In this document: positions 1 to 64,000 of the stretch, piece by piece
Numbering within the stretch: the stretch's first letter is position 1
Layout of the letters: each line of letters opens with the position of its first letter
DNA from: Tubulanus polymorphus
Lineage: Eukaryota; Animalia; Nemertea
Reading direction: 5' to 3'
DNA length: 64,000 nucleotides
Assembly (NCBI RefSeq): GCF_964204645.1
Contig: NC_134031.1
Location: 1,054,001 to 1,118,000, forward strand
Notes under the pieces: generated by a model
What the model was told of the DNA's origin: nothing
Seen by the model: the letters and a program-made list of their open reading frames with translations, nothing else
Database searches by the model: none
Made by a program: the position numbers and the translations under genes

Positions 1-878
1 CATTGTACATAGATTCGTCTGCTGACATTTTGTGTGATTTGTATTGATTCAATGCTTAATCTTTGCCAGATCGGCGTCAGAGATCGGCGCTCGCGAACTG
101 GCAATGACAGTGATAATGGTATTTAGTGTACGGTTCCGCGATATCGCTAGCTAATTGCGCGCATTGACTGAGCGTGTGAAAATCTAATTTATGATTATTG
201 TCTCTCGCAGTCGGCATTATAGTCATAGATTTAATTAACGAGTAAATAAGTCATTCTGGGACCTTATCTTAACCTCTCTCTCTCTCTCTGCCTCACACTC
301 ATCGCCTTCCGCAGTGATTAGGGAAATGCCCATCGCGTATTGGAGGAGAGGACTGAATGCATCGTTTCTGAATTTTCTGAATTTTGGAACCCCTTATTAA
401 GATGAAGTGATTTACAAGTTCCACGGTTCAGAATCCAATTCAACGGTTCAGGGTCCAGTTCTACAGTTCTGGATTCAGTTCCATGGTTCGGGATCCAAGT
501 CTGAAACTCTGCTCTTGGTTAAGATTTGATTCAAACTTAATTGGAAAATTGTAGAACTACATCTGAAGTTCGTAGCTTGGGTTCTGATAATCAGTGAACA
601 TGAGAAAAATCCCACAATAATTCAGCCATAAGATGTAAAGTTATTGAGTCAAATCGCATATATTTTGAGCAGTTTCGGCTAAAAACTGTTTCGTCATCAT
701 CAGTGTTCAGCCGAAATGTTGCTCTAAATAATTTACGGATATTGTGTATCTCCGCGACTTATTCTATGAACATGTTTCCAACTCTTTTCAACTGTAATTA
801 ATTCAATATATTCTAATCATATATTTTCTGTGTCTTGTTCTATTTTCAGTACCTGTCAGACTACCGAATAGTTCCACA

Positions 879-1111
879 ATGATCGGAGCTGCTGGTAGCA
901 GACATGTCTCGCAGAGACGACGATCCTCACTTGCCAGCCTTCCGCCCACATCGCTCAATTTATTCCGCCAGAATTTGGGCGGGATCGCGGAAGGGGACGA
1001 GGAACAGGTCAAATTGCCGTCGATACCACGGCGTCGGGCTGTTGACCGGTCGGATTACCGAACATGCGCGTTACTTCAACAACAGCTGAAAAATATCAAA
1101 ACCTACCCAGA
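879..1111 (+). CDS. cac: Cav2 upstream coding exon 1a (long N-terminus MIGAAGSRHVSQRRRSS...RRRAVDRSDYRTCALLQQQLKNIKTYP-E)
   Basis: Acceptor ttctattttcag ends at 849, ATG at 879, strong phase-2 donor GA|GTAAGT at 1111/1112 joins in frame to the exon at 36613. From memory the peptide resembles long N-termini of arthropod cacophony proteins (not verified). Confidence 0.75.
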
Positions 1112-2115
1112 GTAAGTACTAACTTTAAATCATTAAAACCGCGCGATCACTTGAACGTTTTTGGCCGGTACCTGATTAGGCGCCCGGGCAACCGTTCACA
1201 GCCGTCCACAATGATGCTGAATGGGTCCTTGCGTGTTTGACATGCGATAAATTTAGCTCAACCAAAAACATCGGACGAGATCCGTGCCAAATTTGAGCAT
1301 TGACCGATTCATCGCGTGCGAATTCTCCGAACTGGATGCTGACTCCCCTCACTTGCCACAGCATCGTTTCGATATCATTTTAGTATCGAGTGAGTGATTT
1401 AAATGTGAACGCGCTCTCTAAAAAGGCACGAGCAGATTTTGACTCGGGTCTGGTCCGGAGCAGTTTGACCCTGGCTAAATCGTCTCCTTGTGATCGCCGG
1501 TTATATCTTATCGCACTGTGATAAATGTTATGTGGAAAGGAATGGCGACGGCGACGGCGACGGTCGGTCGGTCGGTCGGTCGGTCACTGCGTGCAGTGAG
1601 AATGAATATTTAGTTTTATGTATAACGTCAGCACTTGAACAGTTTCTCACGGCGAATGAAAAACACTTTCTGTGTTACTGGCGTCGACGACAACGAAATG
1701 AATTATTTTTTCCCTATTTACCGACATGACGTGGGTGACAAGTGGAGTGTGCGCGCCCAGCAGCAGCCGGAGCGCACACCGGCGGCACACACCGGCTCAC
1801 CGTCAGTGTCGAAACTATGGTAACCACCAGCAATTTATATCATTTAGCTTTGGCAGCACTAAAAAACCGCTGAGTCAATCCGTCACCAACCGAATGGACA
1901 CGCCCAACTGTAAGGATTAGCGTGAGGTTCAATGGCATATTGCGTGTTTCAATTCGAATTACTGGGTTTTTATGTTCTTTTGATAACTGAATCTAAGAGC
2001 GGGCGTCGCTTGTAGGGATCAGAGAGAGTTGTGGTCGGAGAGTAGGTGTTACTGAGGTGATGTTGTTATTCATGATTCATAAATGTACGAAAACAAGAAT
2101 AAGCAGAGGTTTCTT

Positions 2116-2389
2116 CCATTCCAGTGACCACTTATTGTAGTGTATCCAGTCACCCATTCCGGTGACCACTTACTGTTAGGGTATCGAGTCACCCATTCCG
2201 GTGGCCACTTACTGTAGGGTATCCAGTCACCCATTCCGGTGAACACTTACTGTAGGGTATCGAGTAACCCATTCCGGTGACCACTACTGTTAGGGTATCG
2301 AGTCACCCATTCCGGTGACCACTACTGTTAGGGTATCGAGTCACCCATTCCGGTGAACACTGCCTTGCTGTTAGGGTATCCAGTCACCC
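2116..2389. repeat. Minisatellite, about 7 copies of a 38-40 bp unit (CCATTCCGGTGACCACTTACTGTAGGGTATCGAGTCAC)
   Basis: Tandem copies seen directly. Confidence 0.92.
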
Positions 2390-5300
2390 CACGGTATAGT
2401 GGTTGATTTCGATTAAGTAAATTTCAACACTTGTTTTTTGCTAATATACAAGATTTTAACAAAATTATTAAATCAAAATTACAATGTGAGTAATACTGAG
2501 AGTAGGTATCAAAGCGATGTGATAATGTTGAATGAAGGACTGTTTTGAAGCAACAGTTCGATTATACAAATGAATGAAAGCAGCTCTCTCAGAAAATAAA
2601 AAGATTAGACTGAAAAGAAAGGGAAAGAATGACACAATACTGAACATACATTTCACTGATGTATGATGAGTCTCTATCGGGAATATAGCGATTGCAATTT
2701 ATGAAAGCCAAGATAATAATATGTTTAGATACTTTTATAAATTATCAACAAACACGTCGATGGTCGTTTTATCGATAAATTCAAAGCAAGATTCTGTGAG
2801 AAAATTCATCGAGGATGGTAGATGACAAGATGATCTATTCATTGATTGTGTCGAGTCGTTTATCTAGTGACGAGTTGTTTGATAATATCATTATCCCGGT
2901 GTATTCATATACACATTTCATCCTCCATCTTACACAAAACGCGTATCAGTGGTTGACATTCTATATAGTGTAGAAGACACCAATTGATCTAATGTCATTC
3001 ACGATTATTAGCAATAGCTAGTTTTTTCTGCCCTTTGATGAATTCGATCATTTCTTGCGAATGACATTTATCCAACCCTCCACCACACGATACACACCCA
3101 CATACATACATCCCTACTTTCTTTCGCTGCTCTTTTCTGATCTTAGATTATACTTTAGCTGTAATATATATTGAATGAACCAATTGAATTTAGATGAATA
3201 CATTATGGAACGGTAATTGTTGTTTTGGAAGGGTCTTCAGAATACACCTCGGGTAAGACTGGTTAGAAGAGCTTACTCCAATATTTGAGTTTGAACTCAG
3301 CGCTGTACCTCTGTCATTGATCGACGAGTATTAATGTCTCCGTCAGGGAACTGAGTCGACGGAAACTGTCGTACAGTCGTCACTAAGCCAGTGCGCTAGT
3401 ACTCGGCGAGAAGTTCAACCTGTTGCTGTATAGAGGGCATTGTATAATATTCACTGATACAAACGCGATGTCAATTCAGATACAAGACATTATCATAGTT
3501 AAAGGGTCGAACGACATGATCAGAATCCCTTTAAGATAATCGATGTATATATTCTTCTAGGAAAAAAACAATACATTCCAAGCGTCGCTTCATAATGGAA
3601 ATTCAAACTTCATTTGGCCGGTTTCAGGCGGTTTTGATCGAACTTCCGTGATTCCTTTTGTCCATGTGTCGACGTTCTGTATTATCTGCAGAATGACCAG
3701 ATCTGACAGTAAGCGGTCATTCTAGAACTATTGGACATTTGGCGACCACGAGTATCGTGACCGTCTCGTAGCGGACACGGTTCTAGCAGGCTGTCATGTC
3801 TATGAAGCTGAATCTTTGTGAAACGCGCATTTATTTCGGGATTCGATCGCTTAACAGAATTGATGCTTTAATTTTCAAAATACCGATTTGCTACCCGCAA
3901 GATGAATCAATCAGAAGATGATGATAAGTGAACGGCACTTGTAGAATAGCCCCTACACGACGAATCCCGCAGTATAGAAATTGAAAGATAAAAAACATAA
4001 ATTATTAGTAAAAAATTAAGATCAATAGATGCAAAGTTTCGGACTCTCTCTGGATTTCGTTTTTGATCTTTTTTCAATTTTTCAAATCGTGGGTTTTAAT
4101 GAAAATTGAATTTTGATAGAAATAAAAGTTTATAAAAGCACCCGATGACCTTTGGATAATGGGAAATCCTGAAATTGAATTTCAAATATATTCATTTTCA
4201 TCGCTATTATCACCGCGTGGAGATATATAACATTCATATCGCCAAATGGAGATTATCGGATTTTTTTTTCAACCCACGCACAATTATTATACGAGGTTAT
4301 GATATTATATTAGAGGCCGGAGGCGGCCGTGCCATCAAATCATCAAGTCACAAATAATTATACGGATAAATAGGAATTTGTAGCGTTATCCGAAACGACG
4401 CTTATAGTAATATATCATATAGTTCTGAATAATGGACGAAACGATGCTGTAGCTGCAGATCCCGGTTTATACTGCGTATAACCGCTATCATTCACATGAC
4501 TGGATAAAATTCAAAAACTTAATTTCACAAGTCGAATACTTTCAGACCCATTACTGAGGGAGATACGTTGGATTCCGAGTTCTGCTATTTTTGTCGAAGA
4601 AATGTTTTTGTAGACTTTCAGTCTTTTTATGGTAAATTTGAGAATAAGATTCCAAATGAAAAAATGTTATCTATTAAAAGTGAAGAGTCGAAATCAGAAA
4701 AAAATACTTATGATTTTATTATGGGAAAGTTACAAGTCGTTAGTATTCAGCTCAATGCTTATTGTGCCATATCAGTTTCGGAAGAAAATACCATTTTTCG
4801 ATGGTGTAAGAAGCCGACGATGGATCTATTTTTCCCCGTCTGGTGAGGCTCGGTATTATCCGCACAAATCCAGATTATTTTACATAATACCCGTGAGAAT
4901 GAACATCCGGTCAGCGCCGTAAACAAAATCATATCAGTCTAAAGAATGTTTCAACAAACAGAGGCGAGAAATCATAAAACTGCTCGTATAGCTAGGATTA
5001 ACGGACCGTGTCCGTGACATTCTCGAACTGGCTCTGGTAATTTCGATCATGCAGAAGTCGCCTACCTGCACGTCCTCGGTGACATCTTACATCGAAATGT
5101 TATAAATTTTAATTAGTGGCTGTGTATATTCGCGTCTGCGAGTCCCTAGAGCGAAACGGTCGTTGGGTACAGCCAACAACAGCAGCAGCAGCAGCAGTGG
5201 TGGTGGAGAAACCTGTGTTCAATGGTAATTGTGCGCGATCGAAGTTTAGCTGTAAATGCCAATTCGATTGAAAAATCGAATCTTTTACCGACATCTGAGG

Positions 5301-7123
5301 CTAAAAACATTCAAACCTCATTTCTCCTTGCTGCTGAGCTTATAAGTTGACCCGACCGATCTCCTATCTACGTCTATCTAGCTAACAATAACAGACCTCC
5401 GGCAGTTATAGAAATAGACTGATTACAAATTTTATTGCATTTTACAAAATAAATTAGGAGAAATAGGGTTTACAAAATTAGAAGAAACAAGGTTCATTTT
5501 TAGCCTTAACTGTTCAGCGACTTGAAATGAGATGGATGAAGTTGTAACATATTTTGCAGTGAATGTTTTTCCACGCGATGTCGCCGTATTTGATATACTG
5601 TATCGATACGTAGAGAGTGAGAGATTGCGATGTTAGTTGTAGTAATTATTCGATCGATCATACGAAAGGAAAAGGTTAATAATTGTATAGGAAAACCCAT
5701 TAACCGTATATGAAAAGTAGAGAAGATATTGCCGGAAAATGAACCCATGTCATTAATTGCTTATTGGGTCTGGTTCGCGAGAGTAAAACCTCTGAACTAA
5801 TAAGTGGGATAGACACATTTGGACGCTGAATGAATAATCATATTTATATATAAATACACGAGACTAGCTTCTGGTGCGTCTATTTTAGAGTAGGATTTGA
5901 TGAGATCGACTGAAGGGTTCTCCGCTCGTCCGGCGCGTTTCTAGTTATAGAGACAAGAGTTGCTGCCGATAGCCTAGTATCCATCGCGTCTCTCTGTGTT
6001 CATCAGATCCGAGCTTATCGGTGAAGATTGGCCCAGGAGCTTAGCTATCATTGAGCGAGGAGGCGCCGTTAATAAGGTGCTAATATCACTGATAATGAAA
6101 TCAGCGACTACCAGCACTGATTGCTGATGATGCGACAGTTATCAGTGAGTTGTCTTGTGTCAACTAACCCGACGCAATTGGTCGTATAATCAAGAGGCAT
6201 TCACGGAGTGACCTCGCCACTGCTGTCTGTTTACATAGATTGACAATGCGCAGGCGTCTCGAGTATCGATCAAATCAATTCCGAAATCTATTACGGGTGT
6301 CTTTCGATGGAAAATCTGGATCACCAGGTGTGGCCCCCCTCCCCTCCCCCTCCGACTATTACTCCCCCTCTCACACACCTATATGGTTTCAAAACTTCAT
6401 ATCATTAATACTAAATATTCGATCATACTCTCAATACTTCAGTATGGGGATCCCACCCTTGTAAACCCAGGGCTGACTTAGAGACCAACTAATATTTTTT
6501 TGCATATCCAGGAATGAACAGTTACCTCAACGACTTAAATACGAAAAAGGTTTGGGGTCGGTTAGCTTCGGTTAAAATGTTGTTAACTTCGGTAACTTTT
6601 CATTCCTCGACACATCATCGGCCAAAACCAATATTCATCCATCTCAGTTTATGCTTTACGGTATGGGTATAAATCCCATACCTCGCGGTTATGTTGACGT
6701 CACAGAGCGGAAGAGATCACAAACCCGGATGTACATTTATTACTTGTTTGTCAATGACATGAGGATTAAGCTACACGGCACAGCTTACATCAATCATACC
6801 TTCGACAACTTGTTGTACTGTTCACTTGTCTCGTATTCAAGATTATATCGTTGATTTACGATGAAATATTCGTGCGATCACGTTTTGATTTTTGCACTGA
6901 CATTTTTATCTCTCAACCGCGATATTTTACAGGTGCACGTGAAGAGGGGGGATTCTAGAAAAATCCGTTGGATCGATAATTTAAAATACACTATATCGAT
7001 TTAGATTCAAAATACTCAGAATCCAACGACTAAGATGACACAGTATATCCCTCTCCCGCTCTTTAACTGGGCATTTGTTAACCGTATATTTCATTCATTG
7101 TTTGGCAGCACAAGAATTAGTTG

Positions 7124-7169
7124 ATCCACCCATGGACGTATAAACTAGTTTATACGTCCATGATCCACC
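7124..7169. mobile_element. 32-bp perfect palindrome between 7-bp direct repeats (transposon footprint-like)
   Basis: ATCCACC-CATGGACGTATAAACTAGTTTATACGTCCATG-ATCCACC. Confidence 0.7.
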
Positions 7170-9204
7170 CAAGATCTATGATATACATTGATTTAGATAA
7201 GGAACTTATATCAAAGACTTAATTAGCTCAAATTTGACATTATCCCAACCCTTGTCACGCCTTAGGCCTTATTTCTCTAGTCTGATACGCCCGGTGTGTT
7301 GTTTCCGTAATTTCTCACGAAATCATCATCGTTGACATTTTCTTTTCGAAGTTACGGAATTCTAATTTCGAACTTTCAAATATTTGACTTGTTCGATTCC
7401 CCGGGGCTATCGAAACCGATTCATCAATTCACGGTCAAATTGGCGATTTCTGAGAGTGAGTTTGTACTATCGAAAATTGATGGTAAACACGTGTCGTGTG
7501 TTTGCGGTCGGCCGAATCAGTGAGTGATAAACCGCCGAACGGTTGTATCTGTAGAATGACGATTGTTGGGGAGTAACTGATGTCAGTGACACAGACACAC
7601 ATCGCGCGCAGTCACACAGGTCGAGTGAGAGTACAATAGCCGTCCGGTTGCGCAACCATCCTGAAACCATTTTACCAAACATCTACTGAGAATTAATGGA
7701 TGTGATATTTGTTGGAATGAGCGCTTAAACAATGATGCCTTGCCTCCAATTTGCGAAGCTATTTGCGCGCATCCGTGGTCATTAATGTACCGGCGTTTGG
7801 ATGCAGTTGCCGCTTATTGGAGAAATAAATAATAAAACGGAATGATCCGCTCTACCCGCGGTATAGGGAACAGCGGCCACTGGCTTCTAGAATAACCGGC
7901 CTAGCGTTTAGTGAATTAGTTTGAGAAGCGAATAAGCATCCGTACACCGCACGTCAGTATTTTCATCGACGCCATGGCTTATTTTAATAGGCTTATTAAT
8001 GCTGGAAGAAAAACCGACGGGGCTTTAATATAAATCTCATGCGGCGAACGGTTTTTGTGTTCCGTCATCGTGCGTAAAAGGACCGAGGTTTAATGAGTCT
8101 TTGACGGTTGTGTTACAGAGAGAGAGAAGTGGAGAGATACCGAACGCGTGTGTCTACCGTAGCCAAGATCTTGTGCGACACGCTATCGGCGTGGACCCGC
8201 TACTAACAATAACAACAAATCAAATCGAAGTCAATCGCGGTTCGTGAGACGCAAAGGTGAATTAAATAGTAATTGTGGCCGGGACTACATCGAGATACAT
8301 CATCTTCACCTCGACACGACTCAATCCGACGCGACTGTTTCACTGTTTCTGCATTCTGTGAATTCCACGTCGAAGACAGCGACAGAAATCAAGTGAAGAA
8401 AAGTTATAACTGAAATAACTCATCCGCGCGGATACTGGAAATATTTCAAACTATTGTTGATTGTACACTAACATCTGAAGAAAAGGATTTTAACGCGTGG
8501 TTTCAATCTGAGGTTTAGATTTGTTGTGTTTCAAGAGAACGTCAAGAGTGAGATATAGAAAGGAAAGATGTCCGGTTTAAGGAGAAAGAGAGCGACATCG
8601 ACGGGTCGAATGGGTTTTGATTTTGTAATGCTCGTCCAACTTCTCGGCAGGAAGAAAAGGTAAATATGTTAGGCTTTCCTCTCAAGTAATGTGTGAGGTG
8701 TGAGGGGCGGGCGGGGTGGATGTAGGGGTCGTGTGAAGCAAAGAGTTCTGTAAGCACACATTTTATGTTCGTTTGAAGTATTTGTTTACGAAACACTTTC
8801 TTCCTCGATTTTCTCTTTGCTTCGTTATTTTCAATGTCATCGAAATAAGAAAGAAAAGTTCTTAAACATATTTCTCAAAACGGTCCCGACAACATTTTGA
8901 GAATTGAATAGCAATACGTATCATTCATGTGGAATTAAGCCTAGCTAAATGTTTACATAATATGTTTCTAAATTGGAAACGGAATTTAATGAAAGCTAAA
9001 CTCATTTATTGACAGCTAATAAACGATTTCAACAACATTCTAAGTATAGAAATACTAAGCTCTACGACAAAGCGTGGCTTTTACGCATTTCTCTAATTGG
9101 AGACGGGATCTAATGAAAACCAAACACATTTATTGACAGTTTCGAGCACATTATCCGCGCATTATGAATCGCTGTTTGAGATTCGACTCAATAAGAGCGG
9201 TGGT

Positions 9205-9344
9205 GAATTCCGTGCATTTTAGAAGTAATACAATCCCTGGTGATTTAAATCTGTTTCCGGGACAGATTTCAACAGAATTCCGTGCATTTTAGAAGTAATA
9301 CAATCCCTGGTGATTTAAATCTGTTTCCGGGACAGATTTCAACA
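9205..9344. repeat. Perfect 70-bp tandem duplication
   Basis: GAATTCCGTGCATTTT...GATTTCAACA occurs twice, identically. Confidence 0.95.
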
Positions 9345-11469
9345 GTAATTTGTATGGTAATTACTAAGAATGCGGGATTCCGCGAGATTTCGCGAGATGA
9401 AGGGTTGTTGTAATTCGTGTGCGTAGTAATTAGTCACCATCAACATCACCGTCATCTTCACCGGGATGAACATAATAGCGATTCTCCTCTAGGCCGAAAA
9501 AATAATTGAAATCTTGCCAATCAAAATACTCGCCTTCGAAGGACACTCGCCTTATCCGAGGCTGTCATCTGCGCTTATGGAACATGATTAATTAGCAAAT
9601 GGCGAATACAGGTAACCAGCGAGAGAGAGTTTGCTGAGAGATACTGAGCGGCTTAATGTAACCCGGCTGAAAAAATACACCCAACATTGAAAACAAGTAC
9701 GAATAGGGAAGATCTATCGAAGCTATTGTCGGTGTTCGGATCCTGATCAGCAGATTCTATATTCGAGCATCTTTTCATATTCATTTTGTCTTTATGTTTC
9801 TGGACAAAACTTTCCGAATAGAATAGAATCGATTGAGATTACAGGCAGTTATCAAATCAGATAAAAACGTTGCTTTTGGTTTCCCAAGACTAACCGTATT
9901 GTATTGTTAATCTAATCTCGGCGGGACCACGGCATCGTTCGTTGCCAGCACGCTGTAAACAGCTTGACTTTTATGTCCCGATTCTTCATAGTTTTCCGGA
10001 GCCAATTTTCTTCTTCAGCAGTTTAAATGGAGAATAGCTAAAGGTCAATAGGTGCACTTTCGACCATCATGAAGACCGAATCGAACATTGTCTCTCCCCA
10101 CCTCCTCTCTCTCTCTCTCTCTCTCGCTATCTAACTCTCCATTGCTATTGCTATTCACATGTAATTACACTCAGCTAGTTCTCCAGCGGAATCAGTCTTA
10201 TATTGAAGGATAAATCGAAAATAACCGAGTGATAATAGCCTCGAATACCGGTCAGATTTATAATCGACTGAGGAAGCGGTCTTATTTGTATCGAATCGCG
10301 AGAATTACCCGAATGTATACAGCTGTGATAGTTGAAAAACATGTATCAAGAAATATCCAAGAATAACCAAATAAACTAGGACACAAGGGACAGAGGATCC
10401 TGAACAATCTATTGGATATATAACAATTATATTTGCAAAAAAGGCAGAAAATTTTGAGAGAAAAAATTTCTGGGAGAAGGGGACAACAGCGCCCTGCACC
10501 GCTAGGTGATTGAAATTTCCACAATTCGTGTCTACAAAAACTATTGATTTGAGTCATACATATTGCTATTTAGAAAATTTGTAATTTTTACATTTCACTT
10601 ACGGCAACTCGAAGGGAGTATGATGTATTTGTAGAATAGAAACAGTTTGAGTGAACTCGTCAACCTGAAACGCGCTCGCGTTTAAATCAATAAATGGCTA
10701 CTGGTGTTCACGCGTCTTGACTGAAACGTTTTAAAAACTCAATGAAAAGAAGCATTGGTTTAATTTCCTGACGGTGATGAGGTTTTTATTGATTGTCTTT
10801 GTGAGGTAGTGTAGCTCCACGCAGAGAGGAATCGCGTCTCAATGGAAACTGCACGGTGTCCGACCGTCGTGATCAGACTGGGAGAGGGAGGGGGCTACAT
10901 CGATATAAAAAATAACTACTACTCTTATACAAGATTAGATGATTTAAGCATAGTTAGACGCAGGGTTGTGCTGCGGACTGCGATCCGGTTACCGCAGGCT
11001 ACAGATGGACGACTGTACTGTATGTAGCTTGGTGAATATTTTGATGTAATCGTATTATCCGAAGCTTCGGTTTGCTCCCAATATTTCTACCAGGCCAATT
11101 GAATTACCGGCAACAAATTGCATTGACAATCGTCTAATGCGAAAGTATAAGTTATTGTATATATCATACACGCAGTTCATATCGGTCGGGAGCTGTTGGA
11201 CTGTGGGTGACCGGGTTTCTTAGACTCACGCCGAAATCAACGAATATTACTTACTGCTGACCCTCGCGTTCCAGTGGACGTTACAATAAGCAGCAAACAG
11301 TAGGCCCAGGGACTGTAATAATTCGCTTACGAAAACTTCAAATAATTTTGTTAATTAGTGTGGAAAATGCTTTGGGCAATAAACGTATCGAACTCGTGAA
11401 AACCTTCAAACTCATTAATTAGTTCCGAGCGAAGCCACATTCGCTAGTTCACATCATTACCATTGCAGG

Positions 11470-11730
11470 CCCGTGCAGGGTACGCTCCGAGTGCACACCA
11501 TGAACGTGACCGGTTGTAGGTGCGCTCCGAGTACTCACTGCCATACGTGACCTGATAGGACGCGCTCCGAGTTCTTGTCATGATACGTGACCGGGGAGGT
11601 GCGCTCCGAGTGCGAGGGCGTCCTCCGAATGACCACCAAGAAACATGAACTGGGCTGTACGCTCAGAATACAGGTACATGGCACCGTGATGGATCGCTCT
11701 GATGATCCAGTGGTGGTGCACTCCGAATAC
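11470..11730. repeat. Degenerate ~40-bp tandem repeat (GTGACC...CGCTCCGAGT)
   Basis: Recurring CGCTCCGAGT and CGTGACC cores. Confidence 0.65.
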
Positions 11731-13530
11731 ATTCTGACTCGGCATCAATCATTGATTTAAACGAGAGACTAAGAGATATTTGAATTCATCTCAATGTGTT
11801 GTGGTTACTTGCGCAGATGATGTCATTGATTTCAATAGGTCGACCGAAATATCGGCGTCTGCGGCTACGACGTCGCGTTGAGTGGACCCGATAGTTAATG
11901 TACCACGAGAAAGCTTGATAGAACGCGTGTAAACCGATGTTATTGGTTCCCATCGGAAAACAGACGAATACTGAACGATTCATGTTGACTTTGAACTTGG
12001 CAAAACCATTCTAAACCCCAGATAGCAACTGGCGTGGCGAGCGGCCTGGGAATATCTCAACGAATATCTTTAACGAACAAACGACGTTCCCGATTCGACT
12101 GTGGCAATCGAGGATCCACCAGGGGTCACTTGTGTGTATGCGGATAACGATATGTGAATTATTCCCAGATTCAATTTTAATCCATCCTTAATTTTCTAAA
12201 TTCTATGAATAATGGATACAAACTACATTTTCTATGGACCCTAAAGATAAATCTGAGTTGGGCACAATTGGCCTAAATTTTGGAATTAAATTAGGAGGCA
12301 AAAAAGCTGTAAGAAATGTCATTGAAGCATGTTTTATATCGACGAGTGTTGTCCTATCGATACACGCGCCATCTAGCGGGATAGCTGGTGACATGATCAC
12401 AATTTAGAAGCCAGTACTTGTTTTCGAATATTAAAGGTGCCCTTGTATAAAAAGAAATGTTCCGAGAATATTTCGTTTTCGTCGCGAGGATAAATATTAA
12501 TGTACCGTAGCACTTAATAATGAACGCATTATTCTGAACGATAGGAAATCTGTAGATTGAAGGACACCTCATAGTGTCTGCTTATAAACCACGCAGCAAT
12601 ATTTGTTCCAATTAACTAACTGAATTATGACGAATCGGCGGCTACTGGTTCCAGGCGGTTTATTAATACAAACTCAATAATTAAAATTCGATAATTAATA
12701 TTTGTAGTCGGAGGGAGTATACACTCTCGACTGTGCGTGAGAGATCCATTCAATACACACTGGAGGCATTAACCAGGAATTCCCAGTGATTCTATAGACC
12801 CGAGGGCCTGAGTTCTTACAGAACAACTTCACATTTCATTAGTCCTTGTAACACGATAGCGATGAAATTTTGAAATGTAACGACGTTCTATGAAACGAAC
12901 CCAGTTTAATTGGCAGCGCAGCGACTAGTTGCCCATTCAGTGCTTAGATCTAAGATCTATCTTATTTGTGTAGCTAATTTAACACTTATTAAGACCAGCC
13001 TTCAGATAAGATTTAAGAACACGTTAGGACTCGAGTCACGACTGTACGACTCGACCTAGGACTAACTAGGTAAACCGTAATGACTAATGATGATATCCCT
13101 TGTTGGTTTGTTAATAAGTTAAAGGGGATGACATACGGATAATGGTGATGTATACATCTTCCTCACCTGAGGGAGAATATTAATTAAACTTAAATGAAAT
13201 ATTTAGATACGTGAACTAATGACAAAAACTACCTCACAAACCACTAATGATTTGTAAATCAATTCCACTCATTGGTTGTTTAAGGACAGAAAGATTTTCG
13301 ACGACACGTATGGCTATTTGTCTCTCTATGGCTGGACACGTATGGCTATTTGTACCCTCTCTCACCGCCCCAGCTGAACGTGTGAAGCGCTGGTTTTGAA
13401 TACGACACGGTCGGTTCGTTGATGATGTTCGCTCCCACAGCGAGGAGACAGTGAGTAGATTCTGTATCAGTGCAGTGGTTTGTGAATAGATGGAGCAGTG
13501 ACTACAGATTGAACCAGTCGTCCACCACGA

Positions 13531-13608
13531 GCTGCTGCTGCTGCTGCTGCCGCTGCCGCTGCCGCTGCCGCCGCCGCCGCCGCCGCCTCCGCCGCCGCCG
13601 CCGCCGCC
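13531..13608. repeat. Compound (GCT)n/(GCC)n trinucleotide repeat
   Basis: Seen directly. Confidence 0.95.
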
Positions 13609-16218
13609 TTATATTATGATCAAACCTACAAGAATATCATTTCAAAAATTGACTAGAAATTATCAAAAACTCCGAACAAACTATAAGATTTCAGTAGAAA
13701 TATTTTCTTTAACGAATTCTACCATACGTACGATGCAGCGCAGCTGTGTCGCAGCTCAATTCATCCGTTTTATCGGAACTAGGTTCTCCATCTATAGATA
13801 GATTCTGGTTCGTTTTTCTTCCCTCATCTTGATTCGTATCGGTTTTATATTCCATGAATCACAAGAAATTTATAGAAAAAAAAACATAATCTCGAGGCGC
13901 TAGAATTGAATATTTCAGAAGTGAATCAGTGTACTGGATCGACCCGGGTTATTTGCTCATCTCAATAGCTTTCTCTCTCTCTCTCTCTTTATTATATCGT
14001 CAATTAATTCCCCGGACAAATTCACATCATTTGCTTAATGAGATTTTTGGATGGAAGCGAGAAATTACAGGCGACGTTTTGAACGACCGTTACCCGTATA
14101 TAAACGTTAATTACGCAGAACATATGGACGTCCATCGGGACCGCGGCTTGATATGAGCAATCATTTCAACTAAACTATTACCGACTCTTATTTTTCTGAC
14201 TCAAAAGCTCGTTAAACACATTCGCCAATTGTCTCCCTGCGAGATAGGAACGTACGTAAACTCATCTGATTCCCGGTTTTAAAGGGGAGATGATTATTTT
14301 TCTCGTAGAAGGCCAGACAGACAATGAACAAACTAATCGATATTAAACCACCCGAGCCGATAGATTTAACGCTTGAATTACTGGGTTATCCTTGGCGTTT
14401 TTTTGAATGATGATTTTATAGCTCGTCGGCTTCAAACGGCAAATACTCAACTGAGTCACTGAGTGGGCGAGGTCGACGATACGGGAATAGATTTATTCGT
14501 TTAGAACTGCTCTCGATAGGTGTCGCTATTGAGTGTCGTTTCGTATTATCATTTGACAAATGATTACTAAGACTAAGTGTTATAACAGTTCACTGTTCTC
14601 TGAAGCATAATGGAGTTCAACATCCTCGGTGTTCGCTGATTCTACTTCAAGTAGTAGAATTTTGCGCCGAGTATCAGAAAGTTGTGTAATTATAGCTGTA
14701 GCTATAGATTCGATGTCGTCTTTGTACGCGTTAACTGTCACTGTCACTGTCACTGTCACTGCGCAGCTATAAAACTGTCACTACCACTTCAACACGAACT
14801 GAGAGAGAAGAGAGTTTCTCATCAAGTTGCGGCAGAGGCGATGGGATGAAATCGTTTTGTTCCGTTTTATCATCGATCTTAATCTCGACAGTAGAAGATT
14901 GTAGCCGTATTTTTCTCGATGTCAAACGACGACGTTCTCGAGTTTAGGGCATAGTTTTGTCACCAGACCGATTCACACCGATCTATTGTCGCTAGTATAT
15001 TTTTTTTTTTGTTATTCGGCAGCGAAAATAGATTTGTGGCGAAACGCCTGTCCAATTATGTACAAGTTACTGAGAATGATTGGATTCCGAACAGATCAGA
15101 AAAATTCTTTAGTAAACAATGGTGATTGATGGTGCAAACATGCTGAGTTTTTTCAGACCTTTTATGCAGTTTTCATTCGTAGTTATCCCATTCTATCAAA
15201 TTGATCTAGTTCCACTGTTGTGAGTAAGAGTAAATTCGGTGTTAAAGTTAGTTTTTCTTTAATGATTAAACTCTTGAGTCAAATTCAATGCGGAACTGTT
15301 GAACCTGAACCCGCAGATAACTTCACCCAGTCCTGCGCAGTGTGGCGGTCTCCACAGTGATCTACGTTGCTCGACAATCCTAGTGTACCCACCTGTCCAG
15401 TGGTACAACAGACACTAAGGGTTCTTGGTGAACAGATAACAAAAATACTGATCCTTCAAAACAATTTGAAAAAAGTTTGAATAAACTTTTAAATTTGAAT
15501 TAGTTGAAATTATAACAAAAAGGTCAGTATTATTTTATCGTAAGATGGTCGGACCATGTTTAGAGCTATCGTAAGCCTATGTTAGACGAAGACTTTGTAA
15601 ACCACCACCGGGATTTGCGGGATCGGACTTCATGGAAACCATTACGCAGATATTACATGAATATTGATATTAAGCTGTATATTAATCATTACGACTCATC
15701 AATAGTTGTCAGTCGGGGCATGTACAGAGTTTATATAAGCCGCTATCAAAATATAAGACCCTTAGTACAACAGTTTAAATATGGCTCCGTGCAGCTTCAT
15801 AACTTACCATGTGATCATGTTTGACGGATAGGTCACCAAGTGGCTTTTAGGTTAAATCTGGTTCGTCAAACATGAACAGATTTGATATCTAAATTATTAA
15901 TTATGAACTAACCCGGATAATACGGAATAAACAATTAGAATCCAGTCTGTTCAGTTAGTAGATAGAGTTTAACTCGGGGGATCGAATATTCAAAAATAAA
16001 CGAATTCTTAGAGTGTTGACTCTATTTCACAAATGCAGAATTTGGCCCTGATTGTTTTAGCTCGGACGATAACGGACGAATGTTTTTTAATTTAAAAATT
16101 AGAAATTGGTTTTGATTGGCTGGCGAGCAATGTTTATAAGCGAACGCACCAAAGAAAACAAAGAACAGTTAGATTGTCATTCAACCGATTCGTTGGTAAC
16201 CCCGTTACAATAAACCAG

Positions 16219-16407
16219 GGGTGGGCGCAGGAAAACCCAGTTAGTGCTAACCGTCGTTAGTACACTGTGGTTAGGCATAAACGGGCGCAAGAAAACGCTG
16301 TTAGCTGACCATTGCCTTCGTATGGCCTCTTATTTCAAGCTGGTTAGCCTAACCACGGAAAAGCCACTAAGCACGGTTAGGCTAACAGGGTTTTCCTGCG
16401 CCCGCCC
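16219..16407. mobile_element. MITE with long TIRs and 3-bp CAG target-site duplication (PIF/Harbinger-like)
   Basis: CAG|GGGTGGGCGCAGGAAAACCC...GGGTTTTCCTGCGCCCGCCC|CAG. Confidence 0.8.
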
Positions 16408-17692
16408 CAGTTCAACTTGTGCTGTGTTTGAGAACTACAGTGGTGCCTCTTTACAGCGGACTTCACGGGACCAGATAGTTCCACTTTATTCTATATGAAA
16501 CAGACTGCTCCTAGGCCGATCTGGTTACAGATACATTTTCAATATTTTCCATGCGGTACATATTTGCATTTTCAGGTCAATATGTTTGAATAATATTCAA
16601 TGTTCGTGTCACAGGAATTAATTGAATATATTCCGAACGATGCCGCAATTCTAGCAGGTGCTCGCTTAAATTGGTGGTTCTAAATTCCGATATTATTATC
16701 AAACAACACGGTCGTTATCCTATTTTAGGGCTTGTATTATAAACCAAAGATTTTTATCGCAAAGTTCTTATCTTAAAGTATTAAAATCTATGCGAATAAT
16801 TTGACGTTTATAAGGTCTGACGTTTCGCTCAGTTTGTCTATGAAATATAAATATCCCACGATATGATAAAAATATTGTTTATTATCTAATATTTTCGAGA
16901 TTTCCTATTATTAATCGGTTGACAATTGGAATCAGATATCAATACCCGAAACTGTTTGAAAATAAACCAGCCATGTCATCAATTGTGGGATGTTTATATT
17001 TTAGCGGTTAGTTCATTTAATTATACATCAAATACACCATAATCAATGATACCAATCGTAGTAACTGTTTAATCACCGGGGTTACTTTGAAATTAAATTC
17101 ATAAACAGACGTTATGCGTATGTAAAACCTCTATTCGGTTAAATTCCATATAATCTGTTACTAATTGCTGACGTATCGGAAGTGTGAGGACGGTGTGAGC
17201 TGGCCTGAAACAAACACTAGTCACCGGGAGAGTGGAGTACGGGTATATAGCACCAGCAGCTGATGCGTCCTGAGCTCGCTGCGAACCACCGGATCGAGTT
17301 CGCTATACTCTATGTGCGGTGCGCTGTTCCAGGCTGAGCGCGGCGTCACCGCAAACATATCTGACGTTTAATTACGCTACGGTCAATTTGGGTTTTATTT
17401 TGAAAAAAAAAACTAAAAACATTTACAAACAGTTATTCCCGAGTTCTTCGTCAGAAAGCGACGCGGTTTGGGAATTTAATTACGCGTGTGTTTGTGAGAG
17501 AGTATTCATCATTTTTATCAATTTGTGTGGAATTTAAAGTTAAGTAATTTTTTCTCGCTTTGCGCGTAAAAACGGCAGCTCTCCGAGGTGTGGGTTAACG
17601 ATGTATTTCATCCGTATACAATCGTCAAACGGCGAAGGAAAGCTTCATTGAAAGTATTCTTTATTCGGTGGAGTTTGTGAAATAGATCTACG

Positions 17693-17934
17693 ATGCCGAC
17701 AGAGGCGAAAAGAGGCGCGTTCTTTACGAAGAAACGCGGAGCCACGGCCAGCGTCGATCGGGCTTGGGAAATATATTTCAGGGACGATTTCCGAAATTTC
17801 GTCCCGGAAGAAAACACCGCCGACTTGGATTACGAACAACGAAACGTCGCCGACGGTAACTACGACCAAACGAGAACCGATCGCAAAAACAATTCCGTCA
17901 ATCAGTCGAATCCTCGAATTAAAAATCGAAATGG
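17693..17934 (+). CDS. cac: Cav2 alternative upstream coding exon 1b (MPTEAKRGAFFTKKRG...PRIKNRN-G)
   Basis: 80-codon open, coding-like frame ending at a phase-2 donor GG|GTAAGA (17934/17935), in frame with the exon at 36613. An in-frame TGA lies just upstream of the ATG. Confidence 0.6.
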
Positions 17935-18477
17935 GTAAGAATATGTATAAATAGATTCTACTGTTTTTATTTGTGCGCCATTTTTTTCTGCGCGTTTATA
18001 TTCAGATACTTCATTGTTGATATTACAATTTGGAATTCGCTGTGTCGAAACCGATAACCGATAGCAAGCGGTTGAAATTTCCCATTACTTTATGTATCAA
18101 ATACTGGCATTATCGTTTTCTATATATCGACAATTCTGCATTTTAATTCAAGAGCGCTTTTTATTGGAAATGCATCGCAGCTACTGTTGGCCAGTAATTG
18201 GAATCTATGCGTTCAGTCTCACTACGCACGTTTCATAACGAAATGCGAAATATTTGCGCGTTTGAAAATATGAAATCCCGAATTCGGGGAGAATAAGGAA
18301 TCCGAAAACGATTCCTCGAGTTAATGATTCATTTTGGACGTTTTGATTTGAGACGTTTTTATTTTTTTCAATTTCGGGACGTTTTTATTGTCGTCTTCCG
18401 GAATACTGATATCAATTTATGCCTTCAGAATTGAGTATTAAAGTTGTGTTTCCCCGGAAGAAAGATTTCAACTGGGC

Positions 18478-18640
18478 CTAAATCCCACACTTAGAAAAAG
18501 AAAAGAATCAGAAATGTTTCCTTGAGCTGGTAAGTATTCCCGAAGAAGACTATTATGATATGGTCGAAACGTGTAATAAATACCAGCTCAAGGAAACATT
18601 TCGGACTCTTTTTTTAATTCTCAATGGGGGATTTTATACG
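18478..18640. mobile_element. Inverted-repeat element with a degenerate hammerhead-like core (same family as 61166-61512 and ~52860-53000)
   Basis: GAAATGTTTCCTTGAGCTGGT...ACCAGCTCAAGGAAACATTTC arms; internal TATTCCCGAAGAAGAC...GTCGAAACGT. Confidence 0.65.
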
Positions 18641-20036
18641 GGGACTCAGAGCGTTATTATCAATGGTTGGAATTATACACGTAGGAATTATTCGGGTCGC
18701 TTTTCAGTAGAAATATACAGCGACTAAAAATTCGTTCATTTACTTTGATTATATAAGCAGATTTAGCAGTGGATGGTTGAACTGGGTTATGGGCGGGTGC
18801 GTATCGTTAGGCGGGTGATTTTATACCAACTGCGTGACGGCAACAGTTGTAACAATGCCGTGGATCTATTTCTGAATTTCTGAATAATTAATAGAATTCC
18901 AGGTGAAATTAATTATTGATACCTACACTATGATGTATATCTCTATTGTAGTATCAACTAAACATACATATATTATCTCCTATAACCGTTATATGTATAT
19001 ATATATATATAATATATGTGAATATTTGACTATTGATTTAACAAGATCCCTAGAATAAAACACGCACTGGTTTCCATTCATTCTTATTGATGAATCGTCA
19101 TCTGGTTGTCGAATATTCTGACTTCAGCCATGACGGAATCTTGAATTCCGTCTCAGTCATCGTGGTCCAAGTAAACTAACGGCTGAATACAGAACACTTG
19201 AGCTGCGGTGAATAAAGGAAATTAGCCACCTGCCTTTTAAGCGCCGAGTATCGATTAGGGACAGTAGGAGAGAGAGTAGAGAAAGAGAGGGAGGGGAGAG
19301 AGAGCAGAGCGATGCAATCGTGGTTGTCTTATTGCATTTCTACCACCTGAAATAGCTAGTATATCACTAGAGTCCGTGTTTGCTGCAATATTCTCATATA
19401 ATTGATTTGAAAAAAATTGAAACTTGAACTTGAGCAAATTGCTATATCAGATATTCTTCTCAACCCTACAACTTTGACGGGAGGCATCGACCACTAACTA
19501 CGGTTTTTTAGTGAAAAAGTAGCTTTTCTAAAAGGTACTTAGATACATTTCTTTCTGCTGCTTATGAACGAACACCCAACAATAAGCAAGTGGTTATAGT
19601 TCATGTTTCTGCTGATAGTTGCTTTGAGTCGAAACACCTTAAGTATTTTCGCCGTTGGCGAATTCCCCGTAAATAACTAGGACCGCGACGGCGCTCGTGT
19701 CGTTTGGGTCTGACACTGAATCGTGGATTAGTGATTACTGCCGTCAGCTTTGTCAAAAGCAACCATTTTATATGTTATTCGAAAAAAAGATAATAAATAC
19801 CACTCGGGGCCCGTTTTATAAGATTGAATAGAGGCATAGCCAGTGTAGCCCTACACTTTTTTGGTGTTTACCATTTCTAAAACACTTCTGATTCAAATCC
19901 ATAATCTTGTCGGGTGAGTTTAAGAGTTTAGATGAATTACATATATTATCTCTCTTTTGGTATTTGTGATGACATATATACATGTATTTCACATTTTAGT
20001 GCCTACAGCTTTTAAGATCGTGGCTTTAAGACCCTG

Positions 20037-20174
20037 GGGCCAGTTGCAAAGTCGTGGCTTAGACTTAAGACCAGTCTAAGACCAACTTAGTTCTATAGCC
20101 AATCTAACAAATTAAGACCAGTCTTAAGATTTAAGACCACTTTTAGACTTAAGTCACAACTGTGCAACTGGGCC
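20037..20174. mobile_element. MITE with TIRs and 3-bp CTG target-site duplication (PIF/Harbinger-like)
   Basis: CTG|GGGCCAGTTGCA...TGCAACTGGGCC|CTG; internal TTAAGACCAGTC subrepeats; degenerate relative near 50115-50295. Confidence 0.78.
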
Positions 20175-23100
20175 CTGATTATTAGTTGAAGTTGAGACTA
20201 GGTGATATAACTAGGCCCTGGACCCTGTGCCAGAGGTGACGTGGATATTCTTTCCCAACCATGGGCTCTTGAATGTCGTTTTTCGAGTCGACGGTTCAGT
20301 GGTCTAGTGAACGCGAAGGCTCGTGTTGTGCTAGTCTTCTAGTGTCTGATATTACATAGAATCATTGATACTGTTAGCTATGGAGTGTGTTCATGTCGAG
20401 CATGTGTTATTTAGTGATTAAAAGATAATTTGATTACTTGCTGATAATTGGAGACCGTTGAATATGCAATGTCTGTCTCCTCTCTCTAGTCAATTCTCAG
20501 GAGGATCTCAGCGCATTGATGCCATTCTCCAAGTTAGTGTTCGAGTCAAGTCAAGGCGAAAACGTATTATATCATTTCAGCGGTCAGGATAAATAGGGAG
20601 ACATTTTTTGTTTTTGAGATCATTGAAATGATAACTATGACATAAGCTTCATAGAATTATTTCTTAAAAAAACGAAACTAGTTTTAAAATCCATCTTACA
20701 ACAAAAGTAAAAGATGTCTACTTATGTTAAGAATGATAATTATATAGATGATAATATCGTCTGCAGTATTATCATGTAGCAATCCTCTCGCTTACAGACG
20801 GTAATATTGCGATGCAGATTCTTCAGTTCGTCGCTACGAAGTCTTAATTGCATCCGTGCTCAAATATGCGGTTTTATGATAGACGTTAAGGGATATCTGA
20901 ACCTTCATCGAGTCTGATCTGATAAACTGATACTTCGTATGACGCACACAACACCTGAAATCCACGATGAGAGACGCCATAAAAAACGCGAACAACAACA
21001 ACAAAAAAAGAAGTTTATTTCCACCGGCGCAGAATGATGTACAATTTAGTGCCATGAAAGAAGCATGCGGCAGTTCTATTCACCTATGAAGATACTGGAG
21101 ATAGTTTCATCTCGTGATTATTATTCCCAAATATTCGTTTTTTCGATTTTCGGTGTGTGCAGGATTTGAAGCGTTTTCTATCGGCCCAATGCAACGGCTC
21201 AGTGTTCACCGCGACGGGGAGTTACAATATGGTACACTGGCAATGATGGAAAAAGTATTAGCATGGCAAAAACAATAGCCGAGCTAAACTTTACCCTCTC
21301 GCAGCCCCCCTCCTGCTTTACGTTACATCAGGCCAAATCGCGTTTTAGTCAGACACGATTTAAACTTTGGTTCTTATTTACATATTCAACTCGTTTATAA
21401 TGTATAACGTTTATAGGCTAGTATATAATTTATAAAAACTAACTTTTATTTCTGTCCCGTTTTGTCGGATTTGGGGATGATGTAAATAATGCAGGATATG
21501 ATCGTAGCGTATAGTTCTGTGATAAACAACGCATGATACAAACATCGCTCGTTATATATTAGGAAAAAGCTGTGACTTAATAACTTCAATTTCCAATTCA
21601 TTTGTCAACGGAAATTTAGTTTTTCTCAACCCATTATAGACTTTCATCACAGTTCATTGGCTCATTAGGTACGGTACTAGTAGTTTTGAGTTTAATAGCC
21701 TGAAACCTTCTTATACTGTATATGAATATATCATATATTCTATAATATATCATATATTCTATAAACTCATTCATCGATATTAGTTTTTAGTTGAAAACTA
21801 AAAATACGGAATTTATGAATACGTTTACTTTTTAATCGTTTAGTTTATTTCATCGCAGATTTGACAATTTCGGAAAAAAGGTTCGTTGACAGTGTAAACT
21901 AGGCACACACCCACACACGCACGCAGAGTAGTTACGATTTTCAGTTTTATTTCGCGTGCAGGCGCTTTTCATCTATAATCGAATATATGCGCAAAATGTA
22001 GCGGAATAAATAACAAAGGGAGAATTAAACATACATTTTGACACGGTTAATATCGAGGCGACAGATGTAGAGCTGTATTCAAATATTAATTGCATAATTA
22101 TACACTTTGCCATTTACGCGTGTTTTTATATGGGCGAAACTCATATACATGTTTATTTATATATGTACTCACCGGACCTACCAATTATAGGTAGATTGTA
22201 TTACGTAATTTTTTACGTAGGACTATATTCCCAATTGCCCCAGGTAAAGATCCCCGATTCTAGTCAAAATAGGTAAAAAATACCCCCGAATGGAGCGCAA
22301 TAGAAAGATACCATTTCCGATCGTTTTATTCGTATTTGGTAGCGACTGCAGTGTCCCTAATGGTAATGTGCCTAACCTAACCATAACACTTTGTTTCATA
22401 AAACTAGAGCCATATAGTGGAAATGTAATCCTAACTGCAGTTAGACCCGTATCTGTTGAAACACGTAAGTTTGAGTATCAAATATTCAAAATCTGACCGA
22501 CTACAAGAATCATAGGTTTTTTCCAAATTTACCCGCTACATATATGAAACTATACCGTCAATAATATTCATCTGCCATTTCTTTTTTTAAAGCAATACCT
22601 TTAACAAAATGAGGATCCACACAATTGGCATTTATCATGTTTTAATGGTCTATATTTCTTCCGATTCGGCAATAGTTAAAACGCGTATTAAACTGATAAT
22701 ACCTAATACAATGATAGACACGGTATAAATGATGGGTCTGATGGTTGTCAGTACGCGGCGATGTACGTGGAGTGTTGTTGAAATTCCGATCGAAACCGTA
22801 GAAGTGGTTTGCAAACTTCCAAGGCACTTGAAAGTCACAACAGGTGCGCGTGAGGGATGGGACCGTTGAATTTTCCAATATTAACGCGCATCAGAATATA
22901 ATACCAATACATATATATATATATATATATATATACAGAGTGACACATCACATGTTCGACATTTTATATATTCAACTATTGAGCTGCCACCGATTTATGT
23001 AATTTTTCAAATTCACCCTATTCACATTCTATACTGATATACGACATGATATACGCTTTATGTAATAGATAAGGACGTTTGGCGGTTCTTATACATCATT

Positions 23101-23389
23101 AGCCGCTATATCTATCTATATATCTCTCCTTGTATACGGAGTTTTATGTGCATATCGATTTAAACTTGACTCAGTTTCGGGTCGCCAGTATGCGTTTCCT
23201 ATTAATAACGAATTTCGCCCACGAATTAATGAATTGTCATTCGACCGAGATAGCAGAAAAATAGTCGACATTGTTTTATGTTCACCTGGACCCAGTTCCA
23301 CGGTTTTAGGATCGATTTGACTCTGGTGATAAAACATCGACAATGAAGTCATTGAGTCAAATTCAATTGTGAACTGGAATCCGCATGAC

Positions 23390-24290
23390 CCACAGTTTTA
23401 TAGGTGTAATTTGATTCAGTGAACTAATCATGACGTTTTAAATGACCTAATTTCATCATAAGAGTTAACTCGAACTCACAACTGTGGAACTGGATCCTGA
23501 GTTCGGAGTTATCTCGAACTCACGTGGAACTGGATCCTGAGTTCAGTTATCTCGAACTCACGTGGGACTGGATCCTGAGTTCGGAGTTATCTCGAACTCA
23601 CGTGGGACTGGATCCTGAGTTCGGAGTTATCTCGAACTCACGTGGGACTGGATCCTGAGTTCGGAGTTAACTTTAACTCACAACCTGAGTTCGGAGTTAA
23701 CTCGAACTCGTTAACTGTAGAACTAGATCTTGTTATTTCCGATTCCACAGTTCTGTAGGTGTAATTTGATTCAGTGAACTAATCATGACATTGTAAATGA
23801 CCTAATTTCAACTCAAGTTAATTCGAGTTAGCTCTAACTCACAACTGTAGAACTGGATCCTGAGTTCGGAGTTATCTCGAACTCACGTGGGACTGGATCC
23901 TGAGTTCGGAGTTATCTCGAACTCACGTGGGACTGGATCCTGAGTTCGGAGTTAACTTTAACTCACAACCTGAGTTCGGAGTTAACTCGAACTCACCTAA
24001 CTGTAGAACTAGATCTTGTTATTTCCGATTCCACAGTTCTGTAGGTGTAATTTGATTCAGTGAACTAATCATGACATTGTAAATGACCTAATTTCAACTC
24101 AAGTTAATTCGAGTTAGCTCTAACTCACAACTGTAGAACTGGATCCTGAGTTCGGAGTTGACCCTATTTACTCACAACCGTAAAAGGGGTTTTGAGTTCG
24201 GAGTTAACTCTTACTGATAACTGTGGAACTAGTTTCTGAGTTCAGAGTTAACTCTAACTCACAACTGTGGAACAAGATCCTGTTATTTCA
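23390..24290. repeat. Complex satellite: 40-bp unit (GAGTTATCTCGAACTCACGTGGGACTGGATCCTGAGTTCG) within a ~300-bp higher-order duplication
   Basis: Tandem units, plus a TAGGTGTAATTTGATTCAGTGAACTAATCATGAC block occurring three times. Confidence 0.9.
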
Positions 24291-25554
24291 GGCTTCACGG
24301 TCTGTGTGTTACCTATAACAAGATTACACGTCGAATAAATTTTGACGTTTCCGAGAATTTGTGAGGAATTTTTCTCACCGTCAACTTCGTTTATTCGCTC
24401 CGTTTCGTTCGGTTCATCATCTTACAGTGGCGACGTGTAACAGGATTAGACGAATAAATTGTGTTCTTTCCAAGAAACGCTTGTTAATAGAAAACACTGT
24501 ATAATAAATGGACCCGAACATATGTATATATATATATATGGTTGAAGCCTGGTTTTATCAACATCTTCGTGTTAGTTGCTAATTCATGCCTGCGCTATGC
24601 ATTTGCTGTACGATCTTCTAGACTCTTAAGGTTTCGTTTCAACCCTCTGTGGAATCGGCTAATCCGATATGCACGTCAGAATTTCGAAAATCGTTCGATG
24701 ATTATTCTAACCATAGACTTAGTGAGTGTTCTAACGATGCTGGAGAATGGCTCATAAAGATCGTGATGGTTTTTACAACCGCCGCGTCTTAGTCATTATA
24801 AGTATAAGATTCACCTCATACGATGAAGTAAGATATATATACAATTTGGCCGTTCAGACAACGGAATTAACGACTGGACAGGCCTTTCATTGAACATACT
24901 CGAGACGTTCTGTCTCTCGGTACAAGTCAATTGAATGTTCTAGAAAGTCGCTGCACGGACACCGCCACGGACACCCGGTTACCGGACATGATGATAGTAG
25001 AATGGCGTGTCACTCAGACGCGGAGAATAGATAGATTACCAGATTGATTGATATTCAGTATTAAAAAATCGAAATCAACAGAACCGACGATAATCTCCAG
25101 AGATATCTTGTAATTTTACGATTTTGATTCTTCATAAATACATTTCGTTTTAATCGCTTTAATTTATTGATAGGCGGCTTCAATCTTTCGATAATAATGA
25201 TGATATTTTAGCCAGCTGTAAATTGTCTTTATAGTTTGACCATGGCAAACTTTTACCTATCATTAATTCATCAGCTTTTTCGAACTAGACAAAATCACCT
25301 TCATTTAAGGCTTTGTCATTTTCGCTGACTGAAACTTGTGAATACCAATTAGACTAGGCAGGTGCGTGGAACTGATACTACGCGTTAATTCGATGATAGT
25401 TTAATCCAAAAACCTGATCTCTTGCCGCTCTCAGTTATTTATTCGTGTATCCATCTCTGACACGTTTAATCAAGTTCGTTAACATCGGTCGAACCGGCTT
25501 CTAAATTCATCTAATGTCGTTTCAAATTAATTATTAATCGCGTGATCTAACGAC

Positions 25555-25875
25555 GGGAGATGAGGGAGCGGGTAGCGTGGAGTGGGAGCGGGGAGCAGGG
25601 AGCATTGAGCAGGGTGCACGGAACAGGGAGTTGGGAGCAGGGAGCGGAAGCGGGAACAGGGAGCATTGAGCAGGGAGCTCGGAACAGGAAGCGGGGAGTG
25701 GGAGCGGGAACAGGGAGCGGGGAGCAGGGAGTAGGGAGCAGGGAGCATTGAGCAGGGAGCACGGAACAGGAAGCACGGAGCAGGAAGCGGGGAGTGGGAG
25801 CGGGAACAGGGAGCAGGGAGCGGGAGCGGGGAGTGGGAGCGGGAGCGGGAACGGGGAGCAGGGAGTAGGGAGGGG
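25555..25875. repeat. G-rich minisatellite (GGGAGC/GGGAACA-based)
   Basis: Seen directly; explains the spurious LPAP ORFs. Confidence 0.92.
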
Positions 25876-28800
25876 TTATATCGCTTCCATAGCTTTTTGT
25901 TGTTTTTTTTAAATCTTAAGATAATTAGTGTCCCTGTTATCTATTTGATCGGTAGATTCGGTCGATCTGTTTAGTTATAATGCCCTTTACAAACGCACCG
26001 CACCTGCCAGGAGTAAAACAGGGGGTTTGATGGGCGGCAATTAAAGTACAGATACAGTTGTGTGATCATCGGTCGAATTTACAACATTTTTAGTTTTACT
26101 TGGGAAATTCGGTTCCGGTTCATCCAAACAATCTTCCAACCAGTCTGAACCGGTAAGCGACGGCTTCCATCGTTTGAAATGCCACGCCCGTTGAATTTCA
26201 GAGAACAAATTTGTCCAATCGAATGCAAATTCAATGGAAATATCATTCTATATATCACTACCACGTTTTTCATAGTTCCCAACAGTGGATTTTTATAACG
26301 ATCTTCGCTGTATTATGTTTTAGCTGCTCTTTTGTATGTTGACTGATTGGAAAATGAAAAACTTCCATCAAATCATAACATGCTTATTTTTGAATGCAGT
26401 GACATTCAAAGTTCCGCCTGTTTTATATAGAAAACTGCTTCATTTGTATTGTGTATTTATGAGCGAAGAAGCTTTAGGTCGTCCTTTAAAACGCGCCGAT
26501 CCGGGTGAAACTCAAACTGTTGGAACAGAATCCCAAACATTCATCTACATATAAAGGATTTAATCTAAAAACTGGGAATATCCAAAATAAAATCCTCTTA
26601 ATTCAGATTTTTACTGAATTCCGAAGAGAACCTTTAACCTAGTTTTTAACCTAGTTAAACTTTTAACCTAGTATAACCTTGACCGCTACCAGTGTCATGT
26701 GGTTTCGTAGGTAATTCCCGAATATGATTAGAAATTCTATTGTGATTGAAAACACTTCTGTCTGTAACATCACGGAAATATTTTATCGCTATTACATATA
26801 TACATGTACAAGTACATTTGGCTTTCGCAGATATATTGAATGAATTTGCGCGGTGATATCGGTAATCGAAATAGACACGATTATTAAACACCTGGATCGC
26901 GTATAAAATCGAAACGTTTTTCACACATCCTAACGACCGCGAAATAACGAGTAGGACGCGAAAACCTATGCGCCATCTCGTGGTAAAATCGAGAAATTCT
27001 GATTTCGATATCAGATCGTTCGATTAAGTAACACGACAATGTTCATCTTGAAAACGCCTCTAGTGAAAGTAGTCAACCGATTTTGAGGCCTGCATTACTT
27101 CCTTTTCAAGACAAATTATATAATATAAGAGACTGTTAAGGTGTTGCTGTACAAAGTTTTGACAATTTCATCCTACCTAAAAATAGGCGCGAATGATCGC
27201 AAAGTCAACTGTAATCAATATAGCTACTTGCAAAAATTGAGGGTTATTTAGAACAGGTATTTTGGCTCTAATAAAAAGAGCCCATTTTGAAGCATGGATA
27301 TTATAAGGATGAACATCGTTGTGTTTGTTTTTGTTTATAACTGTTCGCAGGCACCAAAATACTTTCCCGAAAACATTGATGAACGCAGATAAATGAAAAA
27401 TAAAGCTCTTCTACAGGAGACGAGACTCTGATATGATGATGAAACTGAGAAATACGAATCACATGACAATAATCACATGAATCGGTTACTTCGTTTTGAT
27501 GAGTATATCTATTTTTAGATGGCGCACTGTTGAGATAAAGTTGCACTGCATACCTAATCGAAATTAGGCAGGTTTAGATTGGTCGTCTTAACCGATTCCG
27601 TAATTCTTTTCTGGTGCATTCGTTTCAACCAGAATACCCCCCCCTTCTCGAATTAGATTCAGTAAACCTGATAGAAGCGGCCGGTAGAGAGTTTGTCATC
27701 GGGAATCTTTCAATCGAAACCTGCTTTACATTGGCTTCTTTCGTCTTGCTTGGGGGATTTCTCCAGTAAGGGTGGATGAAAATTTTGAAAAAAACCTAGA
27801 CCGACATTTTCATTTACATATATCGTACTAGAATACAAAATATTGTTATGTTTAAAGAACATTTACTCTTCATAACCCCTTTGATGTCCGATCTATCCCT
27901 AATCTTAGACTGGGATGGACTGGCCTATCTACCCCAGTGGTTATTTTTGTTAGTTCAGTGGCTAGAATAATGTTTCAATAACAAATCTAAGAAAATGAAT
28001 CCCCGCCTGGAGTATGATACGTATAAACTGGATAGATCGAAAGCGTAGGTTGACTAATTGCGCAGGCTCAGTACCGTGTGTGTGTGTGTGTGTGTCACTA
28101 TCCGACTAGCTTCATCATAGATTCTTGGAAAACCGACGACGCCATGCATTCAACAGCGTTAACGACGACGACACGACAGCCTACATCTACATACAGTCAA
28201 AAGTGGAAGCGGATAAACCGAACACGAAAACATGAATAATTTGCCTATCTTGTTTCCCTAAAGGGAATGAATTCTGACTGAAACGAATGCTGATTTTAAC
28301 TACACATTATTCATACATATAAACATTCCGTTCATAGAGGGTCTTACAATGTATCCCTGTGTGATAGTTAGTGACGCCCACGTTCACTGTTTGAACCTTA
28401 AAACGATCTCTCACTTCATCAGTCGTCGTTAATTCAGCCAATCCTCTCTCTCTCTCTACAAGGATTCTTCTTTAACGTGATCAAGTCAACCGTACTTCAA
28501 TATTCGAAGTTCAGAGCATTCATCAAACGAACTATAATTGGATTCTCTTTAAGATCTGTTACTTAAGTCGAAGGTAGTTGCAAAAGCAGTTAGACTTTGA
28601 TTCTCTGCTCAGTATTACAGTTACCAATGATAGAAGGTCTAATGGAAAGCTACAATTTTCGGTCATATTATTCAACTTCCTGTTTTTAGTAGGAAAAAGC
28701 CTTTGAAAGTTATTACGTGTCTGGTTCGTTCGTCAAGGACAGAATTTTGCTCGCTGTACTTCACTTCACACTGCTTCATCCGTCACGAAGAGCAAATATT

Positions 28801-30305
28801 GAAAATGTCAAAAACTGTTCTCACGCCATTCAGGATTAGATCCCTAAGTACCCAAACGTTATTACTTTTTACATAGGACCAATGTTTATGCGCATAAACA
28901 CTTGAAGACTCAATATTTTTACCAGTTTCTGCCATCCAGCGATTTCTGCCACGAGGGTGGCATGAACATCGTATAAACCTCAATAGGTTTCTTACCACGT
29001 CCCTCCATCTTGAATTTTTATATTTGTATTACTATTGTAAAATTATCATAATTCAGAATGATAAAAATTAAATCACCATAGAGGTTGCTAACACGGCGCA
29101 ACAGTGCGTCACATCGGACGTTAAGAGCAAGCGGCTACCTGAAGTAGAAAGTCACAGTTGAGGCCAATATGATGCACGTGAAGAACATGTGACCTCGATG
29201 AAGAATCTCATTGTTAATAACCATTCTATGATTGAAAATATACATTTACGTATCGTCAACACATTGTATTCTGTAGTATCTGGTATCATAAACAAAATAT
29301 GCATCATCGCATAAAACGTTAGACGACAATTTGGGTGGGTTTGATGTATTTATGATGTAATCGATGGTTGAACACGATGCTGTCGTCCTCGTCACGAACA
29401 TCACCGTACCACTGACTGTACAAATATGCCTGGATGATTTAGAATCGATTAAGACTTTAAAGTCAATATCAAACCAACGTCGTGTTGAATAACCACCGAT
29501 ATACGGGTAATCGTGGTACTTACTGAGTCTCCACTAAAATCAAGATGGATCGTCGTCTGTGTCGCCTATAAACGTCACGTATCATCATAATCTGAGCTTT
29601 GAAAATTGCTCATCCACAGTAATCTAATCACTATCGTCATCCGTTTTAGAAAAATAGCCGAGGGTTTTGCACGGAATGATTCTGTAAAAGGGAAAGTTCC
29701 ATGCAGACAAGACAAGGGTCTGGAAAACTTTGAAAGGCAGGACATTTAAGAGAATATAAGCTAAATCTTGTGCTACAGACTGCCATTTTATTAGTTGCTC
29801 CTTGCGCTTCGGGATCCGCCCATGTGCGAGACGTTTCTAATTCTCAACCCCTTCTACTTGTAAAGTTATAGTAAAACTAAATTGTGCTTCAAATCGATCG
29901 TAATGATTTACTACAACGATCTTGAATGATGAATGAAAGTGAAAACAATGTTGCTACGTGTAGAAATGAGTGTATTGAATTTGATATTCGATGGATATCA
30001 AGGCAGCACAAAACAGTAAAGATCCCGCGATTAGAATGGTCACTGCAACATCTGTTCTAGTGAATTGTCGCTTAATCTGTAGAAAAATCTTGCATGATCA
30101 GTGAAATACGACTTGGAAATTTTTGTTGTTTGTCGTTTTAATTTCTTCGTAATATCATAATTAAGTCGAGTCATAATGAATAGTAGTAGGCTTTACGCGT
30201 ATGTAACTAGGTACAACAGCAGCAGCAGCCGCGCCATCAGTTCCCTGTTGCCATTCGTCTTCTTCCTCCACCAAGTGCACAAACAATAGAGATGTAACGG
30301 GGACA

Positions 30306-30319
30306 GTCGCCATGGCAAC
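30306..30319. promoter_or_regulatory. RFX X-box-like motif GTCGCCATGGCAAC
   Basis: One mismatch from the palindromic X-box GTTGCCATGGCAAC; motif match only. Confidence 0.4.
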
Positions 30320-32597
30320 AAGAGGACGGGTGATGATGATGATGTCTGGAGTGTGTGTGTGTGGGATCCCAACGCGCTGTCGCTGAACACTACATAGTAA
30401 ATAACAACAACTAATCGCACCGACCCAAAATCCCGAAATTCGAATCAACAGTTCTACGTCAAGCATACAATATGCTAATCATGCTAATTGATATATTAAG
30501 ACGTGCACCAAACCGAGGTGGCATATTCTAATGTACTACGTAACAAGTGCTGGGGTAGGGTATGGTTCGGATAGAAAATGTAGTGACGACCTACAGGCCT
30601 ATATACAGCCGTTTTAAAAACCGACCGATTTTAAACAAATGTCTCGTACTTTAACACGATAGATATTCGATACAACTTATGATAATGATATATAGAAGTA
30701 TAGAAAGTCTAGATGAATATGGTTGCAGTAAACAGCGATTACGTGTAAGCATAGATAGAGTTCGTTATTTAAGTCGTTCCCACGAGACATTTCGCAAATG
30801 CGATTCAACGCCTTAGAGACAATGTTGCCATAGCATAATTGCCGTTTTAATATTCGACAACCGACTGTTTTTGTGAACAGTTCTGCGTAGACCGCATCCA
30901 TGATGGTCGTCGACTCATAAATAAAATGCTGCGGAGGAAATCGAACGAGAAATTTATAATGTATCGTTAATGTAAGTCTCTATTTTCTATTTATAATCTC
31001 CATCCTCGAATCTTCGGGGATCAAAACCAGACTTAGACTTTTTCTAAAACATTCGATGCACATTTTATCTATAGTTTTCATCCGAATGCGCATTGCATCT
31101 CCTTGTGAATAAGCTGCTGTAGTGGCCATTTTGGAATGGATATTTTAGAAGGAAGATTGCTACAGGAAAACGAAAATATAACGGTTCGGGTTACTAGTCA
31201 AATTACTCTTGCAAAAAGATTCCGAGTGCTTAAAGTAGATTATATTTTGATTCTACTTTTTGTTTTATCTTGTGTTTCGCCGTTCAGATTCGGATAGTCA
31301 TTTAACTTCACATTTTCGAACTCATTGTAAAAAAAATGAAAAAGCATGAGTTGAATAGAGCGTTTCAGTTCGTTGCGCGTTTTACGGAAACCGCTAGCCG
31401 GATTTGTTTTTACGAAGCTCGCGTCATCAACAATGCATAGTAATGAACTCTGTTGACGGTAATACAAATAAATAGTCGTTGGTTTATGTCGAACGTTGCA
31501 TTTTTACGTTGCATTCCTTGCATGACGCCAGCTGGCGGGCAATGTAACTGAAAGCGGTCTATTGATTGTGCGTACAAATTATATGTATACAACTGCACTG
31601 CATTTATCCACAAATGTTAGATTATGGGTGGATTGATACAGCACCGGAGCAGATAAACAAAATCCAACCGAAATCGAATAAGTGATAATATTTTCATGCG
31701 GAATCGTTTTCAATTTTCTGAATCGTCGTCGCGTGGATCGAGTTTTATCGGTAACATCTCTCATGGAACTCTATCAGCGACGATAATGATAAATGATCCC
31801 GAAGTTTAGGGCAGATTCGATCTGGAAACAGCAGCAACATCGTGGCGTCTTCTAACTGTAAATATTACTGAAACAACCAACGCAGAAGACGAACGAAAGA
31901 ACCGTTAAATCTCGGGAAAATCTGACAACATGAATAATGGATCCGTAAACCGACGGTTCGTAATAACGTTTTCGTCAATATTTTTCAATCATCAATTTTC
32001 GACAATCTGCGAGATCATGATTTGCTTTCAGTACAATTTCATATCAGAAAAAAAGAAACTACGAGGTGAATTTGAACGCATCGTGATTTACACGGGCGTT
32101 TCAAATTTTATATTCTGAACAGCTTTTCTTCTAGTTTAGATTATTACGCACGAATTGAAAAAAAGCTTTTTTCACTTAAGTAATTTTCTTGAAGCGTCTA
32201 AACAAATTGATCGTTTCACTCGGAAAAATATTTTCCGACGAAAAAGACTTCGTATTTATTAGTTCTATTTCCAATTAAATCGTAGAGTTTTTCAATGAAA
32301 TGAAACTCGTAAGTTAACATCTCTTTGAATTGACGTCATTGTTCACACATGATGTATCACTCCTTCGGATCGGTTTACATCGAAAACGTCATTGATTCTT
32401 GATCAAATTTCATTATGAAATTAACACTTATATTGTACAATATTTTGTACAGTTGGGCTGTGTTCGGTCACGGTCACTTCTAGTAGCCGAAACGCACCTC
32501 TCTTTTTGCGCATGCGTTAATAGAGTAGATTGAATTCTTATTTTAAGACCAGATCCCAGTTCTATTGTTTTAGAGAACTTTGAGTCGAACTGAGTCC

Positions 32598-32785
32598 TGG
32601 ACTGTGGAACTGGGTTCAGAACTGTGGAACTGTGTCCTGTAGTGTGGAACCGGGTTCAGAACTGTGGAACTGGGTCCTGTAGTGTGGAACTGGGTCCAGA
32701 ACTGTGCCTGGAACTGGGTTCTGAACAGTGGAGCTGGGTCCACAACTGTGGAACTGGGTACTGAAATGTGGAACTGGGTTCTGTA
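32598..32785. repeat. Tandem ~19-20 bp repeat (ACTGTGGAACTGGGT), related to MITE termini
   Basis: About 9 copies; the same motif occurs at ~415-500 (reverse) and ~57190-57280. Confidence 0.88.
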
Positions 32786-33390
32786 GTAGTTCTGGTTTCC
32801 TACGTGTGCTAATGATCCAAAGAATTGAATAATTAGTTGGTAAAATCCGTATGAAACATCCGGACACGAATCCTACAATCCTGGGTAAAAATGTTACTCG
32901 GAGATCAATATTTGAATTCAAACTCTAACCGCCAACTAACGAACAGGGTGCTGGAAATGGAATATCGTTGTTTCATTTCATCCGTCCTGGGATAAAAATA
33001 AAACCACAGACAGCGCGCAAAAAGTGAGACTCTCTATTACTAAAAAGCTACCGCTGAATCAGAAATGACGCTAACATATACTTATAGAATACATATTACA
33101 TTACATATAGACGTATGCTTGAATATGCATTGGTTTATTACATTTTAGTATAGAATGGCGACGTCACTCGTATGTTGTATACGACGAGTCTCATCCGTTA
33201 CATTTATGGTTTCATCGATACGGCTATATATAGCGAATAAATCAATAATTAGCAGGCTCCGGCTGCTACTGGCGGTGCTGCAACAACAGCACCACTGTAT
33301 GTGCGTGTGTATACTGTTACTGTTACTGTCGTTGGTTTTTATATCGGTTTATGACGATAGTGTGCATTATATACTAATCGTCAACATAAT

Positions 33391-33800
33391 GAGCTACGAG
33401 CCATTTTCAGCGTTGTAGCGCTTATATTTTACAATGATTTCTAAAGTACGAATAACATTGATCGGTTTTTTGATGAGCATCTGGAAGGCTCGTCGATTTG
33501 ACGCCATTTTCCTCGATACGATTTGCTACCGGTTTATGTGTAAAAATGAAGGCCCGCGTGTAAAACGCAAAATGAATTTCTTTATTAAAAATCAGAAGTT
33601 GTTTGTGAAAAAAAATCGACCGCAGCTCCCGAAACCTAACCCATACCCTTGCCTCGAACCTGGGGCAATTGGCTTTGAAACCCTGAGCTAGACCACTAGA
33701 CCACTGAGCGCTAGTAACAAATACTCCCAACTGTCAAATATTGACAGAGTTTGAAAGTTTGTCTGGTCAGTGCGGTGGCCAGTCAATCTTGGTGATTCTT
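33391..33800 (-). mobile_element. Interspersed repeat carrying a tRNA-like Pol III module
   Basis: Minus-strand TGGTCTAGTGG (A box) and GGTTCGA (B box); shares AACCTAACCC and AAGTTTGTCTGGT.AGTGC with the copy at ~41040-41200. Confidence 0.55.
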
Positions 33801-36034
33801 TGCACTATTATTCTATGATTACAGTATAAGGAATATTTTGTTTTGCAATCTCATAATGAACTACAATATAACATGAGATTGCCAGAGACCCAAAAAATCC
33901 ATTGACAATCGACTCGGATCGTGTTGTGTAGTGACTGGTTTTCAATAATTCTTTACAAATATACCTTATCATTCTCGGACCACACAAAGTTTCTCATCCA
34001 TATTCTGAAAAAGATAGGACGCAACTTATTTTAGGTCATTATTACCACTGTCAAGGGAATAAAATACCAACACGAGAACGCGATATTAAATGATGAAAAT
34101 GCGCTTGTCTCGCTAATGGAAATAGATTTTCAGGTTATCTGACCTACTTATAGATTTGATAATCAATACACGTTGATTTCATGTAAAAGATCGAAACGAA
34201 TTTTATCGTATAAACCAAAACTGTATCGATCTTGGTTCGTTGGTCTAAGGTGTGTCGAAATCAAGAACGAATCGAGAATATTTTTTTCTCTCTTTTCTAG
34301 GGCTGCTTTCTTGTATAAGCTAACTGTTGCTTCAAAACAGTCCTTCATTTAATATGATTACATTTTTAATGTATTTTCTTAATTCATTAATTTTGTAAAA
34401 ATGTTACTTGACAATAAATCATATCATATCAACGACCTTTTCGAACAAAAGATCTCCAAAAGCGTTTGAAAATGTCCATAAGTTTATTTTCATTTGTTGT
34501 ATATTTTCTATTGCTTTCTACAACTTGCAGTTCGAGATAAAAACCTATTTTGAATGCTTGTTTATTCTTTGTACTTAAACTTGAAAAAGATATTTTTTGC
34601 AAATACAGAGAATACTGGATGATAGCGAATATTGAGAGATAGATATAGGCAGGATTTGTATGATGATCAGTACCGGTGTTTGACCTTTGACCACTAACTC
34701 TCACATAGCTGAGTGAATTAATGATAGTCCGTTTCACTATGATTATTATGTTTCCACATCGGCTTCATCAATACTTCACCAGTAACTCGATGTTTGGTTT
34801 GTGACATGGCCGCCGCCGCTGCTACTGTTGTGGCTATACGGCTATCAATTGGAATATTTCATAAGTCTATCGTACATCAATAGGTTATTATAATAATAGC
34901 TTCGAGTCATCACAAAATCCGGAGACATTAGTCGAATTTCGAAATATAAGCCCAAAACAACAAACCGCGTAAAACAACAAGACACCTATACAATTAGATA
35001 GATTATAATCTTTTCGTCGTTTGAATTAACGGTTTCCGGTTTAGAATTCATGAAATTACCAGACGAGATTTTCAATGGTTTTGTATTACCCTTGGTTGTC
35101 TCGTAGTAGTTGGTTTTTTTTTCGTGCTATGCAAAAAATACGCGTTTCCGCGTAGCAGGAAAACCGGAGAGGATGAAAAGCTATAAGTTGAAATCAGTTG
35201 TTTTATCATTTCATACTTGGCATATTCGATTTGTTGTAATTACGTTTAGAATGTAATATTTCAACATTTTCATTCGGCATAAATGATGCCTCCAAATAGG
35301 TATATATCAAATATATACCAGCTTTTATATAACTAATGAGACAACTTGAACTAAGAAATATATCTAATTTCATTCGGCCGGGGCTCACATCTTAGAGTAC
35401 GAGCTACTTTCTGTGTGACGTTGAGGGAGAATTCTCCGTTAATAAAAGCGAATCTAATATCGTGTATAATTGCGATGAACGCTAGCTACATGTTCGTACG
35501 GGTCCAGTGTTTATATAACCAGACTCTGATGTGACGATGATCATTTTGCTCAATTTGCGCCAACGACATAAATTCACAGTGCAATACCAGCAGCATCAGC
35601 AGCAGCAGCAGCAGCCGCAACACCATCATCGTGTGTCAATATTGAGTTTGTTTTGTCAGTAAAGCTCGTTCTCGTCGCTGTAGCTAATAATTCATTAATT
35701 AATAAGGCGTTGTTTGCACCGACCTGTCTCCGATATCTATATTTATATGTATATATACATGTAGGCTATACCGTATTGCCATACACATGCGCCGCTACTA
35801 GCACACCTCTTGCTGTTGATTGATTCTCTCAGTTACAGGCTGGCTCGGGCTGGCTGGTCGCGCCTGTCGTTCGTTCTCACTGCTTTCGACCCTCAATTTA
35901 GTCGGTATTTTCATCGTCACGGCGGATCAGAATTCGGACTCTGATATATATATCGCGCGCGTTAAATCGATCGAAACGCCGAAACCTCTAAATTTTTCAA
36001 CGTCGTTGTCGTCGTCGAGTAAAGCAATACCGCG

Positions 36035-36180
36035 ACCGGCTCTGATTGGCGGGGTCTGAACGCTGAAATAAAAGCGCGTATGACTAGTGCGCATGAATAA
36101 TGTAACCGAACCAACGCGGCCAGCATTTACAACGAGCACAGAGAGAGAGCGAGAGATGACGAGCTGTTACCGGCAACGAC
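36035..36180 (+). promoter_or_regulatory. Candidate proximal promoter for a short N-terminal isoform
   Basis: Reverse CCAAT (GATTGG) abutting a GC-box-like GGCGGGG at ~36044-36054, an X-box-like GTTACCGGCAAC at 36166-36177 and CpG-rich context, about 500 bp before the ATGs at 36596/36614. Confidence 0.3.
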
Positions 36181-36612
36181 TAGTATGACTGAGATATCCA
36201 CGGGCCGCCACCATCAAAGCAGCAAACAAACGTTTATGCATTTACTATACGCGATATGTCATCTGGACATATAGGAATTGCCATTATATCATATACACAT
36301 ACGCATATATCTATTTAGCAGTTTAGTTGGCTGGATTTAGCTATAACTACGGGCATGATTCGGATTTATATGTACTCAGCTGTTTTAGAATTAGAACTTG
36401 TAATGATTGCGAGGGAATAATTACTATAAACTCGATTCAAACCGCGATATTTTTGTGACGGTTCATAGAGACATGTATCGTAGAGATATCTATTCAGAAG
36501 TGTCGCAGATTTCGTGGTGATGCGACTCGAAAACTCGTCGTGTTGTTGTTAGATTTTCTGGTGTGTAAATATCGTATTAAAACTAACCGATCAAAATGGA
36601 TTCTTTTGCTAG

Positions 36613-36804
36613 GATGGCAAACCTGACGGCGGACGGGCATGCCGGGGACGGTAGCAACATGCAAGACAACTCCCTCCGCTCTGTGGCGAAAAAGAACGCT
36701 ACCCTAAGTCTTCCAGGGCTCGGTGTCAACGGTAATCGCTCCCTGTTCATCTTTAGTGAAGAAAATTGCGTCAGGAAGTATGCCAAGATCATCATCGAAT
36801 GGGG
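36613..36804 (+). CDS. cac: Cav2 exon: MANLTADG...NRSLFIFSEENCVRKYAKIIIEWG (N-terminus to IS1)
   Basis: Branch-like ACTAAC and acceptor ttttgctag at 36612; conserved SLFIFSEEN..RKYAKIIIEW; ends at U12 donor ATATCCTTT. Confidence 0.95.
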
Positions 36805-39001
36805 ATATCCTTTTACGTACTAAAAATAACACATTTGTTTCTATAATGTTTAACGAAATCAGTTCATTAATCACCTTTTACATCCATATTTGGATTTACA
36901 TTTTGAAAAACATTGAGACTGGAAATGATTATAATGAGCTCTGGATCGAGGCCGTGCAGTGTCAACAAATTTGATTTAGTCACTAAAAATGAACTGATTT
37001 TTTACTGTATATTCATAAGTATATATATTCAAATCAACATCTGTTGAACTGGGCTTGTTTGAATGTTAATGTATATTTTTTTCAGATGTAAATTGATATG
37101 TAGGGTTCCGTCGTTCTTCTGTCGTATTTTGTATCATTACGAACCGGCCATGATGATGAATATAGCAGCTGGAAGGCCAGCAATCGTGTATGCTCCGTGT
37201 AACAAAAACTACCGCGACACACAAAAAAAAATCTATCCAATTTAGATAAACATTATTATGAAGTGTAGTTGGCTCAACTAATTACGTGCCTTTGAAAATT
37301 AGTTGTTCCGGTACTATAGTTCGTCATATGAAAAGCCATCCATTTTCTAGTTAGAATCGTTAGAACTGAAGAACGCTATACTTAGATGTCAATATCGGTT
37401 AGGGTATTCAAGGCGTGTCTGCAAGTATTATTATTGGATTGAACGTTTTTGCGACGAGATTTCGTTCTTCTATCAGGAATAGAAGCGATCAAATAAGAGA
37501 TTTCCATCACCAAAATACAAAGCGACAAAATTGAAAAGATCTAAATTCTCTCTCGAGTGGTGGGATTGAGAACATTACAACGCTGTATCGCAAAAATCTA
37601 AATACGTTTAGTTTCTGATCGATTTTGGATGTTTTATGCGTTCAAAATGTCCAGATGTCGGTCTAGCACCAAGCACGTACATACGCGCATGCATTTAACT
37701 GAATTAAGATTTTCCACTGTTTAAAGCGCATGTGTTTATATGCTACACAATATATTAGTTTGCCATATTGCTGTAATATTGATGCAGATATCATGATTAT
37801 GTAGCTATTGCTTGTAGACGCGATCATCAATCCCCCGTATAGCTGATATCTGCCTTATCGAAGATCAATCACTGATTGGATGAAATAGTAGACATAATTC
37901 TGCCCGCGGTTGCCATGTTGTCCGGCTAGGAGAAAGACGTACTTGCAATTTGTTCCGTTGTACGAGAAGTCATTTTGCTCATCTGAAAAAAATGTGGCAA
38001 CCGTTGTCGCATTAGGGACTCTGTTGGCGATGATAAATGGTACCGAAGGGATCGGTCGGTTGTCTATCATATTGTCAAATTTCGTCTGATATTAATAAGA
38101 GACTTTCGACGATTTATGATGACGTATCGTGGTTATTAACACCTGTATCTACCCCCTAATGAGACATATTCATCACGCCTTCACGCGGTACAATCTTCAA
38201 AATCTCCGATAACCAATAATATCTGTTCTCGTGGTGTAGCTATACTATACCGAAACAGGGAGTCCATTTATTACAGTATGAGACCTCAATTCATGCGATA
38301 TTTTGCGTGAATCTTGGAGTGAATACCTCCTTAGGGGCTTCGGCCACACAAAGTGCACAACCATCGGCTTGCCGAGGTCCTTCGTTACGTCAAAATCAAA
38401 AGAATATTGTATATATTACTGATATCATCAAAAATATATCCACTATTTTGATATCCAAAAATCGTGGACGTCAACTGAATATATTCGATATTGCATCGAG
38501 TTCTTTGCCTCAAGTTGAATCATGAAAAAAATCACCAGACTATGAAATTTATTGGATTTGAATTTTGTTTACCACGCTTTGCGCAATTCTTCTAATCACT
38601 ATTGAACTGATATAAAATCGATTGTTCAGCCCGCATCCACATTTTCCGCATTTTTTTGAGCCAAGTCGAGACCTTAATGAGGCATTTAATCCAGAATTTA
38701 AGCGAAATATCACAGGAAAACAAATCTCATTAGTTATTAATTGAAGAACTATAGTCCTTCTTTAGGACTACACCCATCGTGAAAGACGATCATAAAAAGT
38801 GAATCTCAGTTGATTGAATTTTAGTCACTGTTTCCGTATTTGATCCGTGTATCATTCATCATTACGAATAAGAACAAGAAAAAAACTAATTCCACAACTG
38901 TGAAAAACCATAATCATAATCACGTAGTCATTCCGGGATAAGTCTGAATGTCTCTGTGTTGATGAATTGAAAACTCAAGGAATACATAAAGATAGGATAT
39001 C

Positions 39002-39218
<217 letters not shown>

Positions 39219-41039
39219 GCATGCCATAAATGATGAATAAATATGTATTGGGAGGGATGCACCTGTGTCGTTTGGCGGTTTCAAACGAATGTTCTATTTA
39301 CGACAGCTGCGACACATAAAGTATTCGATTATGAACCTACACCCATTTCAGATTATCGTAGTTGTCGTGATCAGCCGCCATATATTGATACGATGTGCTG
39401 ATTTATTTAACTTCTCTGCCAAACATGTTACAATTGTAAACCGCGCTTATGTAATATGTAAATATTTCATTGGGAAAAATACATGACGTTGTAACGTTTT
39501 AGTAACGACTAAATCATATTGCCCATTGGAGATGAGTTAGACATGCGAACATCGAATGAGGAACCTCCAACCCTCTGTGGACAATCGAAGATTCCACCGA
39601 TAGCAGGCGAGGATCCACCAGATTCGCTAGTAGTTACTCGAATTTCCGCAATTTCGTCTGCATTTCAGTTAAAACTGAATGAACTTTTTCCTAAATAAAT
39701 GAATTATTGATGAAAACTGCGCCAGTCGCTTGGTAGAAAAAATAATTAAACGTATATTTGGTGGGACGTGCGATAATGTATTTACTCGGGAGCCTATAGA
39801 TTCAGTTTAAAGTTCATTGAAAATCAAATTTGACTATGTAAGAGTACGTGTAAGACTGAGTGCTCGTCACGCCATCTGGTGGAATAGCTGGTTTTTTGGC
39901 TCCTCATTGGCTTGTGGTGATAATGGATGACTGCACACTCTACGGGGAACAGGCTGGGTTCGAATCCCGACAGATAGCCGGCAGTTCCCCGTTGAGTTAA
40001 ACATCTCAAATCGGCGATTGCGTGCATCTATTCCACGGTGTAATCATTTGCATTCCCGATTGGCCCCCGAGAGATCAGTGTCAATATTAGTGATATTTCA
40101 ACTATGATATATCAAAAGTTGAACACGTGCGTATATAACCGTTCAATGCCTTGAGCTGTAGTAGGGATGGATCAAAATCGATATTAAACTTCGACATTTC
40201 TATCACGGATATTTGTCCATTTTTGTCCGTGTATAAATGCTGATAATTCCGGGCTGTTGAATTGGCTTTCATTTTCATTTCGTTCGCAATAGAACGAACG
40301 GTTATATGGTCGTCAAGGATTTCGCTGTCGGTTGCCAGGGTGTTCAAACGTCGATGTGACACTTTAATAAACAACATCGCGCTACTGACGATCGCTGCAG
40401 AGTATTGAACTGTAAATTCAATCAGATTCTTATAATTAAACCGTTCAATTCGATTCTTCAATTTCTATTCACATTTTCTGCGACGCAAGAAATTCCCCGA
40501 ATCCTAATTATATTTAGTTTCGCAGTTGGAAGTAATCAACAATCTTCTGCATAAAGGCTGCATTTCTGAAAATCAGCAACTAATCGGAATTACATAATTG
40601 GAATTAATCAACGATCATTCTACCGTAACGCAAAAGATTGCATACGACTCCAAGGTGATTGTGGCTCCGTGGCCTTAATGTTCATCTCCAACCATTATAT
40701 GGATAAAATCCATTCTCATCTAACATCCAGCTTCCATGGTAACCCTATCCCACTCAATTATACTGAGGAGCAACTCGTGTTATTGACATATTATAGCCAG
40801 CCACTCGCAGGAATGATGCTTCAATAGTCCGATATGATGGTGAAGTTTAAGTGCCGCCGACATGTCACCTTTTCCGTCGATTTCATTAATGAAAAAACTA
40901 CGTCAAATATCAATGTGTACAATAAACTTATCAAAATTTGAGAGAAAGTGATTATACAAATTGTACTCAAAGGCAGTTTTCGATAGCATCAAGGGAAAAA
41001 GGGAAAAAATTTCACCAAAATTACGTCTCCTATGCGAGA

Positions 41040-41200
41040 TGCGTGCGAAAAATGTACCCAAATCTAAACCTAACCCTAGCACGACTCGAACCTGCGGACT
41101 CTGGCATGCCAGCAGAATGTACTAACCACTAGACCACGGAAATGCGGTGATAAGCTTCGTTTGTAAGTTTGTCTGGTTAGTGCCAGTGACCATTTTAACT
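41040..41200 (-). mobile_element. Second copy of the tRNA-like-module repeat
   Basis: Minus-strand CCGTGGTCTAGTGGTTAG...GGTTCGAGTC; same flanks as 33391-33800. Confidence 0.55.
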
Positions 41201-43782
41201 GCAGTGACCAATCAGGTTGGTTTTCAATGATCCTACTCACTCCTTCATTATCTAATCGCTAGGGATTCATCGCCTTCGGTGAGGGGTGGAAGTTCGACTT
41301 AACGCCTTCTCAACCGCCACATTTTATGTAAACGAAATGTTAGTCGTATTCGTGGAAGTAGTTTATTACGTAATTGGAATAATCATCAAAATATTATTAC
41401 TGCTTTACAAAACAGTTGTTCCATCGAAAGCGCACAATTTATAATTAGGTTACATTCATAGTTTGGCGCGAAAACATGTCACGATTCATATGATATACTT
41501 TATTCCGTAGAAGTGTTTTATAGCAAATGGATCGTCAATAAACTGCTGTATATATGTGTTGTTAGCTAGGCGGAGCGGAATATTTTTATAACCAGCCTGC
41601 GCCACTGTGAATACAGGTGCTGTTTAGTTGACTGTTGTTATAGGGTTGATGTTGACAGATGGGTTCGTTAATGGATCGCTCGACGGGTCAACCCGATATC
41701 CAATGACTCCGAAAGAGATTATATTTGTGTCTTGAGAATCGTCGGCAAAAACTGCGGTGGATAATCCATCGGGTGCGGCTACTCGGCTCGAGCGCATTAC
41801 TCTGATCGATTCTCATCGTTAATCAATTATCTATAAGAAATACGTTGTTTACGCTTTGACATTAGTGTTATTCAATTTTCCACGAACAGATGATTCAGTT
41901 CTGCCAACTCAGGATTACGAATGGGGTTATGCGACGCACAAATTGCTAAGACCTTCAATAATAAAATGACATCATTTCCATACTTACCAAACAAATATAC
42001 ACACATTTACAATATAATTGTTTTATCTTCGAAATTTCCAATATTTTCGATAAATTCTTTGTAACTTTTGAAGATATTTGTCTCTGTATCGTTAACTAAA
42101 ATGTTGTGGTCAGTCAGAACCTTGGCACAGATTCTATATACGCTTTTGATCGATCAGCGAGTGCTTAATATATATTTCATCGTTCTCTAAATTCATAAAT
42201 GAACAAATCCTCACCACGATTCAACTCTTATTATTAATGTTTCTGCTCTCTTTCGAGAGACGAATTCATTATGCTTTGAGATGTTTTGTAGCTAATTTTA
42301 GTCGTCGCGATTCAGAACACGTCCAGGTACCTCGTGATTCTGATTTCGGTGTGTCCCGATACAAATATACGACAACAGTCATTTCTTTTCTACCATGTTG
42401 TATCTATGGTAACGGATAGAATGCCTGGTACGATGGATGTCCCCGTGCTATAGTGTCATCAATACTCTCTGACTGCCACACGAAATACAACAATGTTAGC
42501 TCCCGTTTTCTAAGTCTATTCTATCGAATATGTAGTAATTCGACAATACTTGGCGGTGGTGATATCGGTATCTCGAAAACTGATACATTGCTGACACTGA
42601 TCTCTGCACTTCTAATCAATAAGCTAAGATCTCCAAAACTTAAAGATTTTTTTATCATCAAAATACAGACTGCGTGACGTCTTTGCAGTTTTAGTCCCAA
42701 TCCCTGGACGAGAGAGTTTGAAATAGAAATCGAAATGAATAAGCTTTGTACATGTGCATCAATCGCAAACGTGTAAGCATCGTCTCCCACGGGTTGAATA
42801 TCGCCCGGCTTTCGATCCATATTCTGCATTTTATCGTTTTCTCTGTACATTAACCATCAAAGGGAAAAGACAACATTTAAAACGTCGTTTTTACGTAAAG
42901 TTTGCGTGTCGTGCTTTCAATACATTAGCAGGTGATACGCCCCCGGGCTATTCGTTCTTAAAACGCGATTCTTCACTGTTACTTCTGAAAACAAAACCAC
43001 CTAATTTTAAGGAAAGTTTACATTAAGATTTGTTCATCGGTATTAATCGGTATTCATCGGTAATCCATTCCGCATTCGGCGCGAGGTTTTAGAATTGAAG
43101 TTAATGATTAATCCTCCAGTTAATATGATTCGTTAATAACGTGCTGTTAATCAGATCTATTTTCTAGTTCATCGGTTATTTTGTAAAACAGCGCGGCAGA
43201 GATTTGAATGGATGAAGATAAGATACAGGTCAATTCAGTCCTTATAGTATAGTTACGGTAACGAGGGACAATTTATAATCGTGCATCGACCCGAAGAGTG
43301 CTGGAAATACCCGTAGCCTCTCATCTTACTCGCTATATTCATCAAACACTCAATTTCAAAGGGATAATTGAGGTATTTCACGTCACTAAGTACAAGTAAT
43401 CGTACATTAAAGGGTTTCATTGCGAGTAGATTGGATTAACCGAGGTCTCTGAACTAATGCGCAAGCTAATACGTTCAGGGATTTCTTTAGCTTGTAATGC
43501 GAAATGAATTAGATGCAGTAATAGTTGTAATATACCGTAATCATTTTTCTAAATATTGTTCTTGCTCTGAATCTGAATACGATTCTTTGCAATATGTTTG
43601 ATATATCAGTCAACTCTCTCTCTCTCTCCCTAGAGTGCCTACGACTACACTTTGCTAATTTCGCGCTTATGCGGATTTATTTCAAACCTCTACCGTTCAA
43701 AAAGAACTTCTCGACTTAATCACGTTCATTAGGACGTTTAGTCTTCGTACGGAATAGGCACAATTATATCAGTAGAACGAAA

Positions 43783-43900
43783 TGAGAGGGGGAAAGAGAG
43801 ATGAGAGAGAGAAAGAGAGGGAGCGATCAGAGAGAGGGAGCGAGAGATATGAGAGAGGAAGAGGGAGAGAGAGGAGCGGTGAGAGAGGAAGCGAGTGAGA
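43783..43900. repeat. GA-rich low-complexity tract
   Basis: Seen directly. Confidence 0.85.
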
Positions 43901-45792
43901 ATTTAGAGAATCCGTTGCCATGGTTATCGCATATTCCAGCACTGTTGATTTGAGCACCGAGAGCAACAGGAATCACCGATCGGTGGTTAGCTTAAAGCCG
44001 AATACCATTTGCACGCATTAGAACTACCGACTGTATACATGTATATATCAGCTCAGCAAATTACGATTCGAACAGCTTTACCCTATGATAATCATATATA
44101 TCATATATATATATATATATATACATATATATCCTATATATACACGTCGAAAAATATTTTTAGATGGGTGGACGAAAAGAGATTGGTTCATATAAAGAAC
44201 TTCGATCAAATATGACTCGTCACCAGTCAATCCTTGTTTCTGGGAAGAGCGTTAGATGCGTGTTATCGGCGTCAGTCAATTTCATGACATGCCTCAGCCT
44301 CCTCGATCGCAAAATCGATTTTCGATAATCAACAAATAATTGATTGGACTCAGTGAACGACGGGTGTGTATTGTTTATGCTAATATAACATGGGGAGTGA
44401 ATCCGATACATTTTTACGTTGTTTTTGCCTTCGAGCAAAGAAACTGCGATGCCAGCGTTTTCTCCAGGGTTCTCTTGTGATACACTGGCAATCAAAGAAT
44501 AGTTGATTATGGATATTCATACTCTGTTTATTTATGTATATGTGTACGAAAGGGGTTTTTCTCTGTCCGTTAGAAGATGTGAATCGATTATTTTGCTAAA
44601 AATATACGTGTTATAAGTTCAGCTTGCAAACAGCATACCCTCGACATTTGCCATCTATTTTCCAAGTCATAGTCTTCTCTAAAATTTCATTATATTCCCC
44701 AAACATGAATTAAGGTTCCACTAAGACAGAATTCATGCGTTATATTTGAATTAAACCATGTTTTTTGGCGTGAAAATTCTCGTAAGTTAGTAGTGTAAAA
44801 GATGGCTGAATCTTCCCTAGGAAAAAGATCGTAGATTCACTTCCGCCTAGGAAAAGTCAGCGTTAAGAAGAGTGTCATTGTTTATCGGTCTGTTAACAAT
44901 CATCATTTTGATTCATGATTTTATACGTTTTTTCTTACGTATCTAAATAATACCAGCTCAATATCAAACTGATGAATGATAAGACTTTTAAAACAGTCAC
45001 ATTTAACTGTTTTTCGGCATTAAATAGTGCGATCTTCATAAGCACGTGTCTCAAGGTCGACGCGCTATCTCGTGTTTCAAGTTTTCGGCGCTTATTACCG
45101 TTTGTCTTGAGTAACCGAGACAAGGCAATGAAAAGGAGAATATGTTTATTAAAATGATAACCATTTTCCATAAAGTGACACTCTACATGTCGTCATTGGT
45201 CAACGAAGAAAGAGACGAAAGAAGAAAGACGTAAAAATTTTAATTTGACCAGGGCGCAGGCAGCCTCTTCGACCGCGTGGTCGCGTTTGTCAGCGTCAAA
45301 GAGTAATCCATGACGTTTTTGTTTCTTTGAAGACCGCGTTTTGCGTCTGCAATATATATTAGAATCTGTCAAAAATCGGCAATTGGCCGCGGTAATAAAA
45401 AATTGCTTCCCCCTGCAGACCTAACAAACGTGCCTGTTTTCGAAATTCCATTTCGATTCCTGGCGTTCCCATTGAAAGAAATACAAAGCCCACGTTTTAA
45501 GATGTACTTAATCATTGACCTGTCAAAGTTATTAATCATGGGCTAGCAACAATTTACCTTTTTTGCCCTTGCCCACCTTTTTTATTGAGGGGTTCGGCTG
45601 GTTATAGGGACATCTAAACTGAGTGTGGTTGCTCCATAGGCCGACAACCCGGCTTTGAAGGCCATACCTAATCCTAGAACAATGGACAAAAATAATGACA
45701 TAGAAATGCATGAAACGATGAGATTATATCTTGATATTACAGAATGAATGATTCTTGTTCAATCAATTGTTTTTCTTAACTGATATTTCTAC

Positions 45793-45898
45793 GCCGTTTG
45801 AATACATGGTCCTACTCACCATCATCGCCAATTGTATCGTATTAGCACTGGAGCAACATCTAGCTCATAATGATAAAACTACATTAACATTAAGTCTG
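45793..45898 (+). CDS. cac: Cav2 exon IS1: [35 protein letters not shown]
   Basis: 106 nt, AC acceptor, GTAAGT donor, canonical IS1 sequence. Confidence 0.97.
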
Positions 45899-46286
45899 GT
45901 AAGTACTTGACCGATCTGTGGATGAAATTCAGTGTTTTCATTTTTAGGGAAGGCCACCCCTGTCATTTTAACATCTACCCCTCTGAAAATCAACTGCCCC
46001 GGTTGAAAAATTGACCGCCCCTCGACCAGAGTTGATGCTGAAGTGGCACATAGCTGCCGATTGCGCCATAAAATTTAGCTAATATTTCAATATTTTGAGA
46101 GAACCCTCCAAACCTTCGACCAAAAGCGTTGTAACTTTGGCTAATGCATGTAAATAGCCCCTCTATATTCCCCACTTAATGGCGAACACTGGATTTTAAC
46201 AATTATCGTGAAAATTAGTAAAATAGTCCTTGAATACGCTGTCGATTCACCGTCTTTTCTAAATTTGTCGATTTTCTTTTTTACAG

Positions 46287-46426
46287 GAAAAAACGGAAGC
46301 ATACTTCCTAGGAATATTTTGTATAGAAGCGTTACTGAAAATAGTCGCGTTAGGATTTGTATTACATAAAGGATCATATCTTCATAATATTTGGAACATA
46401 ATGGATTTTGTAGTCGTAGTAACAGG
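46287..46426 (+). CDS. cac: Cav2 exon IS2-IS3: [47 protein letters not shown]
   Basis: 140 nt, ttacag acceptor and GTAAGT donor, canonical sequence. Confidence 0.97.
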
Positions 46427-47679
46427 GTAAGTAGAAACCCCCGAGAGCCAGTTCCGCAGTTTTATGTTCAGATTTGACTCTTAAAGAGATCTAAAGAAAT
46501 GAACTATTCTAACTCTTTAACGGTTGAATTTCACCAATAATCATTATTAATCGGGCCAGTTTTGATTTGTTTCTACCGATTCCGGAATACTGGTGGGTCC
46601 GTTTCAACGGATACGCGCTCGACCTATTTTGGAATAGCAGTCTGTAAAACCTGAACGACCGGCAGAGAGTTTGTAATCTCTGGAATTGTTATAACTAAAC
46701 CAGAAAACGTTTTATCGAAAACCTACCTTTATTTCAAAACTAATGACAGAAAACTAGAGTGAAATTTTGATTATTGATATGATGCAGTGAGTGGTCCATC
46801 AGTTGCCCACCCTAGAAATGTGTAAAAGAGGGTATCACAACTATTGAAATTTAAGCCTATTTCATCGCTCAAATTTCACAGACATTTCAGTAACACAAAG
46901 TTGATTGTATCCACCATCTTGAAGCACCAGCACTAACTATGATTACCACTTAATCCTAAAATCCAACTGAAAGTCCTGTAGATCCCAACTATTTAAACTG
47001 AATCATCGTCAACCCTACTCTATGTAATCTAGGCCTACAGAACGTCCTTCACTGGGAACTGTGTTTCGATATAGTGCCCTCTGCTACGATGAAAGTTTGC
47101 CTTGTATACAATGTCTATGTGGTGACCGCAATTAGTCGTGGTGACCAGTCAAGTGTGGTGGTAACTACTCACTTGGCATAGAGCCTATTATTCTCCGATA
47201 ACTTGTCCGGCCTATTGCCTGAAATTTTCACTATTTTCCTAATACAAGGAATAATGATTTTTTAATACATTTTTCAACGGCCATTCTTTAGAAGGGCTCA
47301 TATTTCACTAATACACATGGCAAAACTAGAATATATAAAAAAGATTCAAAACATAATTTTTTCAGCTCATAGTATCAACTTATATTTCCGCTTTGCAAGT
47401 TCAATTAAGATGTTAGAAACTCATAAAGTGCTCATTCAGGCGTAGAGGGTTCACGTTTTCGCACAAGTATAATTTCATTTTGACTTCTTAATCTTTTGTC
47501 TACTAGTGTTATTATTTATCAGAAAACCAAGATCAATTGTTATTATCCATTTTAGAATTTCATTTATATTTCTGTCTATTTTTGACTAACAAACAATGTT
47601 TTCTGTGGGTCGTTCAATTGATTTTTAGTGCCGTAGATCGAAATAAACTGGATTAATTGTGTTTTCGTTATTTAACCAG

Positions 47680-47771
47680 GTTATTAACATTTTTTGTTCC
47701 GGGGTTCGATCAGCCTGGTGCTCGAGCCCTCAGAGTGGTTCGACCATTGAAGTTGGTCACCGGGTTTGAGA
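47680..47771 (+). CDS. cac: Cav2 mutually exclusive IS3-S4 exon A: LLTFFVPGFDQPGARALRVVRPLKLVTGFE(S)
   Basis: 92 nt, ccag and GTAAGT boundaries, phase 2 to 1, S4 pattern RxxRxxRxxK. Confidence 0.88.
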
Positions 47772-47982
47772 GTAAGTCAGATAGAGCTCGCAGTCAATTA
47801 TTGCATCACATATTTAGAGATGAGTTTTCTGCGTAGGTCATACATATGCAGCAGTATATGCATTATTTGTTAATTATGTTATGGCTTTACAGCTAGATAG
47901 ATAGACCCCATCAATATTTCAGTTGATTTTTTTTTCATCACTAAACTGTAAAGTAACATCTCTTCTATGATTGATTTACTAG

Positions 47983-48077
47983 GATTTGGTATTGTATTTC
48001 CCCGAGCTCGCCGGCGGGACAACACGCGCGCTACTACAGGGTTTTACGCGTGTGTAAATTATTGAAAAGGTTCCACC
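47983..48077 (+). CDS. cac: Cav2 mutually exclusive IS3-S4 exon B (divergent): IWYCISPSSPAGQHARYYRVLRVCKLLKRFH(R)
   Basis: 95 nt, ttactag and GTAAGT boundaries, same phases (2 to 1), no stops. The RxxRxxRxxK register sits at exactly the same distance from the donor as in exons A and C. Confidence 0.75.
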
Positions 48078-48128
48078 GTAAGTCGTGGTCAAACTTGTGA
48101 AAGAAGAAGTGGATGAACCGGGTTATTA

Positions 48129-48312
48129 GCCGCATTCACACCATTTAGAACGGTCTAATTAGAATAAATTTTGGGGTAAATACTCGTGGTGACATCTTGT
48201 GGGGCCAGCGATAATTATCTGAAGCCATGTGTGTGAACTCGCACTCTGATTTGGCCCATCTCACGGACGGACTCACATAGAACGGTCTAACTAGTGATAG
48301 TGTGAATGCGCC
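48129..48312. mobile_element. MITE with TA target-site duplication, just downstream of S4 exon B
   Basis: TA|GCCGCATTCACAC...GTGTGAATGCGCC|TA; internal direct repeat TAGAACGGTCTAA.TAG. Confidence 0.65.
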
Positions 48313-49105
48313 TATTGTCTTGAGCTTGCATCTGATTCAGGGGCGGATCTAAAGGATCAGTTTCATAGTACTTCCGATCTTCTAATTTTCCTAGGCCCGC
48401 CCCTGCAGCTTTTCACCAGAAAAAAATCTTAGGGTGGAAATGAATTCAACCCTTCTACGAAAAAGAAAAAAATATCATAATCTTGTTGCTATTTGATCAC
48501 TTTTCAAAATACAGTTTGTTCCAAGCATCGAAGCATGCTGGAGCTCATATTGTCCATAGGGGTGAAGATGTACGTTACAAGTCTCGCGCAGTAATTAGCA
48601 ATTTTCAAGTAAAATCCTCACAGCGTATATAAGACCGGTTCGATCTCAGAAACACAAAGATTTGAGTATTATTACCCTCTTATATATTAAGAATGGTATT
48701 AGTATAAACGGATAATGTTATCTATGCAGAAGAAGAGAATCGGTACATTTTATATATCGATATTCTTCGTATGGTTACATTTTATAAAGCATATAATACC
48801 CAAAACGAGTAGAACATGAAAAGAGACACAAACAGTTGAAATTGGTTTCTATTTTGGCTGAGAGATGAGAAATAATGATCGTTCATTTTTTGGGGGTTTG
48901 CTATTATAGATTTGTGATCGTATTTTGTATGATATAATGCATGCTTGCTTTAAAAAGGCTCATTCAGACACGTGGATGCAACAGTCAGTAGTAAATGTGT
49001 GATGTTAGGACAATGAAGGGCATCGTTTGATGATACGGTTTTGAACTAACTCTGCTGTGTGTTTGCGCAACATCCTCAAAATTATCCAAATCCTTTTTCC
49101 TTTAG

Positions 49106-49206
49106 GTTCATAACCTTATTTGCAAATAATCAGTCCTCGTTTGATTTGAGAACACTTCGAGCGGTCAGAGTGCTGCGTCCTCTAAAACTCGTCTCTGGCA
49201 TTCCAA
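49106..49206 (+). CDS. cac: Cav2 mutually exclusive IS3-S4 exon C (canonical): [33 protein letters not shown](S)
   Basis: 101 nt, ctttag and GTACGT boundaries, canonical Cav2 IS4. Confidence 0.96.
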
Positions 49207-49922
49207 GTACGTATATATGTATATACTAATTCTGGACGTTTTATTTTTGAATTTTACACGGGATTCACAAACTGTGCATCTCATTTTTTCTCACACCATT
49301 CTTTAAATATATAAATATATATATATATGATATGATAGTACAGCATTTTGAGAAGTTGGAAGATCTCTAAATACATGTGATAATTGAAATGAGACCATTT
49401 CAATCGACGTTTAGAATTCTGTGTTCAACTAGTATTTCTAATGCTGTTCTATTCTACGCGATCAAACATTCCATGAATGTTTTCAATCGCACTCATATTT
49501 CTAATCTTTCCTATGTTTTTTGTCGATATACTTTCCCTCTGTGTGTTTTTCTGCTTATCCTCTCTTCGGTCTCACTTGTCTGTCTGTCAATAGATTTCAT
49601 TTTCAGAAATCAAATCTCTGTAAGTATTGATATAAGTCTGATTAGCTGTAGCACTGTCATTCAATATCGTCTAACAGTTTTCTGTTTTAGGCACTGGGTA
49701 TCGATTAATAGATATTTCATTGTTGTTAAATTGATCATTTTCCTGAAATTGAATTTGATAATGAGCTCTTCATCGACAAAATGAAATAAATCAATTCATT
49801 TAAGTTAAATTGCTTCGATTGAGTACTACTATTACTACAAAGGAAAATATCCGTGCCCTTAAAAATCTATTGACCTTTTCTTATGAAGAAAACGTAATAT
49901 TATCGGGTTCTTCCTATTGCAG

Positions 49923-50078
49923 GTCTTCAAGTGGTTCTGAAGTCAATCATTCGTGCTATGGCCCCACTGCTCCAGATCGGTCTCTTGGTGCTGTTCGCTA
50001 TCGTGATATTTGCCATTATAGGTTTAGAATTTTATGAAGGAAACTTCCATTTCACGTGTTTTTTGTGCAGTAGTGACC
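49923..50078 (+). CDS. cac: Cav2 exon IS4-S5 linker/IS5: [51 protein letters not shown]
   Basis: 156 nt, tgcag and GTAAGT boundaries; overlaps track ORF 49931. Confidence 0.97.
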
Positions 50079-50299
50079 GTAAGTATAATCAAAATACTTG
50101 TGAGCTAAACAACACAGGCCCCAGCTATATCGTCGAGGCATAGCTTTAAGAACTGCTTATGGTTGACCCATTTTGCTGCTATGATGTCTAAAAAACTTAT
50201 AAGACCAGTCTAAGCTTATTTTGCTCCAATAGCCAATATATCAACTTATGATTTATCATTCAAGACTGTTTTTCGACTTGTTCACGACTGCGCATCTGT

Positions 50300-50382
50300 C
50301 AGGGTTCCTACGGGTCCTTAAATTCCTCAAATACCCTCAAATTACCCTCAAATTCTGAGTTGACTGATCCGTAGGAACCCTG
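50300..50382. mobile_element. Short TIR element (CAGGGTTCCTACGG...CCGTAGGAACCCTG)
   Basis: 14-bp perfect TIRs; no clear target-site duplication. Confidence 0.6.
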
Positions 50383-50468
50383 AGTCTGGAGGCGCAGCCG
50401 TTAACCCTCCTTCCGAACTCCATTCAATGACTGCGTTTAACATAACCGTATTTTCATTTCTTTTCCAG

Positions 50469-50683
50469 CGAAAAAATTTGATACGAAGGATGAATCAAAA
50501 CCGCGGCCTTGTTCACCTACAGGTGCGACGGGTGCGTTTGTTTGCACGGAGGGTAAATCCGAATGTAACACGTACTGGGTCGGACCTAATTACGGAATAA
50601 CAAGTTTTGACAATATAGGATACGCAATGTTAACAGTGTTTCAGTGCATCACAATGGAAGGCTGGACTGATGTGTTATATTAT
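50469..50683 (+). CDS. cac: Cav2 exon domain I turret and pore loop: [16 protein letters not shown]...[34 protein letters not shown]
   Basis: 215 nt, ttccag and GTAAGT boundaries; selectivity-filter Glu in TMEGW. Confidence 0.97.
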
Positions 50684-50861
50684 GTAAGTTCTGTCGCAGG
50701 ATTTCTTATTTTCCCGAACGCAATACGGATTATTCAAGTCGAAATGGATTATCTAACGTCGCAATAATGGATTATTACGTAATTTAGTGTTACTCGATTT
50801 AGGCAACTCGCCGAAAGAATGTTCCTTTCACATTTTCAGTCGTCATATTCGGCATTTCCCG

Positions 50862-51115
50862 AGGGTGGCCACTTACCTGAAAATATGGAGAATGTCCGGG
50901 AATTCCCATTTCTTTAAAAAAAATCAGGGAATTTTATAAAAATGCTGAAAATCAGAGAAAAGTTAGGGAAATTTGATGAGATTGCTCGATGGATCACACA
51001 GTCTATGTCTTACGTATTTGACGGTGTTAATTGATTGGATTCTTAGCAGATCAAGGCAGGGAATAGTCTGGGGAAAGTCAAGGACAAATTATGTCAGATT
51101 TAAGTGGCCACCCTG
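50862..51115. mobile_element. hAT-like MITE (AGGGTGGCCACTTA...TAAGTGGCCACCCT)
   Basis: 14-bp TIRs and internal GGGAA subrepeats. Confidence 0.7.
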
Positions 51116-51237
51116 AACCAGCCCCTTATCAAGATAGTCATTACCAAGATTTGATAAATATGACATTTCTTTTCTTCGTTTTTCGGTAAGGTTTGTACGC
51201 TGTTATTGACCTATAAGGTTGTGTGTTGTCTCTTTAG

Positions 51238-51341
51238 ACAGATGATGTTTATGGTCAATCTACAAATTGGATGTACTTCATACCGTTAATCATTCTGGGC
51301 TCATTTTTAGTCCTCAATCTCGTTCTGGGCGTTTTAAGCGC
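51238..51341 (+). CDS. cac: Cav2 mutually exclusive IS6 exon a: [34 protein letters not shown](A)
   Basis: 104 nt, ctttag and GTACGT boundaries, phase 0 to 2; paralogous to the exon at 51843. Confidence 0.88.
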
Positions 51342-51842
51342 GTACGTAATTTTGTCGCCATTCGCTCGCTCGATGCTTGTGCGCAGGAAGTGGTTTGAAG
51401 CTGACCGAGCGTTAGATGTACACTTCAACTCGTATCCATTGTTTCTCTTAAAGCCTAATGCACAGATATTACCAATGTTCTGGACACTGGGCCCTTCTTC
51501 CACTGTATTCTGAACACCTTCCACCCAGTGTCCTGAACACCTTCCACAGTGTCTTTCTACAGCTTAACATTATCTAAGTCTTAAGTTTAGTTATCCAAAT
51601 GATGGTTATCAAATCATTATTCAAAGTCAAGTATCCCCAGGATATCGCAAATAGGATCTGATTTGGACCTCTATGATATACATAAAAAGCCCATGTTGTT
51701 CCCTTACGATATTTCTGTGCATTAAGCTTCACATATCCTGGATCTTCACCAGGTTCTTTCCAATGGAACTGTGTACATCTTCCGTTCAAACTAAGAACTC
51801 TTGCGGCTTGATCATATGAATTTTTTGTATATTCTTTTTCAG

Positions 51843-51946
51843 ACCGATGATGCCTTAGGGAACGGCTTCAACTGGTTTTACTTTATTCCTCTTATTATAC
51901 TAGGCTCCTTTTTTATGCTCAACCTAATTCTTGGTGTGTTAAGTGG
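51843..51946 (+). CDS. cac: Cav2 mutually exclusive IS6 exon b (canonical): [34 protein letters not shown](G)
   Basis: 104 nt, tttcag and GTAAGT boundaries, phase 0 to 2. Confidence 0.95.
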
Positions 51947-52635
51947 GTAAGTTGAACACACTGAATGAATCTTATGTCATCAAGGCCGATCTTAAAACAA
52001 AAGCATTCTCCCTTGGTAGGGATTTAAACCTGCATGGCATTGCGCAACTCAGTCATGACATGAAACCCTGCCCGATTAGCCCAAGTGGGTAGGTTAGCCG
52101 CCTCGTTCAGGCATATTTCACGGACAATGGAATCACCCTACTAGAATAAAAATACTATTTCTGATCGGCTAATAATGACATGATGGCTAAGAGAAGAAGT
52201 ACCCGCGCACTCGTGCTAATCATAGAGGTTTTTTTGTCGTGGCAGATTGTCGCGATGCTATCATGTTTGAATCCCTGCCGAGGCCGATCTTAAACAATAT
52301 GAATTCCTATCCATATCTTTCACTACAGCTCTCTATATTTTGTTGTATAGATGCGAAACTCGCCTGAGTCTGTTGCTGATCGAAGTTCGAATTTATTTTT
52401 AAAGACTTGCCTTATTTAGCATCTTTTGAAGATATATTTAGCTTGAGCCTTCGTTATCATAATTTTGCTCGACTTGCTATCAGCGATGAAACTTATTACG
52501 GCCAATTTATTCCTTTTGCTATCAAACGATCTAAATTTAAAAGATTTTTCTATATAAAAAAAAAAAGTTGTGGCGATTGCCGGAAGTTTACTTTGAGCGT
52601 TTTGTAATCGCGTTCGACTGATGAAAATCTTACAG

Positions 52636-52811
52636 AGAATTCGCGAAAGAAAGAGAACGAGTTGAGAATCGTAGAGCGTTTTTAAAACTGCGTCGACAGC
52701 AGCAAATAGAACGAGAGCTGAACGGTTATTTAGAGTGGATTTGTAAAGCAGAAGAAGTGATATTAAACGAAGAACGAACAACTGACGAAGAAAAAATGAA
52801 AATCATAGAAG
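52636..52811 (+). CDS. cac: Cav2 exon I-II linker with AID: [58 protein letters not shown]
   Basis: 176 nt, tacag and GTAAAA boundaries; beta-subunit AID and QxxER G-beta-gamma motif. Confidence 0.97.
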
Positions 52812-53386
52812 GTAAAAAAAACTGTAATAATATGTAGAGAATCCCACAAAAATAACGAAAAAAAAGTCAGAAAATGTTTCTTTGTGCTAGTAGTTTTATT
52901 CGACGTTTTGACTATATCTAAGACTAAGTCATCGTCTGAAATATAGTCCGAACGTTGAATAAAATTCCAGCTCAAAGAAGCAAAAAATTGGCTACTCCGT
53001 GAAATTGAGTGCTGAAGTAGATCAACTTACATTCGTAATATCAACCGCGATAAAGCATTCCCAGATCGTTAATGTATGATTTTGGTGCTACAGAGAGTGT
53101 GGCTGTATATCAGTGGTTAGTTTTGACTAGTTCCACGACAAAATGCAGGATCTTACTTTCTCAGAAAACCCTGGTATATGGCGGAGTCAAAGGGGTGGAC
53201 TATGTGCGCATCCATTGAAGGGGGTTCTAAAACTGGCCACTTTCTCTGAAAATAAAAAGATCTTGTGTACATACTTGACAAGCTGAAAAATTTCAAGATA
53301 TGCATCAGATTTATTGCTGTCTTCCAGACATTCACTGGTGTTTACTATTTATAATAACTATGCGAGTTTTGATGAATGTTTTTTAG

Positions 53387-53491
53387 CTCGAAGAAAGGCA
53401 GCGATCAGAAAAATGAAACAAATCAAAGATGGAAAATCAACTCAAGAAATAGATAACGAAGAAAATGAGGAATCATTGTTTTCAGATATCA
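53387..53491 (+). CDS. cac: Cav2 exon I-II linker: (A)RRKAAIRKMKQIKDGKSTQEIDNEENEESLFSDI
   Basis: 105 nt, ttttag and GTAAGT boundaries, phase 1 to 1. Confidence 0.92.
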
Positions 53492-53581
53492 GTAAGTTGA
53501 TGTGTAAGAATGTGTAAAATCAATGATTGGACTTTGGTGAATTTGAGGATTCGATCGGTAATTTTGTTTTCATTTTCACAG

Positions 53582-53669
53582 ACAATCCATATACCCACAC
53601 GGGATTCGGGCTTAAATCAAAGCAAAAAACACGTTGTGGCGTTTGCTGGAGAGCTGAAAAAAGGTTAAG
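53582..53669 (+). CDS. cac: Cav2 exon I-II linker: NPYTHTGFGLKSKQKTRCGVCWRAEKRL(R)
   Basis: 88 nt, cacag and GTAAGA boundaries; conserved WRAEKR. Confidence 0.92.
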
Positions 53670-53724
53670 GTAAGAGACAAACATCTTGATCATCGTCACT
53701 TCATAATTATATTCAACTACGTAC

Positions 53725-53810
53725 AGTCGTTCCTGGCCGAGTGGTTTAAACCATCAGTCACTGGTCTCTCATTAATCCACCATCGATCGGTTCAAATCTG
53801 GTGGTAGCAG
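53725..53810 (+). mobile_element. tRNA-derived SINE head (degenerate)
   Basis: A box TGGCCGAGTGG and B box GGTTCAAATC; no intact cloverleaf. Confidence 0.45.
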
Positions 53811-53890
53811 AGTATTTGGCTGCTCCACCTAACTCTTGAGAAAAGAACCTGCCTCAAACTTACTAATACTGCCCTGAAATGTGAGTTTGA

Positions 53891-54187
53891 TCTCATCTCC
53901 CTTTCTCTCCACTCACTGCTCCTCCTTTTCTCTCTCCCTCCTGCCTTACCTCTCTCTCTCTCTCTCCTCTCACTGCCTCCTCTCCCTTCTGCCTTTCCTC
54001 TCTTCCCTCTCCCTTTCTCCCTCCTGTCCCTCTCTTTCTCTCTGTCTCTCCCTTTCTCCCATCTCCCTTTCTCTCCTCTCTTCTCTCTCCCTTCTTACTT
54101 TCTCCTTCCTGCCTCTCTCTTTCTCTCTGCCTCTCCCTTTCTATCTCTCCCTTTCTCTCTCCTGCCTTTCTTTTTCCTCGCCTCTCA
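53891..54187. repeat. CT-rich low-complexity tract
   Basis: Seen directly. Confidence 0.92.
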
Positions 54188-54869
54188 AAGCTAATTGAAA
54201 TGATTTGATACACGCGTTACAGTCATGTTGTAACCTGTTTTCTCTAGCTGTTCTTGCTCTTTACATTTGTTATATTGCTCTCTGATCTTCATTGGTAAGA
54301 ATTAATACCAGTGCACACTGACACTGACACTGACACTCACATACGCAGACACGTCAGTAGTGTTCATTGTTACCATAGAAACGAGACACTTATAGCGTGT
54401 GGATATATATATATATATATATATATCACTACAGCATCAACGACTTCAGTCATGTTTTCATTCCAAATTACAACAAATTCATAAATAACAAGAATATACC
54501 CAGAGTTGCTGCCAAAACTGTTCCTGATTTCGAGCATTTTGTTACTATTTTGTCCCGAGAAATACTGATATTATTTGTTCAATGTGTTCAGAAATATGTA
54601 AGGTGTTACTCAGGGTCTCAACCTTGTTTAATTTGAACATTTTATTTCATATTTCTTCATAGTGTTACTAAAAAAAAATTCAATTCATTACTGATAATTG
54701 TAAGGGAGTTAGTCTTAACACGCGTGAAATAGTCAAATAGTGAAATCACAAGAAAAATTCACTATCATAATTGACATCTTCATAAATACCACGATAAGAA
54801 TAAACTTAACAAATAAAAACTCACAGTTTATGCGTTTATTGTCTGATGATTATTAGTCTGACACTTTTG

Positions 54870-54936
54870 GAGTTTATCTAAACTCCATCATCAGAGAAAC
54901 TCCACCGTCATCAGATGATGGAGTTTAGATAAACTC
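54870..54936. repeat. Perfect 23-bp inverted repeat (hairpin) next to the branch point of the IIS1 exon
   Basis: GAGTTTATCTAAACTCCATCATC ... GATGATGGAGTTTAGATAAACTC. Confidence 0.85.
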
Positions 54937-54968
54937 AACATTCTAACCTCGATTGTTACATATTTCAG

Positions 54969-55096
54969 AGTAATGGTGCGAAAAATGGTTAAAAGCCAAG
55001 CATTTTATTGGATCGTCATCATGCTAGTATTTTTAAACACTTTATGCGTAGCCGTAGAACATTACGACCAGCCTATGTGGCTCACTAAATTCTTGT
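54969..55096 (+). CDS. cac: Cav2 exon IIS1: [42 protein letters not shown]
   Basis: 128 nt, tttcag and GTAAGT boundaries. Confidence 0.97.
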
Positions 55097-55288
55097 GTAA
55101 GTAGTGGATAAAAAGATGTAAAAAGTGTATTATCATTGTCTTAATGGGAAACCAGTTCCGCAGTTGTTGGTTTGACTATCGGAGATGGACCAATTTAAAC
55201 TAAAATCAAGAACTGTTGAATCTGATGAACCTAAGTTGATATAATTCAGTTCTTTGTAACCATTTAAGTTGTTTTATTTGTTTTACAG

Positions 55289-55401
55289 TCTACACTGAAT
55301 ACGTGTTCCTGGGCCTTTTCTTGGGAGAAATGTTCATCAAAATGTATGGTCTCGGATTCCGCCTGTACTTCCAGTCTTTATTCAACATGTTTGATTGTGG
55401 A
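55289..55401 (+). CDS. cac: Cav2 exon IIS2: [37 protein letters not shown]
   Basis: 113 nt, ttacag and GTAAGT boundaries. Confidence 0.97.
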
Positions 55402-55658
55402 GTAAGTATCCAAACTCGTTATCAGTCTGATTGTGAAGAAATTAAGCTGCTCCACAACAGCGTACTCCGCTCAAGTCAGATCTTTCAGGATGAAATCTTT
55501 CCAACTTTGCAAGCGATAGGGTCAGATAAATGTTTTAACAAATTTCAGAATCAAACGGTATAATCAGTTGAGTTGATAGGATCCAACTTGAGCACAGTCT
55601 ACTGTTCATGCATTAACTTTTATCAGTTTAAATGTATACCAATATGTATTATTTACAG

Positions 55659-55768
55659 GTTATCCTAGGTAGTATATTTGAGGTGATTTATGGACAGATT
55701 CACGGTGGTTCCTACGGTATATCAGTACTACGAGCCTTGAGACTGCTGAGAATATTCAAAGTAACAAG
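55659..55768 (+). CDS. cac: Cav2 exon IIS3-S4: [36 protein letters not shown](R)
   Basis: 110 nt, ttacag and GTAATT boundaries; canonical IIS4. Confidence 0.97.
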
Positions 55769-56163
55769 GTAATTATATCAACGATTGACTGGATTTCCCC
55801 GGGCTCCAGCTATCCCACCAGATAACAATATTCAAATGATTTTTAGATTAACTTTCTTTCATCTAGAATTTTAGCGGCCCACATCAGCAATTACCCGGTA
55901 GGCAATTCTCATCTCAGGATAAACCTAATTTTAAAGGCCAATTCCTACTTGTTATTCTTTGAATTTGAGAAGAATCCTTTTTTGCTACAATAGTTGATGT
56001 CCTGCTGCACACTAGTGCACCTGGTGGATCCTTACTTGCCACAAGTGAAATCCTTGATTGCGGCAGTAGTCGATGTCCTACTGCACAATAGTTACACCTG
56101 GTGGATCCTCGATTGCCACAGTCGACCTCTGAATCCTGATCGATATGCGTTTGTATATTTCAG

Positions 56164-56295
56164 ATATTGGGCGTCATTGAGGAATCTGGTTGTGTCACTG
56201 TTAAACAGTATGCGCTCCATTATTTCCCTGTTGTTTCTTCTGTTCTTGTTCATCGTCATCTTCGCACTTCTCGGAATGCAATTGTTCGGTGGAGA
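56164..56295 (+). CDS. cac: Cav2 exon IIS5: [43 protein letters not shown](E)
   Basis: 132 nt, tttcag and GTAAGT boundaries. Confidence 0.97.
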
Positions 56296-56594
56296 GTAAG
56301 TAGACCAGTATATAGAGAGGTCCTGGTAACTTAGCCAGCAGTAATAATCAGTATGTTACTCATCGAATGAAATGTTGGTGATTATGTCTCAGTCTACAAC
56401 ATCGGGATTCTTTAAGATGACCATTAGGATAAGTTGAAACATTGAATAAAGTACACTAACGCAATTCAAGGGAACATTTTCAACTATATTTTCTATTTCG
56501 TTCTTAGTGTGGTGGGATTTTATATTATCTTTACAACACAGACTCCGAGTGTTTCGTCGATGCTTATATTCAAACTGTATATTTTTTTGCTCAG

Positions 56595-56667
56595 GTGGAA
56601 TTTCCCTGATGGTCGACCCGCGATGCACTTTGATACATTCTCTATGGCGTTACTCACCGTATTCCAG
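56595..56667 (+). CDS. cac: Cav2 exon domain II pore entry: WNFPDGRPAMHFDTFSMALLTVFQ
   Basis: 73 nt, ctcag and GTAAGT boundaries. Confidence 0.96.
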
Positions 56668-56951
56668 GTAAGTCTTCTATCCAGTTCCAACAGTTGTGTC
56701 GGTTAAAATTTGACTCTACAGTCGTAAGCATATGCAAGAGTTTAGTCAAATCTAACCATGAACTGCCAAACTTGACACAAATCTAAAAGATTAAAAAACA
56801 GAAATTATCGAAAATCAAAAGACGGTTTTCGATTCTCTCAATTGTGAAGACACCTCAATATCTATTCTCCATGTGTTGCTGTGGGCGTATAACTTCAGCC
56901 TGATTTACGACATGAATACTGTATTTCACTATGTTTTGTTTTTTGTAACAG

Positions 56952-57069
56952 ATATTAACCGGTGAGGATTGGAATACAGTGATGTATTTTGGAATACGTT
57001 CTCGTGGTGGTATTGATAAAGGCATGATTTACAGCACATATTTCATCATCTTAGTCATATTTGGTAACT
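56952..57069 (+). CDS. cac: Cav2 exon domain II pore/IIS6: [39 protein letters not shown](Y)
   Basis: 118 nt; selectivity-filter TGEDW; ends at U12 donor GTATCCTTT. Confidence 0.97.
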
Positions 57070-57344
57070 GTATCCTTTTCTATGATCTCGTAATGATTTG
57101 AAGTTGCAGCAGCGGCGTTGTCTAAATCAGACCCCGTCCCACAGTTTTGACTAGAGTTGACTCGAAAGTTTCAATTGCTTTTAACCGAGTAGAACTGGAT
57201 TCTGAACTCTGGGAACTGGAACCTGGACTGTAGCACTGGGTCTGGGTCTGGGTCTAGAACCATGGAACTGGGCTGTGGAACAGTTAAGTACCTATGACTG
57301 TTGAATCAGTACAGCTATGACCCTTTAACTGATCATCTAATCAG
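57070..57344 (+). other. U12-type GT-AG intron (275 nt)
   Basis: 5' splice site GTATCCTTTT; branch CCCTTTAAC at 57321-57329 close to the CAG; no polypyrimidine tract. Confidence 0.9.
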
Positions 57345-57445
57345 ATACCCTGCTCAATGTATTCTTGGCTATTGCTGTCGATAACTTGGCGAACGCCCAA
57401 GAATTGACGGCTGCTGAAGAGGAGGCTGAAGAGGAAGAAGAGAAG
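57345..57445 (+). CDS. cac: Cav2 exon end of IIS6: [33 protein letters not shown]
   Basis: 101 nt; canonical [14 protein letters not shown]; donor GTAAAA, phase 0. Confidence 0.96.
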
Positions 57446-58009
57446 GTAAAATCATTTTCTTTTCTGTTGTGTCGTGGAACTGCTGTAAAATGCTTTGCTA
57501 CTGGTTCTGTTTCAGTGTACTATCAGTTAAACCGATGGTGAATCATCATCCGTTCTGTGTTTCGTTTTAACTTTGTTTCGGGCTTGTGTTTAAAATGAGC
57601 CGTTTGTTCCGATTGTTTTAATTACGTTTAAAATCATGAAATTCGTCGTCGATGGGGAGGATCAGATTCGGGTTAGAGCTGGTCGATACGGGGCGACCAC
57701 TAACATCCTGGAAAACCTGGACAAAATCTGAGGTAATCGGCGAAATCTCGGGGAATTCGGTAAAAAATCTTGTCAAATCTAAAAAATTTGAGCTGTTTTT
57801 ACTGATGTTGAATGATGAGATCCAATTTGTGACATCTTGATAAATCATCACTTTTCTCTGCAAAAATCTTTTGGCTTTACCTTTAAATCAAATTGGGAGG
57901 AATATTTCCTTCTCAGGAAATCCAGGTATAAAAGTGGTCTCCCCGTAATAGGAATAAACCGACGTGAAGTGAATTTTAAGCATACTTTATATTTCTCTTC
58001 CTTATCTAG

Positions 58010-58033
58010 CGACGTTTGGCTGAAGAAGACCGG
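58010..58033 (+). CDS. cac: Candidate 24-nt microexon in II-III linker: RRLAEEDR
   Basis: Long pyrimidine tract ending ctag; donor CGG|GTGATT; phase 0-0; charged peptide continues the acidic helix. Confidence 0.5.
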
Positions 58034-59569
58034 GTGATTAGATTAGACCCTGTTTTTATTTCAATGACCTGTGTCTGTATATATAACACCTCATTTATTA
58101 TTATCAACATCAAAAATCTGGAATCTTAATAACTGAAAATAACCAAGTTGATCGTCAGAATATCAGCGACTGATGACGCTGTCTTTCATACCAACAAATT
58201 TCCGGACAATATTCTCGAATAGATAATACAGACCTGACTACCGTTGATACGTATTTGAGAGTAGAACCTACTAACTGAGTAGGATAAGTGCATTTGACCT
58301 CATTGGGTGTCAAATTGTTGTGAAAACTACAACGAAGGTAAATACAAAGGTAGTCCGGTCTGAATGGATATATCTATGAGGATCTGAAACAATCGTGGCT
58401 CCGTTTTAACAGTTAGAAATCTCAGCCAATCAAACGTCCCCAGACGTGTATATCACGCACTTTAAGTTAGAGTGAATAGAGATTTGTGTAGACTTTATAT
58501 GAACAGAAAATTGTGAAAATTGTTCTAGTGAAACTTGACTCATAAAATACTGCGATATTTTCTGTTCATCTTGAGTCGTTTTGATTAGAAACGTGTACCA
58601 TTTTAATTAATGGCATGATTGATTTAGGTATCAATTAGTATTCGTTTTTGAGTCTGTTTTGGCGCCACCTGTGAGCGTCGTTTGTACAACGTTCACAGGT
58701 GGCGCTTCGTACCCTGTGATTGATATATCGTATTTTTAGGTATTAACTAGTATTCATTATGTATTTGAACCTGTGGATTCATTTTCGTAGAGTTGACATT
58801 TTTTGAATTCACTATGATGCCTTCCGCACTCTTAGTACGGATTCAATGCTGATGATGTTATACGAGATCCTGCCACAGTTAAACACCCTGCAATGTACAA
58901 ACACAGAAGATTGAACAGTTTTCTGAATAATTCATCAATTTGAATACAAATGAGAAGTTTAATTCAGTCTCCACGTTATCGTTTGAGTAAAACTGTACTA
59001 ACACAAACAGTGTTCTCTACTGTGGCACAGTTCAGCTTTGAATCCAAGCGAGGGTACATTTTATAAGTTTGTATATTGTCCCTGATTAAGTGAACGTCCC
59101 CCCATCCCTCCCTGTGACCCCCTTCCCCCCACTGCTGCTGCTGCTGCTGCTCATATTCCTGTTGTAGAAGTTTAACTTACTAAACCCGAACATATTGATA
59201 ACTGAATTATTGAGTATTTTTACTATGATAGCTCTTATAGTACTTACAACTTGGACTGGAGTTAACATGTTCAATAGTTACTTCGAGTTATCATCCTCCC
59301 CCAACCCCCGCCCCGCACCACACCCCCACCCCTATGTGATCATAGCATGATTGTTGCATGAGAAGTGTATTCATTTTTCAGCACCCCTATTAGTAGAAGA
59401 ATACATTAATCAGTTAAATAGAATTCATCATCATTTCTATTATATTCAACAACATCATTTTCAATTCGTGATTTCTGAAATTCCGGAGACTCCTCTCATT
59501 TTCATTCACTTTCCGAATTATTTCCTTCATCAAGTGTTAAAATTATCGGCAAAATTATTATGTTTCTAG

Positions 59570-59629
59570 CGACGACAAGAAGCGAAAGAAAAAGAGGCTG
59601 ACCAATTCTCCGCTGAATCGTCCCAGGTT
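59570..59629 (+). CDS. cac: Candidate alternative II-III linker exon: RRQEAKEKEADQFSAESSQ(V); 3' end uncertain
   Basis: Acceptor gtttctag; purine-rich coding-like sequence resembling the start of exon 60947. Possible donors after 59626, 59629 or 59633, or read-through to TGA TAG at 59645-59650. Confidence 0.55.
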
Positions 59630-60946
59630 GTTAGTAACTTGTGGTGATAGGTCATAACGAAATTGAACTGACATCTGTCCTTTCTTGTCTGTCCTCTTTA
59701 GCTTCGTAAGGGCTGGTAGAAAAATTGTCTTTACCCCGATATAGATATCTTCTTGTAGTAAATGCGTAGAATTCCGAGCTTACACTAATGTGTGCAGGGG
59801 CCGATTTAGGGGATGGTCTCAGGGTCCGAACCCTGCCTACTTATTGAGGTTGCCCTTTTAAGACGTATTTTTTCAAAAATAGCTCAACACCAATGGTGTT
59901 TTTTTCTGGACCAATTTTCTTAGATTTGCCCTTTCCATGGCATACAAGGGTACATAAGGATCTGGCAGATTTATTTAAGTTATCGCGCTTCAATTTTACA
60001 TTTCAATTGAATTCTTTAGTAAAGCAATTTCCCAGTGAATTCTTTACCATAAACTTGAATGTGAAAATGCGTCATATCCTAGACCTCACTTATCCGTTGC
60101 CTCATTTGAGCTTATAATTTGCTATAAGAAGATATATTATCCATGTTGGGTAAGCATGATTAATGCCTTGCCTTCATTCCTCTATGCGTGAAAGATGTGA
60201 AGGTTGTAATAAAGACTTTTGAAATTTCCGCTACATTCAAACAACGACTGTAGCTTTTTTCACATTTATTTAATTTTGCACCGTTTTATTTACATATTAT
60301 ACATATATATATATATATATATATCTATATTTATTGTTTTATTTTTAATGTAAACGTACTTCGAAATACGAATGTATTTCTTCAATTAGTTTTGTTGTTA
60401 ATTTATACTTCTAAGCATAAATTAATGTCTATGGATCAAGAAATGTGTAAAACCTTCAGTATTAAGAATGACTTCAGTAATTTATATATCTTAACCGTCA
60501 GAGAATACTGAATATGTTAGGTATCGATGGCTTTGCATTATGGCAGCTTTTCGTGTGTTTTTCAGCTTTTTTATACCGTTTTTATTCGTCACCGTTTCAA
60601 TTTTTTGTCACTCGCAATTTTTATCTGAAAAAATCCGCACATATACCTAATCATTTGTCGCTACAAATCTCGGGATTCAATCAAAACATGATCCAGATTA
60701 TTAAACTTATTCAGGGCTGTATCGAATATAACAATATGCAAAAAGGGCACTTTTCCAAATTTGGGGGGGTGGCAAATACCCCCTGCCCTGCACTAGGTAC
60801 GATCCTGCTATTGCTGTATTTTGGAAACATTGTTCCTTATGTGCAAGTAATAAATGGATTATGTTTTGTTTTGCTGGGAATTTTCTTATAGAAATCTGAA
60901 AGCATTTTTTGAGCTCACGTTATCGTAATTTTCCGTAAATTTTCAG

Positions 60947-61083
60947 AGAAAAGAAGAAATGCAAGCGGAAGTGGAGAATCAATTCGGAATCCCGGCGTCC
61001 GGTGGGATCGATCCTCCGCAGGTCAACATCTGTCCGCCGTCGCCGCAGAACAACGAAGATCCCAAAACCGGAAACTTTGCATA
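60947..61083 (+). CDS. cac: Cav2 II-III linker exon: RKEEMQAEVENQFGIPASGGIDPPQVNICPPSPQNNEDPKTGNFA(Y)
   Basis: 137 nt, tttcag and GTAAGT boundaries, phase 0 to 2. I recall VNICPPSPQNNE from molluscan Cav2 (not verified). Confidence 0.92.
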
Positions 61084-61165
61084 GTAAGTAGAACGTCGAT
61101 GCTGCTTCTGTCGGAGCCACCTTTAACCATTGATTAAACACTCAGTCCGTGTTGAAAGATGATTT

Positions 61166-61512
61166 AAAATCCTACACTTAGAAAGAAAAAAGTCCGAAAT
61201 GTTTCCTCAAGCTATTAATGTTAAACATAAACAAAGCTATAACATTTTAACTAAGACTTGTTTGTATCCTATAAGTCATCCTCAGGAATGCAGTATTATT
61301 GAGCTAAAGTTTATTTGAAGTTTTGACTTAAACTCATAGTCATCTTCAGGAATATAGTATTACTTGTAGTTTATTCGGCGTTTTGACTATATCCTTATAT
61401 AGTCATCTTCAAGAGCGCGCCTGAAGATGACTCGGGATATAGTCGAAACTTCGAATAAACTACTAGCTCAAGGAAACTTTCGGGACTCCTTTTATTCTCC
61501 ATGTGGGATTTT
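61166..61512. mobile_element. Inverted-repeat element with tandem minimal hammerhead-ribozyme-like motifs (Penelope-like-element derived?)
   Basis: Terminal inverted arms; three minus-strand units and one plus-strand unit of CTGAAGA-T-GACT...AGTC-GAAAC. Confidence 0.6.
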
Positions 61513-61643
61513 ATATATTCATAAACCACCATCTCTCTGCAAAATTCTCTTCATCACCCCATATATTTTTGTCATATATCCACACCACACATGAACATTA
61601 TCCAATTCTAAGATGACGTTTTCATTTCCAGTATTTCTTTCAG

Positions 61644-61756
61644 CGACCAAGCGAAGCAGAATAACCTGAAAGACAACCGCAGTAAAGTGATGGCGATAGA
61701 CATGGATAAAAAAGTGAACGGCGAAGGAAACGATAACGTACATCACTCAAGCACTG
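61644..61756 (+). CDS. cac: Cav2 II-III linker exon: DQAKQNNLKDNRSKVMAIDMDKKVNGEGNDNVHHSST (alternative in-frame acceptor at 61632 adds ISFS)
   Basis: 113 nt, tttcag and GTCAGT boundaries; phase 2 to 1 exactly bridges exons 60947 and 63869. Confidence 0.85.
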
Positions 61757-62171
61757 GTCAGTTTATAATTACTCTTATTTCTCTAAGATTAGAACACGAT
61801 TTTGTGCGACCTACAAATTTGAAGAAGCAAATAATTCAAGGCCCTTTTTGATTGTGCTTGTCCGGTAGATGAATTATCTGATTTCTCTTTCGAATGTCGC
61901 GTTCGTAAGTTTCTGCCAATTCTTTCGTCTCCCCTCTGCGATGGCGGAAATCGTTTATGGACAAGAATATTCCATCTTCCAGCGGGGAAGGGCCTTGCTA
62001 ACATAAAGTTTACCGATTCCAGTGAAATCATTGACAATACTTTTTGACCTAAAACTGACCTACCCAAACTAGAACAATTTCCCATTAAAAAAAATATGCA
62101 TCATTTATCTTTTGATTTTGATCTAAACTATTTCCAATGTTGTGATGTGTTTTCTACTGATCTCGCGACAG

Positions 62172-62192
62172 GTGCTCAAAATCCCAACGAAG
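62172..62192 (+). CDS. cac: Candidate 21-nt microexon: (G)AQNPNE
   Basis: Branch-like TACTGAT, acceptor acag, donor AAG|GTAACA; phase 1-1 and frame-preserving. Confidence 0.5.
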
Positions 62193-62667
62193 GTAACATT
62201 TCCAATGATTATCCGATGCATTATCATTCGTATATCATACATTCCCAAAATCATTGTCGAATTCAGAAATTACGAAAAAAGAAGCCGAATTTCTTCACGG
62301 TTGAGACAAATAACCCGATTCTAAACGGTGGCTTCGTCAATTCAATCTCAAATTCGTTAAATTGCTCGTAATTTTTTTTTTTCTCGAACAATTCGATAAT
62401 CGTTATTTTTTTGAAAGTAATGAATTCGACAAAAAATGCGGGTCAATCTTTTTCTCAGTTTTCTTCGCATTTTAACCTCTGGTAGAAACACATAGATTTA
62501 TACAGTTAAACAACTAGATTTCAGTTCGATCGATATTCATTATATCATCAAAGAATTAACTGATTTTGCGGTGTCACACAATAAATTCTATTTCAATCAT
62601 CACTTTTATTGATAATTTCCTACAATATGATATAATTAATCATTTTAATTGAATGTGCGTGTCGTGA

Positions 62668-62711
<44 letters not shown>
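62668..62711. repeat. (ATT)n microsatellite
   Basis: Seen directly. Confidence 0.95.
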
Positions 62712-63868
62712 GATTAACATTGCGTATTGTTATTATCATTCTTACTACACAAAAAGCACTTTTTATCAAATGCAGTAGATTTGGTAGATTTTTTTTAGAT
62801 CTACTTATCTATTGTTTCGGAAGGTATTTTACCAGAGTGTTGAGTAGCGCTTGGAAGAGGATTTGCCCTGATCGTAATCCCGTCTCGCCGAGTAATAGAA
62901 CTAGTTTTATAGACAGGGGATGAACGTAGGCTTTTGCGGAAGATTTTTTAATCAAGTTGCTTATTTCGGTAAATGGAAATAACTGCCTGAATTTAATAAT
63001 GTCAGTTCTTGCGCGAGTAATAAACGCTGCTTGTCTATTAAACCAGGCTCTATATTGGTTTTTGTCTCGTAATACTGTATATAAAACCCGTATTCAATTA
63101 ACCTACATATAACGAATACATTGTGGCCTTGTTCTGTCCTAATACCTGGATGTGGTTGGTTGGTTGGTTGGTTTGAAGAGCTTCCATGTAATCCCGCTAT
63201 CAGAGTCTTGGAAGATGAGATCATGCTCGACGGCTTTACTGAATGTATTTAATTGGATGCTCTATATCATTCCATCGCGGCTGATGAGGTTTTTTTACCC
63301 CCCAAAAAAAATGTGCTGACATGAATTTTCACGATCTATGGCCTTGTATTGTCTACCATAACATGTTGTTGTGCATCAATTGGCCCTGATTATTCCCCCA
63401 AGGTCCAGTGCTCAAAAGTTGATTAAGGTTAGGTTGGTTACAGTTTTTACAGTCACTATGTCAGTTATCCGCTGCTTAACTTTAACCGACCTTAGAGCAA
63501 CTGACCCCAGATCGTTAATGCCTATCACCAGTCGAAGTCTCGTGCTGTGAAACCCTTGTATTGAATGTTCACCTCCTAACCTCAACCATCTGAATGAACT
63601 GGATTCAACTGTGTCTTACAGTGTACTGATATTATTTTTAGCACATTTTAATCTTAAATCTTACTTAATAATAACACGTTTGCTGTGGATTTCTTGCTAA
63701 ATCATTTATAACATCTCTCTTCAACTCTTAAATTGACCTTGGTTTCAGGTCCATTTTTGCATTTAAGTCTTAACTCTGGAACCCATGCACTATGGGCTCG
63801 GTATTGTAGTCTTTGTTTCCTCAGTAATCAATGCAAAGTTAATCGACTAAGATGATTCTCCATTACAG

Positions 63869-63995
63869 ATAGCAACTTAAACTCAAACAGTACAGATTAC
63901 AATTTACAACGTAACAACACTGGCCAAGAGAGTTTTAATGGTCCGAAACCTATGCTGCCTTACAGCTCAATGTTCATCTTCAGTCCTACAAACCC
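63869..63995 (+). CDS. cac: Cav2 exon end of II-III linker: SNLNSNSTDYNLQRNNTGQESFNGPKPMLPYSSMFIFSPTN(P)
   Basis: 127 nt, ttacag and GTGAG boundaries; conserved GPKPMLPYSSMFIF..TNP. Confidence 0.95.
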
Positions 63996-64000
63996 GTGAG

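What the first reader, a model, noticed from the sequence alone, without database searches (positions are those of the whole stretch)
47680..49206. Three-way interchangeable domain I voltage sensor: a cassette of three mutually exclusive S3-S4 exons
Seen: three exons (92, 95 and 101 nt; all phase 2 to 1; all with AG/GT boundaries) lie between the IS3 and IS5 exons, and each carries an S4 charge register at the same distance from the donor. A: PGA-R-AL-R-VV-R-PL-K-LVTGFES. B: QHA-R-YY-R-VL-R-VC-K-LLKRFHR. C: [20 protein letters not shown]. Each length is 3n+2, so including none or two shifts the frame, which points to mutual exclusion. Known: Drosophila cacophony has a pair of mutually exclusive IS4 exons, whereas vertebrates spread Cav2 diversity over three genes. 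Inference: this single Cav2 gene chooses among three sensors with different gating-charge number and position. I do not know a described three-exon version.
Basis: partly seen in the sequence, partly recalled or inferred. Interest (0 to 1): 0.9.

Follow-up and report, generated by a model that had tools for sequence, protein, structure and literature searches.

The report
Three alternative voltage-sensor exons in Cav2
A ribbon-worm (Tubulanus polymorphus) presynaptic-type calcium channel gene carries three interchangeable exons for its first voltage sensor: the standard one, an ancient alternative shared with molluscs, flatworms, annelid-like animals and sea urchins, and a very divergent third one seen nowhere else, whose use in RNA could not be tested.

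Summary
Exons A (47680-47771, 92 nt), B (47983-48077, 95 nt) and C (49106-49206, 101 nt) lie between the IS3 and IS5 exons. All have AG/GT borders, the same phase and an S4 charge register at the same distance from the donor. Skipping all three or including any two gives a premature stop.

The window encodes RefSeq XP_074655928.1, the Cav2 channel of the nemertean Tubulanus polymorphus. That single model uses only exon C.

Exon A is not new. It belongs to an old alternative IS4 exon type: 92 nt, first gating arginine replaced by Pro, [DN]QP motif, KLV(T/S)G(F/I)E tail. This type occurs in flatworm and Biomphalaria Cav2 genes, where no C-type form was seen. It occurs as an alternative RefSeq isoform in Pomacea, Haliotis and the sea urchin Lytechinus. 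In four metagenome contigs it lies 1.2-2.1 kb upstream of the C-type exon.

Three IS4 variants already exist in Haliotis RefSeq models, so a three-way cassette is not unique.

Exon B has no homologue. It looks like a diverged copy of A: codon positions 1 and 2 are conserved and position 3 is saturated (p=0.001), and the only variant seen in it is synonymous.

No RNA run was available, so use of A and B in Tubulanus is unproven. Earlier scan notes on this concern this same window only.

The parts
46287..46426 (+). Constitutive IS2-IS3 exon; ends with GG of a split Gly codon, donor GTAAGT
   Evidence: 100% match to P0234 residues 178-218
47680..47771 (+). Exon A: alternative IS3-S4 exon of the ancient 'A type'. 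92 nt, R1 column is Pro, short S3-S4 linker, tail KLVTGFE
   Evidence: 63-67% identical to flatworm and Pinctada A-type exons. Same 92-nt architecture in metagenome loci L007, L009, L010, L011. No differences in the second sample's contigs that cover the exon
47983..48077 (+). Exon B: divergent third IS3-S4 exon. 95 nt, R1 column is Gln, no S4 Pro, basic tail KLLKRFHR. Unique to this locus
   Evidence: single copy in the genome; no homologue; codon positions 1/2 conserved against A, position 3 saturated; 48016 G>C, one low-depth contig, synonymous GCG>GCC
49106..49206 (+). Exon C: canonical IS3-S4 exon with R1-R4 and K5; the one used in RefSeq XP_074655928.1
   Evidence: 100% to P0234 residues 225-257
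49923..50078 (+). Constitutive IS4-S5 linker/IS5 exon; begins with GT, which completes the split codon
47614..47625 (+). Motif TCAATTGATTTT, 66 nt upstream of exon A
   Evidence: Exact matches to TCARTWGATTTT occur only 3 times in 64 kb, all in this cluster
47919..47930 (+). Motif TCAGTTGATTTT, 64 nt upstream of exon B
   Evidence: (D17)
49862..49873 (-). Reverse-complement copy of the motif, 50 nt upstream of the IS5 exon. Possible pairing partner, but weakly supported
   Evidence: (I14, I21). Not supported by duplex energies or by other species
48159..48315 (.). Dispersed repeat of about 150 nt in the B-C intron. Not part of exon B
   Evidence: at least 34 other copies in the genome; exon B itself is unique

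Best explanation
This is a cluster of mutually exclusive exons encoding the end of S3, the S3-S4 loop and S4 of domain I in the single Cav2 calcium channel gene of Tubulanus polymorphus.

Exon C is the canonical sensor with five charges. Exon A is the local copy of an ancient alternative exon that lacks the outermost gating arginine (R1 is Pro) and has a loop three or more residues shorter. That exon type lies upstream of the C-type exon in other spiralians and is used instead of C in database isoforms of molluscs and a sea urchin. Exon B lies 211 nt downstream of A. It is most likely a lineage-specific duplicate of A that has diverged strongly while staying under protein-level constraint.

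Exclusivity is enforced by reading frame. Every exon is 3n+2, so zero or two exons give a premature stop, presumably removed by nonsense-mediated decay.

Inferred function: each isoform has a differently tuned domain-I voltage sensor. Human Cav2.1 R192Q (an R1 neutralisation) and Drosophila IS4A/B suggest that the R1-less A and B forms shift activation voltage or kinetics.

Shown here: the exon anatomy, the frame logic, the orthology of A and C, and past constraint on B. Inferred: actual splicing of A and B in Tubulanus, and every biophysical effect.
For: - Anatomy and frame logic.
- Gene identity: P0234 (XP_074655928.1, T. polymorphus) matches the window's exons from 879 onward, with the cleanly bounded alignment pieces at 100%.
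- A-type exon in Schistosoma, Echinococcus, Pinctada, Biomphalaria, Pomacea X8, Haliotis X7 and Lytechinus X7: always 31 residues, R1 replaced.
- In each species the isoform has either the A-type or the C-type directly between ..VVVTG and LQVV...
- Genomic order A then C, 1.2-2.1 kb apart, with the same split codons and GTAAGT / GTA(C/T)GT donors, in four metagenome contigs.
- B: single copy, not part of the neighbouring repeat.
- B is closer to A than to C (27/64 against 20/64 nt).
- A-B identity at codon positions 1/2/3 is 12/12/3 of 21 (Fisher p=0.001; positions 1+2 against random p=2e-5).
- B has an open frame, AG and GTAAGT intact, and hydrophobic-polar-S4 order preserved.
- The only variant seen in B (one contig, depth 5, second sample) is synonymous.
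Against: - No RNA evidence at all for this species.
- RefSeq gives one isoform, with C only.
- B lacks the RPLKLV.G motif. Its Pro and Val columns are kept in at least 90% of the 19 aligned IS4 exons, and only B departs from them.
- B has no homologue among about 470 fetched Cav proteins or in the metagenome scan.
- The other loci with an A-C pair have nothing S4-like between A and C.
- The codon-position test shows past constraint, not present use.
- The leech Helobdella has only one IS4 exon, so the cluster can be lost.
Confidence: 0.5

Rival explanations
1. The cluster works as a two-way switch (A or C), as in other spiralians. B is a former exon or a rarely used, non-productive one that no longer contributes a working channel.
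For: - B alone breaks the near-invariant RPLKLV.G motif and the S4-S5 linker start.
- B has no homologue anywhere.
- Other A-C loci have no middle exon.
- B is not annotated.
- Its 3' splice site has a poorer pyrimidine tract than C's, and the last exon base before the donor is C, not G.
Against: - After saturation of synonymous sites, B still has an open frame, both splice sites (donor GTAAGT), the 3n+2 length and all four or five charges in register.
- Positions 1+2 are far more conserved than position 3.
- The only variant seen is synonymous.
- A long-dead exon should have lost these features.
Confidence: 0.35
2. Only exon C is ever used in Tubulanus. A and B are both leftovers of old duplications.
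For: The single RefSeq model uses C. The leech locus shows that the alternative exon can be absent.
Against: A is 63-67% identical in protein to A-type exons of flatworms and Pinctada and 43-53% to those of gastropods and a sea urchin. It has the exact 92-nt length, intact splice sites and the same position upstream of C. That degree of conservation is not compatible with a relic. A single RefSeq isoform more likely reflects thin RNA data.
Confidence: 0.08
3. Exon B is not channel sequence at all: a chance open frame, part of a mobile element, or an exon of another transcript.
For: A dispersed repeat lies 80 nt downstream of B. B is richer in CpG and has a higher GC3 than A and C.
Against: The repeat covers 48159-48315 only, and B is single copy. 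Phase, length class, splice sites, charge register at the same distance from the donor and residual similarity to A are jointly far beyond chance.
Confidence: 0.03

Closest known systems
Drosophila cacophony (Cav2) mutually exclusive exons IS4A/IS4B (Bell et al. 2025, eLife, PMC11828482)
   Same: Same gene family and the same place in the protein (S4 of domain I). Mutually exclusive use. The alternatives differ in charge number. In flies they set activation voltage and synaptic localisation.
   Different: - The fly has two exons, both 99 bp / 33 aa, and IS4A carries one more positive charge.
- The arthropod-type alternative (P0255 barnacle; P0010, unnamed, which I take for a dipteran) keeps R1 and reads ..[17 protein letters not shown].
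- Here the alternatives are 92 and 95 nt, lack R1 and have a shorter loop.
- They are therefore not orthologous exons.
A-type alternative IS4 exon in database models of spiralian and echinoderm Cav2 (Pomacea XP_025112114.1 isoform X8, Haliotis cracherodii XP_071097064.1 isoform X7, Lytechinus variegatus XP_041481260.1 isoform X7; the only IS4 form seen in Schistosoma/Echinococcus and Biomphalaria Cav2 genes)
   Same: Exon A shares the exact length (31 residues including split codons), R1 replaced, the [DN]QP motif, the tail KLV(T/S)G(F/I)E, and the position upstream of the C-type exon.
   Different: These are predicted models. I found no paper that describes this exon type. In Tubulanus the exon is not annotated.
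Three alternative IS4 exons in Haliotis RefSeq models (P0252 C type, P0334 second C-like type, P0327 A type; the second C-like type also in H. asinina P0208 and H. rufescens P0216)
   Same: A three-way choice at the same exon position in a single Cav2 gene.
   Different: The third Haliotis exon is a near-canonical copy with R1 and the full [11 protein letters not shown] motif. Tubulanus B is highly divergent (R1 is Gln, Pro lost, basic tail) and resembles A, not C. Lineus longissimus likewise has a second canonical-like exon (P0279) and no B-like one among the 15 isoforms seen.
Human CACNA1A R192Q (familial hemiplegic migraine; neutralised R1 of IS4)
   Same: A and B naturally lack the charge at the R1 column. 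That R192 is the R1 position is from my own knowledge.
   Different: It is a point mutation on a canonical background, not an exon swap. The functional parallel is inference only.

Membership tests
Cav2 (non-L-type high-voltage-activated) calcium channel alpha-1 subunit | Four-domain channel protein with Ion_trans, GPHH and Ca_chan_IQ domains, most similar to Cav2 orthologues | tested here: met
   The window's exons match P0234 (XP_074655928.1, 'voltage-dependent calcium channel type A subunit alpha-1-like', T. polymorphus), with the cleanly bounded pieces at 100%. Pfam PF00520, PF16905 and PF08763 are precomputed for P0234.
Mutually exclusive exon cluster | Tandem homologous exons of similar length with identical phase and their own splice sites | tested here: met
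Mutually exclusive exon cluster | Inclusion of none or of two exons is non-productive | tested here: met
   All three are 3n+2. The +2 frames of B and C contain stops. The skipped form stops inside the IS5 exon.
Mutually exclusive exon cluster | Mature mRNAs contain exactly one member, and each member is used | not testable with these tools
   No RNA run was found for this organism, and read laying showed DNA contigs only. For orthologous A and C exons in Pomacea, Haliotis and Lytechinus, RefSeq isoforms contain one or the other.
Ancient A-type IS4 alternative exon (spiralians and echinoderms) | 92 nt; R1 replaced; [DN]QP before R2; tail KLV(T/S)G(F/I)E; located upstream of the C-type exon | tested here: met
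   Exon A:
Ancient A-type IS4 alternative exon (spiralians and echinoderms) | The same features, applied to exon B | tested here: not met
   B is 95 nt, lacks QP, Pro and the KLV.G.E tail, and gives no significant match. It shares only the absence of R1, the short loop, and residual similarity at codon positions 1/2.
Drosophila cacophony IS4A/IS4B pair | Two 99-bp exons; the alternative has one extra positive charge and keeps R1 | tested here: not met
Docking-site/selector RNA pairing (Dscam-type control of exclusive splicing) | A docking site complementary to a selector next to each variable exon, conserved among relatives | tested here: inconclusive
   The motif TCARTWGATTTT is exact only upstream of A, upstream of B and, as reverse complement, upstream of the IS5 exon. 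However, there is no copy next to C in the same position, duplex energies are not outstanding, and the motif is absent from L007 and L011.

The most novel reading that the evidence does not exclude
Exon B is a functional, lineage-specific third domain-I voltage sensor. It has Gln at R1, no S4 proline, an extra in-register Lys and a strongly basic start of the S4-S5 linker. The resulting Cav2 isoform would have gating or coupling unlike any described Cav channel. Together with the ancient R1-less exon A, this would mean that a single Cav2 gene has tuned its domain-I sensor by exon choice since before spiralians and ambulacrarians split.
Probability: 0.4. Interest if true: 0.7.

Novelty: new variant of a known kind. 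Interest (0 to 1): 0.5.

Why it matters
Most invertebrates have one Cav2 gene for fast transmitter release. How they obtain the functional range that vertebrates get from three genes is an open question. So far it has been addressed experimentally only for the Drosophila IS4A/B pair.

This work shows that a different alternative IS4 exon, lacking the outermost gating charge, is shared by nemerteans, molluscs, flatworms, annelid-like animals and a sea urchin. It is therefore probably very old. I found no paper describing it.

Tubulanus adds a third, extreme variant. If A and B are spliced in, they are natural experiments on R1 neutralisation, on S3-S4 loop length, and (for B) on loss of the conserved S4 proline in a presynaptic calcium channel. 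All of this can be tested by expressing the isoforms.

Tried and rejected
- RNA evidence. The look-up of sequencing runs with a 10-kb, mostly intronic query returned only three DNA-type runs.
- Genomic loci of relatives. Lineus, Pomacea and Owenia gene ranges exceed 100 kb, so no DNA was returned. Three Lineus isoforms were not on record.
- A Lineus-like metagenome contig (L006) has more than 4 kb of intron upstream of the IS5 exon and no S4 exon on it.
- Helobdella (L005) has a single IS4 exon.
- Transcript fragments. A search with P0234:160-320 found no nemertean fragment. The best hit was 75% identical over most of the query and none exceeded 86%.
- Exon B. It was too short for the search for related loci. 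A degenerate pattern for YYRVLRVCKLL found nothing in metagenome contigs. There was no blastp match among 358 stored proteins, and a motif screen of the further fragments found no B-like IS4.
- Docking/selector idea. It is not supported by duplex energies or by conservation.
- B as part of a mobile element: rejected.
- My first neutral-decay simulation timed out. I replaced it with the codon-position test.
- Joined step left out. All searches used single exons by reference or stored database proteins. No structure of a B- or A-containing sensor was predicted.

Full report
OBSERVATION

- A: 47680-47771, 92 nt, preceded by AG, followed by GTAAGT.
- B: 47983-48077, 95 nt, preceded by AG, followed by GTAAGT.
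- C: 49106-49206, 101 nt, preceded by AG, followed by GTACGT.

The upstream exon (46287-46426) ends ..VVVT + GG. Each alternative exon begins with G, which completes Gly. Each ends with one base that, with GT at 49923-49924, gives Ser (A, C) or Arg (B). [17 protein letters not shown]... follows.

The translations are:
- A: LLTFFVPGFDQPGARALRVVRPLKLVTGFE
- B: IWYCISPSSPAGQHARYYRVLRVCKLLKRFH
- C: [33 protein letters not shown]

Counted from the donor, the basic residues are in one register. At the R1 column A has Pro, B has Gln and C has Arg.

A scan for four basic residues at three-residue spacing finds only these three open frames between the IS3 and IS5 exons, on either strand. The joint chance of an open frame, splice dinucleotides and register is negligible.

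Frame logic:
- A second alternative exon would be read in its +2 frame, which has stops in both B and C.
- Skipping all three stops inside the IS5 exon.
- The introns are 1253, 211, 1028 and 716 nt, so steric exclusion is not needed or likely.

WHAT THE GENE IS

A search with the IS5 exon, followed by a region search, recovered P0234. This is RefSeq XP_074655928.1, 'voltage-dependent calcium channel type A subunit alpha-1-like [Tubulanus polymorphus]'.

- Its IS3, exon C and IS5 sequence is identical to the window.
- It maps on window exons from 879 onward; the cleanly bounded pieces match at 100% and the others lose a few points where they run over exon ends.
- The window lies in a 268-Mb, 77-contig assembly.
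- P0234 is the only member of its 90% cluster, so RefSeq has one isoform, with exon C.
- A and B are unannotated and single copy in the genome.
- Exon C also finds the IS4 exon of a second channel gene on contig 3.

EXON A IS AN OLD ALTERNATIVE EXON

Among the hits, a full-length Schistosoma japonicum Cav2 (P0004) carries [31 protein letters not shown] directly between ..VVVTG and LQIVLKS... A region search with that segment, followed by inspection of cluster members, gave the following.

The same exon type is always 31 residues with R1 replaced. It has [DN][QE]P (QS in Haliotis) before R2 and, in the spiralian copies, a tail KLV(T/S/Y)G(F/I)(E/Q)S. It occurs in:
- Flatworms: Schistosoma, Trichobilharzia, Echinococcus, Mesocestoides and others.
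- Pinctada.
- Biomphalaria, where every listed isoform whose IS4 could be read carries it.
- Pomacea isoform X8, with the other 14 listed isoforms C type.
- Haliotis cracherodii isoform X7.
- The sea urchin Lytechinus variegatus isoform X7 ([31 protein letters not shown]), with the others C type.

In each isoform the variable segment sits directly between the IS3 and IS5 sequences, so the models use one exon or the other.

A degenerate DNA pattern for the A-type tail found five metagenome contigs. In four of them the 92-nt A-type exon lies 1.2-2.1 kb upstream of a C-type exon on the same strand. It starts G|TTA.. and ends ..GAG A|GTAAGT. The C-type exon ends ..CCA A|GTA(C/T)GT. No S4-like frame lies between them. 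By their other exons, two of these contigs are nearest to annelid (Owenia) Cav2.

The order A then C and the splice architecture match Tubulanus. The leech Helobdella has only the C-type exon, so the pair has been lost in places.

The arthropod alternative (barnacle P0255 and the unnamed P0010, which I take for a dipteran) keeps R1 and has an extra Arg in ..VSR.PS. This fits the description of Drosophila IS4A as a 33-residue exon with one more positive charge. It is a different exon type.

THREE-WAY CASSETTES ELSEWHERE

RefSeq models of one Haliotis cracherodii gene carry three IS4 variants:
- C type (P0252).
- A second canonical-like exon, [35 protein letters not shown] (P0334). It is also the representative form in H. 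asinina and H. rufescens, P0208 and P0216.
- A type (P0327).

Lineus longissimus, the other nemertean, has C type and a second canonical-like exon (P0279, isoform X32) among the 15 of 33 isoforms that could be listed.

The statement that no three-exon version exists therefore does not hold for the databases. I found no paper that describes any of these.

EXON B

B has no significant match to any domain of 358 stored Cav proteins. No B-like IS4 showed in the further fragments, and a pattern scan of metagenome contigs found nothing. It is not part of the dispersed repeat of about 150 nt that lies downstream at 48159-48315.

It nevertheless keeps the layout of an IS3-S4 exon: a hydrophobic S3 end (IWYCI), a polar loop (SPSSPAGQH) and an S4 with R2, R3, R4, K5 plus a further in-register Lys. 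It loses the proline and the LV.G motif that the other 18 aligned IS4 exons keep.

Over the last 21 codons, which align without gaps:
- B is nearer to A (27/64 nt, 8/21 aa) than to C (20/64 nt, 7/21 aa).
- A-B identity by codon position is 12, 12 and 3 of 21.
- Third positions are at or below the random level of 0.26.
- First and second positions are conserved (Fisher p=0.001; against random p=2e-5).

A copy left to drift for that long would be equally randomised at all three positions. It would rarely keep an open frame (0.13), both splice sites and the register.

In contigs of a second sample, the only difference inside B is 48016 G>C (one contig, depth 5). It changes GCG to GCC, both Ala. 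No difference was seen in the covered parts of A and C, and the remaining differences were intronic.

I conclude that B arose by duplication of the A-type exon and was maintained as coding sequence for a long time. Whether it is still used cannot be decided here.

REGULATION

The motif TCARTWGATTTT occurs exactly three times in the 64-kb window:
- 66 nt upstream of A.
- 64 nt upstream of B.
- As reverse complement, 50 nt upstream of the IS5 exon.

A one-mismatch copy lies at 49587. This looks like a docking/selector arrangement, but three things count against it. Selectors upstream of the exons with a docking site at the downstream end would loop out the chosen exon itself. Duplex energies to the putative docking site are not outstanding. 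The motif is absent from the two other loci that include the IS5 exon. I record it only as a lead.

LIMITS

No RNA run for this organism was returned. The three runs laid are genomic.

Gene ranges of Lineus, Pomacea and Owenia were too long for DNA to be returned.

All searches used single exons by reference or stored proteins.

VERDICT

- The anatomy is real.
- A/C is a conserved, probably very old, mutually exclusive pair. A is the R1-less member.
- B is a Tubulanus-lineage addition with signs of long-term protein-level constraint but no evidence of present use.
- This is a new variant of a known kind (mutually exclusive IS4 exons in Cav2).
- It is of moderate interest, mainly for the undescribed deep conservation of the A-type exon and the extreme sequence of B.

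Noticed in passing
window 47614-47625, 47919-47930 (+), 49862-49873 (-), 49587-49598 (+, 1 mismatch): The 12-mer TCARTWGATTTT is exact only three times in 64 kb: upstream of A, upstream of B and, as reverse complement, upstream of the IS5 exon (13 matches at up to 1 mismatch against 4.7 expected). It may be a splicing control element. It is not conserved in L007 or L011.
   Followed up: partly
window 48159-48315: A dispersed repeat of about 150 nt with internal inverted arms (48127-48144 / 48297-48314) lies in the B-C intron. At least 34 further copies, 66-89% identical, occur across the genome.
   Followed up: partly
window 48016 and 47950: In contigs of a second sample (X2), exon B carries G>C at 48016 (synonymous, depth 5). 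One base is missing at 47950, 33 nt upstream of B's acceptor.
   Followed up: partly
window 51238-51306 and 51831-51947: Two candidate IS6 exons both match Cav2 proteins. The RefSeq model P0234 uses the second.
   Followed up: no
P0163, P0312-P0320 (Biomphalaria); P0004, P0151-P0161 (flatworms): In Biomphalaria and in flatworms the A-type IS4 is the only form seen in a whole Cav2 gene. Biomphalaria names include 'R-type alpha-1E isoform'. An alternative exon may have become fixed in a paralogue.
   Followed up: no
L006 (JGI metagenome 3300040954); L007-L011 (GenBank metagenome contigs JAAUYG, JAAUXW, JAAUYA, JAAUXT): Animal Cav2 loci sit in metagenome assemblies. L006 is 88-94% identical in protein to Lineus. 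L007 and L011 are nearest to annelid Owenia. They gave the genomic order of A-type and C-type exons.
   Followed up: partly
P0001 (702 aa, representative library): A predicted protein consists of about nine tandem repeats of an IS5-exon-like segment (..GLQVVLNSIVRAMVPLLHIAL..) with flanking read-through. It is probably a tandemly duplicated exon/intron unit or an assembly artefact in some vertebrate-like genome.
   Followed up: no
G000:C3:9947763-9947843 (L004): A second IS4-like exon ([26 protein letters not shown]) lies on another contig. It is probably the Cav1 gene of the same genome.
   Followed up: no

Follow-up and report, generated by a model that had tools for sequence, protein, structure and literature searches.

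A divergent candidate third IS4 exon in the Cav2-type calcium channel gene of Tubulanus polymorphus

Most invertebrates have a single Cav2 gene. The window analysed here, a stretch of 64,000 nucleotides from the ribbon worm Tubulanus polymorphus (contig NC_134031.1, positions 1,054,001 to 1,118,000), carries on its + strand a Cav2-type (presynaptic-type) calcium channel alpha-1 gene in which we mapped three IS4-like cassettes, named A, B and C. Unless another locus is named, the coordinates given below are those of the window, and all features of the gene are read on the + strand. Upstream of the cassettes, a constitutive exon encoding IS2-IS3 (46287-46426) ends in GG, in phase 2, and is followed by gtaagt; its identity to numerous Cav2 exon fragments of invertebrates that carry Pfam Ion_trans is 74-90%. 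Downstream, the S4-S5 linker and IS5 are encoded by a second constitutive exon (49923-50078), whose initial GT yields a Ser codon after A or C and an Arg codon after B. Exon A (47680-47771; 92 nt) has a cag acceptor and a gtaagt donor, and its peptide ends in LKLVTGFE; its S4 contains Pro at the position of the outermost charge, plus three Arg and one Lys. Exon C (49106-49206; 101 nt, with a tag acceptor and a gtacgt donor) is of the canonical type, its last 22 residues being identical to the IS4 of human Cav2.1 and Cav2.2. The candidate exon B (47983-48077; 95 nt) is located on the coding strand between the IS2-IS3 and the S4-S5/IS5 exons, with 211 nt separating it from A and 1028 nt from C. 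Further along the gene we observed two tandem IS6-like exons (51271-51340 and 51801-51946, with the sequence ..IPLIILGSF..), which appear to form another either/or pair of domain I.

Exon B comprises a split Gly codon, 31 codons and a split Arg codon. At the entry junction, the GG that closes the IS2-IS3 exon at 46426 joins the first base of B, a G, to form the Gly codon, and at the exit junction the last base of B, a C, joins the GT at 49923-49924 to form CGT. The intervening positions, 47984-48076, read in frame as a 31-residue peptide, the same one that had been quoted in the first-pass annotation of this DNA. That annotation had also remarked that B was missing from the mechanical list of open reading frames, and this is borne out, since the frame of B has no usable start codon. 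The splice signals were read from the sequence: the 3' end of the intron between A and B (47918-47982) contains a T-run, candidate branch points (cactaaac and gtaac), a pyrimidine-rich tract (14 of 20 positions) and a tag acceptor at 47980-47982, and the donor at 48078-48083 is the consensus gtaagt.

The layout of an IS4 cassette is kept in B, where five hydrophobic residues corresponding to the end of S3 are followed by a linker rich in Pro, Ser and Gly and then by S4. The S4 segment has Gln first and then three Arg and two Lys, each at every third position. Four of these basic residues share their register with A and C, so that all four in-register charges of A are retained, and the further Lys is found one turn deeper. 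The start of the S4-S5 linker is also basic, with a Lys-Arg-Phe-His-Arg run. On the other hand, B has neither the Pro in S4 nor the Gly in the S4-S5 turn, both of them invariant in every other A-type or C-type exon that we examined, and it agrees with either neighbour at no more than about 8 of its last 22 positions. When B was aligned to C from the 3' end without gaps, we found all the substitutions that had been listed for it (outermost Arg to Gln, AV to YY, PL to VC and VSGIPS to LKRFHR). Searched alone against Pfam, neither A nor B gave a match, both being too short, and C matched Ion_trans weakly.

The lengths of A, B and C (92, 95 and 101 nt) are all 2 mod 3, and the three exons have the same entry and exit phase. 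Therefore only the inclusion of a single one of them preserves the frame, while double inclusion or complete skipping leads to early stops. Indeed, shifted-frame readings meet stops in B after A, in C after A or B, and in the IS5 exon after skipping all three. The exclusivity of A, B and C would then be enforced at least by the reading frame. The same phase logic could serve a different purpose, in which B would be a regulatory poison or decoy exon whose encoded peptide is irrelevant: its inclusion with A or C would shift the frame and trigger mRNA decay, or its splice sites would compete with those of its neighbours and tune the choice between A and C. The strong splice signals of B, only 211 nt after A, and the premature stops produced by its co-inclusion with A or C agree with such a role. 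However, a decoy has no need of an open frame in the productive phase, nor of a hydrophobic S3 end followed by five basic residues in S4 register, and we consider this explanation improbable.

The resemblance of B to an S4 helix was compared with the background of the window. Taken by itself, a series of four basic residues spaced three positions apart occurs often, with about 60 matches in the six frames, and the local BLOSUM score of B against C alone (27) is unremarkable, at about the top 1% of candidates. By these two measures B could be an intronic frame that resembles S4 by chance. Position-aware scores give a different picture. We scored the 22 residues before each in-phase GT against A or C (end-anchored score). 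A segment counted as a complete candidate when it was bounded by AG and GT, stayed open in the required phase and was 80-116 nt long, with a length of 2 mod 3. Among 1029 donor-anchored open segments of the + strand, B ranks third by end-anchored score, behind C and A. The window contains 564 complete in-phase candidates on both strands, of which only 21 fall between the IS3 and IS5 exons. A score of 20 is reached by A, B and C alone, and none of the 561 others equals the score of B. In addition, the donor of B is one of just 22 GTAAGT sequences among 3728 GT sites on the strand (0.6%). When these position-aware scores and the rarity of GTAAGT are combined with an acceptor in phase, the expected length class and the right intron, the joint probability falls well below 1e-3. 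A chance origin of B is rejected, and we regard it as very improbable. The earlier proposal that B derives from the IS4 cassette and is genuinely exon-like was upheld.

By end-anchored score B is closer to the A type (20-21) than to the C type (11), and its nucleotide identity follows the same order, with 0.39-0.40 to the A type and 0.30-0.34 to the C type, when about 0.27 is expected at random. Since this identity is near random, the homology of B to its paralogues rests on position, register and pattern. B resembles A-type exons in its lack of the outermost Arg, in a Phe two residues before the exon end, in the gtaagt donor, in phase and in its place upstream of C; it differs from them in lacking the S4 Pro and the Thr-Gly turn and in being found only in this genome. 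Because B shares the Phe near the exon end and the donor with the A type, it is best viewed as a diverged tandem copy of A, and tandem duplication of an A-type exon is its most likely origin. The duplication was not recent, the similarity of the flanking introns having gone (homology among those of A, B and C is not significant, p about 0.08). B would then be a tandem copy that has diverged almost to saturation. In the 268-Mb assembly exon B is single-copy at both the DNA and the protein level, and a search with the peptide of A returned only its own match.

Several other features of the surrounding introns were considered. A 14-nt motif, TTCA[AG]TTGATTTTT, occurs at 47613-47626 and 47918-47931, about 65 nt upstream of the acceptors of A and B, and it is complementary to 49860-49873, about 55 nt before the IS5 exon; a perfect 12-nt partner is located at 49586-49597. 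We attribute this complementarity to chance and discarded it as a docking/selector RNA pairing, because the motif is short, AT-rich and not significant (p about 0.08) and its pairing would loop out all three exons. The CpG richness of B was set aside as uninformative, given that the window has no CpG depletion (observed/expected 1.16) and that B is only in the top 5% of windows. An Rfam scan of 46400-50000 gave no match. About 80 nt downstream of the donor of B, and excluding B itself, there is a dispersed repeat (48159-48315) with inverted ends (48127-48144 and 48297-48314) and an internal 17-nt direct repeat, present in at least 35 copies in the genome at 66-89% identity.

We searched a protein collection by word index with the IS2-IS3 exon for transcript fragments that continue into an IS4 exon. 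The matches were almost exclusively genomic single-exon open reading frames ending at the splice donor, and these fragments were used as anchors for the downstream DNA of other animals. In four other invertebrate assemblies the IS2-IS3 exon is followed by a 92-nt A-type exon with a GTAAGT donor (L005:12131-12222; L002:16902-16993; L008, donor at 12113; L009, donor at 10832) and then by a C-type exon with the ending ..VSGIP. Including that of Tubulanus, the A-type exons of five species are 92 nt each, end in LKLVTGFE and share 64-82% nucleotide identity over their last 67 nt. The A/C exon pair is old and conserved. Outside this group, Biomphalaria glabrata has a single A-like exon in the interval, and the dragonfly Ladona fulva (L007, KZ308565.1) has two IS4 exons, with SRIP and SGIP ends and donors at 16430 and 19209.

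The syntenic search that had been proposed for B did not find an orthologue: in the four other assemblies that have the A/C pair, the interval between the two exons contains nothing like B. This is a weak test, as these assemblies may not be from close relatives of the worm. A third IS4 cassette does have a precedent, since one of these assemblies has three. Its additional cassette (L002:18997-19082, ena:ERZ22147071:ctg31260l) lies between the A-type and C-type exons, is 86 nt long and departs little from the canonical A-type sequence, with Lys in the place of the outermost charge; L008, whose IS2-IS3 exon is 90% identical, lacks a cassette of this type. At the protein level, a HMMER search of B against 1.84 billion protein representatives returned six matches, all of them tandem-repeat junk and none an ion channel, and a comparison with the sequences of the PDB gave nothing at E up to 10. 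The nearest named clusters to B in the ESM Atlas are Ion_trans fragments (0.78-0.80), a lead that lends weak support.

The intact frame, phase and splice sites of so divergent an exon had been taken by the first-pass annotation as a sign of selection. The usual marks of a pseudo-exon are absent from B, as its frame is open, its phase is intact and its AG and GTAAGT are present. We simulated 20,000 neutral decays of an A-type exon down to the observed 40% nucleotide identity, and the fraction that kept an open frame, AG/GT and at least four basic positions was 5e-5 or fewer. The state of exon B is incompatible with long neutral decay, and the argument for selection survives both the chance test and this simulation. 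The preserved features, on which selection would have acted, are the splice sites, the length class and the basic S4 pattern at every third residue.

The main rival to a used exon is that B is a pseudo-exon, either a former third IS4 cassette that died recently or one with noise-level inclusion, whose frame and splice sites would be intact merely because too little time has elapsed. In favour of this are its extreme divergence at the S4 Pro and the S4-S5 Gly, which no other A or C exon has changed, the lack of an orthologue in four genomes that retain the A/C pair and the lack of a relative among the protein representatives and in the PDB. However, the divergence could not have been neutral, since simulated decay so rarely keeps the frame, the splice sites and the four in-register charges. 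Moreover, the perfect gtaagt donor has been retained, a new in-register Lys has been gained, and no indels have disrupted the 2 mod 3 length class. We therefore hold a dead or dying exon to be a serious possibility that nevertheless falls short of probable. Variation adds little: in a second individual, seen in the sequencing contigs described below, the single difference inside B is a synonymous change (48016 G>C, in an Ala codon), which has almost no weight. The same individual has a 1-nt length change in the T-run upstream of B.

With some confidence, we favour the view that the worm's single Cav2 gene has a cluster of mutually exclusive IS4 exons, to which B was added as a third, lineage-specific member. 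We infer that B is spliced into mRNA and that its use excludes A and C. The domain-I sensor of the resulting isoform would have Gln in place of the outermost Arg (Pro in the A type) and thus one outer charge fewer than with C. The next three Arg and the Lys would be kept, the S4 proline would be lost, an extra Lys would lie one turn deeper and the S4-S5 linker would begin with a basic stretch.

The position of this Gln deserves some attention. In human CACNA1A, R192Q is a mutation of familial hemiplegic migraine 1 and is tabulated, among S4 charge-neutralising channelopathy mutations, at the outermost IS4 charge (PMC3372090). The equation of the Gln of B with human Cav2.1 R192, made in the first-pass annotation, is consistent with the identity of exon C to human IS4 over 22 residues and with the tabulated place of R192Q (PMC3372090). 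What did not hold is the idea that the loss of the outermost Arg is peculiar to B, for the A-type exon of all five invertebrate Cav2 genes has Pro at the R192-equivalent position, and the A-like exon of Biomphalaria has Pro at the outermost-charge position too. The missing outer charge is therefore a trait of the A type and not an innovation of B, which most likely inherited it from an A-type ancestor. B does resemble R192Q in having Gln in register at this position, but the human mutation changes one residue of an S4 that is canonical in all other respects. In B about 14 of 22 positions are different, so what is known of R192Q is not transferable to its Gln. The context differs as well: R192Q is a disease mutation, and the conserved A-type exon is naturally without that charge. 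The presence of A-type exons lacking the migraine-linked Arg in several invertebrates makes this charge neutralisation a normal feature of channel isoforms, and not only one of disease.

Either/or splicing at IS4 of invertebrate Cav2 is already published for flies (PMC11828482). In cacophony, the exons IS4A and IS4B are mutually exclusive, are both 99 bp long and differ at 13 of 33 residues while keeping a canonical S4 core, and the choice between them sets the activation voltage as well as synaptic localisation and arrival at the active zone (PMC11828482). Like the fly exons, the cassettes described here are alternatives that encode the last part of IS3, the linker and IS4, in a channel of the same type. 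In the fly pair one exon is used at a time and the variants differ in the number of positive charges. Unlike cacophony, with two exons of equal length, the Tubulanus gene has three, of 92, 95 and 101 nt. The SRIP/SGIP pair of Ladona fulva matches IS4A/IS4B, of which one fly exon has one extra positive charge. The duplication behind the insect pair seems to have been separate from that of the A/C pair. Outside insects, we found no description of an A-type/C-type IS4 pair in the literature, and a splice survey of Aplysia Cav2 reports none at IS4 (PMC5818475).

By analogy with the fly channel, a changed voltage dependence would be the likeliest effect of including B. We propose, more tentatively, that B is used in a subset of neurons or other cells and gives the worm's only Cav2 channel a first voltage-sensing domain (VSD-I) unlike any described, which would lack both the outermost charge and the S4 proline and would have one more Lys on the inner side and a strongly basic beginning of the S4-S5 linker; its activation voltage or kinetics would be strongly shifted, or VSD-I would be decoupled or leaky. 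B would then amount to a natural experiment on the tolerance of the IS4 helix. If it is used, an S4 reshaped at nearly every non-charge position with its charges kept would indicate how far a working voltage sensor can drift, and it would supply a natural variant for tests of altered gating and of gating-pore current.

Finally, we aligned to 46200-52000 the contigs of three sequencing runs from one study (X1, X2 and X3), none of them recorded as RNA. Introns and exons were covered alike, and no GT..AG splice joints were found in these contigs, which identifies the three runs as DNA. Some minor observations were made on the same contigs. In all three runs, contig depth rises to hundreds or thousands at 50856-51243 (about 14,000 versus about 25 in X1), with many loose ends; this segment of the intron that precedes the first IS6 exon is a repeat of very high copy number. 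Individuals also differ by intronic length polymorphisms. A 6-nt deletion at 47029 is present in all three runs and, in X1, stands beside the reference form (depth 12.6 of 29.8). A further intronic deletion, of 21 nt at 51497, is present in X2 and X3 only.
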